Virus record (IMG/VR): IMGVR_UViG_3300033463_000022
Span: 1-22,541 of that record
Source of the DNA: a virus
Taxonomy: Duplodnaviria; Heunggongvirae; Uroviricota; Caudoviricetes
Length of the DNA stretch: 22,541 nucleotides
Reading direction: 5' to 3' (one strand)
Of this stretch, positions 1 through 22,541 are shown in pieces. Position 1 is the first letter of the stretch. Every line of letters begins with the position of its first letter. The notes beneath the pieces were generated by a model. The model searched no databases and was not told the origin of the DNA. It saw only the letters and a program-made list of their open reading frames with translations. The position numbers were made by a program, and so were the translations under genes.

Positions 1-183
1 CAAGACCCTGTTCCGCCTTGCGTGACCCGCGGGGCGCGGTAGAAATGCCGCGCCCCTTGCCTTTGTCGGCGTGTTAGCTAAGGCTAACCGCCCGGGCGCC
101 CGCAAATTTGTGCAAAATGCCAACTTGCTTTTCTTCTCTTGTTGTGGTAAGATTAAATTAACAAATGAGAGGAGCAATAACCT

Positions 184-825
184 ATGTATGCAATAATGCT
201 TGATACTGAAACTACGAACGACCTTGAGTCGCCCATGATGTACGATTGCGGCTTCGCCGTTATCGACTTAGAGAGCGGCGCGATTATCGAACGCCATTCC
301 TATGTCATCGCGGAAGTCTATTTGGACAAGGAGTTTATGTCTACTGCGTTTTTCGCAGACAAGATTCCTCAGTATGAAATGGACTTAAAGAACGGCACGC
401 GCCGACTTGTCCGTCTGTCCACCTGCAAGCGTATTCTCGCGAACACCGCGAAGAAGTACAACGCCGAGTATCTGGTAGCACACAACGCGCGTTTTGACTA
501 TCGGTCTACTAACGGCACACAACGCTACTTCACTTGTTCAAAGTATCGCTATTTTCTCCCCTACGGCATCAAGGTTGTCGATACCCTCAAAATGGCGCGA
601 ATTAAGTACAAGAAGGACGAAAAATACGGGGAATTTTGCTACAATAACAACTTTCTCACCGCCCGCGGTCAGCGTCGCTATACTGCCGAAATTCTCTATC
701 GTTTCTTAACAAATGACCTTGATTTTGTCGAGGAACACACGGGGCTTGAAGATGCAGAAATCGAGGCGCAGATTCTGATGGACTGCCTCAAGTCTATGTC
801 TATCGAGGACGGCGTGCTGTGGTAA
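184..825 (+). CDS. DEDDh 3'-5' exonuclease (DnaQ/RNase T-like)
   Basis: ExoI 'MLDTET', ExoII 'AHNARFD' and ExoIII 'HTGLEDA' motifs; RBS GAGAGGAG upstream; TAA stop. Confidence 0.85.
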   Translation: MYAIMLDTETTNDLESPMMYDCGFAVIDLESGAIIERHSYVIAEVYLDKEFMSTAFFADKIPQYEMDLKNGTRRLVRLSTCKRILANTAKKYNAEYLVAHNARFDYRSTNGTQRYFTCSKYRYFLPYGIKVVDTLKMARIKYKKDEKYGEFCYNNNFLTARGQRRYTAEILYRFLTNDLDFVEEHTGLEDAEIEAQILMDCLKSMSIEDGVLW

Positions 826-952
826 TGGAATGGCCGAGGGGCGAAAAACCTCTCGGTCTATCCGCCCGGGCGCAAGTTTGTGCAATTTGACTATTGACTT
901 TCTAATATTTTCGTGTTATACTATGGGCACAATAAAGGAAGGAGAGAGAAAC

Positions 953-1192
953 ATGATGCCTGTCATTCCCAAAGAAACAATTGCTTCCTATTCTGATGCC
1001 GAAATCAGAGACTTAATTGAGATGTTGCAGAGGGAGCAGCGTGACCGCGTTCGTCGCGAAGACCGCAAAGCTGTCGAGGAGTTTCGGGAGGCGGCGAAAA
1101 ACTTTTTCGCGCGGAACATCCCTTGCTACATCGTCTATCATGACGAGTTTATCTATCTCGATGCCGAAGATTTGCATTTTGAGGTAGAGTAA
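953..1192 (+). CDS. Hypothetical protein, 79 aa
   Basis: AAGGAAGGAG RBS before ATG 953; own promoter; the longer 830 start in the ORF track runs through promoter DNA. Confidence 0.7.
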   Translation: MMPVIPKETIASYSDAEIRDLIEMLQREQRDRVRREDRKAVEEFREAAKNFFARNIPCYIVYHDEFIYLDAEDLHFEVE

Positions 1193-1210
1193 AGGGCCTC
1201 CCCTTTACTC
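1187..1210 (+). terminator. Hairpin GAGTAAAGGG-cctc-CCCTTTACTC containing the stop codon
   Basis: 10-bp perfect stem; near-identical copy at 5184-5207 and a related one at 3065-3086; no U-tract, so terminator function is uncertain. Confidence 0.5.
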
Positions 1211-1311
1211 CGCCCGGGCGCCGATTTGTGCAACTTGACGAAGAAAAAACTCTTGACTTCTATCTCTTGATGTGTTATTATAAGAGTACAAAAGGAAAGG
1301 AGATAAAACCT

Positions 1312-1485
1312 ATGAGCCTGAAACATGAGTGTGCCTGCGACCTCGACGGTGTGTGCCCCTATGATGCGGAGTATATCGGCGACTGCGAGTACTGGTGCGG
1401 CGAGGATGAACCGATCGACGTGCCCGCCTATGACGAGGACTGCGGCTTCGACCCCTACATGGGCTGTTATACGGACGACTGCTGA
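1312..1485 (+). CDS. Small acidic Cys-rich protein, 57 aa
   Basis: GGAAAGGAG RBS; ATG 1312; many Cys, Asp and Glu residues. Confidence 0.65.
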   Translation: MSLKHECACDLDGVCPYDAEYIGDCEYWCGEDEPIDVPAYDEDCGFDPYMGCYTDDC

Positions 1486-1499
1486 AGGAGGACTAAAGC

Positions 1500-1691
1500 A
1501 TGAATTACACTGTGCGTAACATGCTCAAGGTAATCAACGTTCTTGTTGACGCTGGCTATCTTACGAAGTCCCGCCTCGGTGTCTATACAGACATGATGAT
1601 AATGCAAATGATGCACGACGAAGGGTGCAACCGTCCGTTTGAGTGCGTGCGGGCTGACCTGTTCGCAGCTGTGGCGGAAGGTAGGGTGTAA
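1500..1691 (+). CDS. Hypothetical protein, 63 aa
   Basis: AAGGAGG RBS; TAA lies inside the downstream hairpin. Confidence 0.7.
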   Translation: MNYTVRNMLKVINVLVDAGYLTKSRLGVYTDMMIMQMMHDEGCNRPFECVRADLFAAVAEGRV

Positions 1692-1879
1692 GCCCTACCT
1701 AACTCGCCCGGGCGGCCGGCAAAATGCACAAAAACCTGGCGTTATGTAAACTGAAATTTGTGCATTTTGCCTATTGCAATCCTTAGAAAATTAGTTTATA
1801 ATAAGTATGTAAGGTTGAGGGAGACAAGAGAGGTCAGACAGTAGGAGCTAACGCTCACGAAAAAAATCTGAAAAACCTC

Positions 1880-1908
1880 TTGACAAACTCCAAAACCTGT
1901 GCTATAAT
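1880..1908 (+). promoter_or_regulatory. Sigma70-type promoter
   Basis: TTGACA (1880)-17 nt-TATAAT (1903). Confidence 0.8.
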
Positions 1909-1956
1909 AAATCCAGAAAGTCAAGGACAGACTAAAAAACCAGAAAGGAAGTATCT

Positions 1957-2346
1957 ATGGAAAAGACTAATCGTGTTACTAAGGCTCAGCGCTTCGAGGA
2001 CATTGTCGCTCTGCTCAACGGCAACGAGGCGAAGTACGGCACTACTGTTGCGGACGCCGAGGCGTTCATCGCTCACGAGGTCGAACTGCTCACGCGCAAG
2101 AACGCCTCTGTGGACAAGCGCAAGGCGGAAGCTGACGCGCAGAACGCCACCTACAAGGCGCTCATCGTGGACTTCCTCGCAGGTGTCGAGGGTGACGGCA
2201 TGACTTGCACTGACATTGGCAAGTCTATCCCCCAGCTCGCGGACTTCAACACCTCGAAGATGTCCTCGCTGTGCAACTCGCTTGTCAAGGACGGCTCGGT
2301 CGTTAAGGCGACTGTTAAGGGCAAGACCCTGTTCAAGCTCGCGTGA
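1957..2346 (+). CDS. Putative winged-helix DNA-binding protein, paralog of 14167..14583
   Basis: RBS GAAAGGAAG; C-terminal HTH/wing-like pattern 'TCTDIGKSIP...SKMSSLCNSLVKDGSVVK...LFKLA'. Confidence 0.65.
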   Translation: MEKTNRVTKAQRFEDIVALLNGNEAKYGTTVADAEAFIAHEVELLTRKNASVDKRKAEADAQNATYKALIVDFLAGVEGDGMTCTDIGKSIPQLADFNTSKMSSLCNSLVKDGSVVKATVKGKTLFKLA

Positions 2347-2593
2347 GCGACTGACCCAAAAGGGCGGTAGACGATAAGTCTATCGCCCTTTAATCTATGG
2401 CGCGGAATAGACTTAGAGGTTTTGCCATAATCTATAAGTCTATTCCGCGTCTCTTTAACACTTTAAAGCGCGACGCGCCCGGGCGCCCGTCATTCTGCAC
2501 TAACGGGCGGCCGCAAGTTTGTTTAATTGGTCAATAGATTTTTCTCTCTTGATGTAGTATCATTAGAGTACAAAAAGAAAGGAGATACAAACC

Positions 2594-2818
2594 ATGGAAC
2601 TTGAAATTACCACCTCTATCTACATTAACCTCGACTACATCATCGAATACTACAATATCGTCCGCAACACCCCCACCGAGGATATTTCCAATGCTGTTCG
2701 GCATTATGTCGACGGTCTGGACGACTCCGAATACTATCTGATTGGGGACGAGGAGAAGAAGAAAATCGTCGAGGGTATCAAGACGAAAGTCGATGCTCAA
2801 ATGTCGCTGTTCGACTGA
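2594..2818 (+). CDS. Hypothetical acidic protein, 74 aa
   Basis: AAAGGAG RBS; own promoter. Confidence 0.7.
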   Translation: MELEITTSIYINLDYIIEYYNIVRNTPTEDISNAVRHYVDGLDDSEYYLIGDEEKKKIVEGIKTKVDAQMSLFD

Positions 2819-2833
2819 AAGGAGATACAAACT

Positions 2834-3061
2834 ATGCAAATCGTGAACAAGAGCATCGTAGAGCCTATTGATTTCGACGAGCTGAATATTGGCGACGTAT
2901 TCAGAGAGGCAGATGGGTCGGTCATTTATCTTCGCCTCGATTCTTTTGAAACTGACAGTCACGACTATTTTGACGCCGTGAACCTTTACACCATGGAATA
3001 CATCACCTTTTCTAATAGTGACAGAGTTATAAGGCTCAACGCCGAGCTGGTTATCTCCTAA
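2834..3061 (+). CDS. Hypothetical protein, 75 aa, paralog of 4983..5189
   Basis: AAAGGAG RBS; shared GDVF / IY / AV(N/D)L motifs. Confidence 0.7.
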   Translation: MQIVNKSIVEPIDFDELNIGDVFREADGSVIYLRLDSFETDSHDYFDAVNLYTMEYITFSNSDRVIRLNAELVIS

Positions 3062-3147
3062 GCGGGTAAAGGGGAAACCCTTTACCTTGCCCGGGCGGTT
3101 CGTCAAAATGCACAAAGATCGGTAAAAATTTTTGTATAAAATGTCAA

Positions 3148-3176
3148 TTGACAATCGGTTAAAAATGTGTTATAAT
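3148..3176 (+). promoter_or_regulatory. Consensus sigma70 promoter with no ORF directly downstream
   Basis: TTGACA (3148)-17 nt with TG-TATAAT (3171). Confidence 0.75.
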
Positions 3177-3345
3177 TATAATAGAAAATAAAAAGCTCTT
3201 CCTCTCATTTTTAGATACCAGGAACATCACTGTAGTTAGCTGTAGCAAACGAAAAGTAGTAAAAATAATTCTCTACCAATCCGAAAATTTTTCTTGACAA
3301 AAAGCTTGTAGTGTGGTACAATAAGAGCATGAAAGGGGGAACGAC

Positions 3346-3744
3346 ATGAGCAAAGAGACTGAGCAGATTGCGCGCATTATGAGCGGGCTTGGCTGTACGG
3401 AAGCGGAAGCGCGGGAGATTTACGAGTATGACCGCGCGGTAGACAAGGGCGAAAAGAATCTGGACTACGACCTAACCGTAGAACAGCAAAAGGTAGCCGC
3501 GAAAATGACGCGCACTGGCACGCGCAAGATGAAGGAAACTGGCTTGCGCCTTACGAAGCGTGAACGCAAGCCGAACGAGCTGAAAGGTGCGATTATCGCC
3601 GCTTTTGCAACTTTTCTGGCTCAAACGGACGAGTTTTCCGCAGAAAATGTGGAAATCACGAACAAAGAGCGTGTAATCGTGTTTGATTGTGGCGGTGAAA
3701 AGTTCGAGCTGACCCTCACGCAGAAACGCAAGCCCAAAAACTAA
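3346..3744 (+). CDS. Hypothetical protein, 132 aa
   Basis: Promoter TTGACA 3294/TACAAT 3317; AAAGGGGG RBS; hairpin after the stop. Confidence 0.75.
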   Translation: MSKETEQIARIMSGLGCTEAEAREIYEYDRAVDKGEKNLDYDLTVEQQKVAAKMTRTGTRKMKETGLRLTKRERKPNELKGAIIAAFATFLAQTDEFSAENVEITNKERVIVFDCGGEKFELTLTQKRKPKN

Positions 3745-3939
3745 ACAAAAGCAAGGAAAAACGCGGAGAAATTCGCGTTTTCCCGCCGTTTTTGCAACAA
3801 AAGGAAGAAGTTTACATAACTCGCGGCCCGGGCGATTGGTAGTTTCTACAAACCATGATGAAAAGATTTGTGCATCTTGAATACTTGACTTTGAAGTATG
3901 ATGTGCTATAATAAGAGCATGAAAGAGAGGTAAGTAGAA

Positions 3940-4236
3940 ATGATTAAATACCTGTATCGTGAACACAAAGGCTATGCTTTCCGCGTGTGCCTGGAAGATG
4001 GACGGGATTCCATTCTCGGCTCGTATGTCACCATCGAAATCCAAGAAGCAAAACCCGCTCCCCGTAACAGATTAGATGCCTTTATTCAATGTTGGACGGT
4101 GAAATCCTATACGCATGGAACATGGTATTCTTTTAAGAAGTATCCACTGGAACAAACGATAAAGAATCTGCTTGATTATGTAGTCAGCACTTTTGACGAT
4201 GAAATCCGATTTGTTAAGGAATGGGGTGAGATATAA
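3940..4236 (+). CDS. Hypothetical protein, 98 aa
   Basis: TTGACT-17-TATAAT promoter and GAGAGG RBS upstream. Confidence 0.7.
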   Translation: MIKYLYREHKGYAFRVCLEDGRDSILGSYVTIEIQEAKPAPRNRLDAFIQCWTVKSYTHGTWYSFKKYPLEQTIKNLLDYVVSTFDDEIRFVKEWGEI

Positions 4237-4368
4237 TGTGCGGCCGGGCGTGGTCAAAGTGCACAAAAGAGCTTCAAGCGGGCGGCCGCAAGTTTGTTTA
4301 TTCTGCCTATTGCTTTTTACCTCTTGATGTAGTATCATAAGAGTACAAAAAGAAAGGAGATAACACCT

Positions 4369-4560
4369 ATGAAATTCTTTGTCTGGCGTGCTTCCGATTG
4401 GACGGAAAGTGTTGTTGAAGTCAACACCCTTGAAGAGCTGAAAAAGTTTCAAAAAGATTGCGGTGTTCCGCTTGTGGTCAATTTCGACTATCATAGTCTC
4501 ACTTTCCCTAACGAGGGACTCATTAATGAGATTATTATTTACGATGACTACATCGAATAA
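4369..4560 (+). CDS. Small phage hypothetical protein ending in IIIYDDYIE
   Basis: AAAGGAG RBS; same leader (AGAGTACAAAAAGAAAGGAGATA) as the 2594 gene. Confidence 0.75.
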   Translation: MKFFVWRASDWTESVVEVNTLEELKKFQKDCGVPLVVNFDYHSLTFPNEGLINEIIIYDDYIE

Positions 4561-4577
4561 AAGGAGGCAAGGTTATT

Positions 4578-4661
4578 ATGTTTGACGCTTTCGCTATCGC
4601 GTTCTGGTGGCTTGCGGCGGTCGCAGGTCTTGAGGGATACAGAGCTTGGAAAGAGAGGTAA
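4578..4661 (+). CDS. 27-aa hydrophobic miniprotein
   Basis: AAGGAGG RBS; fills the gap between two genes; MFDAFAIAFWWLAAVAGLEGYRAWKER. Confidence 0.5.
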   Translation: MFDAFAIAFWWLAAVAGLEGYRAWKER

Positions 4662-4667
4662 AAAGAT

Positions 4668-4865
4668 ATGAAAGATAGAACCTTCAAACTCGGACAGAAA
4701 ATCTATGTCCCTTTTGAGGGCGAAAGCCCCTTTGAAATTGGGGAGCGCGTCCTTCTTGGCGAGAAATATTATTGCGAGTTAAAAGACATTGCTCTCGGCG
4801 TGCTGGGCGAATATCTTGTGATGACTGTCGTGGGCATTGTTGACTTCGAGGGGGCGTTAATATGA
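4668..4865 (+). CDS. Hypothetical protein, 65 aa
   Basis: GAGAGG RBS; TGA overlaps the next ATG. Confidence 0.65.
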   Translation: MKDRTFKLGQKIYVPFEGESPFEIGERVLLGEKYYCELKDIALGVLGEYLVMTVVGIVDFEGALI

Positions 4866-4993
4866 TTGACTGCCCGACGAACGATTTTCTTTGCCCCTAC
4901 TGTGACGCCTACGGCAACTGCCAACTGGACAACCCCGCCGAAGAGTGCGACGACTATTATGCTGTGATGGGAGATGAAGACGATGAAAGTTGA
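4862..4993 (+). CDS. 43-aa Cys-rich acidic miniprotein
   Basis: ATGA overlap with the upstream stop; five Cys; not in the ORF track (<60 aa). Confidence 0.6.
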   Translation: MIDCPTNDFLCPYCDAYGNCQLDNPAEECDDYYAVMGDEDDES

Positions 4994-5189
4994 ATACCAC
5001 TCTTCTGCAAAAGTGTGCTTTAGTGCGCTGACGCGTGGTGATGTGTTCGCCTTTGAGGATTGTATCTACATGAAAATGGGCGACGTTTGCGGCTATAATG
5101 CCGTCGATCTTGACAACGGCTCGGTTGACGCCATTGATAACGACGAGCTTGTCCGTGTCGTCGAAGCCAAGGTAGTGTGCGAAGAGTAA
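4983..5189 (+). CDS. Hypothetical protein, 68 aa, paralog of 2834..3061
   Basis: GGGAG RBS is better spaced for ATG 4983 than for 4974. Confidence 0.7.
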   Translation: MKVEYHSSAKVCFSALTRGDVFAFEDCIYMKMGDVCGYNAVDLDNGSVDAIDNDELVRVVEAKVVCEE

Positions 5190-5656
5190 AGGGCTTGCCC
5201 TTTACTCGCCCGGGAGAGTCTCGCCGGCCCGAGCGCGAGCGCGACAGGCCGTTTTTCCCCCTCCAGCATCCATATGCAAAATTCTACCTCAATCTAGCCC
5301 ATATGGCCCCTTTCCTCTAAAATCCCATAATAGGCATTTTCGCCACGATATAACCAATTTTATCTCGTTCTTACTTCTTACCCATTTGACTGGTTTTGAT
5401 TAGGCTGTAGCTAGCATGGAATTAGCTGGTGCTAGGACAAACAAGAGCGAGAGATTTTTCCTGTGGCCGACCGGAAGTCTGGCCTGACGATCGGTGGCCG
5501 CCGCATATGCAGGGCTTGACATAATATATAAAATATGTTATAATATAAAAAAAGAAACCAACGCCGGTCGGTACTGGCTTACAGATTTATTTTACATAGC
5601 ATAAAAAATATTATATAATATATATAGAACAATAGAAAGGAAGCTGATATCATCAT

Positions 5657-6130
5657 ATGAATATTGACAACTACATAGAGTCTCTTCTTAACTCGGGCAT
5701 GAGTATTGATACCATTGGCCGAGAGCTGAGTTGTGCCCTTAACCGCAAGCAAAAAGAAATCGACGAGAAGGAGAAGCAGGCTCGTGCAATGGAGAAGCAT
5801 CGCGAAGGTCTCATTGATAATATCTTCGCGGCTGTGGATACCAACCACTTCGATTATAAGACTGCGGCATCGGCTGCCACATTGGCACTCATAGACGACG
5901 AATTCATCACTGATACGGCGACTGCCGAGGATTTCTTCACCTATATCTTGAATATCTTCAGGATTCAGCCGGGCGGGGTCAGCTCTGCGAAGGAAAAGGT
6001 GGCAGCTAATCTGAAGCATGAGATGCCCAACAAGAGCAAAGAAGAAAAGAAGGCAGAAACCCCGCTGGGTAAGTATGACGAAGACGTGAAAAAGATTGGT
6101 GAGTTCTTGCGGGCGCTCGGTCTGATGTGA
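5657..6130 (+). CDS. Hypothetical protein, 157 aa, with N-terminal coiled coil
   Basis: TTTACA-17-TATAAT promoter; GAAAGGAAG RBS; terminator hairpin at about 6144-6175. Confidence 0.75.
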   Translation: MNIDNYIESLLNSGMSIDTIGRELSCALNRKQKEIDEKEKQARAMEKHREGLIDNIFAAVDTNHFDYKTAASAATLALIDDEFITDTATAEDFFTYILNIFRIQPGGVSSAKEKVAANLKHEMPNKSKEEKKAETPLGKYDEDVKKIGEFLRALGLM

Positions 6131-6142
6131 CTACTAAGCGAG

Positions 6143-6178
6143 AAAAGAGGTGGCGTAAAAGCTACCTCTTTATTTTTA
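6143..6178 (+). terminator. Rho-independent terminator
   Basis: AAAGAGGTGGC-gtaaaa-GCTACCTCTTT followed by a T-rich run. Confidence 0.7.
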
Positions 6179-6353
6179 TATGGAGAGGGAGACGGTAAGG
6201 GCGGATGGAGGAGGACATAAGGTGGGGCCGACCGGCACCCACCTTCCTCAATCTTCTTCCAATTCCTTCCAATTCCCTTCAGTTTCTTCAATCTCTCCCT
6301 ATTCTCTCCAACTTCCATTCTCACTCTCGCTTTCCTCTCCCCTCTGCCCCTTC

Positions 6354-6746
6354 TCATAAACACTATAAAGGAGTTACAAGAGGTAGTTTAGCCATTTCCT
6401 CCACTATTGCCTCTAACCTCTCTCGATATTCTAATTTCTTTCGTTCTTCCTTTATCTTTTCAATATCAACCGACTTACAATTTCTTTCTATCCACCCTAC
6501 TACTTCATCAAAGTTGTCTACTACCATCTATATTGCCTTTATTTGATTCTCAAAAGTTTCGTCATAAGTCTTTTCCACCAAGAATAAATAAAGTGGTTCT
6601 CCACTCTCTTCTCCAAAGTATTCCTTACAGAGCCCTATTAAAATCTTATCATCTCTATCAGCTATACTACCATCTGCTATACCTAGCTCCTTTGCACTAT
6701 CAAGAAAGCTAACTATTGAGATGGCTTTTTCTTCTATCATTTTCAT
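6354..6746 (-). CDS. Hypothetical 130-aa protein if TAG is sense (in-frame TAG at 6528-6530 and 6363-6365)
   Basis: The code-11 ORF stops at TAG 6528, but the frame continues MVVDNFDEVVGW...KLPLVTPL(TAG)CL to TGA 6354. It could instead be two coupled genes, because ATG follows the first TAG. Confidence 0.55.
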
Positions 6747-6822
6747 TTCAGTTTCCTTTAACCTTTCTTTTCACTTTTTCAAATCATTTCTTGCTACCTC
6801 TACTTCGAGCAGCGCCCAGGAA

Positions 6823-6860
6823 GGCTAACGCGCCCGAGCTTGCGAGGGCAGGCGTTAGCC
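6823..6860. other. GC-rich inverted repeat next to the iteron-like array
   Basis: GGCTAACGC...GCGTTAGCC 9-bp arms. Confidence 0.6.
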
Positions 6861-6869
6861 TGACTAGAA

Positions 6870-7180
6870 TTCCAATGGAATTGGAATCTCCTTTTCTTTT
6901 TTGCTTTGTCCAATTCCAGGAAGCGCGATTTCCAGAACTTTCCAATAGATTCCATTAGAAATCATAAGTATTTCCATTGGAATCCTTTACTTTTCCAGAA
7001 CTTTCCATTGGAATTCCATTGGATTCCAGACTCTTTTCCAATAACTTTCCATTAGATTCCATTGGAATTCCAACATTTTCCACCAACTTTTCATTGGAAA
7101 CTTTTGGATTTTCCAATGAAATTTTCTTAGAAAAATCTGGTTTTCCTTTAGAATCCACTGGAATTCCATTAGATTTCCAG
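6870..7180. repeat. Iteron-like array of quasi-palindromic TTCCA(A/T)TGGAA and degenerate copies; candidate replication origin
   Basis: Full copies at 6870, 6972, 7003, 7057; many degenerate copies (TTCCATTAGA, TTTCCAGAAC, TTCCAGATGGAA); the array continues past the stop codon into intergenic DNA. Confidence 0.7.
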
Positions 7181-7572
7181 ATGGAAATCCGATTTAACCA
7201 ATCCTTATCTTTATATAACCACCCTGGATCCGCACCAGGTCCCTCAATATAAGCTGCAATCTCTCCGGCAGAAGCGCATCCATTCAATAAAGCCTCTTTT
7301 ATGCGGGAGTGATCATGTGCTATATTCTTACTTCCTCCATGAGCTCCTTTAGCAGCACACTCAGCGCTAATCTCCCCACCTTTATCAATCACTCTAAAGG
7401 CATTCTTATACCAAGCCTGCTCCTTCTTAGGAACATCATCTAAATTATCATCACCATAAATACCATAATTAATCAATTTCCAAACAGCAAAATTCTTATC
7501 TTCCTGTTCCCAGTCTTCCATATCATCAAGCCAGGATTCCATAAATCTAAAAAATCTTAACTTCTCAGCCAT
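6955..7572 (-). CDS. Putative replication initiator / replisome-organiser-like protein (DUF6291-like N-terminus)
   Basis: GGAGG RBS before ATG 7572 (MAEKLRFFRFMESWLDD...LINYGIYG); repetitive SNGIP C-terminus encoded by the repeat array. Confidence 0.55.
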   Translation of the reverse strand: MAEKLRFFRFMESWLDDMEDWEQEDKNFAVWKLINYGIYGDDNLDDVPKKEQAWYKNAFRVIDKGGEISAECAAKGAHGGSKNIAHDHSRIKEALLNGCASAGEIAAYIEGPGADPGWLYKDKDWLNRISIWKSNGIPVDSKGKPDFSKKISLENPKVSNEKLVENVGIPMESNGKLLEKSLESNGIPMESSGKVKDSNGNTYDF

Positions 7573-7747
7573 TTGCCATTCCTCCCAACACAAGGCTTAA
7601 ATCTTGTTGAAATTCAGGCGTTGCCTCAAATACCCAACACATTAATCGAGGTTTGGTAGGATTAGGCATAGTTGCAATAGGGTTATACCCCATTGTCATC
7701 AACTAAGTAGCTACTTTCAAAGAATAGATAATCTTTGTAGTTTGCAT
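7565..7747 (-). CDS. DUF5659-like small protein, 60 aa, with in-frame TAG at codon 15
   Basis: GAAAGGA RBS; MQTTKIIYSLKVAT(TAG)LMTMGYNPIATMPNPTKPRLMCWVFEATPEFQQDL; its TGA overlaps the start of the next gene. Confidence 0.7.
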
Positions 7748-7766
7748 TTTGTTATTAGTCCTTTCT

Positions 7767-7925
7767 TTACTTCTCTGCGAAGAAGTCGTGAATCAACTTA
7801 CGCAATAATTGAGATATAGTGGTGTCATTCTACTCACAATATTTATCAAGCAGTTCACGATCTTCTGCTGTGACAGAAGTAGCAACACGCACGTTATTTT
7901 GCTTCTTTTGCTTCTCTGCTCCCAA
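7767..7925 (-). CDS. Ribbon-helix-helix (CopG/MetJ/Arc-like) DNA-binding protein, 52 aa, with in-frame TAG at codon 32
   Basis: AAGGAAG RBS, TTG start; NVRVATSVTAEDRELLDKYCE(TAG)NDTTISQLLRKLIHDF matches the RHH strand-helix-helix pattern. Confidence 0.8.
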
Positions 7926-7958
7926 AATAATCACTTCCTTCTACTATTCTTTAAAATT

Positions 7959-7987
7959 ATTGTAACATATTTTTCCCCTTTTGTCCA
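7959..7987 (-). promoter_or_regulatory. Promoter of the minus-strand module
   Basis: TGGACA-17 nt with TG-TACAAT on the minus strand. Confidence 0.55.
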
Positions 7988-8192
7988 ATTTTTATCCTCC
8001 TCTTTCACTTGCGGATTTCCAAAATTGGTTACCATTTTTACCAATCCACATCCTCCCAACTTCGTTCCTCCCCTTCATTCCCCACACTGTTACCCATCTT
8101 CCCTCTACCTTAATCCGCCCTCCAAATCGCTTTACTTATAATAAAAATTAAACTATAATATATATAGAAAATAAGAAAGGAACAAAACACCT

Positions 8193-8444
8193 ATGAACAT
8201 CTTCGACGAGCTTAACAACTATATTGAACTTGCAGATGGTTCAGATGGCTGGATTGACGAAGAAGACAACTGGCACGAGCTCACTAAAGAGATTGGCAAC
8301 TTCCTCTCTCGTCATTTCGAGCAATATGACGTTGAAAGAGTTACTGCTTTCGAATCCTGTGGTTGTGACGCCGGTGTCGTCTGTATGGCTTGGATTGATG
8401 ATGGAAATCTCCAGACTCATAATATTAAATGGAGGCGTACATGA
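8193..8444 (+). CDS. Hypothetical acidic protein, 83 aa
   Basis: Promoter motif and GAAAGGAA RBS. Confidence 0.7.
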   Translation: MNIFDELNNYIELADGSDGWIDEEDNWHELTKEIGNFLSRHFEQYDVERVTAFESCGCDAGVVCMAWIDDGNLQTHNIKWRRT

Positions 8445-9313
8445 AAGCAGTCAAGTCTCTGTCTGTAGTGCTAAAAAAAGTCCTCGATGAATACTTAGAG
8501 GCCGTCTGCAAACATCAATACGAAAGACTTGAATACGAAAACTTCAAGAAAATTGCTTCGATTGCTAATAACTATTGCGATACCACTATCCTATTTGGCT
8601 ATCCAGAAAATTCTAGAACCATAAAAGAAGTTGCTATACAGTATAACAATACTAAAGGCAACCGCATTCTCATTCGCAGTGAATATGCTCCCTTCATTGA
8701 CTTTTGTTGGGATAACTACTATAATCAAGAGAGAAAGGAATCTGATACTATGAAATTTCCCGCTATGAACCTCGACTTCGGCCCTGCTAAGAATGTCGCC
8801 TATTCTCCCTACGGTCTTGCCATTAAATCTGGCGATAAGTGGCTCACCTACGATACTGCAAACGAAAAGACCGTCGATGTAACAGGGTTCATTGTAGAAA
8901 TGAAGAATATGATCTACAAGATGCCTGTTGCCATCAAGGATATTAAGGCTGGCGATATCATCAATCACCAGAGTAAGGCAATGTTTGTCACTCGGGTCGA
9001 AGAGACTAAGCTCACAGTTATTGACCTCACTGCTTCTGAAGAGAAGGTCGTGATTCCTGTCAGCAACGTCTTTGGCTTCAACTTCATCACCAAAGTTGTC
9101 TCCCTTATGAATCTCAACATCGGCACTCCGAGCCCCGATCAGCCTTTCGGAAATCTCATGCCTATTATGATGCTGAGCGCGCTCTCTGATAACGAAGGAG
9201 AAGATGGCGATTTTTTCGGCAACATGGATATGAGCAAAATGATGATGCTGTCAATGATGACGGGGAATCAAAATCCGTTCGCGAATCTATTCAACTTCAA
9301 TCTTCAGAACTGA
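8441..9313 (+). CDS. Hypothetical protein with a probable separate internal start at 8750 (187-aa product)
   Basis: GGAGG RBS and ATGA overlap at 8441; an internal promoter and RBS precede the in-frame ATG 8750. Confidence 0.6.
   Translation: MKAVKSLSVVLKKVLDEYLEAVCKHQYERLEYENFKKIASIANNYCDTTILFGYPENSRTIKEVAIQYNNTKGNRILIRSEYAPFIDFCWDNYYNQERKESDTMKFPAMNLDFGPAKNVAYSPYGLAIKSGDKWLTYDTANEKTVDVTGFIVEMKNMIYKMPVAIKDIKAGDIINHQSKAMFVTRVEETKLTVIDLTASEEKVVIPVSNVFGFNFITKVVSLMNLNIGTPSPDQPFGNLMPIMMLSALSDNEGEDGDFFGNMDMSKMMMLSMMTGNQNPFANLFNFNLQN
8697..8725 (+). promoter_or_regulatory. Internal sigma70 promoter
   Basis: TTGACT (8697)-17 nt-TATAAT (8720), then GAGAAAGGAA RBS. Confidence 0.65.
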
Positions 9314-9518
9314 AAGCAAAAGAAGGACAGGTAGTATTTAATAAGGAGACTAACGAGTTCTTTATTACGGATAAAAATGGAAAGCTATTGAAAGTAGATA
9401 CGGCTGTACCGCTTAACGCCTATCCTTGTAACTATATTGTTCCAACAGATTCCATTCCTCGCGATATCTCATGGACGTCTGCGCCAAACTCCGTGAATCC
9501 TTACTACTTCTAACCTAA

Positions 9519-9549
9519 CCGGTCGGGCATTATAGCTCCGACCGGTTTT
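9519..9549 (+). terminator. Terminator-like hairpin
   Basis: CCGGTCGG-11 nt-CCGACCGG followed by TTTT. Confidence 0.6.
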
Positions 9550-9608
9550 ACTTATAATAAAAATTAAGATATAATATATATAGAAAATATGAAAGGAGAC
9601 CTTCCGCA

Positions 9609-10073
9609 ATGACGAATCTTGAAAACTATCTTACCAACTGGCTCACTTCTCGTGGTTACGAACTCGAGGTTCGTGAGTGCGATGACGAGTTCTTCTATAG
9701 CGACCCTCTTTCTCTTATCGCCGTTGCCACTTCCGCCAAGGCTGTTGATCGTTACTTCCTTCGCTTCATTGACTCTCTTGGTTGCCAGGTCTCCTTCTCC
9801 AACGCTTTTATCCCCGAGTTCCTGCATGAGCTCGGCCACAACGAGACTCTTGATGACTTCGACGAGGAAGATGATGAAGAGTATCGTGAGTTCGAACACT
9901 CTTTCGAAGGTCTTGATATGGACAACTGGGAGAATCAGCTCCTCTATATGTCCCATCCGATAGAACTCGCTGCGACCCAGTGGGCTGTCGACTACATCAA
10001 TAGCCACGTTGATGAAGTTATCGAGATGGCTAAGACTCTCAACACTATCTTCGCTGAAAGGAAGGTCGCTTAA
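9609..10073 (+). CDS. HEXXH zinc metallopeptidase-like protein (ImmA/IrrE-like)
   Basis: 'FLHELGH' plus downstream 'ELAATQWA'; own promoter and GAAAGGAG RBS. Confidence 0.6.
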   Translation: MTNLENYLTNWLTSRGYELEVRECDDEFFYSDPLSLIAVATSAKAVDRYFLRFIDSLGCQVSFSNAFIPEFLHELGHNETLDDFDEEDDEEYREFEHSFEGLDMDNWENQLLYMSHPIELAATQWAVDYINSHVDEVIEMAKTLNTIFAERKVA

Positions 10074-10444
10074 TGGACGGAGTAACAATTCTTAATACCT
10101 TTACTCAAGAAGTTACGGGATGGGGTCTTAATGCTTTTGGAACCATTTTTATAGTTCTTTGCGTTGCCAATCTCATAATAAGTTTTTACCTCGCGGTTCA
10201 TCTCGATGATCCTGCTACCGCAACAATTATCACAACCCTTGGTGTTATTTGCGGGATTGTCGGTGTTGCAATTTGTAGTCATGCTAAGGTTATTGACACC
10301 TACGAAGCCTATGAAGTAATAGTCAACGAATCAGTAAGCTTCACAGAGTTTCAATCTCGCTATGACATCTTGGAACAGAGAGGCGATATATTCGTTATAA
10401 AGGAAAAGGAAGGAAAGCTATCTGATGGTAACAATTACACATGA
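10073..10444 (+). CDS. Membrane protein with two predicted TM helices
   Basis: Two hydrophobic stretches; TAATG coupling with the upstream gene. Confidence 0.7.
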   Translation: MDGVTILNTFTQEVTGWGLNAFGTIFIVLCVANLIISFYLAVHLDDPATATIITTLGVICGIVGVAICSHAKVIDTYEAYEVIVNESVSFTEFQSRYDILEQRGDIFVIKEKEGKLSDGNNYT

Positions 10445-10625
10445 AGAGTTTAACCTCATAATTGATCAGGCATTAAACTTGGTTCCAGAAGCAAATGACG
10501 AGTTCTCCCACGGATATCGCTTAGGTGTTCATCAAGTTGCAACGGTTGGACTAAAAATACTCTATGCAAAATGCAATCAAGAGCTAATGGAACTTGCGGC
10601 CGCTCGAGATCTGGAGCGCCTTTAA
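10425..10625 (+). CDS. Hypothetical protein, 66 aa
   Basis: AAGGAAA RBS; terminator follows. Confidence 0.65.
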   Translation: MVTITHEEFNLIIDQALNLVPEANDEFSHGYRLGVHQVATVGLKILYAKCNQELMELAAARDLERL

Positions 10626-10633
10626 CCTTGCTT

Positions 10634-10664
10634 TAAGTCGCTCCTACGAGCGACTTTTCTTTTA
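10634..10664 (+). terminator. Rho-independent terminator
   Basis: AAGTCGCTC-ctac-GAGCGACTT followed by TTCTTTT. Confidence 0.75.
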
Positions 10665-10719
10665 TAAAAAAATAATATATAATATATATAGAAAATAAGA
10701 AAAGAGGTTGATAGATACT

Positions 10720-11073
10720 ATGAGCGCTTGTACAAGTGCTACTCTTCTTCGTGGTTGGAGATTCAGTTACGACGACCTCGTTGAGACATTTGGTATTACC
10801 GAGAATAACGAGGAAGAGATTCTTGATAAGCTTTATAACACGGAACATTTCTATTGTGATAACGGTTATGCTGACGTAGACTGTAAAACCTACTACCTCG
10901 GCATTATGCTCGCGGAAGTTGACATGTGGGATAACAGCATCCCCATTAATCTTGCAGGGCTTCTTGCTTCGAGCGCTGAAGATAATGAAAACCTTATCAA
11001 GCTTTGGAACTCTCTTGAAATCATTTTTCCCGCTCGAGAAATCAAAACTTGGCTCTTCCCGAGAATTACCTAA
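10720..11073 (+). CDS. Hypothetical acidic protein
   Basis: AAGAGG RBS; start may be TTG 10708 or ATG 10720. Confidence 0.65.
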   Translation: MSACTSATLLRGWRFSYDDLVETFGITENNEEEILDKLYNTEHFYCDNGYADVDCKTYYLGIMLAEVDMWDNSIPINLAGLLASSAEDNENLIKLWNSLEIIFPAREIKTWLFPRIT

Positions 11074-11088
11074 AGGAGGTTCCCACTA

Positions 11089-11319
11089 ATGGATTCTACT
11101 TCGATTACCAGAGCAGAGTTCGAAGCCATCATCCGCCAGCTCAACGATATGCCGAACGACGATGCAGATAAAGATGCAGAATGGTGGGGCGGTTGGCGCT
11201 CCGGAGTTGCTACGTGCGCCTCCATGGTCTACAAACTTATGCTTGAGAAAAGCGAAAAAGCTCTTCGAGACTTGAAAGCTGAAGACCAGTACAGACAACT
11301 TTACGGCGTCAGATTCTAA
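11089..11319 (+). CDS. Hypothetical protein, 76 aa
   Basis: AAGGAGG RBS. Confidence 0.7.
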   Translation: MDSTSITRAEFEAIIRQLNDMPNDDADKDAEWWGGWRSGVATCASMVYKLMLEKSEKALRDLKAEDQYRQLYGVRF

Positions 11320-11321
11320 AT

Positions 11322-11432
11322 GAATGGTGTAAGAAAAATAATATCCCGCTTATAAGAATCCCTTATTCTCATCTAAAAGATCTCTGTATAGATGATTTAA
11401 AACTTGAAACTTCTCAGTTTATAGTTGTATAA
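11322..11432 (+). pseudogene. Orphan C-terminal fragment of a phage Vsr/DUF559-like endonuclease
   Basis: EWCKKNNIPLIRIPYSHLKDLCIDDLKLETSQFIVV*; no start codon or RBS. Confidence 0.55.
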
Positions 11433-11453
11433 AAGAAAGGAAGTATCAATATA

Positions 11454-11801
11454 ATGGTTGCTCCTTCATTTCAATCTATGATCGTTGTTTCGGAGGTCTT
11501 CATTGAAAATGGTAAAGAGTACATCAAGGTCAAAAATCCAAAAACCGGCACCATCAGAAAATGCCGCTGGTATACCGAAAAAGAATATAAAAGCGCTTAC
11601 GGCAGCAAGAGCAAAGATGAACCAGTAAAGTTTACCGACGAGCAGAAAAAGTTCTGGTATCCTGCGGAAGTGAGGTCACTAGAGGTTTCAGGCACGAATC
11701 CTCGCACCCTCAAAGCTACGGTTGCCGCAGATCCTCGTATAATCAATGTTCTTATGTGGCAAGCCTATGGCGCAAAAATGCAAGCAGAGAAAGGAGCTTA
11801 A
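11454..11801 (+). CDS. Hypothetical protein, 115 aa
   Basis: GAAAGGAAG RBS; basic, aromatic-rich. Confidence 0.7.
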   Translation: MVAPSFQSMIVVSEVFIENGKEYIKVKNPKTGTIRKCRWYTEKEYKSAYGSKSKDEPVKFTDEQKKFWYPAEVRSLEVSGTNPRTLKATVAADPRIINVLMWQAYGAKMQAEKGA

Positions 11802-11804
11802 TCT

Positions 11805-11972
11805 ATGATGTTAAACGCATTACTCTTGACAGCAGCATCCCTAGTTATGGTATATAATACCATAATCTATGAGGGTATAACTCGTGCCGTAGCTGGTTGC
11901 GCGACTATTCTCATAATTGATCTGGCTATCCAAGCTTGGCGTGATTACTTCGACAGTAAGAGAGGTCTTTAA
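11805..11972 (+). CDS. 55-aa membrane miniprotein
   Basis: AAAGGAG RBS; two hydrophobic segments; not in the ORF track. Confidence 0.6.
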   Translation: MMLNALLLTAASLVMVYNTIIYEGITRAVAGCATILIIDLAIQAWRDYFDSKRGL

Positions 11973-11973
11973 T

Positions 11974-12201
11974 ATGTCCGGCATCGAACTCGCACGCCAG
12001 AAGCTTAATCTCAGCAAGGAATATGTAAGGAGAGCCACGGGTTACCGCGGCTCTGGTCGTCCTACTATGTCAGAGCTTGCTTCTCTATGCGTTCTTTTTG
12101 GTTTATCGGCGGAGGAGCTATTAAAGGATTATCCAATTCTAACGGAAGACGAGCGAGTTATAGAACACTTAAAGAGTTTTAAGGAAATGATGAAGCGCTA
12201 A
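11974..12201 (+). CDS. XRE/Cro-like HTH protein, 75 aa
   Basis: AGAGG RBS before ATG 11974; 'ARQKLNLSKEYV...PTMSELASLCVLFGLSAEELL' resembles a shortened XRE fold. Confidence 0.5.
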   Translation: MSGIELARQKLNLSKEYVRRATGYRGSGRPTMSELASLCVLFGLSAEELLKDYPILTEDERVIEHLKSFKEMMKR

Positions 12202-12342
12202 GTGCGGATGCCGGTCGGCTCCAGACCAAAAATCGGAAAGCTGGGGTACCGATCGGTACCCGCACTTTCCTTCTCTTGTTGAACTATTAAAAAAAATATA
12301 ATATAATATATATAGAAATGATGAAAAGAGGTTGATAGAGAA

Positions 12343-14106
12343 ATGTTCGATCCTCACGGCTTGACAGAGCATGATTTGACAATGATAAAAGATTATATCG
12401 ACAAATATGGCAGCGACGAAAATAATAGAGTCTCTCTCTGTATTCCCATTGAGGACTATCTTTCTGCTTGGAGCAAGGAGAAGTCTACCATTTATGATAT
12501 CTTCGGAAAGAATCTCATTCTCCGTGAGAGAGTCTCTTTCACTGCGGGAGAAGAAGAGCTTGAAAGAAACATGGAAGAGGATTTCTTTAATTGCTATGAA
12601 GAAGGTCTGAACGGCTTCTGTGGCGATGTGGTCGAGCCTCTCACTCACATGCTGGTAGCAGGATTGGATCCTACCTCAAAAAAGGAAGATTATACCCACT
12701 GTTGGCTATGGCGTCGTTCCCATCCAATCGAGGCTGCCTATATCTCCAATGTGACTAATGAACTCCGCAATATTGAAACCTTTGTAAAGAATGCCTATCC
12801 CGAAAAGGTAACTCTTGGCTATAAGCTTGATGATATCAAGGTGCCTGTTATCTCTGCGGGGCAAAAGCCTTTCAAAGTTATCAATGCCCTTATCTCGGCT
12901 TTTGAAAAAGCGGTCCAGTCTCGTCAGCCCGATATATTCACGCCCGAATTCTTCTCCACTCTAAAGAGTCGGATTGAACGTTATCGCATCAAGCACTCTC
13001 AGGCACTCAACGGCACTACTCTCTTTGGCAATCTCTGTCTCTCTATCCATCCTCTTGATTTCATTACCGCAAGCGATAATACCTATGATTGGGAAAGCTG
13101 CATGACATGGACTAGAGGCGATCCCGGCGAGTATAGACTTGGCACTGTCGAAATGATGAACTCTCCTATCGTCATTGTCGCTTACCTCGAAGGTGACCGT
13201 CCCTTTCACCCTTTCGAAGATGATAGGACTTGGTCTAATAAAAAGTGGAGAGAGTTTTTTATCTTTGATAGGGACGTTATCTCCACTATTAGAAGCTATC
13301 CTTATGAATCTCCGAGCCTTGAAAAGATAATTCTCGAAAAGCTTGCGGATCTCGCTCACCAGTACGGTTGGCCTGCCTACAATCCGATTGCGCGAAACCG
13401 CAATCCTATTATCAACGGTCATGATTCCTTCTTCGAAACAGAAATGATGTATAACGATGCTCAGTATTATGAGTCCTCTTATATGGAATCTTCTGAGCCT
13501 ACGGGGCATTTCCCTCTCTGTGGTCCAGAAGGATTTGAGATGTATAGAATAAACTACAGCGGTGTATGTATTTGCCCCATATGCGGCAAGGTATTCACCA
13601 GAGACAACAACGAAGCCGATGTTATTGTCTGCGAAGAGTGCGAAGATATCTCTCGCTGTCCTGGGTGTAACGCAAGAATCATGCCTTATGACGTAGAGGA
13701 TGAAGAAGTATTTGATATTGGCGGGCAATGCTGGTGCAATAATTGTGCTGCTCTTTGTGACATATGCGGAGAGGCGCATCCTAACAGCGATATGAGCAGT
13801 CTTATTACTTGCGTGCAGTTTGAGAATACGTGCCTTAGAGAGAAGAATTTCATAGAAGGACTATGGGTACACGTTTGCAGCGACTGTAGAGAGAAAATCA
13901 AGTCTAGCATTAAGGAGCTAGAAGTCGAAATTAATGATCGTCGTATCTGGGCAGTAAAGGGATCGGAGTATATCTCGCCAGATATAGAAGAACCATATTA
14001 CTCTAAACTTCGTCGTCGAGTTATTGAAACTTGGCAGAATTCGGATTTTGACTCCGGCGTAATCATCAATCCGCAAGACCTAGAATCCGCAAGGAAAATT
14101 TCTTGA
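12343..14106 (+). CDS. 587-aa uncharacterised protein with C-terminal CxxC zinc ribbons; paralog of 16464 gene
   Basis: Core 'LSIHPLDFITASDN..WESC'; several CxxC pairs; promoter motif and AAGAGG RBS. Confidence 0.75.
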   Translation: MFDPHGLTEHDLTMIKDYIDKYGSDENNRVSLCIPIEDYLSAWSKEKSTIYDIFGKNLILRERVSFTAGEEELERNMEEDFFNCYEEGLNGFCGDVVEPLTHMLVAGLDPTSKKEDYTHCWLWRRSHPIEAAYISNVTNELRNIETFVKNAYPEKVTLGYKLDDIKVPVISAGQKPFKVINALISAFEKAVQSRQPDIFTPEFFSTLKSRIERYRIKHSQALNGTTLFGNLCLSIHPLDFITASDNTYDWESCMTWTRGDPGEYRLGTVEMMNSPIVIVAYLEGDRPFHPFEDDRTWSNKKWREFFIFDRDVISTIRSYPYESPSLEKIILEKLADLAHQYGWPAYNPIARNRNPIINGHDSFFETEMMYNDAQYYESSYMESSEPTGHFPLCGPEGFEMYRINYSGVCICPICGKVFTRDNNEADVIVCEECEDISRCPGCNARIMPYDVEDEEVFDIGGQCWCNNCAALCDICGEAHPNSDMSSLITCVQFENTCLREKNFIEGLWVHVCSDCREKIKSSIKELEVEINDRRIWAVKGSEYISPDIEEPYYSKLRRRVIETWQNSDFDSGVIINPQDLESARKIS

Positions 14107-14166
14107 CGAAAAGAAAAAAATATCTTATAATATAATTACAAAATAAAAGAAAGGAATATTCCAATT

Positions 14167-14583
14167 ATGAACACCACGAAGAAAGTTACGAAGAAAGTCT
14201 GCTATTCCACCATTGCCGAGCTTGTTAAGTATGCCGAGTCTCAGGGCGTCGGCCTGCCCGACGGCGTTACCTACGATGGTCTGAACGAGTTTGTCGATCA
14301 TGAGATCGAGCTTCTCGATAAAAAGGCTGCCGCTGCCGCTGAGCGTGCTGCCAATAAGAAGGTTGAGGGTGACGCTCTCCGCGAGAAGGTCCTTAGTGTT
14401 GTAACCGACAAGTTCCAGACTGTCACTGAGATCACCAATGCGGTTAGCGATCCCGAGGTTTCTCCGGCGATGGTCACTGCACGACTCAGCCAACTCGCTA
14501 AGAATGGACAGGTTGTGCGTGAACAGCAGACCTTTAGTGGCGAGGGTAAGAGCCGCAAGCTCAGCGTTTACAAGCTGGCGTAA
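14167..14583 (+). CDS. Putative winged-helix DNA-binding protein, paralog of 1957..2346
   Basis: HEIELLDKK vs HEVELLTRK; both end in (Y/F)KLA*; TTGACG-17-TATAAT promoter. Confidence 0.65.
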   Translation: MNTTKKVTKKVCYSTIAELVKYAESQGVGLPDGVTYDGLNEFVDHEIELLDKKAAAAAERAANKKVEGDALREKVLSVVTDKFQTVTEITNAVSDPEVSPAMVTARLSQLAKNGQVVREQQTFSGEGKSRKLSVYKLA

Positions 14584-14595
14584 TCCACACTCTTC

Positions 14596-14627
14596 GAAGG
14601 GAGAGGGAATTTTCCCTCTCCCTTTCT
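14596..14627 (+). terminator. Hairpin terminator
   Basis: GAAGGGAGAGGG-aatttt-CCCTCTCCCTTT. Confidence 0.6.
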
Positions 14628-14648
14628 TCCGTAGGGAGGTAACACCAT

Positions 14649-15413
14649 ATGCTCTTTTGCGTAAGCTATCAGTCGTCTCATAAGCAAGAGGCAGACGAAA
14701 TCAAGTGTCCTTGGAATCAGCTTGGACTCATATGGGGTATGATAAAAGATAATCCCGAAAAGCGATATATCATTTCGCTAGATGAAGTAACCGATCATGC
14801 GATTAAAGAAATAGATTTAGTGAAGGAAACAGGTTGTGACTACTCGGTTGCGTGCGGCAACCTCTCGTCACTACATACCATGCTCAATAAAGGCTACAAG
14901 GCATACTGGGATGTGCCAATATGCGATTGGGATACCTTTAACTCTCTTAAAGAGCTTAGAGTGACAGATATTTGGGTTGACGGGTCCATATGCTTTGATG
15001 GTACAAACCTATCACTCGTACGAGAAGAGGTAAAACTCCGCGTCTCTCCGTCCTACTCCCCGAATATCATAGTTTTTGGCGCGGCCGCTAACTCTTTCTT
15101 CATTCGTCCAGAAGATACCAAATTTTACGAAGATATATTTACCACCTATGATTTTAACGCTCCTACACAAGATGCCGAAGACGCACTCTTTAACATCTAT
15201 AAGCGCGGCTATTTTGATGCCTATATTGACTCTTTAATTCCAAGCCTTCCGCACCATATTATCAATACGCTCATCGCCGATGAGTTTGCCATATCAAGAC
15301 TTGATTGTCGACAGTTATGCAAGATCCCCAATCGTCATTGCGGATACTGCAAGCATTATTTAGATTTTGTCGCGACTGCTACCGACTACTTTCAGAGTAC
15401 TGAGACTACTTGA
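14649..15413 (+). CDS. Hypothetical protein, 254 aa
   Basis: GGGAGG RBS; long open frame. Confidence 0.75.
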   Translation: MLFCVSYQSSHKQEADEIKCPWNQLGLIWGMIKDNPEKRYIISLDEVTDHAIKEIDLVKETGCDYSVACGNLSSLHTMLNKGYKAYWDVPICDWDTFNSLKELRVTDIWVDGSICFDGTNLSLVREEVKLRVSPSYSPNIIVFGAAANSFFIRPEDTKFYEDIFTTYDFNAPTQDAEDALFNIYKRGYFDAYIDSLIPSLPHHIINTLIADEFAISRLDCRQLCKIPNRHCGYCKHYLDFVATATDYFQSTETT

Positions 15414-15456
15414 AAGTAGTCATTTTTTATGTTATTATATATTTATATAAAGGAGT

Positions 15457-16467
15457 GTGATAAATTTGTCTAGAAAGGAAATTAGCAAGAAAGAGTATTC
15501 TATTCTCTGCCAAGTGCTGAGTACCCCAGAGATGCAATTACTCAAGGTTCTCAATCAGACCTTGGGATTGTACTATGACAAAAAAGATATTGTTATGACA
15601 AAGGATTATCTATATGCCATAGGGGACATTCCTATCGCTCTTATTGCCCATTTGGATACTGTCCATTCAGCCCCTCCAACAGTATTTTTCCATGACTCCG
15701 AGAAGGGTTATATTTGGACGCATGAAGGTTTAGGAGCTGACGATAGAGCTGGAGTTTTTAGTATTCTTATGCTACTTAAGAGCGGATATCGTCCTAGTGT
15801 AATCTTCTTGACACAAGAAGAGCGCGGAGGTATTGGAGCAAGCGCGTTTATAAAAGAATGGCCGGCACCTGCGGTTGAGACAAACTTCCTTATTGAGTTG
15901 GATCGTCGCGGTGAAGACGATGCTGTCTATTATGAGTGCGGCAATGAGCGTTTTGAAAAATTCATCACGTCTTTTGGATTTGTTACAGACTGGGGCACTT
16001 TTTCTGATATTTCAATTATAGCCCCCGCGTGGGATCGAGCGGCGGTTAACCTATCAATAGGGTACTTTGATGAACACTCCTTGTGTGAACGTCTTAATTA
16101 CCGCTATATGTTCAAAACAATAGAAAGAGTAAAGCAGATATTAGAGAGCTACGAAGATGGTATCGTTTACAAGTTCGAACCTATCGACTGGACTAAAAAT
16201 GTTGGTTGGCAGTATTTTACTTTTCCTCGCGAGCAGCATGGTAAAGCTCTTTGCGATTGCTGCGACAGCTGGGTCTCAAGGGATGCTCTAACAAATGTTT
16301 ATGATTGCGAAATAGAAGAAAAATATCGGCTCTGTCCAGAATGTGTAGAGAGATATGTAACTTTTTGCAAAACTTGCGGCCGCCCCATTTTGATTCCTAG
16401 CGGCATAGATAGTGACGGATTATGCGCAGAATGCAGAAAAGTAAAGGGGATTGATGTAAAAGCATGA
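15457..16467 (+). CDS. M28/M20-like zinc peptidase with C-terminal CxxC zinc ribbons
   Basis: AHLDTV, GADDRAG, QEERG, ELDR and DEHS metal-ligand motifs; AAGGAG RBS with GTG start. Confidence 0.8.
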   Translation: MINLSRKEISKKEYSILCQVLSTPEMQLLKVLNQTLGLYYDKKDIVMTKDYLYAIGDIPIALIAHLDTVHSAPPTVFFHDSEKGYIWTHEGLGADDRAGVFSILMLLKSGYRPSVIFLTQEERGGIGASAFIKEWPAPAVETNFLIELDRRGEDDAVYYECGNERFEKFITSFGFVTDWGTFSDISIIAPAWDRAAVNLSIGYFDEHSLCERLNYRYMFKTIERVKQILESYEDGIVYKFEPIDWTKNVGWQYFTFPREQHGKALCDCCDSWVSRDALTNVYDCEIEEKYRLCPECVERYVTFCKTCGRPILIPSGIDSDGLCAECRKVKGIDVKA

Positions 16468-17840
16468 GAGATTTACAACAAATTCGTCGGCAGGTAGAAT
16501 CTGTCTTGAAATGTTCACAAGACTATCCGTTCAATCCGCATGTAAAAGATATTATTGACCAGTGGTATGAAGCAAAGAAGCCCTACATCGACCTGTTTGG
16601 CGGAGAAACATCTGTCCTTCTCCAGAGTAATGTTGAAATAGAGCTTACACAAGAGGACTTGGACAGAATGTTTGACTCCTTTATAGGATATTTGGAAGAT
16701 AATGACTTGAATTATTGTTTCAATGAAACTATCCAAATCTCCATTAGTAAATTTCTCTTTGATAATAGAGAGGGATTCTTTCAAAATAGGGTGGTAAAGG
16801 ACTATCCTACTTTAAAGATCTGTAAAGGCGCCAAACTCCTAAAGTGCTTCAAATTTTTTATTAAGGATTTTGATACTTGCCGAAAGGCGCAGGATATTGC
16901 TTCCAGATACATTCAAGATATTAAAATAACTGGAAATTTGTATCTCTCCGTTGACCCTCTTGACTTCCTCACTATCAGTGAAAATAATAGCAATTGGCGC
17001 TCCTGCCATTCACTAGATGGCGACTTTCGTATGGGAAATCTTAACTATATGATTGACGATACTACCTTGATCGCTTTTCTTGCGAATGAAAAGAAAGAGC
17101 AGTTAAAGTGTATGCCTGCGGGGCTACTGTGGAATAACAAAAAGTGGCGTATGTTGGTGCATACTAACAATTGGGAGAGTATCATATATTATAATAGACA
17201 ATATCCTTTTTCTAATACTGGGTTGATATTGAAAGTCTATAACGGGATTGTTGAACTTAGAGAAGATAACTGGTACGATATGTTCTTAACGCCTAATAAG
17301 TCAGGCTTCAAGAAAATAGTTCTGCGTTCTGACGAGCCCCCTATTACCCTAGAGTATAATTTCATTCTTGGCTCGAGAGAAAGGCTCTACGATATGAGGG
17401 ATATTGTAGACGACAGCGAAGGAAAAGGATATGACGACCTGGTATATTCTTCTCACTATGCACCAGTCTTTAGTCTGAGAAGAAAAGCTAGCAAGAATTA
17501 CGATGATGCAACCTATGCCACTGAAAAGACTAAAGACTGGGATGCTGCTTTCCACGAGGTTTTTGATATAAAAATAGGCAAGAAATGCGGGTGTGTGAAG
17601 TGCGGGAGCCTTGATATTGACCGCGCTAACTCATTCTTGTGTGAGGACTGTATCGCACTTAATGACGCAGACGAGGACCTATTTGCAGAGTGCGAATGGT
17701 GCGGGAGAAGGCTCTATCCCGACGATAAAAGATATAATTTTGAGGGTGATATCATCTGCGAAACGTGCAATAGCGCATGTACCACATCTGGCAACCTTAT
17801 TATAGACTAGTACCCTGTTGGAATAAGAAGAATTATTTAA
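16464..17840 (+). CDS. Uncharacterised zinc-ribbon protein, paralog of 12343 gene (ends at 17810 in code 11, at 17840 if TAG is sense)
   Basis: 'LSVDPLDFLTISENNSNWRSC...NNKKWR'; C-terminal CxxC array; ATGA overlap with the peptidase gene. Confidence 0.75.
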
Positions 17841-17853
17841 GGAGGATTTAAAA

Positions 17854-18186
17854 ATGAAACGCGGAGAACAGGCTCGTGCAGACGTGATGGATACCATCGT
17901 TAGAGCGTTCAAGGATGTTGATGCCTACGAATGCACTGCTGACAAGAAGATTTATGTCTGGGCGCAGGATGGAGCGGGCGGAGAGAGGATCCAGTTCGCT
18001 GTCTCGATTACCGCCCCTAAAAACCCAGTGCTTGCGGGCGGCACGCCTACTAGCAGCGATGTACCTTGGGACGAGGCGCCTCAGACCTCGACTCCCGCAG
18101 TCAATGCTTCATCAACTCCTATGGAGCTGTCGGCAGATGATAAGGCGAAGGTTCAGGCTCTTATGGAGCAGCTTGGCTTGAAGTAA
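17854..18186 (+). CDS. Hypothetical protein, 110 aa
   Basis: AAGGAGG RBS. Confidence 0.75.
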   Translation: MKRGEQARADVMDTIVRAFKDVDAYECTADKKIYVWAQDGAGGERIQFAVSITAPKNPVLAGGTPTSSDVPWDEAPQTSTPAVNASSTPMELSADDKAKVQALMEQLGLK

Positions 18187-18334
18187 AGCAACGTTGGGCG
18201 AAAAAAGTTAAAACGTCGCTTATATCTTATAAAGAGTACAAAGGATATAACTTCTTTGTACTCTTGTTTCTATTTTACTTTTTATAATTTTTATAATATA
18301 ATATATATAGAAAGTGAGAGAGGAGATAAGAGCT

Positions 18335-18439
18335 ATGAATGATTTTGCTACTGAGATCCAGAGCGACGAGCTGTTCGAGACTGAATACCTCCACTGGGTG
18401 TCTACTCTTGATTGGCATCCCGACGAAAACGAGAGCTGA
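18335..18439 (+). CDS. 34-aa acidic miniprotein
   Basis: Promoter motif plus GAGGAG RBS. Confidence 0.55.
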   Translation: MNDFATEIQSDELFETEYLHWVSTLDWHPDENES

Positions 18440-18498
18440 AAATCTCCTTTACATAAGTTAAAAAATATTATATAATATTTTTAAAGAGTGAGGAGGAA

Positions 18499-18672
18499 AT
18501 GAGCATGGTTTTGAACCCTAAAGAAACAGAGTTAATCTGGAACGCTTTCGAAGAGATACAGAGTGAATATGCTGGAGCAAAGGCTCAAGCTATTGTTGAC
18601 GGAGAGGTTCTTCTTGATAAGATAAAACCACTTCTTAAGCGTGGAGCAAAGATAAAGATCGAGATTAAATAA
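18499..18672 (+). CDS. 57-aa hypothetical protein
   Basis: TTTACA-17-TATAAT promoter plus GAGGAGG RBS. Confidence 0.6.
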   Translation: MSMVLNPKETELIWNAFEEIQSEYAGAKAQAIVDGEVLLDKIKPLLKRGAKIKIEIK

Positions 18673-18789
18673 TTTTCCCATCGCCTCGTGGGTAAGGCGA
18701 TAAGACATTGCCCTCTGACAGTACCACACCGATTTGGGCATGAATGATTCGGTAACCGCGCCAGTTAAGGTTGAATCTGGCTTTTATTT

Positions 18790-18865
18790 ACCCTAGCAGC
18801 TCAAATGGTTGAGCGCGCGCCTTATAAGCGCGTGAGTGTTGGTTCGAGTCCAACCTAGGGTACCA
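18790..18865 (+). tRNA. trnI: tRNA-Ile(UAU)
   Basis: Acceptor ACCCTAG/CTAGGGT, anticodon loop CT-TAT-AA (18823-25), TTCGAGT T-loop, encoded CCA. Confidence 0.9.
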
Positions 18866-19040
18866 CAAGGAAGCGAGGCGCGTAGCCTCAAGAACGCTCG
18901 CCGCGAAAGGAGCCGTAACGCCGTTGGGAACTTGGGTGTGAATAAAATAAAAATATTTTGCACTTTGGACAAAATTTTTTCATTTGTTATTTATATTCTT
19001 CATATATAATGAAGAAAATTTGAAAGGAGTGCAAATTTAC

Positions 19041-19805
19041 ATGTCTACTTGTGGTATTTATAAATTTGAAAATAAAATAAATCATAATATTTATATTGGT
19101 CAATCTGTTGACATAGAACGTCGATATAAAGACCATCTAAATAGAGCAAAGAATCCTCATAAATCAAATACTGAATATGATTCTGTCCTTCACTAGGCAA
19201 TACGAAAGTACGGTATTGAGAATTTCCTTTTTGAAATAGTAGAGGTTTGTCCTAATAATAAAGAAATTCTTAATAATAAAGAACGTTTTTGGATTGCATT
19301 TTATGATTCTTTTAGCCATGGATATAATGCCACTTCAGGAGGCGAGGCTCAAGAACCCTCCTTAAAAATTGACAAATGCTTGGCAGACCAAATAAAACAT
19401 GATTTGTTATATACTACTGATACATATGATGTGTTACATGAAAAGTATAATATCTCAACTGGTAGAATTTCAGAAATAAATACTGGTAAAATTTGGTATG
19501 ATGAAAAACTTGATTACCCACTCAGAAAAAAGGATAAAATATCTCCATCTAAAATTTGTCCAATCTGCGGTGGAATAAAAGACAAAGACGCTTCTTTATG
19601 TTTATCCTGCTATAGAGCATCGTTAACTAAACCTGTAACTAGAGAAGAGCTAAAAGATCTTATCCGCACTACACCTTTTACGACAATTGCTAAAAAATAT
19701 AATGTAACAGATAACGCTATTCGAAAATGGTGTATAGGATATAAACTCCCATCTAAAAAGAAAGAGATTTCTGCTATTAGCGATAAAGATTGGGAAAAAC
19801 TGTAA
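19041..19805 (+). CDS. Free-standing GIY-YIG homing endonuclease (Seg-like) with in-frame TAG at 19194-19196
   Basis: GIY...YIG, 'LH(TAG)AIRKYGIENF', GYN, C-terminal zinc ribbon and HTH; the two track ORFs (18984 and 19380) are in the same frame and are joined only by this TAG. Confidence 0.85.
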
Positions 19806-19879
19806 GGGTCGCTAACTCAATGGTAGAGTGCTCGGTTGAAGCCCGAGTAATCTTCGTTCAATTCGAAGGTGACCCACCA
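19806..19879 (+). tRNA. trnF: tRNA-Phe(GAA)
   Basis: Stem CTCGG/CCGAG, loop TT-GAA-GC, encoded CCA. Confidence 0.9.
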
Positions 19880-20011
19880 GCCCAAATAGGCTATAAGGGT
19901 TCAGCGAAAAGGTGGATAAGCGCGATAACTATTGCCACCCTAGCGGCCGGAGGGGATAACTGTTGCCTAGCAGGAAGAGCCCGTTCGAAAGTAAAGCTCC
20001 GACAATTATAT

Positions 20012-20087
20012 AAGGGGGTCGTCCAATTGGTTAGGGCTCTGGTCTCCAAAACCAGGTATCTGGGTCCGAATCCCAGCCCTCTTGCCA
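20012..20087 (+). tRNA. trnW: tRNA-Trp(CCA)
   Basis: Stem CTGGT/ACCAG, loop CT-CCA-AA, G discriminator, encoded CCA. Confidence 0.9.
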
Positions 20088-20350
20088 TATGGGAACTTGT
20101 CCCAAGGGTATCGTTGAAGAGCTTATCAAGCGTACGATTGGTAGGAAACGTCTGGCGAGAGAGTAATAACAGGGACGGTAGATATATTTTATCGAAGAAT
20201 ATATTCTACTAAGACTCGGACGGACGGGCAGATCGAGTATAAAGGAGGCTGCCTACCACAAAAAACGCGGTACAAGAGGATTCGCGTCGAATGATGTGCC
20301 CTCTGAGCAGACAAATTTAGGGAGCCAATAGAATGCCGCGACTCCCCAAT
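20088..20350 (+). ncRNA. Candidate structured non-coding RNA
   Basis: Multi-hairpin domain closed by TGGTAGG/CCTACCA; no credible ORF. Confidence 0.45.
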
Positions 20351-20424
20351 TAAAAACCTCTTTTGACAAAGATTAAAAAATATTATATAATATCTATAGA
20401 AACTTGAAAGAGAGGTTCTAAGAA

Positions 20425-20553
20425 ATGAGATACTTCCGTGTGCGCTGTGAAGCGTGCGGCTGCCTCCAAGAGTTCGAAGAGTGCGAAGTGATGCTTCAGC
20501 CGTGGCCCCATATCGAGTGCTGCGAGTGCGGTTGTATGGTGCCAGTATTCTGA
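20425..20553 (+). CDS. 42-aa zinc-ribbon miniprotein
   Basis: CEAC...CCEC; TTGACA-17-TATAAT promoter; GAGAGG RBS. Confidence 0.65.
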   Translation: MRYFRVRCEACGCLQEFEECEVMLQPWPHIECCECGCMVPVF

Positions 20554-20554
20554 T

Positions 20555-20719
20555 ATGATGACTTGGAGGGAAGCGTTTGCGGAAGTGTGCCGCAATGGGA
20601 TTGACCATGGCGAGTTGTATGACTTCGTATACTTCGGTATGCATAAGGAGTACGATGAAGAAGAGATAAAACGAGAGTTTGAGAAGCTTTTTGGCGAGCC
20701 GCTCTTTATCGAGGATTAA
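20555..20719 (+). CDS. 54-aa acidic hypothetical protein
   Basis: Starts 1 nt after the upstream TGA; codon and amino-acid composition like neighbouring genes. Confidence 0.6.
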   Translation: MMTWREAFAEVCRNGIDHGELYDFVYFGMHKEYDEEEIKREFEKLFGEPLFIED

Positions 20720-20761
20720 ACCTCATTTGAAAAATTAAAAAATATATTATATAATATATAT

Positions 20762-21282
20762 AGAGATTGAGAGATGGAGCATGGCTCCTCTCTTAGAAAC
20801 TCTTCGTTAAACCACCTACCTGTGAAGCTGGCTGAGCCAGTGGTCGGTAGCGGGTCACAAGTCCCGAGTTTGTGAAGCTGGTGAGGTCGCAAACGTCAAG
20901 TGCGAGTGGCGAAAAGCCCTCCTCGAGGTCGACTGGTGGAGGCAAGGCGGCTAGAGGCCTAGAATCTCTATCGTTCACTGTAAGAACTGAAAACGTACAG
21001 CGTATTCCACATACGAAAGAGCGGAAGGTTTCTTAGATCATCCAGAAATCTAGGCGATCGGTGCGCGTGATAGCGCTGGGTTAAACCCGTCATCCCTGTA
21101 GAAGTACAAAAAAGACGGGCGCGCGTTTGGAGCGTAGTCCATCGAGTGAACCAGCTACCACGGCGTCAGAAGCCAAGCTGGGTGATGTATGGGTTTCATC
21201 ACTAAGGGTAACTTGCCCAAAACCCTTTGTGCTGAATCCGCGTTGTACGCGGGGAGCGCCGCGCGCCTTACAGCGGTATCTT
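20762..21282 (+). ncRNA. Large ornate structured RNA (ROOL/GOLLD-like candidate)
   Basis: About 520 nt GC-rich ORF-free tract after a TTGAAA-17-TATAAT promoter; many hairpins plus long-range GGCGCGCG/CGCGCGCC pairing; lies within a tRNA island. Confidence 0.6.
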
Positions 21283-21286
21283 CCTT

Positions 21287-21361
21287 GGGCGACTAGTACA
21301 TCGGTTAGTACAAACGGCTGTTAACCGTTAGAGCAAGGTTCGATTCCTTGGTTGCCCGCCA
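21287..21361 (+). tRNA. trnN: tRNA-Asn(GTT)
   Basis: Stem AACGG/CCGTT, loop CT-GTT-AA, G discriminator, encoded CCA. Confidence 0.9.
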
Positions 21362-21529
21362 AGGAATAGCAAATTTTCCTATACAACAGATGCGCGGTTG
21401 GCTGACCTTAAGGCTCGATAGAAGTATTGCCAAGTGCGTGCCGCTTACCACTAAAATTACTTCTATTCGGACCGCGCCAAGCGAGGGCGTATCAATGTCG
21501 TTAAACTAATCATAAATGCTCGCTAATAT

Positions 21530-21606
21530 GCGGACGTAGCCCAATGGCAGGAGGCAAATGCCTTAGGAGCATTGCAGTGTGGGTTCGAATCCCTCCGTCC
21601 GTACCA
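21530..21606 (+). tRNA. trnL: tRNA-Leu(TAG anticodon, reads CUA), short variable loop
   Basis: Stem AATGC/GCATT, loop CT-TAG-GA, 5-nt variable region, encoded CCA. Confidence 0.85.
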
Positions 21607-21609
21607 TAT

Positions 21610-21686
21610 GCTCGCTTACTCCAATTGGCAGAGAGGGCAGGTTCAAACCCTGTAAAGTCTGGGTCCGAATCCCAGAGCGAGTACCA
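21610..21686 (+). tRNA. trnL: tRNA-Leu(CAA), short variable loop
   Basis: Stem GCAGG/CCTGT, loop TT-CAA-AC, 5-nt variable region, encoded CCA. Confidence 0.85.
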
Positions 21687-21818
21687 TTGGTGTTTGTCGG
21701 CACCGCAAGTGTGTTACATTTCCGTAGATGCTGCACACAGCATCCCCGAGCGAGAGGATGGATAAAAGGTTCCTAAGGCAGCAAGGAGCTGTAAGTATCT
21801 CGCCGCTGCCAATTATAT

Positions 21819-21895
21819 GGTCATGAGGGAAAACTAGCAGATCCGCCGGCCTGTCACGCCGGAGATAGCGGGGGCAGCACCCGTCTTGATCGCCA
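21819..21895 (+). tRNA. trnD: tRNA-Asp(GTC) with non-canonical T-loop
   Basis: Stem CCGGC/GCCGG, loop CT-GTC-AC, T-loop GGCAGCA, encoded CCA. Confidence 0.8.
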
Positions 21896-22047
21896 GCCGC
21901 GTTTGGTAGTATCGCGGGCGCTGAATAACTGCCACTATGGTTGTCGGCTAAGACGCATTGTGCGCCCCTAAAACCGTCATAGAATGGTAGGACTCTATTA
22001 AATGTGCCTCCTTTGGCAAGATGCTCTGCCGAGAAAATGAGCTACAA

Positions 22048-22146
22048 GTCGATGCTCTTTAAGCGATGGGTGGTTCGAATCCACAGGTGCCCGACGAGGG
22101 CGCCTCCAAACCACGGTACACGGGAATCGCCGCTTGAGTTGTTGGC
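22048..22146 (+). ncRNA. Circularly permuted tRNA mimic, YrlA-type Y RNA candidate
   Basis: T-arm GTGG-TTCGAAT-CCAC, closed acceptor-like hairpin AGGTGCCC/GGGCGCCT, D-like arm, enclosed by GCGAT/ATCGC and an extended outer stem beginning GTCGA. Confidence 0.55.
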
Positions 22147-22387
22147 GCAACAAGAGCAATGGAGTTGAGATTTGGGGAGCGAGTAGCGCCAACTACTCCT
22201 CTTGCGGGACCGGTCGGAAGTGCGGGTGTATGGACTAAAAGCCAGCCCCGACCGGCGCCGCAAGAGAATCCACTTTGATTTTATTAAAAATTTAATTTAT
22301 AATAGTTATAGAAAATGAGAAAGACGCTTGCAGCAACTATTTTTTACATATTTGCTTGGAATGTATGTTTTGTGCGTCTTGGTATTT

Positions 22388-22461
22388 GGGCCGGTAGGCT
22401 AATGGGAAACTTCGTCCCTTGCAAGGATGGGTTGTGGGTTCGATTCCCACTCGGTCCACCA
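22388..22461 (+). tRNA. trnA: tRNA-Ala(TGC)
   Basis: G3:U70 pair, loop CT-TGC-AA, encoded CCA. Confidence 0.92.
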
Positions 22462-22528
22462 GCTTTCGCAAAGCAACTCGTTAGGAGTGCCGAGCAACAC
22501 TTTAAACTGCTCACCCCCCTTTCTATAT

Positions 22529-22541
22529 GCTCCCGTCTACT
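22529..22541 (+). tRNA. Probable 5' end of a further tRNA, truncated by the window edge
   Basis: TAT-GCTCCCGTCTACT resembles the start of the tRNA-Leu(CAA) gene (TAT-GCTCGCTTACT). Confidence 0.3.

Follow-up and report, generated by a model that had tools for sequence, protein, structure and literature searches.

Two adjacent minus-strand genes of a tailed phage from the cattle gut, one for a predicted RHH (Arc-like) repressor and one for a DUF5659-like protein, are each interrupted by a single in-frame TAG codon, which raises the question of whether these genes are broken or whether the phage reads TAG as an amino acid. We conclude, with a probability of roughly 0.93, that this phage of about 147 kb decodes TAG as glutamine with its own tRNA(CUA), and that both genes are intact. 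The locus lies in the window (the whole stretch of DNA that was analysed, 22,541 nt), which forms the beginning of a single IMG/VR virus record of 147,056 nt (42% GC, estimated completeness 85%). The region has been seen in bovine gut metagenomes, in at least two samples and studies. The features discussed below are collected in Table 1.

Table 1. Position of the features (window coordinates, unless marked as genome)
Feature	Position	Strand	Remarks
Predicted RHH (Arc-like) repressor gene, 52 codons	7767..7925	-	Starts with TTG; heads the minus-strand operon
In-frame TAG, RHH codon 32	7830..7832	-	C-terminal end of helix A
DUF5659-fold gene, 60 codons	7565..7747	-	ATG start; 19-nt gap after the RHH gene
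In-frame TAG, DUF5659 codon 15	7703..7705	-	Middle of helix 1
205-codon gene	6955..7572	-	Coupled to the DUF5659 gene (ATGGCTGA); no TAG; homologue at the same place in L058
58-codon ORF with two in-frame TAGs	6779..6955	-	Counterpart is a called gene in L058
130-codon ORF if TAG is a sense codon	6354..6746	-	TAGs at 6528-6530 and 6363-6365
Promoter-like site TGGACA-17-TACAAT with TG	7959..7987	-	Upstream of the RHH gene; consensus scan only
Gene with standard-code stop TAG (17808-17810)	16464..17840	+	Back-up TAA nine sense codons on
GIY-YIG homing-endonuclease-type gene	19041..19805	+	TAG 19194-19196 within the catalytic domain
tRNA(CUA)	genome 40226-40299 (outside the window)		ARAGORN; label 'Pyl'
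Tape-measure-like ORF, 2,897 aa	genome 110577-119270	-	92 in-frame TAGs; most recoded of the gene set

Intactness of the RHH and DUF5659-like genes

The sequence-only reading had described two consecutive, tightly coupled genes with good ribosome binding sites, both absent from the code-11 track. Only fragments of them are indeed listed under code 11, and both become whole when TAG is taken as a sense codon. The public calls at 7565-7925 and 6528-6746 are such standard-code fragments (P0005, 44 aa; P0015, 34 aa; P0016, 72 aa), which fits the absence of both genes from that track. The standard code mis-annotates the contig and its relatives and, as these calls are fragments, any functional or taxonomic work must be performed with TAG read as glutamine.

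For the RHH gene, the coordinates, the position of the TAG and the good ribosome binding site (AAGGAAG, 8 nt upstream of the TTG) all proved correct, and the profile matches run across the TAG. The product matches two PHROG families over residues 1-51, phrog_876 ('transcriptional repressor', E 5.6e-6) and phrog_582 ('Arc-like repressor', E 1.3e-3), and its Pfam matches (DUF6290, RHH_9 and RepB-RCR_reg) all lie below the curated cut-off. An AF2 model of the monomer contains helices at residues 20-32 and 37-51 (pLDDT 90 over residues 21-50) and no strand; the N-terminal strand is expected to form only in the dimer. A Foldseek search of the PDB with this model gave no significant match, the top neighbours being VapB, AtaR, MatP and CopG. 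Homologues that are 70-77% identical are called without stops. According to the model, termination at codon 32 would deprive the protein of helix B.

The DUF5659-like gene was likewise found as described, including its TAG and its tight coupling to the 205-codon gene, whose ATG shares bases with its TGA (ATGGCTGA). The score of its product against Pfam PF18903 (16.5 bits, E 0.008) is under the gathering cut-off of 23.6. The AF2 model (pLDDT 92.4, pTM 0.75) has a beta-alpha-beta-beta-alpha topology, and Foldseek aligned residues 1-59 with several DUF5659 AlphaFold clusters (TM 0.85-0.90, probability 1.00). Homologues of this protein are 49-80% identical. The names RHH and DUF5659 given in the sequence-only reading rest on fold and PHROG evidence; the Pfam matches stay below the curated cut-offs.

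We showed that both genes are real single ORFs, as had been claimed, since PHROG and Pfam matches and small AlphaFold domains span the TAGs and full-length homologues without stops exist. The full-length homologues in the protein database carry no TAG; TAG-bearing ones would be missed there, because its proteins were evidently called with the standard code. Neither the DUF5659 protein nor the 205-aa protein led to confirmed relatives when searched against IMG/VR; relatives were instead reached via the capsid gene and whole-record searches.

Comparison with related sequences revealed direct exchanges between TAG and CAG or CAA in both genes. In the ENA contig L058 (81% DNA identity, shared gene order) the codon at the DUF5659 TAG is CAG, and in the related phage G002 the DUF5659 gene has TAG at the same column as well as two further TAGs. 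An invariant Gln of RHH helix B is encoded by CAA in our phage, G003 and L059, and by TAG in G002. The TAG column common to our DUF5659 gene and that of G002 was considered as a sign of selection; this was rejected, as about one third of Gln-type codons in genes of this kind are TAG anyway.

The two ORFs that follow in the operon have counterparts in L058. No Pfam or PHROG match was obtained for the 205-codon gene. The C-terminal part of its product (encoded by 6955-7110) consists of repeated 'SNGIPMES'-like units, and the DNA repeats of this segment and of the ORF 6779-6955 give many short self-matches in the relative L058. One of the two TAGs of the latter ORF aligns with Gln in L058 ('IPLEFx' in our sequence and 'IPLEFQ' in L058).

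Genome-wide evidence that TAG encodes glutamine

The sequence-only reading had proposed that TAG is a sense codon in this phage, and that the coding densities under codes 11 and 15 be compared. Density was measured as greedy coverage of the whole genome by ORFs of at least 100 aa, with readthrough of TGA and of TAA as controls. Coverage increases markedly, from 0.56 under code 11 to 0.80 with TAG as a sense codon, whereas the controls yield only small gains (0.62 for TGA and 0.68 for TAA). At 110-120 kb coverage rises from 0.38 to 0.98, and the number of ORFs longer than 500 aa grows from 7 to 16 with TAG as sense.

A hexamer model, for which long code-11 ORFs served as the training set, was also used to score ORFs and gave 142 genes; in-frame TAGs (293 in total) occur in 53 of these. 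They cluster in a minus-strand module at 93-140 kb, which contains the late structural and lysis genes, among them the tape-measure-like ORF (Table 1), an ORF of 1,717 aa (24 TAGs), the portal protein gene (11) and the endolysin gene (6). Of the Gln-type codons (CAA, CAG and TAG) of the late module, 38% are TAG, compared with about 6% across the window and 8% between 22 and 92 kb.

With so many in-frame TAGs hitting essential genes, including those for the portal, tape measure and endolysin, it is scarcely credible that they arose by nonsense mutation or assembly error and that the two small genes are pseudogenes of an ordinary code-11 phage, even though the RHH TAG is a single base away from the GAG of the close relative L058 and many close homologues contain no TAG. 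The same explanation is contradicted by the smaller gains upon TGA or TAA readthrough, by the presence of a suppressor tRNA, by the homologous genes of G002 and G003, which also carry TAG (once at the same column as ours), and by the recovery of 80% of the 31-mers of the region in one independent bovine sample. At the level of the genome it is effectively refuted.

The identity of the inserted residue was examined on homologous columns. The capsid gene used as a query retrieved 44 related IMG/VR loci, to which the late proteins were aligned by tblastn. Opposite our TAGs, these loci contain Q in 717 cases, TAG itself in 364 and E in 260, with other polar residues coming next, and the commonest sense codons at these positions are CAA (527) and then CAG (190). 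Stops of the related loci that fall within the alignments are TAG in 2,097 cases, TGA in 64 and TAA in 7. In the reciprocal comparison, the residue of our phage opposite the TAGs of relatives is most often Q. A Codetta-style likelihood calculated over 129 TAG columns was best for Q, with K and E trailing by 45 and 47 ln units, respectively. Glutamine is therefore both the commonest and the maximum-likelihood residue on the homologous columns, which was the comparison suggested in the sequence-only reading.

That reading had also stated that Gln fits each of the individual contexts. Gln does fit them, but relatives are not uniformly Gln at the two columns flagged: the RHH column contains Glu (GAG in L058, GAA in L059) or Asp, and the DUF5659 column contains Q in the closest relative and otherwise R, E, S, I or K. 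The identity of the residue therefore rests on the genome-wide evidence. A third TAG that had been flagged, that at 19194 in the GIY-YIG gene, was confirmed as a sense codon by a Pfam match above the cut-off (PF01541, residues 23-109, E 9.3e-11, 42.3 bits against 22.6), which runs across it, as do the alignments of 150 full-length homologues in one stretch (best E 1.9e-69). At this column the homologues have R (68), K (31) or Q (22).

The acidic residues at the RHH column, the prevalence of R and K at the GIY-YIG column and the label 'Pyl' given by ARAGORN to the tRNA(CUA) could be taken to mean that TAG is a sense codon for another residue, i.e. Glu, Lys, Tyr or pyrrolysine. This is very improbable in view of the lead of Q over K and E on the 129 columns, the predominance of CAA, then CAG, opposite our TAGs and the replacement of the invariant Gln codon of RHH helix B by TAG in G002. 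The label 'Pyl' merely reflects the CUA anticodon, and the acceptor end of the tRNA, described below, is of the glutamine type. Moreover, the corresponding tRNA-SUP-CTA of the phage phAss-1 was assigned to Gln by tRNAscan-SE (PMC10607447). Coding density, homologous columns and the presence of a tRNA(CUA) all agree that TAG is a sense codon in this phage, and that it is read as glutamine.

Suppressor tRNA and relationship to known recoded phages

The sequence-only reading had proposed a search of the rest of the genome for a tRNA(CUA), the release factor RF2 or a glutaminyl-tRNA synthetase. The first of these is present: ARAGORN identified 25 tRNAs in the genome, including one with the anticodon CUA. 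In this tRNA the bases U1 and U72 are mismatched, position 73 is G and the CCA end is encoded. GlnRS of Escherichia coli uses acceptor-end features of this kind, namely a 1:72 mismatch together with G73. The relatives G001 and G004 carry homologues in which the anticodon stem-loop is identical and both of these features recur. Searches for the RF-1 (PF00472) and GlnRS/GluRS (PF00749) families found neither in the record (85% complete by estimate). Since the phage itself supplies neither a synthetase nor a release factor, the tRNA(CUA) is presumably charged by the glutamine system of the host. The suppressor tRNA would then compete with host release factor 1, and only from that point on could full-length RHH and DUF5659 products arise.

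A similar competition is known from the supE-type tRNA-Gln(CUA) of E. coli, in which position 1:72 is weakly paired or unpaired and position 73 is G, and which inserts Gln at TAG in competition with RF1. The supE tRNA is a mutant allele of the host, whereas the tRNA described here is encoded by the phage and takes part in the normal decoding of its own genes.

Two further tRNA-like genes were observed on the plus strand of the genome. The first, at 26824-26909 (L001:4824-4909), is an 86-nt class II tRNA with a long variable arm. Its anticodon is UUG (Gln), and its acceptor end shows an A1.C72 mismatch together with G73. In G004 it is most similar to a tRNA-Ser(UGA), a tRNA that is absent from our genome. 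The second, at 26586-26659, has an 8-nt anticodon loop (gttt), a GC content of 34% and no encoded CCA, and may represent a tRNA of the frameshift type or a decayed one, unless it is a false call.

Phages that read TAG as Gln have already been published, including the related phAss-1 group, and the present phage is a further example. phAss-1, the representative of the proposed Phassvirus (Babkin et al. 2023, PMC10607447; GenBank OQ749652), is a gut siphophage of approximately 136 kb with TAG decoded as Gln, tRNA-SUP-CTA genes and many other tRNAs. It has a tape-measure protein of about 3,000-3,150 aa and no aminoacyl-tRNA synthetase; the absence of release-factor and GlnRS/GluRS genes is likewise reported for it (PMC10607447). 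The two phages are therefore alike in being large gut phages with TAG read as Gln, a CUA suppressor tRNA, many tRNAs and no synthetase, and the tape-measure protein of about 3,000 aa has its counterpart in our tape-measure-like ORF of 2,897 aa. They differ in that our phage, from the cattle gut, has one suppressor tRNA, whereas phAss-1, from the human gut, has two or three.

The capsid protein of our phage shows 51% identity to that of phAss-1 and 38-39% to those of the Enterococcus phages EF1 and VRE9, and both our phage and phAss-1 belong to a wider clade with Enterococcus phage EF1 and the Lactococcus 949-like phages. A megablast comparison of window positions 6000-12000 with phage records gave no match, and thus no nucleotide-level likeness to phAss-1. 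Judged by this 6-kb piece and by a capsid protein that is only 51% identical, the present phage is outside the genus Phassvirus. The contig constitutes a cattle-gut addition to the phAss-1-like recoded siphophages.

Wider parallels are provided by the alternatively coded gut phages, whose hosts, by prediction or inference, follow the standard code (Borges et al., bioRxiv 10.1101/2021.08.26.457843; PMC9523058), and among which code-15 crAss-like phages were proven by metaproteomics (Peters et al. 2022, PMC9523058). Like our phage, they have a suppressor tRNA of their own, recoded stops concentrated in structural and lysis genes, and early genes that stay compatible with the standard code. Our phage is distinguished from them (i) by the lack of an RF2 or synthetase 'code-change module', and (ii) by the recoding of a regulator-led operon in the early region as well, which was seen in three related phages.

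TAG codons of the early region and a possible timing of decoding

The RHH-DUF5659 operon forms a minus-strand island among plus-strand genes, and its codon usage is late-like, with 6 TAG against 12 CAA or CAG codons in 505 codons. TAG is strongly enriched in this island (6/505 codons) in comparison with the plus-strand genes of the window (4/4374; odds ratio 13, P = 1.7e-4). The operons led by RHH and DUF5659 genes in G002 and G003 are also rich in TAG (11/534 and 8/410 codons, respectively), and the divergent neighbour gene is free of TAG in all three phages.

A different use of TAG was noticed at the ends of early genes. The gene described in the sequence-only reading as ending in TAG at 17808 does so in the frame given, and comprises 448 codons (16464-17810) under the standard code. 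The arrangement of a TAG near the end followed by a back-up TAA or TGA is found in this gene of the window (16464-17840) and in the genes ending at genome positions 32551, 46091, 48991 and 92427. Among the early plus-strand genes, TAG is located within the last five codons in 4 cases, against 1.0 expected (P = 0.02). This suggests that TAG still terminates some early genes, early in infection. In view of these terminal TAGs with their back-up stops, the code is probably state-dependent during infection, rather than simply reassigned.

Recoding has been proposed to act as a post-transcriptional timer, with TAG serving as a stop early in infection and being decoded as Gln when the suppressor tRNA has become plentiful (Borges et al., bioRxiv 10.1101/2021.08.26.457843). 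The TAG-rich island and the early back-up stops both fit this model. The TAGs may accordingly delay or gate the output of the RHH-DUF5659 operon during infection. The operon resembles the loci of P22 Arc and Mnt and of plasmid CopG in that its first gene, adjoining a divergent promoter region, encodes a predicted beta-alpha-alpha regulator of about 50 residues; unlike these regulators, the predicted RHH protein needs amber suppression at codon 32 to obtain its helix B.

It might even be that the operon is an amber-gated switch, which feeds recoding back on the divergent early promoter region 7926-8192, although we regard this as an unlikely arrangement. The Arc-like repressor would then be full-length only after the suppressor tRNA has accumulated, and the code change itself would feed back on transcription from 7926-8192. 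The locus offers a small, testable case for recoding as a timer, since its predicted repressor depends on amber suppression and three phages share the richness of the operon in TAG.

The downstream end of the operon is less clear. The sequence-only reading had regarded 6528 and 6363 as probable further sites of recoding. TAGs are present in the frames given, but their recoding was not confirmed, as no homologues of the 130-codon ORF (6354-6746) were found other than its own code-11 fragment. Directly after the TAG at 6528-6530 comes an ATG, 8 nt upstream of which there is a weak AAGG; the TAG at 6363-6365 lies two sense codons before a TGA. Together with the excess of terminal TAGs in the early plus-strand genes and the lack of homologues showing continuity, this makes it quite conceivable that the region contains two genes (72 and 54 codons), for which the TAG at 6528 is a real stop and that at 6363 a working one. 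We nevertheless give somewhat less than even odds to such a division, since both parts share one frame and TAG is plainly a sense codon in the adjoining genes of the operon.

Several other candidates in the window were discarded. In the extended ORFs 2519-2818, 4294-4560 and 7767-7988, the TAGs at the 5' end precede the likely starts, and the minus-strand ORF 3211-4044 is an anti-sense frame of odd composition and not a gene. A Pfam search with ten plus-strand genes of the window gave nothing informative.

Some further observations concern the organization of the window. The GIY-YIG gene is located exactly between tRNA-Ile(UAU) and tRNA-Phe(GAA) (18790-19879), an arrangement of a homing endonuclease within a tRNA array like that of T4 SegB. 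A perfect promoter (TTGACA-17-TATAAT with TG, 5516-5544) precedes the plus-strand ORF 5657-6130, which is followed by a stem-loop terminator (6144-6171). These signals make it improbable that the minus-strand ORFs overlapping it (5579-6019 and 5965-6363) are genes, and the operon on that strand is likely to end near 6354. At its other end, the promoter-like site upstream of the RHH gene (Table 1) sits in the divergent intergenic region 7926-8192, where it is overlapped by 28-nt imperfect direct repeats (7973-8000 and 8029-8056; 71% alike, 56 nt apart). These repeats are candidate operator sites for the RHH operon.

Follow-up and report, generated by a model that had tools for sequence, protein, structure and literature searches.

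A twister ribozyme variant heads a putative accessory RNA gene between a promoter and tRNA-Asn in a TAG-recoded phage

What is made from the approximately 520 nt that separate a promoter from tRNA-Asn in the tRNA cluster of a tailed phage? To our knowledge, large structured phage RNAs (e.g., ROOL and GOLLD) are few, and the original prediction described this tract (positions 20762 to 21282) as a single ornate noncoding RNA, possibly of a new class. The window analyzed here is the whole stretch of DNA from base 1 to base 22541 of a 147,056-nt virus record (G000). At least 25 tRNA genes are present in the record. TAG is a Gln codon in this phage; the share of the genome in long open reading frames (ORFs) is 43% with code 11 and rises to 75% with code 15. 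The outer features of the locus are as follows.

20727 to 20755, + strand: sigma-70-type promoter (TTGAAA, 17 nt, TATAAT)
20767 to 20796, + strand: hairpin of the 5' leader (P0-type stem-loop), present in the minimum free energy (MFE) structure of the nascent transcript (leader z score, -3.15)
21287 to 21361, + strand: tRNA-Asn(GUU), which is also the neighbor in the homologous contig L151 described below

The promoter elements, which had been placed at 20727 and 20750, are present there. They match the consensus at 11 of 12 bases and are one member of a promoter family that recurs across the phage genome (plus strand, 32 copies; minus strand, 3 copies), and we infer that transcription starts near 20761-20762. 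An identical promoter occupies the equivalent position in two relatives (L151 and L152). The tract is GC-rich, as had been noticed (approximately 52% versus 42% for the genome), and it does end just before tRNA-Asn, the first base of which is 21287. Neither terminator-like sites nor runs of five T were found in 20760 to 21700; because no terminator intervenes, tRNA-Asn is probably cotranscribed with the upstream RNA. The description of the tract as ORF free was true in substance, because even with TAG read as Gln it holds chance-sized ORFs only (at most 70 aa on the plus strand under code 15). A hidden TAG-recoded ORF was rejected on this ground and because the longest open frames are of unequal length in the window and L151; no ORF is common to both homologues under code 15.

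Several features of the surrounding region were recorded separately. The endonuclease-like gene at 18984 to 19805 of the window is complete under code 15 only, and a tRNA with a CUA anticodon lies at 40226 to 40299 of G000. A FliD-like cap protein (23754 to 24680), a flagellin (38622 to 40007), and a DUF2828/DUF7788 protein (41364 to 42884) are encoded inside or adjoining the tRNA region of this record. Within the window, a tRNA-Asp(GUC)-like gene at 21819 to 21895 was missed by both ARAGORN and Rfam, and relatives have tRNA-Asp at the equivalent place in the array. The tRNAs at 21530 to 21606 and 21610 to 21686 have Leu anticodons (UAG and CAA) without the long variable arm that is usual for Leu, and the tRNA called Phe(GAA) at 19806 to 19879 corresponds to tRNA-Lys(UUU) in L151, with identical downstream sequence. 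Four further noncoding inter-tRNA tracts (18680 to 18790, 19856 to 20011, 21470 to 21525, and 22011 to 22270, the last with a T-arm-like word) are 75 to 89% conserved in L151 and/or L152 and had no Rfam match. These conserved tracts are good RNA family candidates, with more homologues than the main finding.

Folding energy alone proves nothing at this locus, because coding controls and the minus strand fold comparably or better. Set against shuffled sequences, the plus strand reached a z score of -1.88 (4 of 100 shuffles as good), a value comparable with those of two coding controls (-1.3 and -2.4), while the minus strand reached -3.95. Judged by these figures (a z score of about -1.9, no better than coding sequence, and a better-folding opposite strand), the tract could be decayed coding or neutral spacer DNA with chance helices. 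We regard this reading as extremely improbable and already largely refuted, given a twister ribozyme core with covariation, double changes in 7 of the 22 pairs of the conserved 5' body (both described below), and the lack of a shared ORF under code 15.

Direct DNA searches for homologues (BLAST and patterns) found none in GenBank phages, plasmids, or 98 related phage records, and we therefore used the neighboring peptidase gene to reach syntenic contigs. One of these, L151, carries a homologue at 14836 to 15440 (nhmmer E value, 6e-16) that is likewise flanked by this promoter and tRNA-Asn and has 63% identity to the window over 444 aligned bases. In another, L152, the same promoter is followed by approximately 30 nt and then by tRNA-Asn; given this empty site, the element was gained or lost as a unit. 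The syntenic relatives L153, L440, L441, L446, L447, and L499 lack it as well. A third copy of the body (i.e., the part downstream of the twister variant described below) was not found when all collected loci (approximately 4.7 Mb) were searched with an HMM and with models R1 and R2, or by covariance model R2 in 80 records, a set without a positive control. Exact and gapped patterns gave no new homologue among the matches listed in viral contigs, the matches listed from a metagenome scan were the L151 contig, some chance matches, and a repeat unrelated to the element, and the species genomes contained no further homologue. Among the matches listed, then, the element is rare in the collections searched. 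In L151, the leader could pair with the bases immediately ahead of tRNA-Asn as a 9-bp stem (14870 to 14878 with 15429 to 15437), which has no clear counterpart in the window.

Patchy presence and the empty site in L152, in a tRNA region with many homing-type endonuclease genes, might also point to a mobile or selfish RNA element (an intron remnant or a retrozyme-like unit) inserted upstream of the tRNA. We consider such an origin very unlikely. The element occurs as a single copy in the genome, it has no associated ORF, and a second ribozyme was not found at its 3' end. No group I or group II intron model matched either homologue at E values up to 10, and a group I intron was rejected for this reason and because the R/S-like words GACUG and UAGUC, which a conserved P7 would require, are not kept in L151.

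The 5' part of the element gave a more specific signal. With cmscan at E values up to 10, the only relevant Rfam match in the tract was a weak one to twister-P1 at 20804 to 20892, with 17.8 bits against a gathering score of 67.2 and hence below the cutoff; L151 had a Twister-P5 match (22.3 bits). The canonical twisters of related phages also fall under the 67.2-bit cutoff (40 to 62 bits); 24 related records contain them, most lie in tRNA arrays, and many immediately precede tRNA-Ser. A descriptor search and covariation in L146, L151, L490, and L491, taken together with the Rfam match, delimit the following features.

20803 to 20913, + strand: type-P1 twister ribozyme variant
20803 to 20807 with 20909 to 20913, + strand: stem P1, five pairs
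U20808/A20809, + strand: predicted scissile bond (U^AA cut site)
A20809, followed by A20810, + strand: predicted general acid
G20904, followed by A20905, + strand: predicted general base
A20814-C20815 with G20861-U20862, + strand: pseudoknot T1 (AC/GU)
20856 to 20858 (CAC) with 20906 to 20908 (GUG), + strand: pseudoknot T2, with the A-A pair available
20816 to 20849, 20851 to 20866, and 20868 to 20894, + strand: stems P3, P4, and P5; P2 is weak

The register of the cmscan match, which ends at 20892, was rejected because T2 fails in it, and the register ending at 20913 was chosen because, with the second GAG (20904), both T2 and P1 form in the window as well as in L151. Three blocks that are identical in the window and L151 (CGUUAAACCACC, GGUCACAAGUCC, and GUGCGAGUGGCG) are exactly L1-5', L4, and L1-3' of the twister. 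The U^AA cut site with A+1 and A+2 is invariant in all aligned copies of the variant, and the general base G and the A after it are the same in L151, L146, L490, and L491. T2 reads CAC/GUG in the window and L151, CUC/GAG in L146, and UCC/GGA in L490 and L491, while the P1 stems differ between copies with their pairing kept; because T2 and P1 change while staying paired, the twister fold is supported. The AC/GU form of T1 is invariant within the variant and is also found in the canonical twisters of L479, L480, and L483, others having GC/GC. P4 is CGGG/CCCG in the window versus GCGG/CCGC in L151. Moreover, P1, P3, P4, and P5 all appear in the unconstrained MFE structure of the transcript from 20762 to 20916. 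P3 and P5 are long insertions, and L151 is without P3. On these observations, the 5' part very probably has a twister fold.

The weak point of this fold is P2, in which ACC stands opposite UGC or GGC with one of three pairs canonical (two of three in L490), compared with approximately four pairs in the canonical stem. Because the canonical P2 fails, we file the RNA as a twister variant and not as a canonical member. P2 also competes with T1, the MFE structure pairs CAC with GUG, and the conserved A-C opposition in P2 adjoins the cut site. In L151, the twister fold costs 6 to 7 kcal/mol relative to the MFE structure. The weak P2 with its A-C opposition, the alternative CAC/GUG pairing, and the P0 hairpin of the leader would suit one large RNA in which the 5' domain is twister derived and inactive and the full transcript of approximately 520 nt is the product, as would the complementarity, seen in both homologues, between the catalytic strand GCGAGU and ACUUGC, an invariant word of the body. 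This reading is the closest to the original prediction, and we rate it as distinctly unlikely: the variant retains its general acid, its general base, the A of L4, and the two pseudoknots, and T2 shows covariation from phage to phage. Experimental data from a published survey also bear on it, as approximately 94% of about 2,600 natural twisters tested were cleaved (McKinley et al. 2024, PMC11662667), and twister cleavage tolerates P2 defects and long P3 or P5 stems but not damage to the pseudoknots or catalytic bases (PMC11662667). In the CHiTA data of this survey, cleavage was lower where a P0 hairpin was present (PMC11662667). The twister of the window has intact pseudoknots and catalytic bases and is preceded by a P0 hairpin; judging from its sequence, there is a good chance that the predicted ribozyme self-cleaves.

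The variant is not confined to the two carriers of the element. The UAAACCACC twister variant is also present in L146, L490, L491, and L495, which, with L151, makes five other phages. These four additional copies have no body, and each precedes a conserved 95-aa gene with no assigned function. They are compact 55-nt forms (L146:15638-15694 and those in L490, L491, and L495; records G025, G076, G099, and G075) located just upstream of the ribosome-binding site of that gene. Upstream of the 95-aa gene of the phage studied here (L008:815-910; approximately 22815 to 22910 of G000), a 7-bp stem (TTCCACT/AGTGGAA) encloses TAAACTACC and further hairpins; by eye, this arrangement may represent another ribozyme-like fold, one that has diverged further. 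A literature search outside most subscription journals found no published description of a weak-P2 twister variant or of the body RNA.

Because a twister variant takes up the first 110 nt downstream of the leader, the element is composite and not one 520-nt ornate RNA; the promoter-driven structured noncoding RNA in a phage tRNA cluster is the part of the original prediction that stands. What follows the twister variant is divided as below.

20914 to 21015, + strand: 5' domain of the body, a block with 73% identity to L151 (BLAST E value, 8e-9), with hairpins at 20916 to 20943, 20952 to 20970 (loop CCUAGAA), 20978 to 21000, and 21001 to 21015
21016 to 21180, + strand: middle of the body, supported by a near gap-free alignment (A3), a curated helix table, alifold, and selection-corrected tests, with hairpins at 21034 to 21052, 21058 to 21079, 21098 to 21107 (GAAG tetraloop), 21128 to 21141, and 21152 to 21180
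21182 to 21225, + strand: 3' pseudoknot of the body, in which the loop (GGGUUU, 21191 to 21196) of a hairpin at 21182 to 21202 pairs with AAACCC (21220 to 21225; 6 bp)
21206 to 21218, + strand: hairpin inserted in the pseudoknot, with the invariant loop AACUU
21233 to 21286, + strand: variable 3' tail, 54 nt versus approximately 127 nt in L151, not conserved

The 5' third is the best-supported part of the body (20914 to approximately 21232). Its linkers GGCAAGGCG and GUUCAC are invariant, and its three hairpins (22 pairs) have 93% of cells paired and seven double changes, compared with 28 to 46% paired in slid-partner controls, the structure having been drawn from the same two sequences that were used to score the pairing. 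After the 5' third, the alignment of the body is nearly gap free. The middle is weaker than the 5' domain; an example of its helices is GUA-GAAG-UAC in the window versus GGA-GAAG-UCC in L151, where the stem has changed and the loop is kept. Two longer-range pairings are possible in both homologues, namely a long helix of GUUCAC (20973 to 20978) with GUGAAC (21146 to 21151) and a contact of GGCAAG (20941 to 20946) with the CUUGC loop (21212 to 21216), both sides of which are invariant. Neither covaries between the two homologues, and no long-range body helix with convincing covariation was found in this pair of sequences.

The 3' pseudoknot was found by eye in two sequences only. L151 has AGGUAG/CUACCU at the matching places, with three of the six pairs changed on both sides, and the inserted hairpin is GGGU-AACUU-GCCC in the window versus GGAGU-AACUU-GCUCC in L151. 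A pistol or hepatitis delta virus (HDV) fold for this pseudoknot was rejected, since the conserved catalytic bases were not seen by eye. All seven helices of the original prediction consist of words that are where they had been reported and that can pair in the window. In L151, TAGAG/CTCTA (20952 to 20970) keeps four of five pairs, and CGTAT/ATACG and GTGATG/CATCAC have counterparts at shifted positions. CTGGC/GCCAG lies inside the P3 insertion specific to the window and is missing from L151 together with P3. The remaining three are not conserved helices: AAGGGT/ACCCTT, which the GGGUUU/AAACCC pseudoknot replaces, retains three of six pairs in L151, CCGCG/CGCGG retains three of five and lies in the unconserved tail, and the long-range pairing of GGCGCGCG with CGCGCGCC retains two of eight.

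Regarding the body as a whole, the consensus fold had a z score of -3.4, which was reached by 0 of 200 column shuffles. Tests that reran the search on randomized alignments were mixed, though mostly positive. In a strict selection-corrected test, the homologues shared 7 helices with 32 pairs and 13 double changes (null means, 3, 13, and 4.9), and 1 to 3 of 300 nulls were as good. With a looser register, 11 to 27 of 300 nulls were as good, and double changes at a low score threshold were not significant. Pairs predicted from L151 alone transferred to the window with an excess of double changes (P = 0.006 to 0.06), and most transfer tests to L151 of pairs predicted from the window alone were not significant. 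Overall, the support for the body comes from two sequences only and ranges from P values of approximately 0.003 to 0.09, not significant under some settings. We conclude that the tract very likely encodes a real conserved structured RNA; that the body folds as a single unit and has a role of its own is moderately probable.

The main rival holds that only the twister is functional, trimming the 5' end of a tRNA precursor, and that the body amounts to small hairpin modules, strung together but independent of one another, or to a structured spacer. The variant does stand alone before the 95-aa gene in four other phage records, most of the supported helices are local, the MFE z scores of the body are unremarkable, and the tail is unconserved. 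However, twister and body occur together in both carriers and are jointly absent from the empty site, the order and spacing of approximately 12 helices are kept over 320 nt, and the invariant single-stranded linkers suggest tertiary contacts. With these points weighed, we see the twister-only reading as unlikely. The explanation that we favor, at somewhat better than even odds, is an accessory noncoding RNA gene that consists of a twister variant and an uncatalogued structured body of approximately 320 nt and is present or absent between the promoter and tRNA-Asn.

Under this favored explanation, the host RNA polymerase would start near 20762, and the twister would fold during synthesis and cut between U20808 and A20809, dropping the 47-nt leader and leaving a 5'-OH end, as in general twister chemistry (PMC6765202). 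The leader that would be cut off as this piece of approximately 47 nt is not conserved in the sequence of its hairpin, and that of L151 differs and is longer. RNase P, the established enzyme of tRNA 5' processing (PMC10879173), would then cut at the 5' end of tRNA-Asn and set the 3' end of the RNA. An RNA of approximately 478 nt (20809 to 21286) would be released as a discrete folded molecule. It may be a dispensable stable tRNA-island RNA, as ROOL and GOLLD are thought to be; we tentatively suggest, by analogy and as a guess, a role as a decoy or scaffold in a phage program of tRNA supply and RNA repair. A bolder and improbable proposal is that the body founds a new class of large phage RNA whose ends both mature without a dedicated protein, the 5' end through the twister and the 3' end through RNase P. 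Under this proposal, pairing of the invariant CUUGC loop with the twister catalytic strand or with GGCAAG would let folding control the release of both the large RNA and the tRNAs downstream of it in a phage with a recoded stop codon.

Since the ends of the RNA are predicted, it can be made and tested directly. The natural twister variant with a degenerate P2, missed by Rfam and present in at least six phage records, offers a cheap test of the limits of the twister consensus, and the body is a further candidate RNA family for a phage group in which ROOL is also present.

How does the element compare with known RNAs? No Rfam family matched the tract above its cutoff, in keeping with the suggestion of an uncatalogued RNA, and none of ROOL, GOLLD, OLE, RNase P, and the introns named beforehand as candidates matched at the locus. 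More broadly, cmscan at E values up to 10 found no match to OLE, RNase P, transfer-messenger RNA (tmRNA), group I/II introns, raiA, or other Rfam 15 families in either homologue, the output being weak twister matches and noise only; the tmRNA model matched in several related records (positive control). A tmRNA was rejected because its model matched neither homologue. RNase P was rejected because the GAGAAGUCC look-alike, which is in L151, is a hairpin with a covarying stem.

The element resembles ROOL (RF03087; Kretsch et al., 10.1101/2024.12.08.627333) in its size of 500 to 600 nt, its phage tRNA-island setting, and its patchy distribution; unlike ROOL, it is headed by a ribozyme. The ROOL model had no match at E values up to 10 in the genome itself or in L151, while it scored 207 to 350 bits in 17 of 58 related phage records (positive control), and an HMM of 10 ROOL copies run against both homologues, and the reverse, gave no match and no motif in common. 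ROOL identity was rejected on these three grounds (model score, HMM similarity, and shared motif). Neither ROOL nor tmRNA was detected in G000, which is approximately 85% complete. The likeness to GOLLD (RF02032) lies in a large structured RNA beside phage tRNAs with a pseudoknotted 3' region; GOLLD is usually 800 nt in size, and the element is shorter. The GOLLD model, which covers the conserved 3' domain, matched neither homologue in a set without a working positive control.

With theta (HDV-like) ribozymes (PMC10879173), the element shares a self-cleaving-type RNA inside the tRNA transcript of a TAG-to-Gln phage. For the theta ribozymes of recoded gut phages, the proposed targets are tRNA 3' trailers (PMC10879173), whereas the twister differs in fold and, located 480 nt 5' of the tRNA, would remove a 5' leader. 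A theta/HDV-like ribozyme, a nested double pseudoknot directly 3' of a tRNA, was rejected because the element is 5' of tRNA-Asn and had no HDV-type Rfam match. These comparisons suggest that the processing of tRNA-island transcripts in recoded phages is aided by twisters as well as by theta ribozymes. A further close known system is the type-P1 twister (RF03160; PMC11662667), with which the 5' part shares the order P1-L1-P2-P3-P4-P5, the U^AA cut site, an L4 with CAAG, the GA general-base strand, pseudoknots T1 and T2, and the phage setting, and from which it differs in its degenerate P2 and long P3 and P5. The type-P1 twister fold is already known; what is new is the twister variant and, after it, a structured RNA outside the catalogued families, of which two sequences are known.

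Follow-up and report, generated by a model that had tools for sequence, protein, structure and literature searches.

A circularly permuted tRNA top-half element in a gut phage tRNA array shares the cargo, but not the handle, of the lineage's ACAGCAA-handle RNAs

The window, a DNA stretch of 22,541 nucleotides, lies at the very start of a 147-kb IMG/VR record of a gut phage (IMGVR_UViG_3300033463_000022), for which completeness is estimated at 85%. ARAGORN identifies 25 tRNA genes in this genome, spanning 18.8–40.6 kb and lying on the + strand throughout, with gaps between tRNA genes down to 3–4 nt. A tRNA-Asp(GUC) gene at 21819–21895 (+ strand) was overlooked by both ARAGORN and Rfam, and 153 nt downstream of it begins the structure considered here, hereafter called the 22048 element. 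On its 3' side we find a long GC-rich hairpin (approximately 22190–22270) and then a new promoter at 22275–22303 (TTGATT-17-TATAAT, near-consensus), which drives a small RNA and tRNA-Ala. No + strand promoter was found from 20755 to 22275. As the 22048 element has no promoter of its own, we infer that it is most likely co-transcribed as the final structured unit of the operon with a promoter at 20727–20755, which holds tRNA-Asn, Leu, Leu and Asp. Of the whole region, the AT-rich promoter block at 22274–22323 is shared most broadly with related phages, in which BLAST detects dozens of copies per genome at 76–88% identity. A protein-coding reading of the locus was rejected: the minus-strand ORF at 21643–22263 (206 aa, with TAG read as Q) has no Pfam match and an implausible composition.

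The first-pass annotation had described the element as a circularly permuted tRNA mimic, and all of the strings that it quoted were found where it had placed them. On the + strand, the element opens with GUCGAUG (GTCGATG in the DNA, 22048–22054), which has one mismatch to the Y RNA motif GNCGAA(N)G and is unpaired in the minimum free energy fold of the isolated element. The 5' strands of two enclosing helices occupy 22054–22065 (GCUCUU at 22054–59 and AAGCG at 22061–65), and the first-pass annotation had proposed an alternative register here, beginning with GCGAU at 22063–67. The T-arm follows at 22069–22085 (GTGG-TTCGAAT-CCAC at 22070–84), with a loop of UUCGAAU and a stem of four standard pairs plus G49.A65; the stem positions 49–53/61–65 of tRNA numbering correspond to 22069–73/22081–85. 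The T-loop 11-mer GGUUCGAAUCC agrees with the tRNA consensus at every base, and the arm shows 16-nt identity with the T-arms of many tRNAs. Next is a closed acceptor-like hairpin at 22085–22105, AGGTGCCC-GACGA-GGGCGCCT, with eight pairs including one G.U. In tRNA register this is a helix of 7 bp (22086–92 with 22098–104, including the wobble G5.U68) with an optional eighth pair, A22085–U22105, and its closing loop GACGA (22093–97) contains no CCA.

The hairpin leads into a stemless D-region at 22105–22125 (+ strand), with U8 at 22105 and G18, G19, U20 and A21 at 22115–18, the string CGGTA sitting at 22114–18. A ‘D-like arm’ had been proposed for this segment, and the proposal holds in part: U8 and GGUA do sit in tRNA register, but a maximum of three pairs (TCC/GGA) can form, one of which competes with the eighth hairpin pair. 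In tRNA numbering, position 14 is C, such that A14 is lost, and C10–G25 is the only possible pair of the four in a D stem. The 3' strands of the enclosing helices lie at 22126–22157 (+ strand), comprising AUCGC at 22126–30 or CGCUU at 22131–35, and AAGAGC at 22152–57, with a small hairpin at 22138–22151 within this 3' part. The sequence confirms that the element has neither an anticodon arm nor a CCA.

Folding predictions differ strongly between the isolated element and longer contexts. The acceptor-like hairpin has a pair probability of ~1.0 in every context and is the sole robust helix, while the T-arm has a pair probability of 0.67 in isolation and ≤0.07 in context. The GCGAT/ATCGC enclosure proposed on first pass is present as strings at 22063–67/22126–30, but its probability as a helix is ≤0.05; the isolated element instead prefers AAGCG/CGCTT (22061–65/22131–35), which is the same pairing shifted by two bases, together with GCTCTT/AAGAGC (22054–59/22152–57). 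These preferred enclosing helices have pair probabilities of 0.85–0.99 and ~0.8 in isolation and <0.06 in long context, and the suggested extension into a GU-rich outer stem starting at GTCGATG is weak. When 180 nt or more are folded, a GAGCUAC/GUGGUUC pairing supplants both the T-arm and the enclosing helices with a probability of at least 0.9. Fold z-scores are also weak (121 nt, −1.39; 216 nt, −1.35). Since tRNA arms are frequently overlooked by thermodynamic folding, these predictions weaken a tRNA-like fold for the element but do not refute it.

The genome contains 23 T-arm motifs, and in the 22048 element alone is such a motif directly followed by a hairpin of at least 7 bp. Across 100 dinucleotide shuffles, a mean of 0.05 modules of T-arm plus hairpin was obtained per shuffled genome, and of the T-arms inside ordinary tRNA genes of related phages, 5/560 (0.9%) have such a hairpin behind them. 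Taken together, these two rates make chance a poor explanation. Numbering from G22098 as +1 places T at +8 and GGTA at +18 to +21. Among permuted tRNA-like RNAs of related phages, +8 is T in 36/36 and the D-loop GG is found at +17/+18 in 35/36, and this match indicates that the segment 3' of the hairpin is a D region in the correct register. The order T–closed acceptor–D described on first pass is that of a real circularly permuted tRNA top half, with an architecture as in YrlA. In its anatomy, we consider the 22048 element to be a genuine tRNA-derived, circularly permuted top-half mimic.

The resemblance to YrlA had also been taken to suggest a phage Y RNA. YrlA RNAs have the motif GNCGAA(N0-1)G close to their 5' end as well as near-invariant T and D stem-loops, and their genes are located within 4 kb of Ro60 (PMC4201824). 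As a family, they are bound by Ro60 and carry pseudouridine 55 and dihydrouridine. The T stem-loop is present in the 22048 element (GGUUCGAAUCC, four standard pairs plus G.A), as is an acceptor-like stem-loop between T and D (the 8-bp hairpin at 22085–22105), and the YrlA domain order of motif, stem, T, closed acceptor and D can be followed through the element. As in YrlA and Yrn1 (RF02553), the permuted tRNA-like domain sits within a helix of distal sequences. The YrlA of M. smegmatis likewise has a 7-bp acceptor-like stem, which makes it a substrate for RNase P and then for CCA tailing, and D. radiodurans Yrn1 likewise lacks a full D arm (PMC4201824). These likenesses speak for a true Y RNA of YrlA/Yrn1 type. 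On this reading, GUCGAUG together with the enclosing stem would be the binding site for Ro60, either the phage's Ro60-fold protein or one from the host, while recruiting or blocking a further factor would fall to the tRNA-like domain. Pairs of Ro60 and Y-like RNA are already on record from phages (PMC12135203).

However, every membership test that could be run disfavours this Y RNA reading. The putative motif is GUCGAUG instead of GNCGAA(N)G, with U at the sixth position, where the CGAA core requires A. Of the D stem-loop (GCUC-A..GGUA-GAGC), we see just GGUA and U8, with 1/4 of the stem pairs possible. The YrlA model RF02553, for which the gathering score is 69 bits, gave no match to the element at E≤10 in searches of 701 nt, of the whole genome or of 156 nt, whereas it scored 34.8 bits over its full length at 40102–40218 of the same genome. 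There is no Ro60/TROVE gene on the same strand within ~4 kb of the element. In short, the name ‘YrlA-type Y RNA’ is unwarranted for the 22048 element and should not be used.

A search for a Ro60/TROVE gene, as the first-pass annotation had suggested, gave a mixed outcome. The Pfam TROVE domain was not found in the phage genome, but one gene of Ro60 fold, the only one in the genome, was identified at 41364–42884 (506 aa), on the same strand and 19.2 kb from the 22048 element. The protein matches DUF2828 plus DUF7788, and also phrog_850, ‘RNA-binding protein’, at 6e-125. When its AlphaFold model (13 homologues, pLDDT 71) was compared to the PDB, the top 13 matches were all Ro60 structures aligned over the full length, with E-values of 7e-7 to 3e-4 and TM of ~0.5, including D. 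radiodurans Rsr, the Ro60 of Thermus phage phiLo, and Xenopus and human Ro60. These matches indicate that a Ro60-fold partner exists in the phage, which favours the Y RNA reading; the distance of this gene from the element, and its neighbourhood, count against it. The neighbours of the Ro60-fold gene are handle RNAs (see below) and not the 22048 element, and the RNAs that accompany this protein family share an ACAGCAA handle that is missing here. One such RNA lies at 40102–40218 (+ strand, outside the window), 1.1 kb upstream of the Ro60-fold gene; it combines the ACAGCAA handle with a T-arm, a closed acceptor and a D-arm of canonical form, and its sequence makes it a convincing candidate for the genome's YrlA-like RNA. 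The phage flagellin points to probable hosts of Oscillospiraceae type, and TROVE was not found in 106 (5 + 101) genomes of this type, which is a sample and not proof of absence.

Other known classes of tRNA-like RNA were also considered. Rfam searches with the element returned no family at gathering score or at E≤10, including YrlA, tRNA and tmRNA. An ordinary tRNA (RF00005) was rejected, as the element has no cloverleaf, anticodon arm or free acceptor ends, and both default ARAGORN and Rfam came back empty. An ordinary or intron-containing tRNA can be drawn only as poor ARAGORN models at low stringency, such as a class-II-like tRNA over 22006–22092 with several mismatches and an 8-nt anticodon loop. 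A one-piece or permuted tmRNA was likewise rejected: there is no G3.U70, CCA or credible tag, default ARAGORN and the Rfam tmRNA models gave no hits, and the tmRNA calls from relaxed ARAGORN have implausible tags. Permuted gene order does occur among two-piece tmRNA genes, and their tRNA-like domain resembles the 22048 element in its T-arm and acceptor helix, its D-loop without a D stem, and the helix that replaces the anticodon stem. It differs in having G3.U70, where the element has a wobble at 5.68, and the element has no CCA and no tag reading frame. In circularly permuted tRNA genes of the Cyanidioschyzon merolae type, as here, the 3' half precedes the 5' half and the two are joined across the acceptor ends. 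The products of those genes, however, are complete tRNAs, matured via a circular intermediate and possessing an anticodon arm, which the element lacks.

The phage lineage also has a family of ACAGCAA-handle RNAs. From 80 loci of related phages, 36 permuted elements were gathered, of which 24 were aligned (alignment A2). The consensus reads AAAGAC.C-NN-ACAGCAA, V hairpin, T-arm, closed acceptor, D-arm and, further 3', G.GUCUUG, and 17/21 predicted pairs carry compensatory changes. A covariance model built from the 24 aligned RNAs, R2, finds five members at 18–30 kb of the phage's own genome (22319–22382, 25172–25267, 25786–25928, 26553–26672 and 28290–28357), and the genome has six copies in all, counting the RNA at 40102–40218. 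The first of these, at 22319–22382 (+ strand, R2 score 32.9 bits), is the small RNA mentioned above, with a GCAGCAA variant of the handle and a stem of AAGACGC/GCGUCUU; it begins 16 nt after the promoter at 22275–22303 and ends 5 nt ahead of tRNA-Ala.

The 22048 element has the same cargo module as these handle RNAs, and shares their genome, strand and tRNA array. Like them, it combines a T-arm, a closed acceptor, U8 and a D-loop GG in the +17/+18 register (T at +8, GG at +18). By contrast, the handle, closing stem and D stem found in the family are all absent from the element. R2 aligns to it only locally, at 13.7 bits, covering the T-arm and hairpin, a score no higher than that of an ordinary tRNA T-arm. 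CAGCAA does not occur in the 140 nt preceding the element, whereas in modules of T-arm plus closed hairpin located outside the tRNA genes of relatives, CAGCAA lies within 55 nt upstream in 36/39 cases (92%), and at least one of the remaining 3/39 has a one-base variant of it. Neither ACAGCAA nor the closing stem AAGRC.C/G.GYCUUG could be recognised, and the outer stem misfits the invariant G-C and C-G columns. The lack of an upstream CAGCAA and the local R2 match show that the element shares the cargo of the family but not its defining handle.

We note in passing that GUUGGCGC (22141–48) and GCGCCAAC (22187–94) are perfectly complementary on the + strand, with ACAAGAGCAA 3' of the first strand, and this pair may be a degenerate handle-like element overlapping the 3' side of the 22048 element, although the family model does not support it. 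A degenerate handle (ACAA, GGCAAG, ACAAGAGCAA) was considered by eye and rejected, as was a resemblance between outer stem and handle stem; neither was judged significant, and neither has the support of the family model. Around one third of the permuted handle RNAs of relatives encode (G/A)CCA right after the 3' acceptor strand, in the closing loop, a fraction read by eye from alignment A2 (loci L037, L040, L071, L072, L075, L082, L084 and L089). From sequence, it looks as if these RNAs are cut in the loop to expose a tRNA-like CCA end; the 22048 element differs in having no closing-loop CCA.

Searches for orthologues of the 22048 element were uniformly negative. None was found in GenBank phages using megablast and blastn, in IMG/VR using an exact 24-mer, in 50 related phage records using BLAST and a single-sequence covariance model, or in JGI metagenomes using a gapped pattern followed by a covariance model (35 loci). 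When neighbouring proteins were used as anchors, no relatives emerged with the 448-aa or the 308-aa protein, and the 668-aa protein led only to distant ones. A tRNA-Asp pattern used as an anchor gave six loci, in none of which the element lies downstream. Three relatives preserve the tRNA order found here (... Asp, Ala, Glu, Glu, Met), and their Asp–Ala spacers hold a promoter and an unrelated leader but no 22048 element. No ancestry from a specific tRNA could be traced among the 713 tRNAs of relatives, as the T-arm alone resembles any of them.

The interpretation that we favour, with a probability of roughly 0.4, is that the 22048 element is a working tRNA mimic in the form of a handle-less minihelix. 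In such a mimic, the T-arm would be stacked on an acceptor helix of 7–8 bp closed by a 5-nt loop, and the D-loop would retain G18 and G19, the bases that build the tRNA elbow. The element would then represent a lineage-specific, handle-less relative of modules that normally occur inside ACAGCAA-handle RNAs. If it is functional, RNase P would be predicted to cut between A22097 and G22098, by analogy to the 7-bp stem of M. smegmatis YrlA (PMC4201824), and modification by TruB and other T-arm enzymes would be anticipated. The element might then also act as a decoy, although the first-pass suggestion of a sponge for anticodon nucleases is unlikely for an RNA without an anticodon loop. The working mimic is favoured by the selective preservation of the element, as the T-arm and 16 hairpin bases are intact where the D stem and handle have become unrecognisable, which is not what uniform decay predicts. 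It is also favoured by the fact that the D-region bases that are kept are the elbow-forming ones, and by the frequency and covariation support of the same architecture in relatives. Its orphan status, which yields neither covariation nor a sign of purifying selection, the weak z-scores and the predicted sequestration of the T-arm in longer transcripts weigh against it. So does the missing handle, with which the element may have been deprived of whatever lets the module function.

The strongest competing explanation, which we nonetheless judge to be on the unlikely side, is that the 22048 element is a non-functional relic. This could be a permuted ACAGCAA-handle RNA that has decayed, losing its handle and D stem, or the leftover of a tandem-tRNA junction, where the 3' half of one copy and the 5' half of the next automatically yield a T-arm, a ‘closed acceptor’ and a D region. 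The absence of the element from the searched relatives and from the syntenic spacer agrees with such an origin, as do the loss of a handle that 92% of such modules possess, the degenerate D stem and the loss of A14. The 3–4 nt gaps between tRNA genes in this genome make tandem junctions with short loops plausible, and the poor class-II-like tRNA at 22006–22092 can be read in the same sense. On the other hand, decay severe enough to remove the handle, the D stem and the anticodon arm would be expected to have damaged the 15-nt T-arm and the 16 paired hairpin bases too, yet all of these are intact. Beyond the T-arm there is no resemblance to any of the relatives' 713 tRNAs, and the handle stem has invariant G-C and C-G pairs that the outer stem does not match.

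Two further readings are less likely than either the working mimic or the relic. It is improbable that the T-arm and hairpin are simply parts of a generic structured trailer, an approximately 380-nt GC-rich 3' trailer (21896–22273) that ends the tRNA operon and serves as a processing or termination region with no separate tRNA mimic. A 395-nt stretch does fold better than shuffled sequences (z −2.53, 1/100 shuffles as good), with other helices replacing the T-arm, and it closes with a long hairpin just ahead of the next promoter. However, an exact GGUUCGAAUCC with U8 and GGUA in register would be unexpected in a generic trailer, which moreover matches no Rfam family and is missing from relatives. 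The Y RNA reading is the least probable of all, with RF02553 silent at the element, the CGAA core broken, the Ro60-fold gene 19 kb away and TROVE not found in the phage or in the 106 genomes sampled from the likely host group.

Phage Y-like RNAs and tRNA mimicry have been published before (PMC4201824, PMC12135203); the new item is one variant of the permuted cargo module that lacks a handle. It shows that the permuted module of T-arm and closed acceptor can exist outside both YrlA and ACAGCAA-handle contexts. Should the element prove functional, it would delimit the smallest portion of the mimic and tell apart what ‘cargo’ and ‘handle’ each do; a relic would document the origin and decay of such modules. 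Its practical value is limited at present, since only one copy is known, in one phage that has not been cultured. A growing view holds that phage tRNA arrays serve as weapons in conflicts over host translation; mimics of tRNA, such as YrlA and tmRNA-like domains, are rare and poorly understood. A bolder proposal, which we regard as a long shot, is that the working mimic might represent a second class of phage tRNA mimic that does not depend on a handle. It would be an RNA reduced to ‘elbow plus minihelix’, which RNase P would cut in the closing loop and which would then act independently of the Ro60-like protein. Such an RNA might, for example, sequester a host factor specific for the acceptor/T-arm of tRNA, or serve the neighbouring tRNA-Asp, which has no canonical T-loop.

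The tRNA-Asp at 21819–21895 is itself unusual, in that GGCAGCA replaces UUCGAAU as the T-loop and there is a U6.U67 mismatch. It can be aligned to the tRNA-Asp of relatives, with compensatory changes in the acceptor, and a G(G/U)CAGCA T-loop is seen again in the tRNA-Asp of several further phages. Non-canonical T-loops such as GGAGCGUAACC or GGAGCAAAGCC, which lack the U54-U55-C56 signature, occur in several tRNAs of the phage group, the TAG suppressor tRNA(CUA) among them; they were noted at locus L130 and at 40226–40299 of the phage's own genome.
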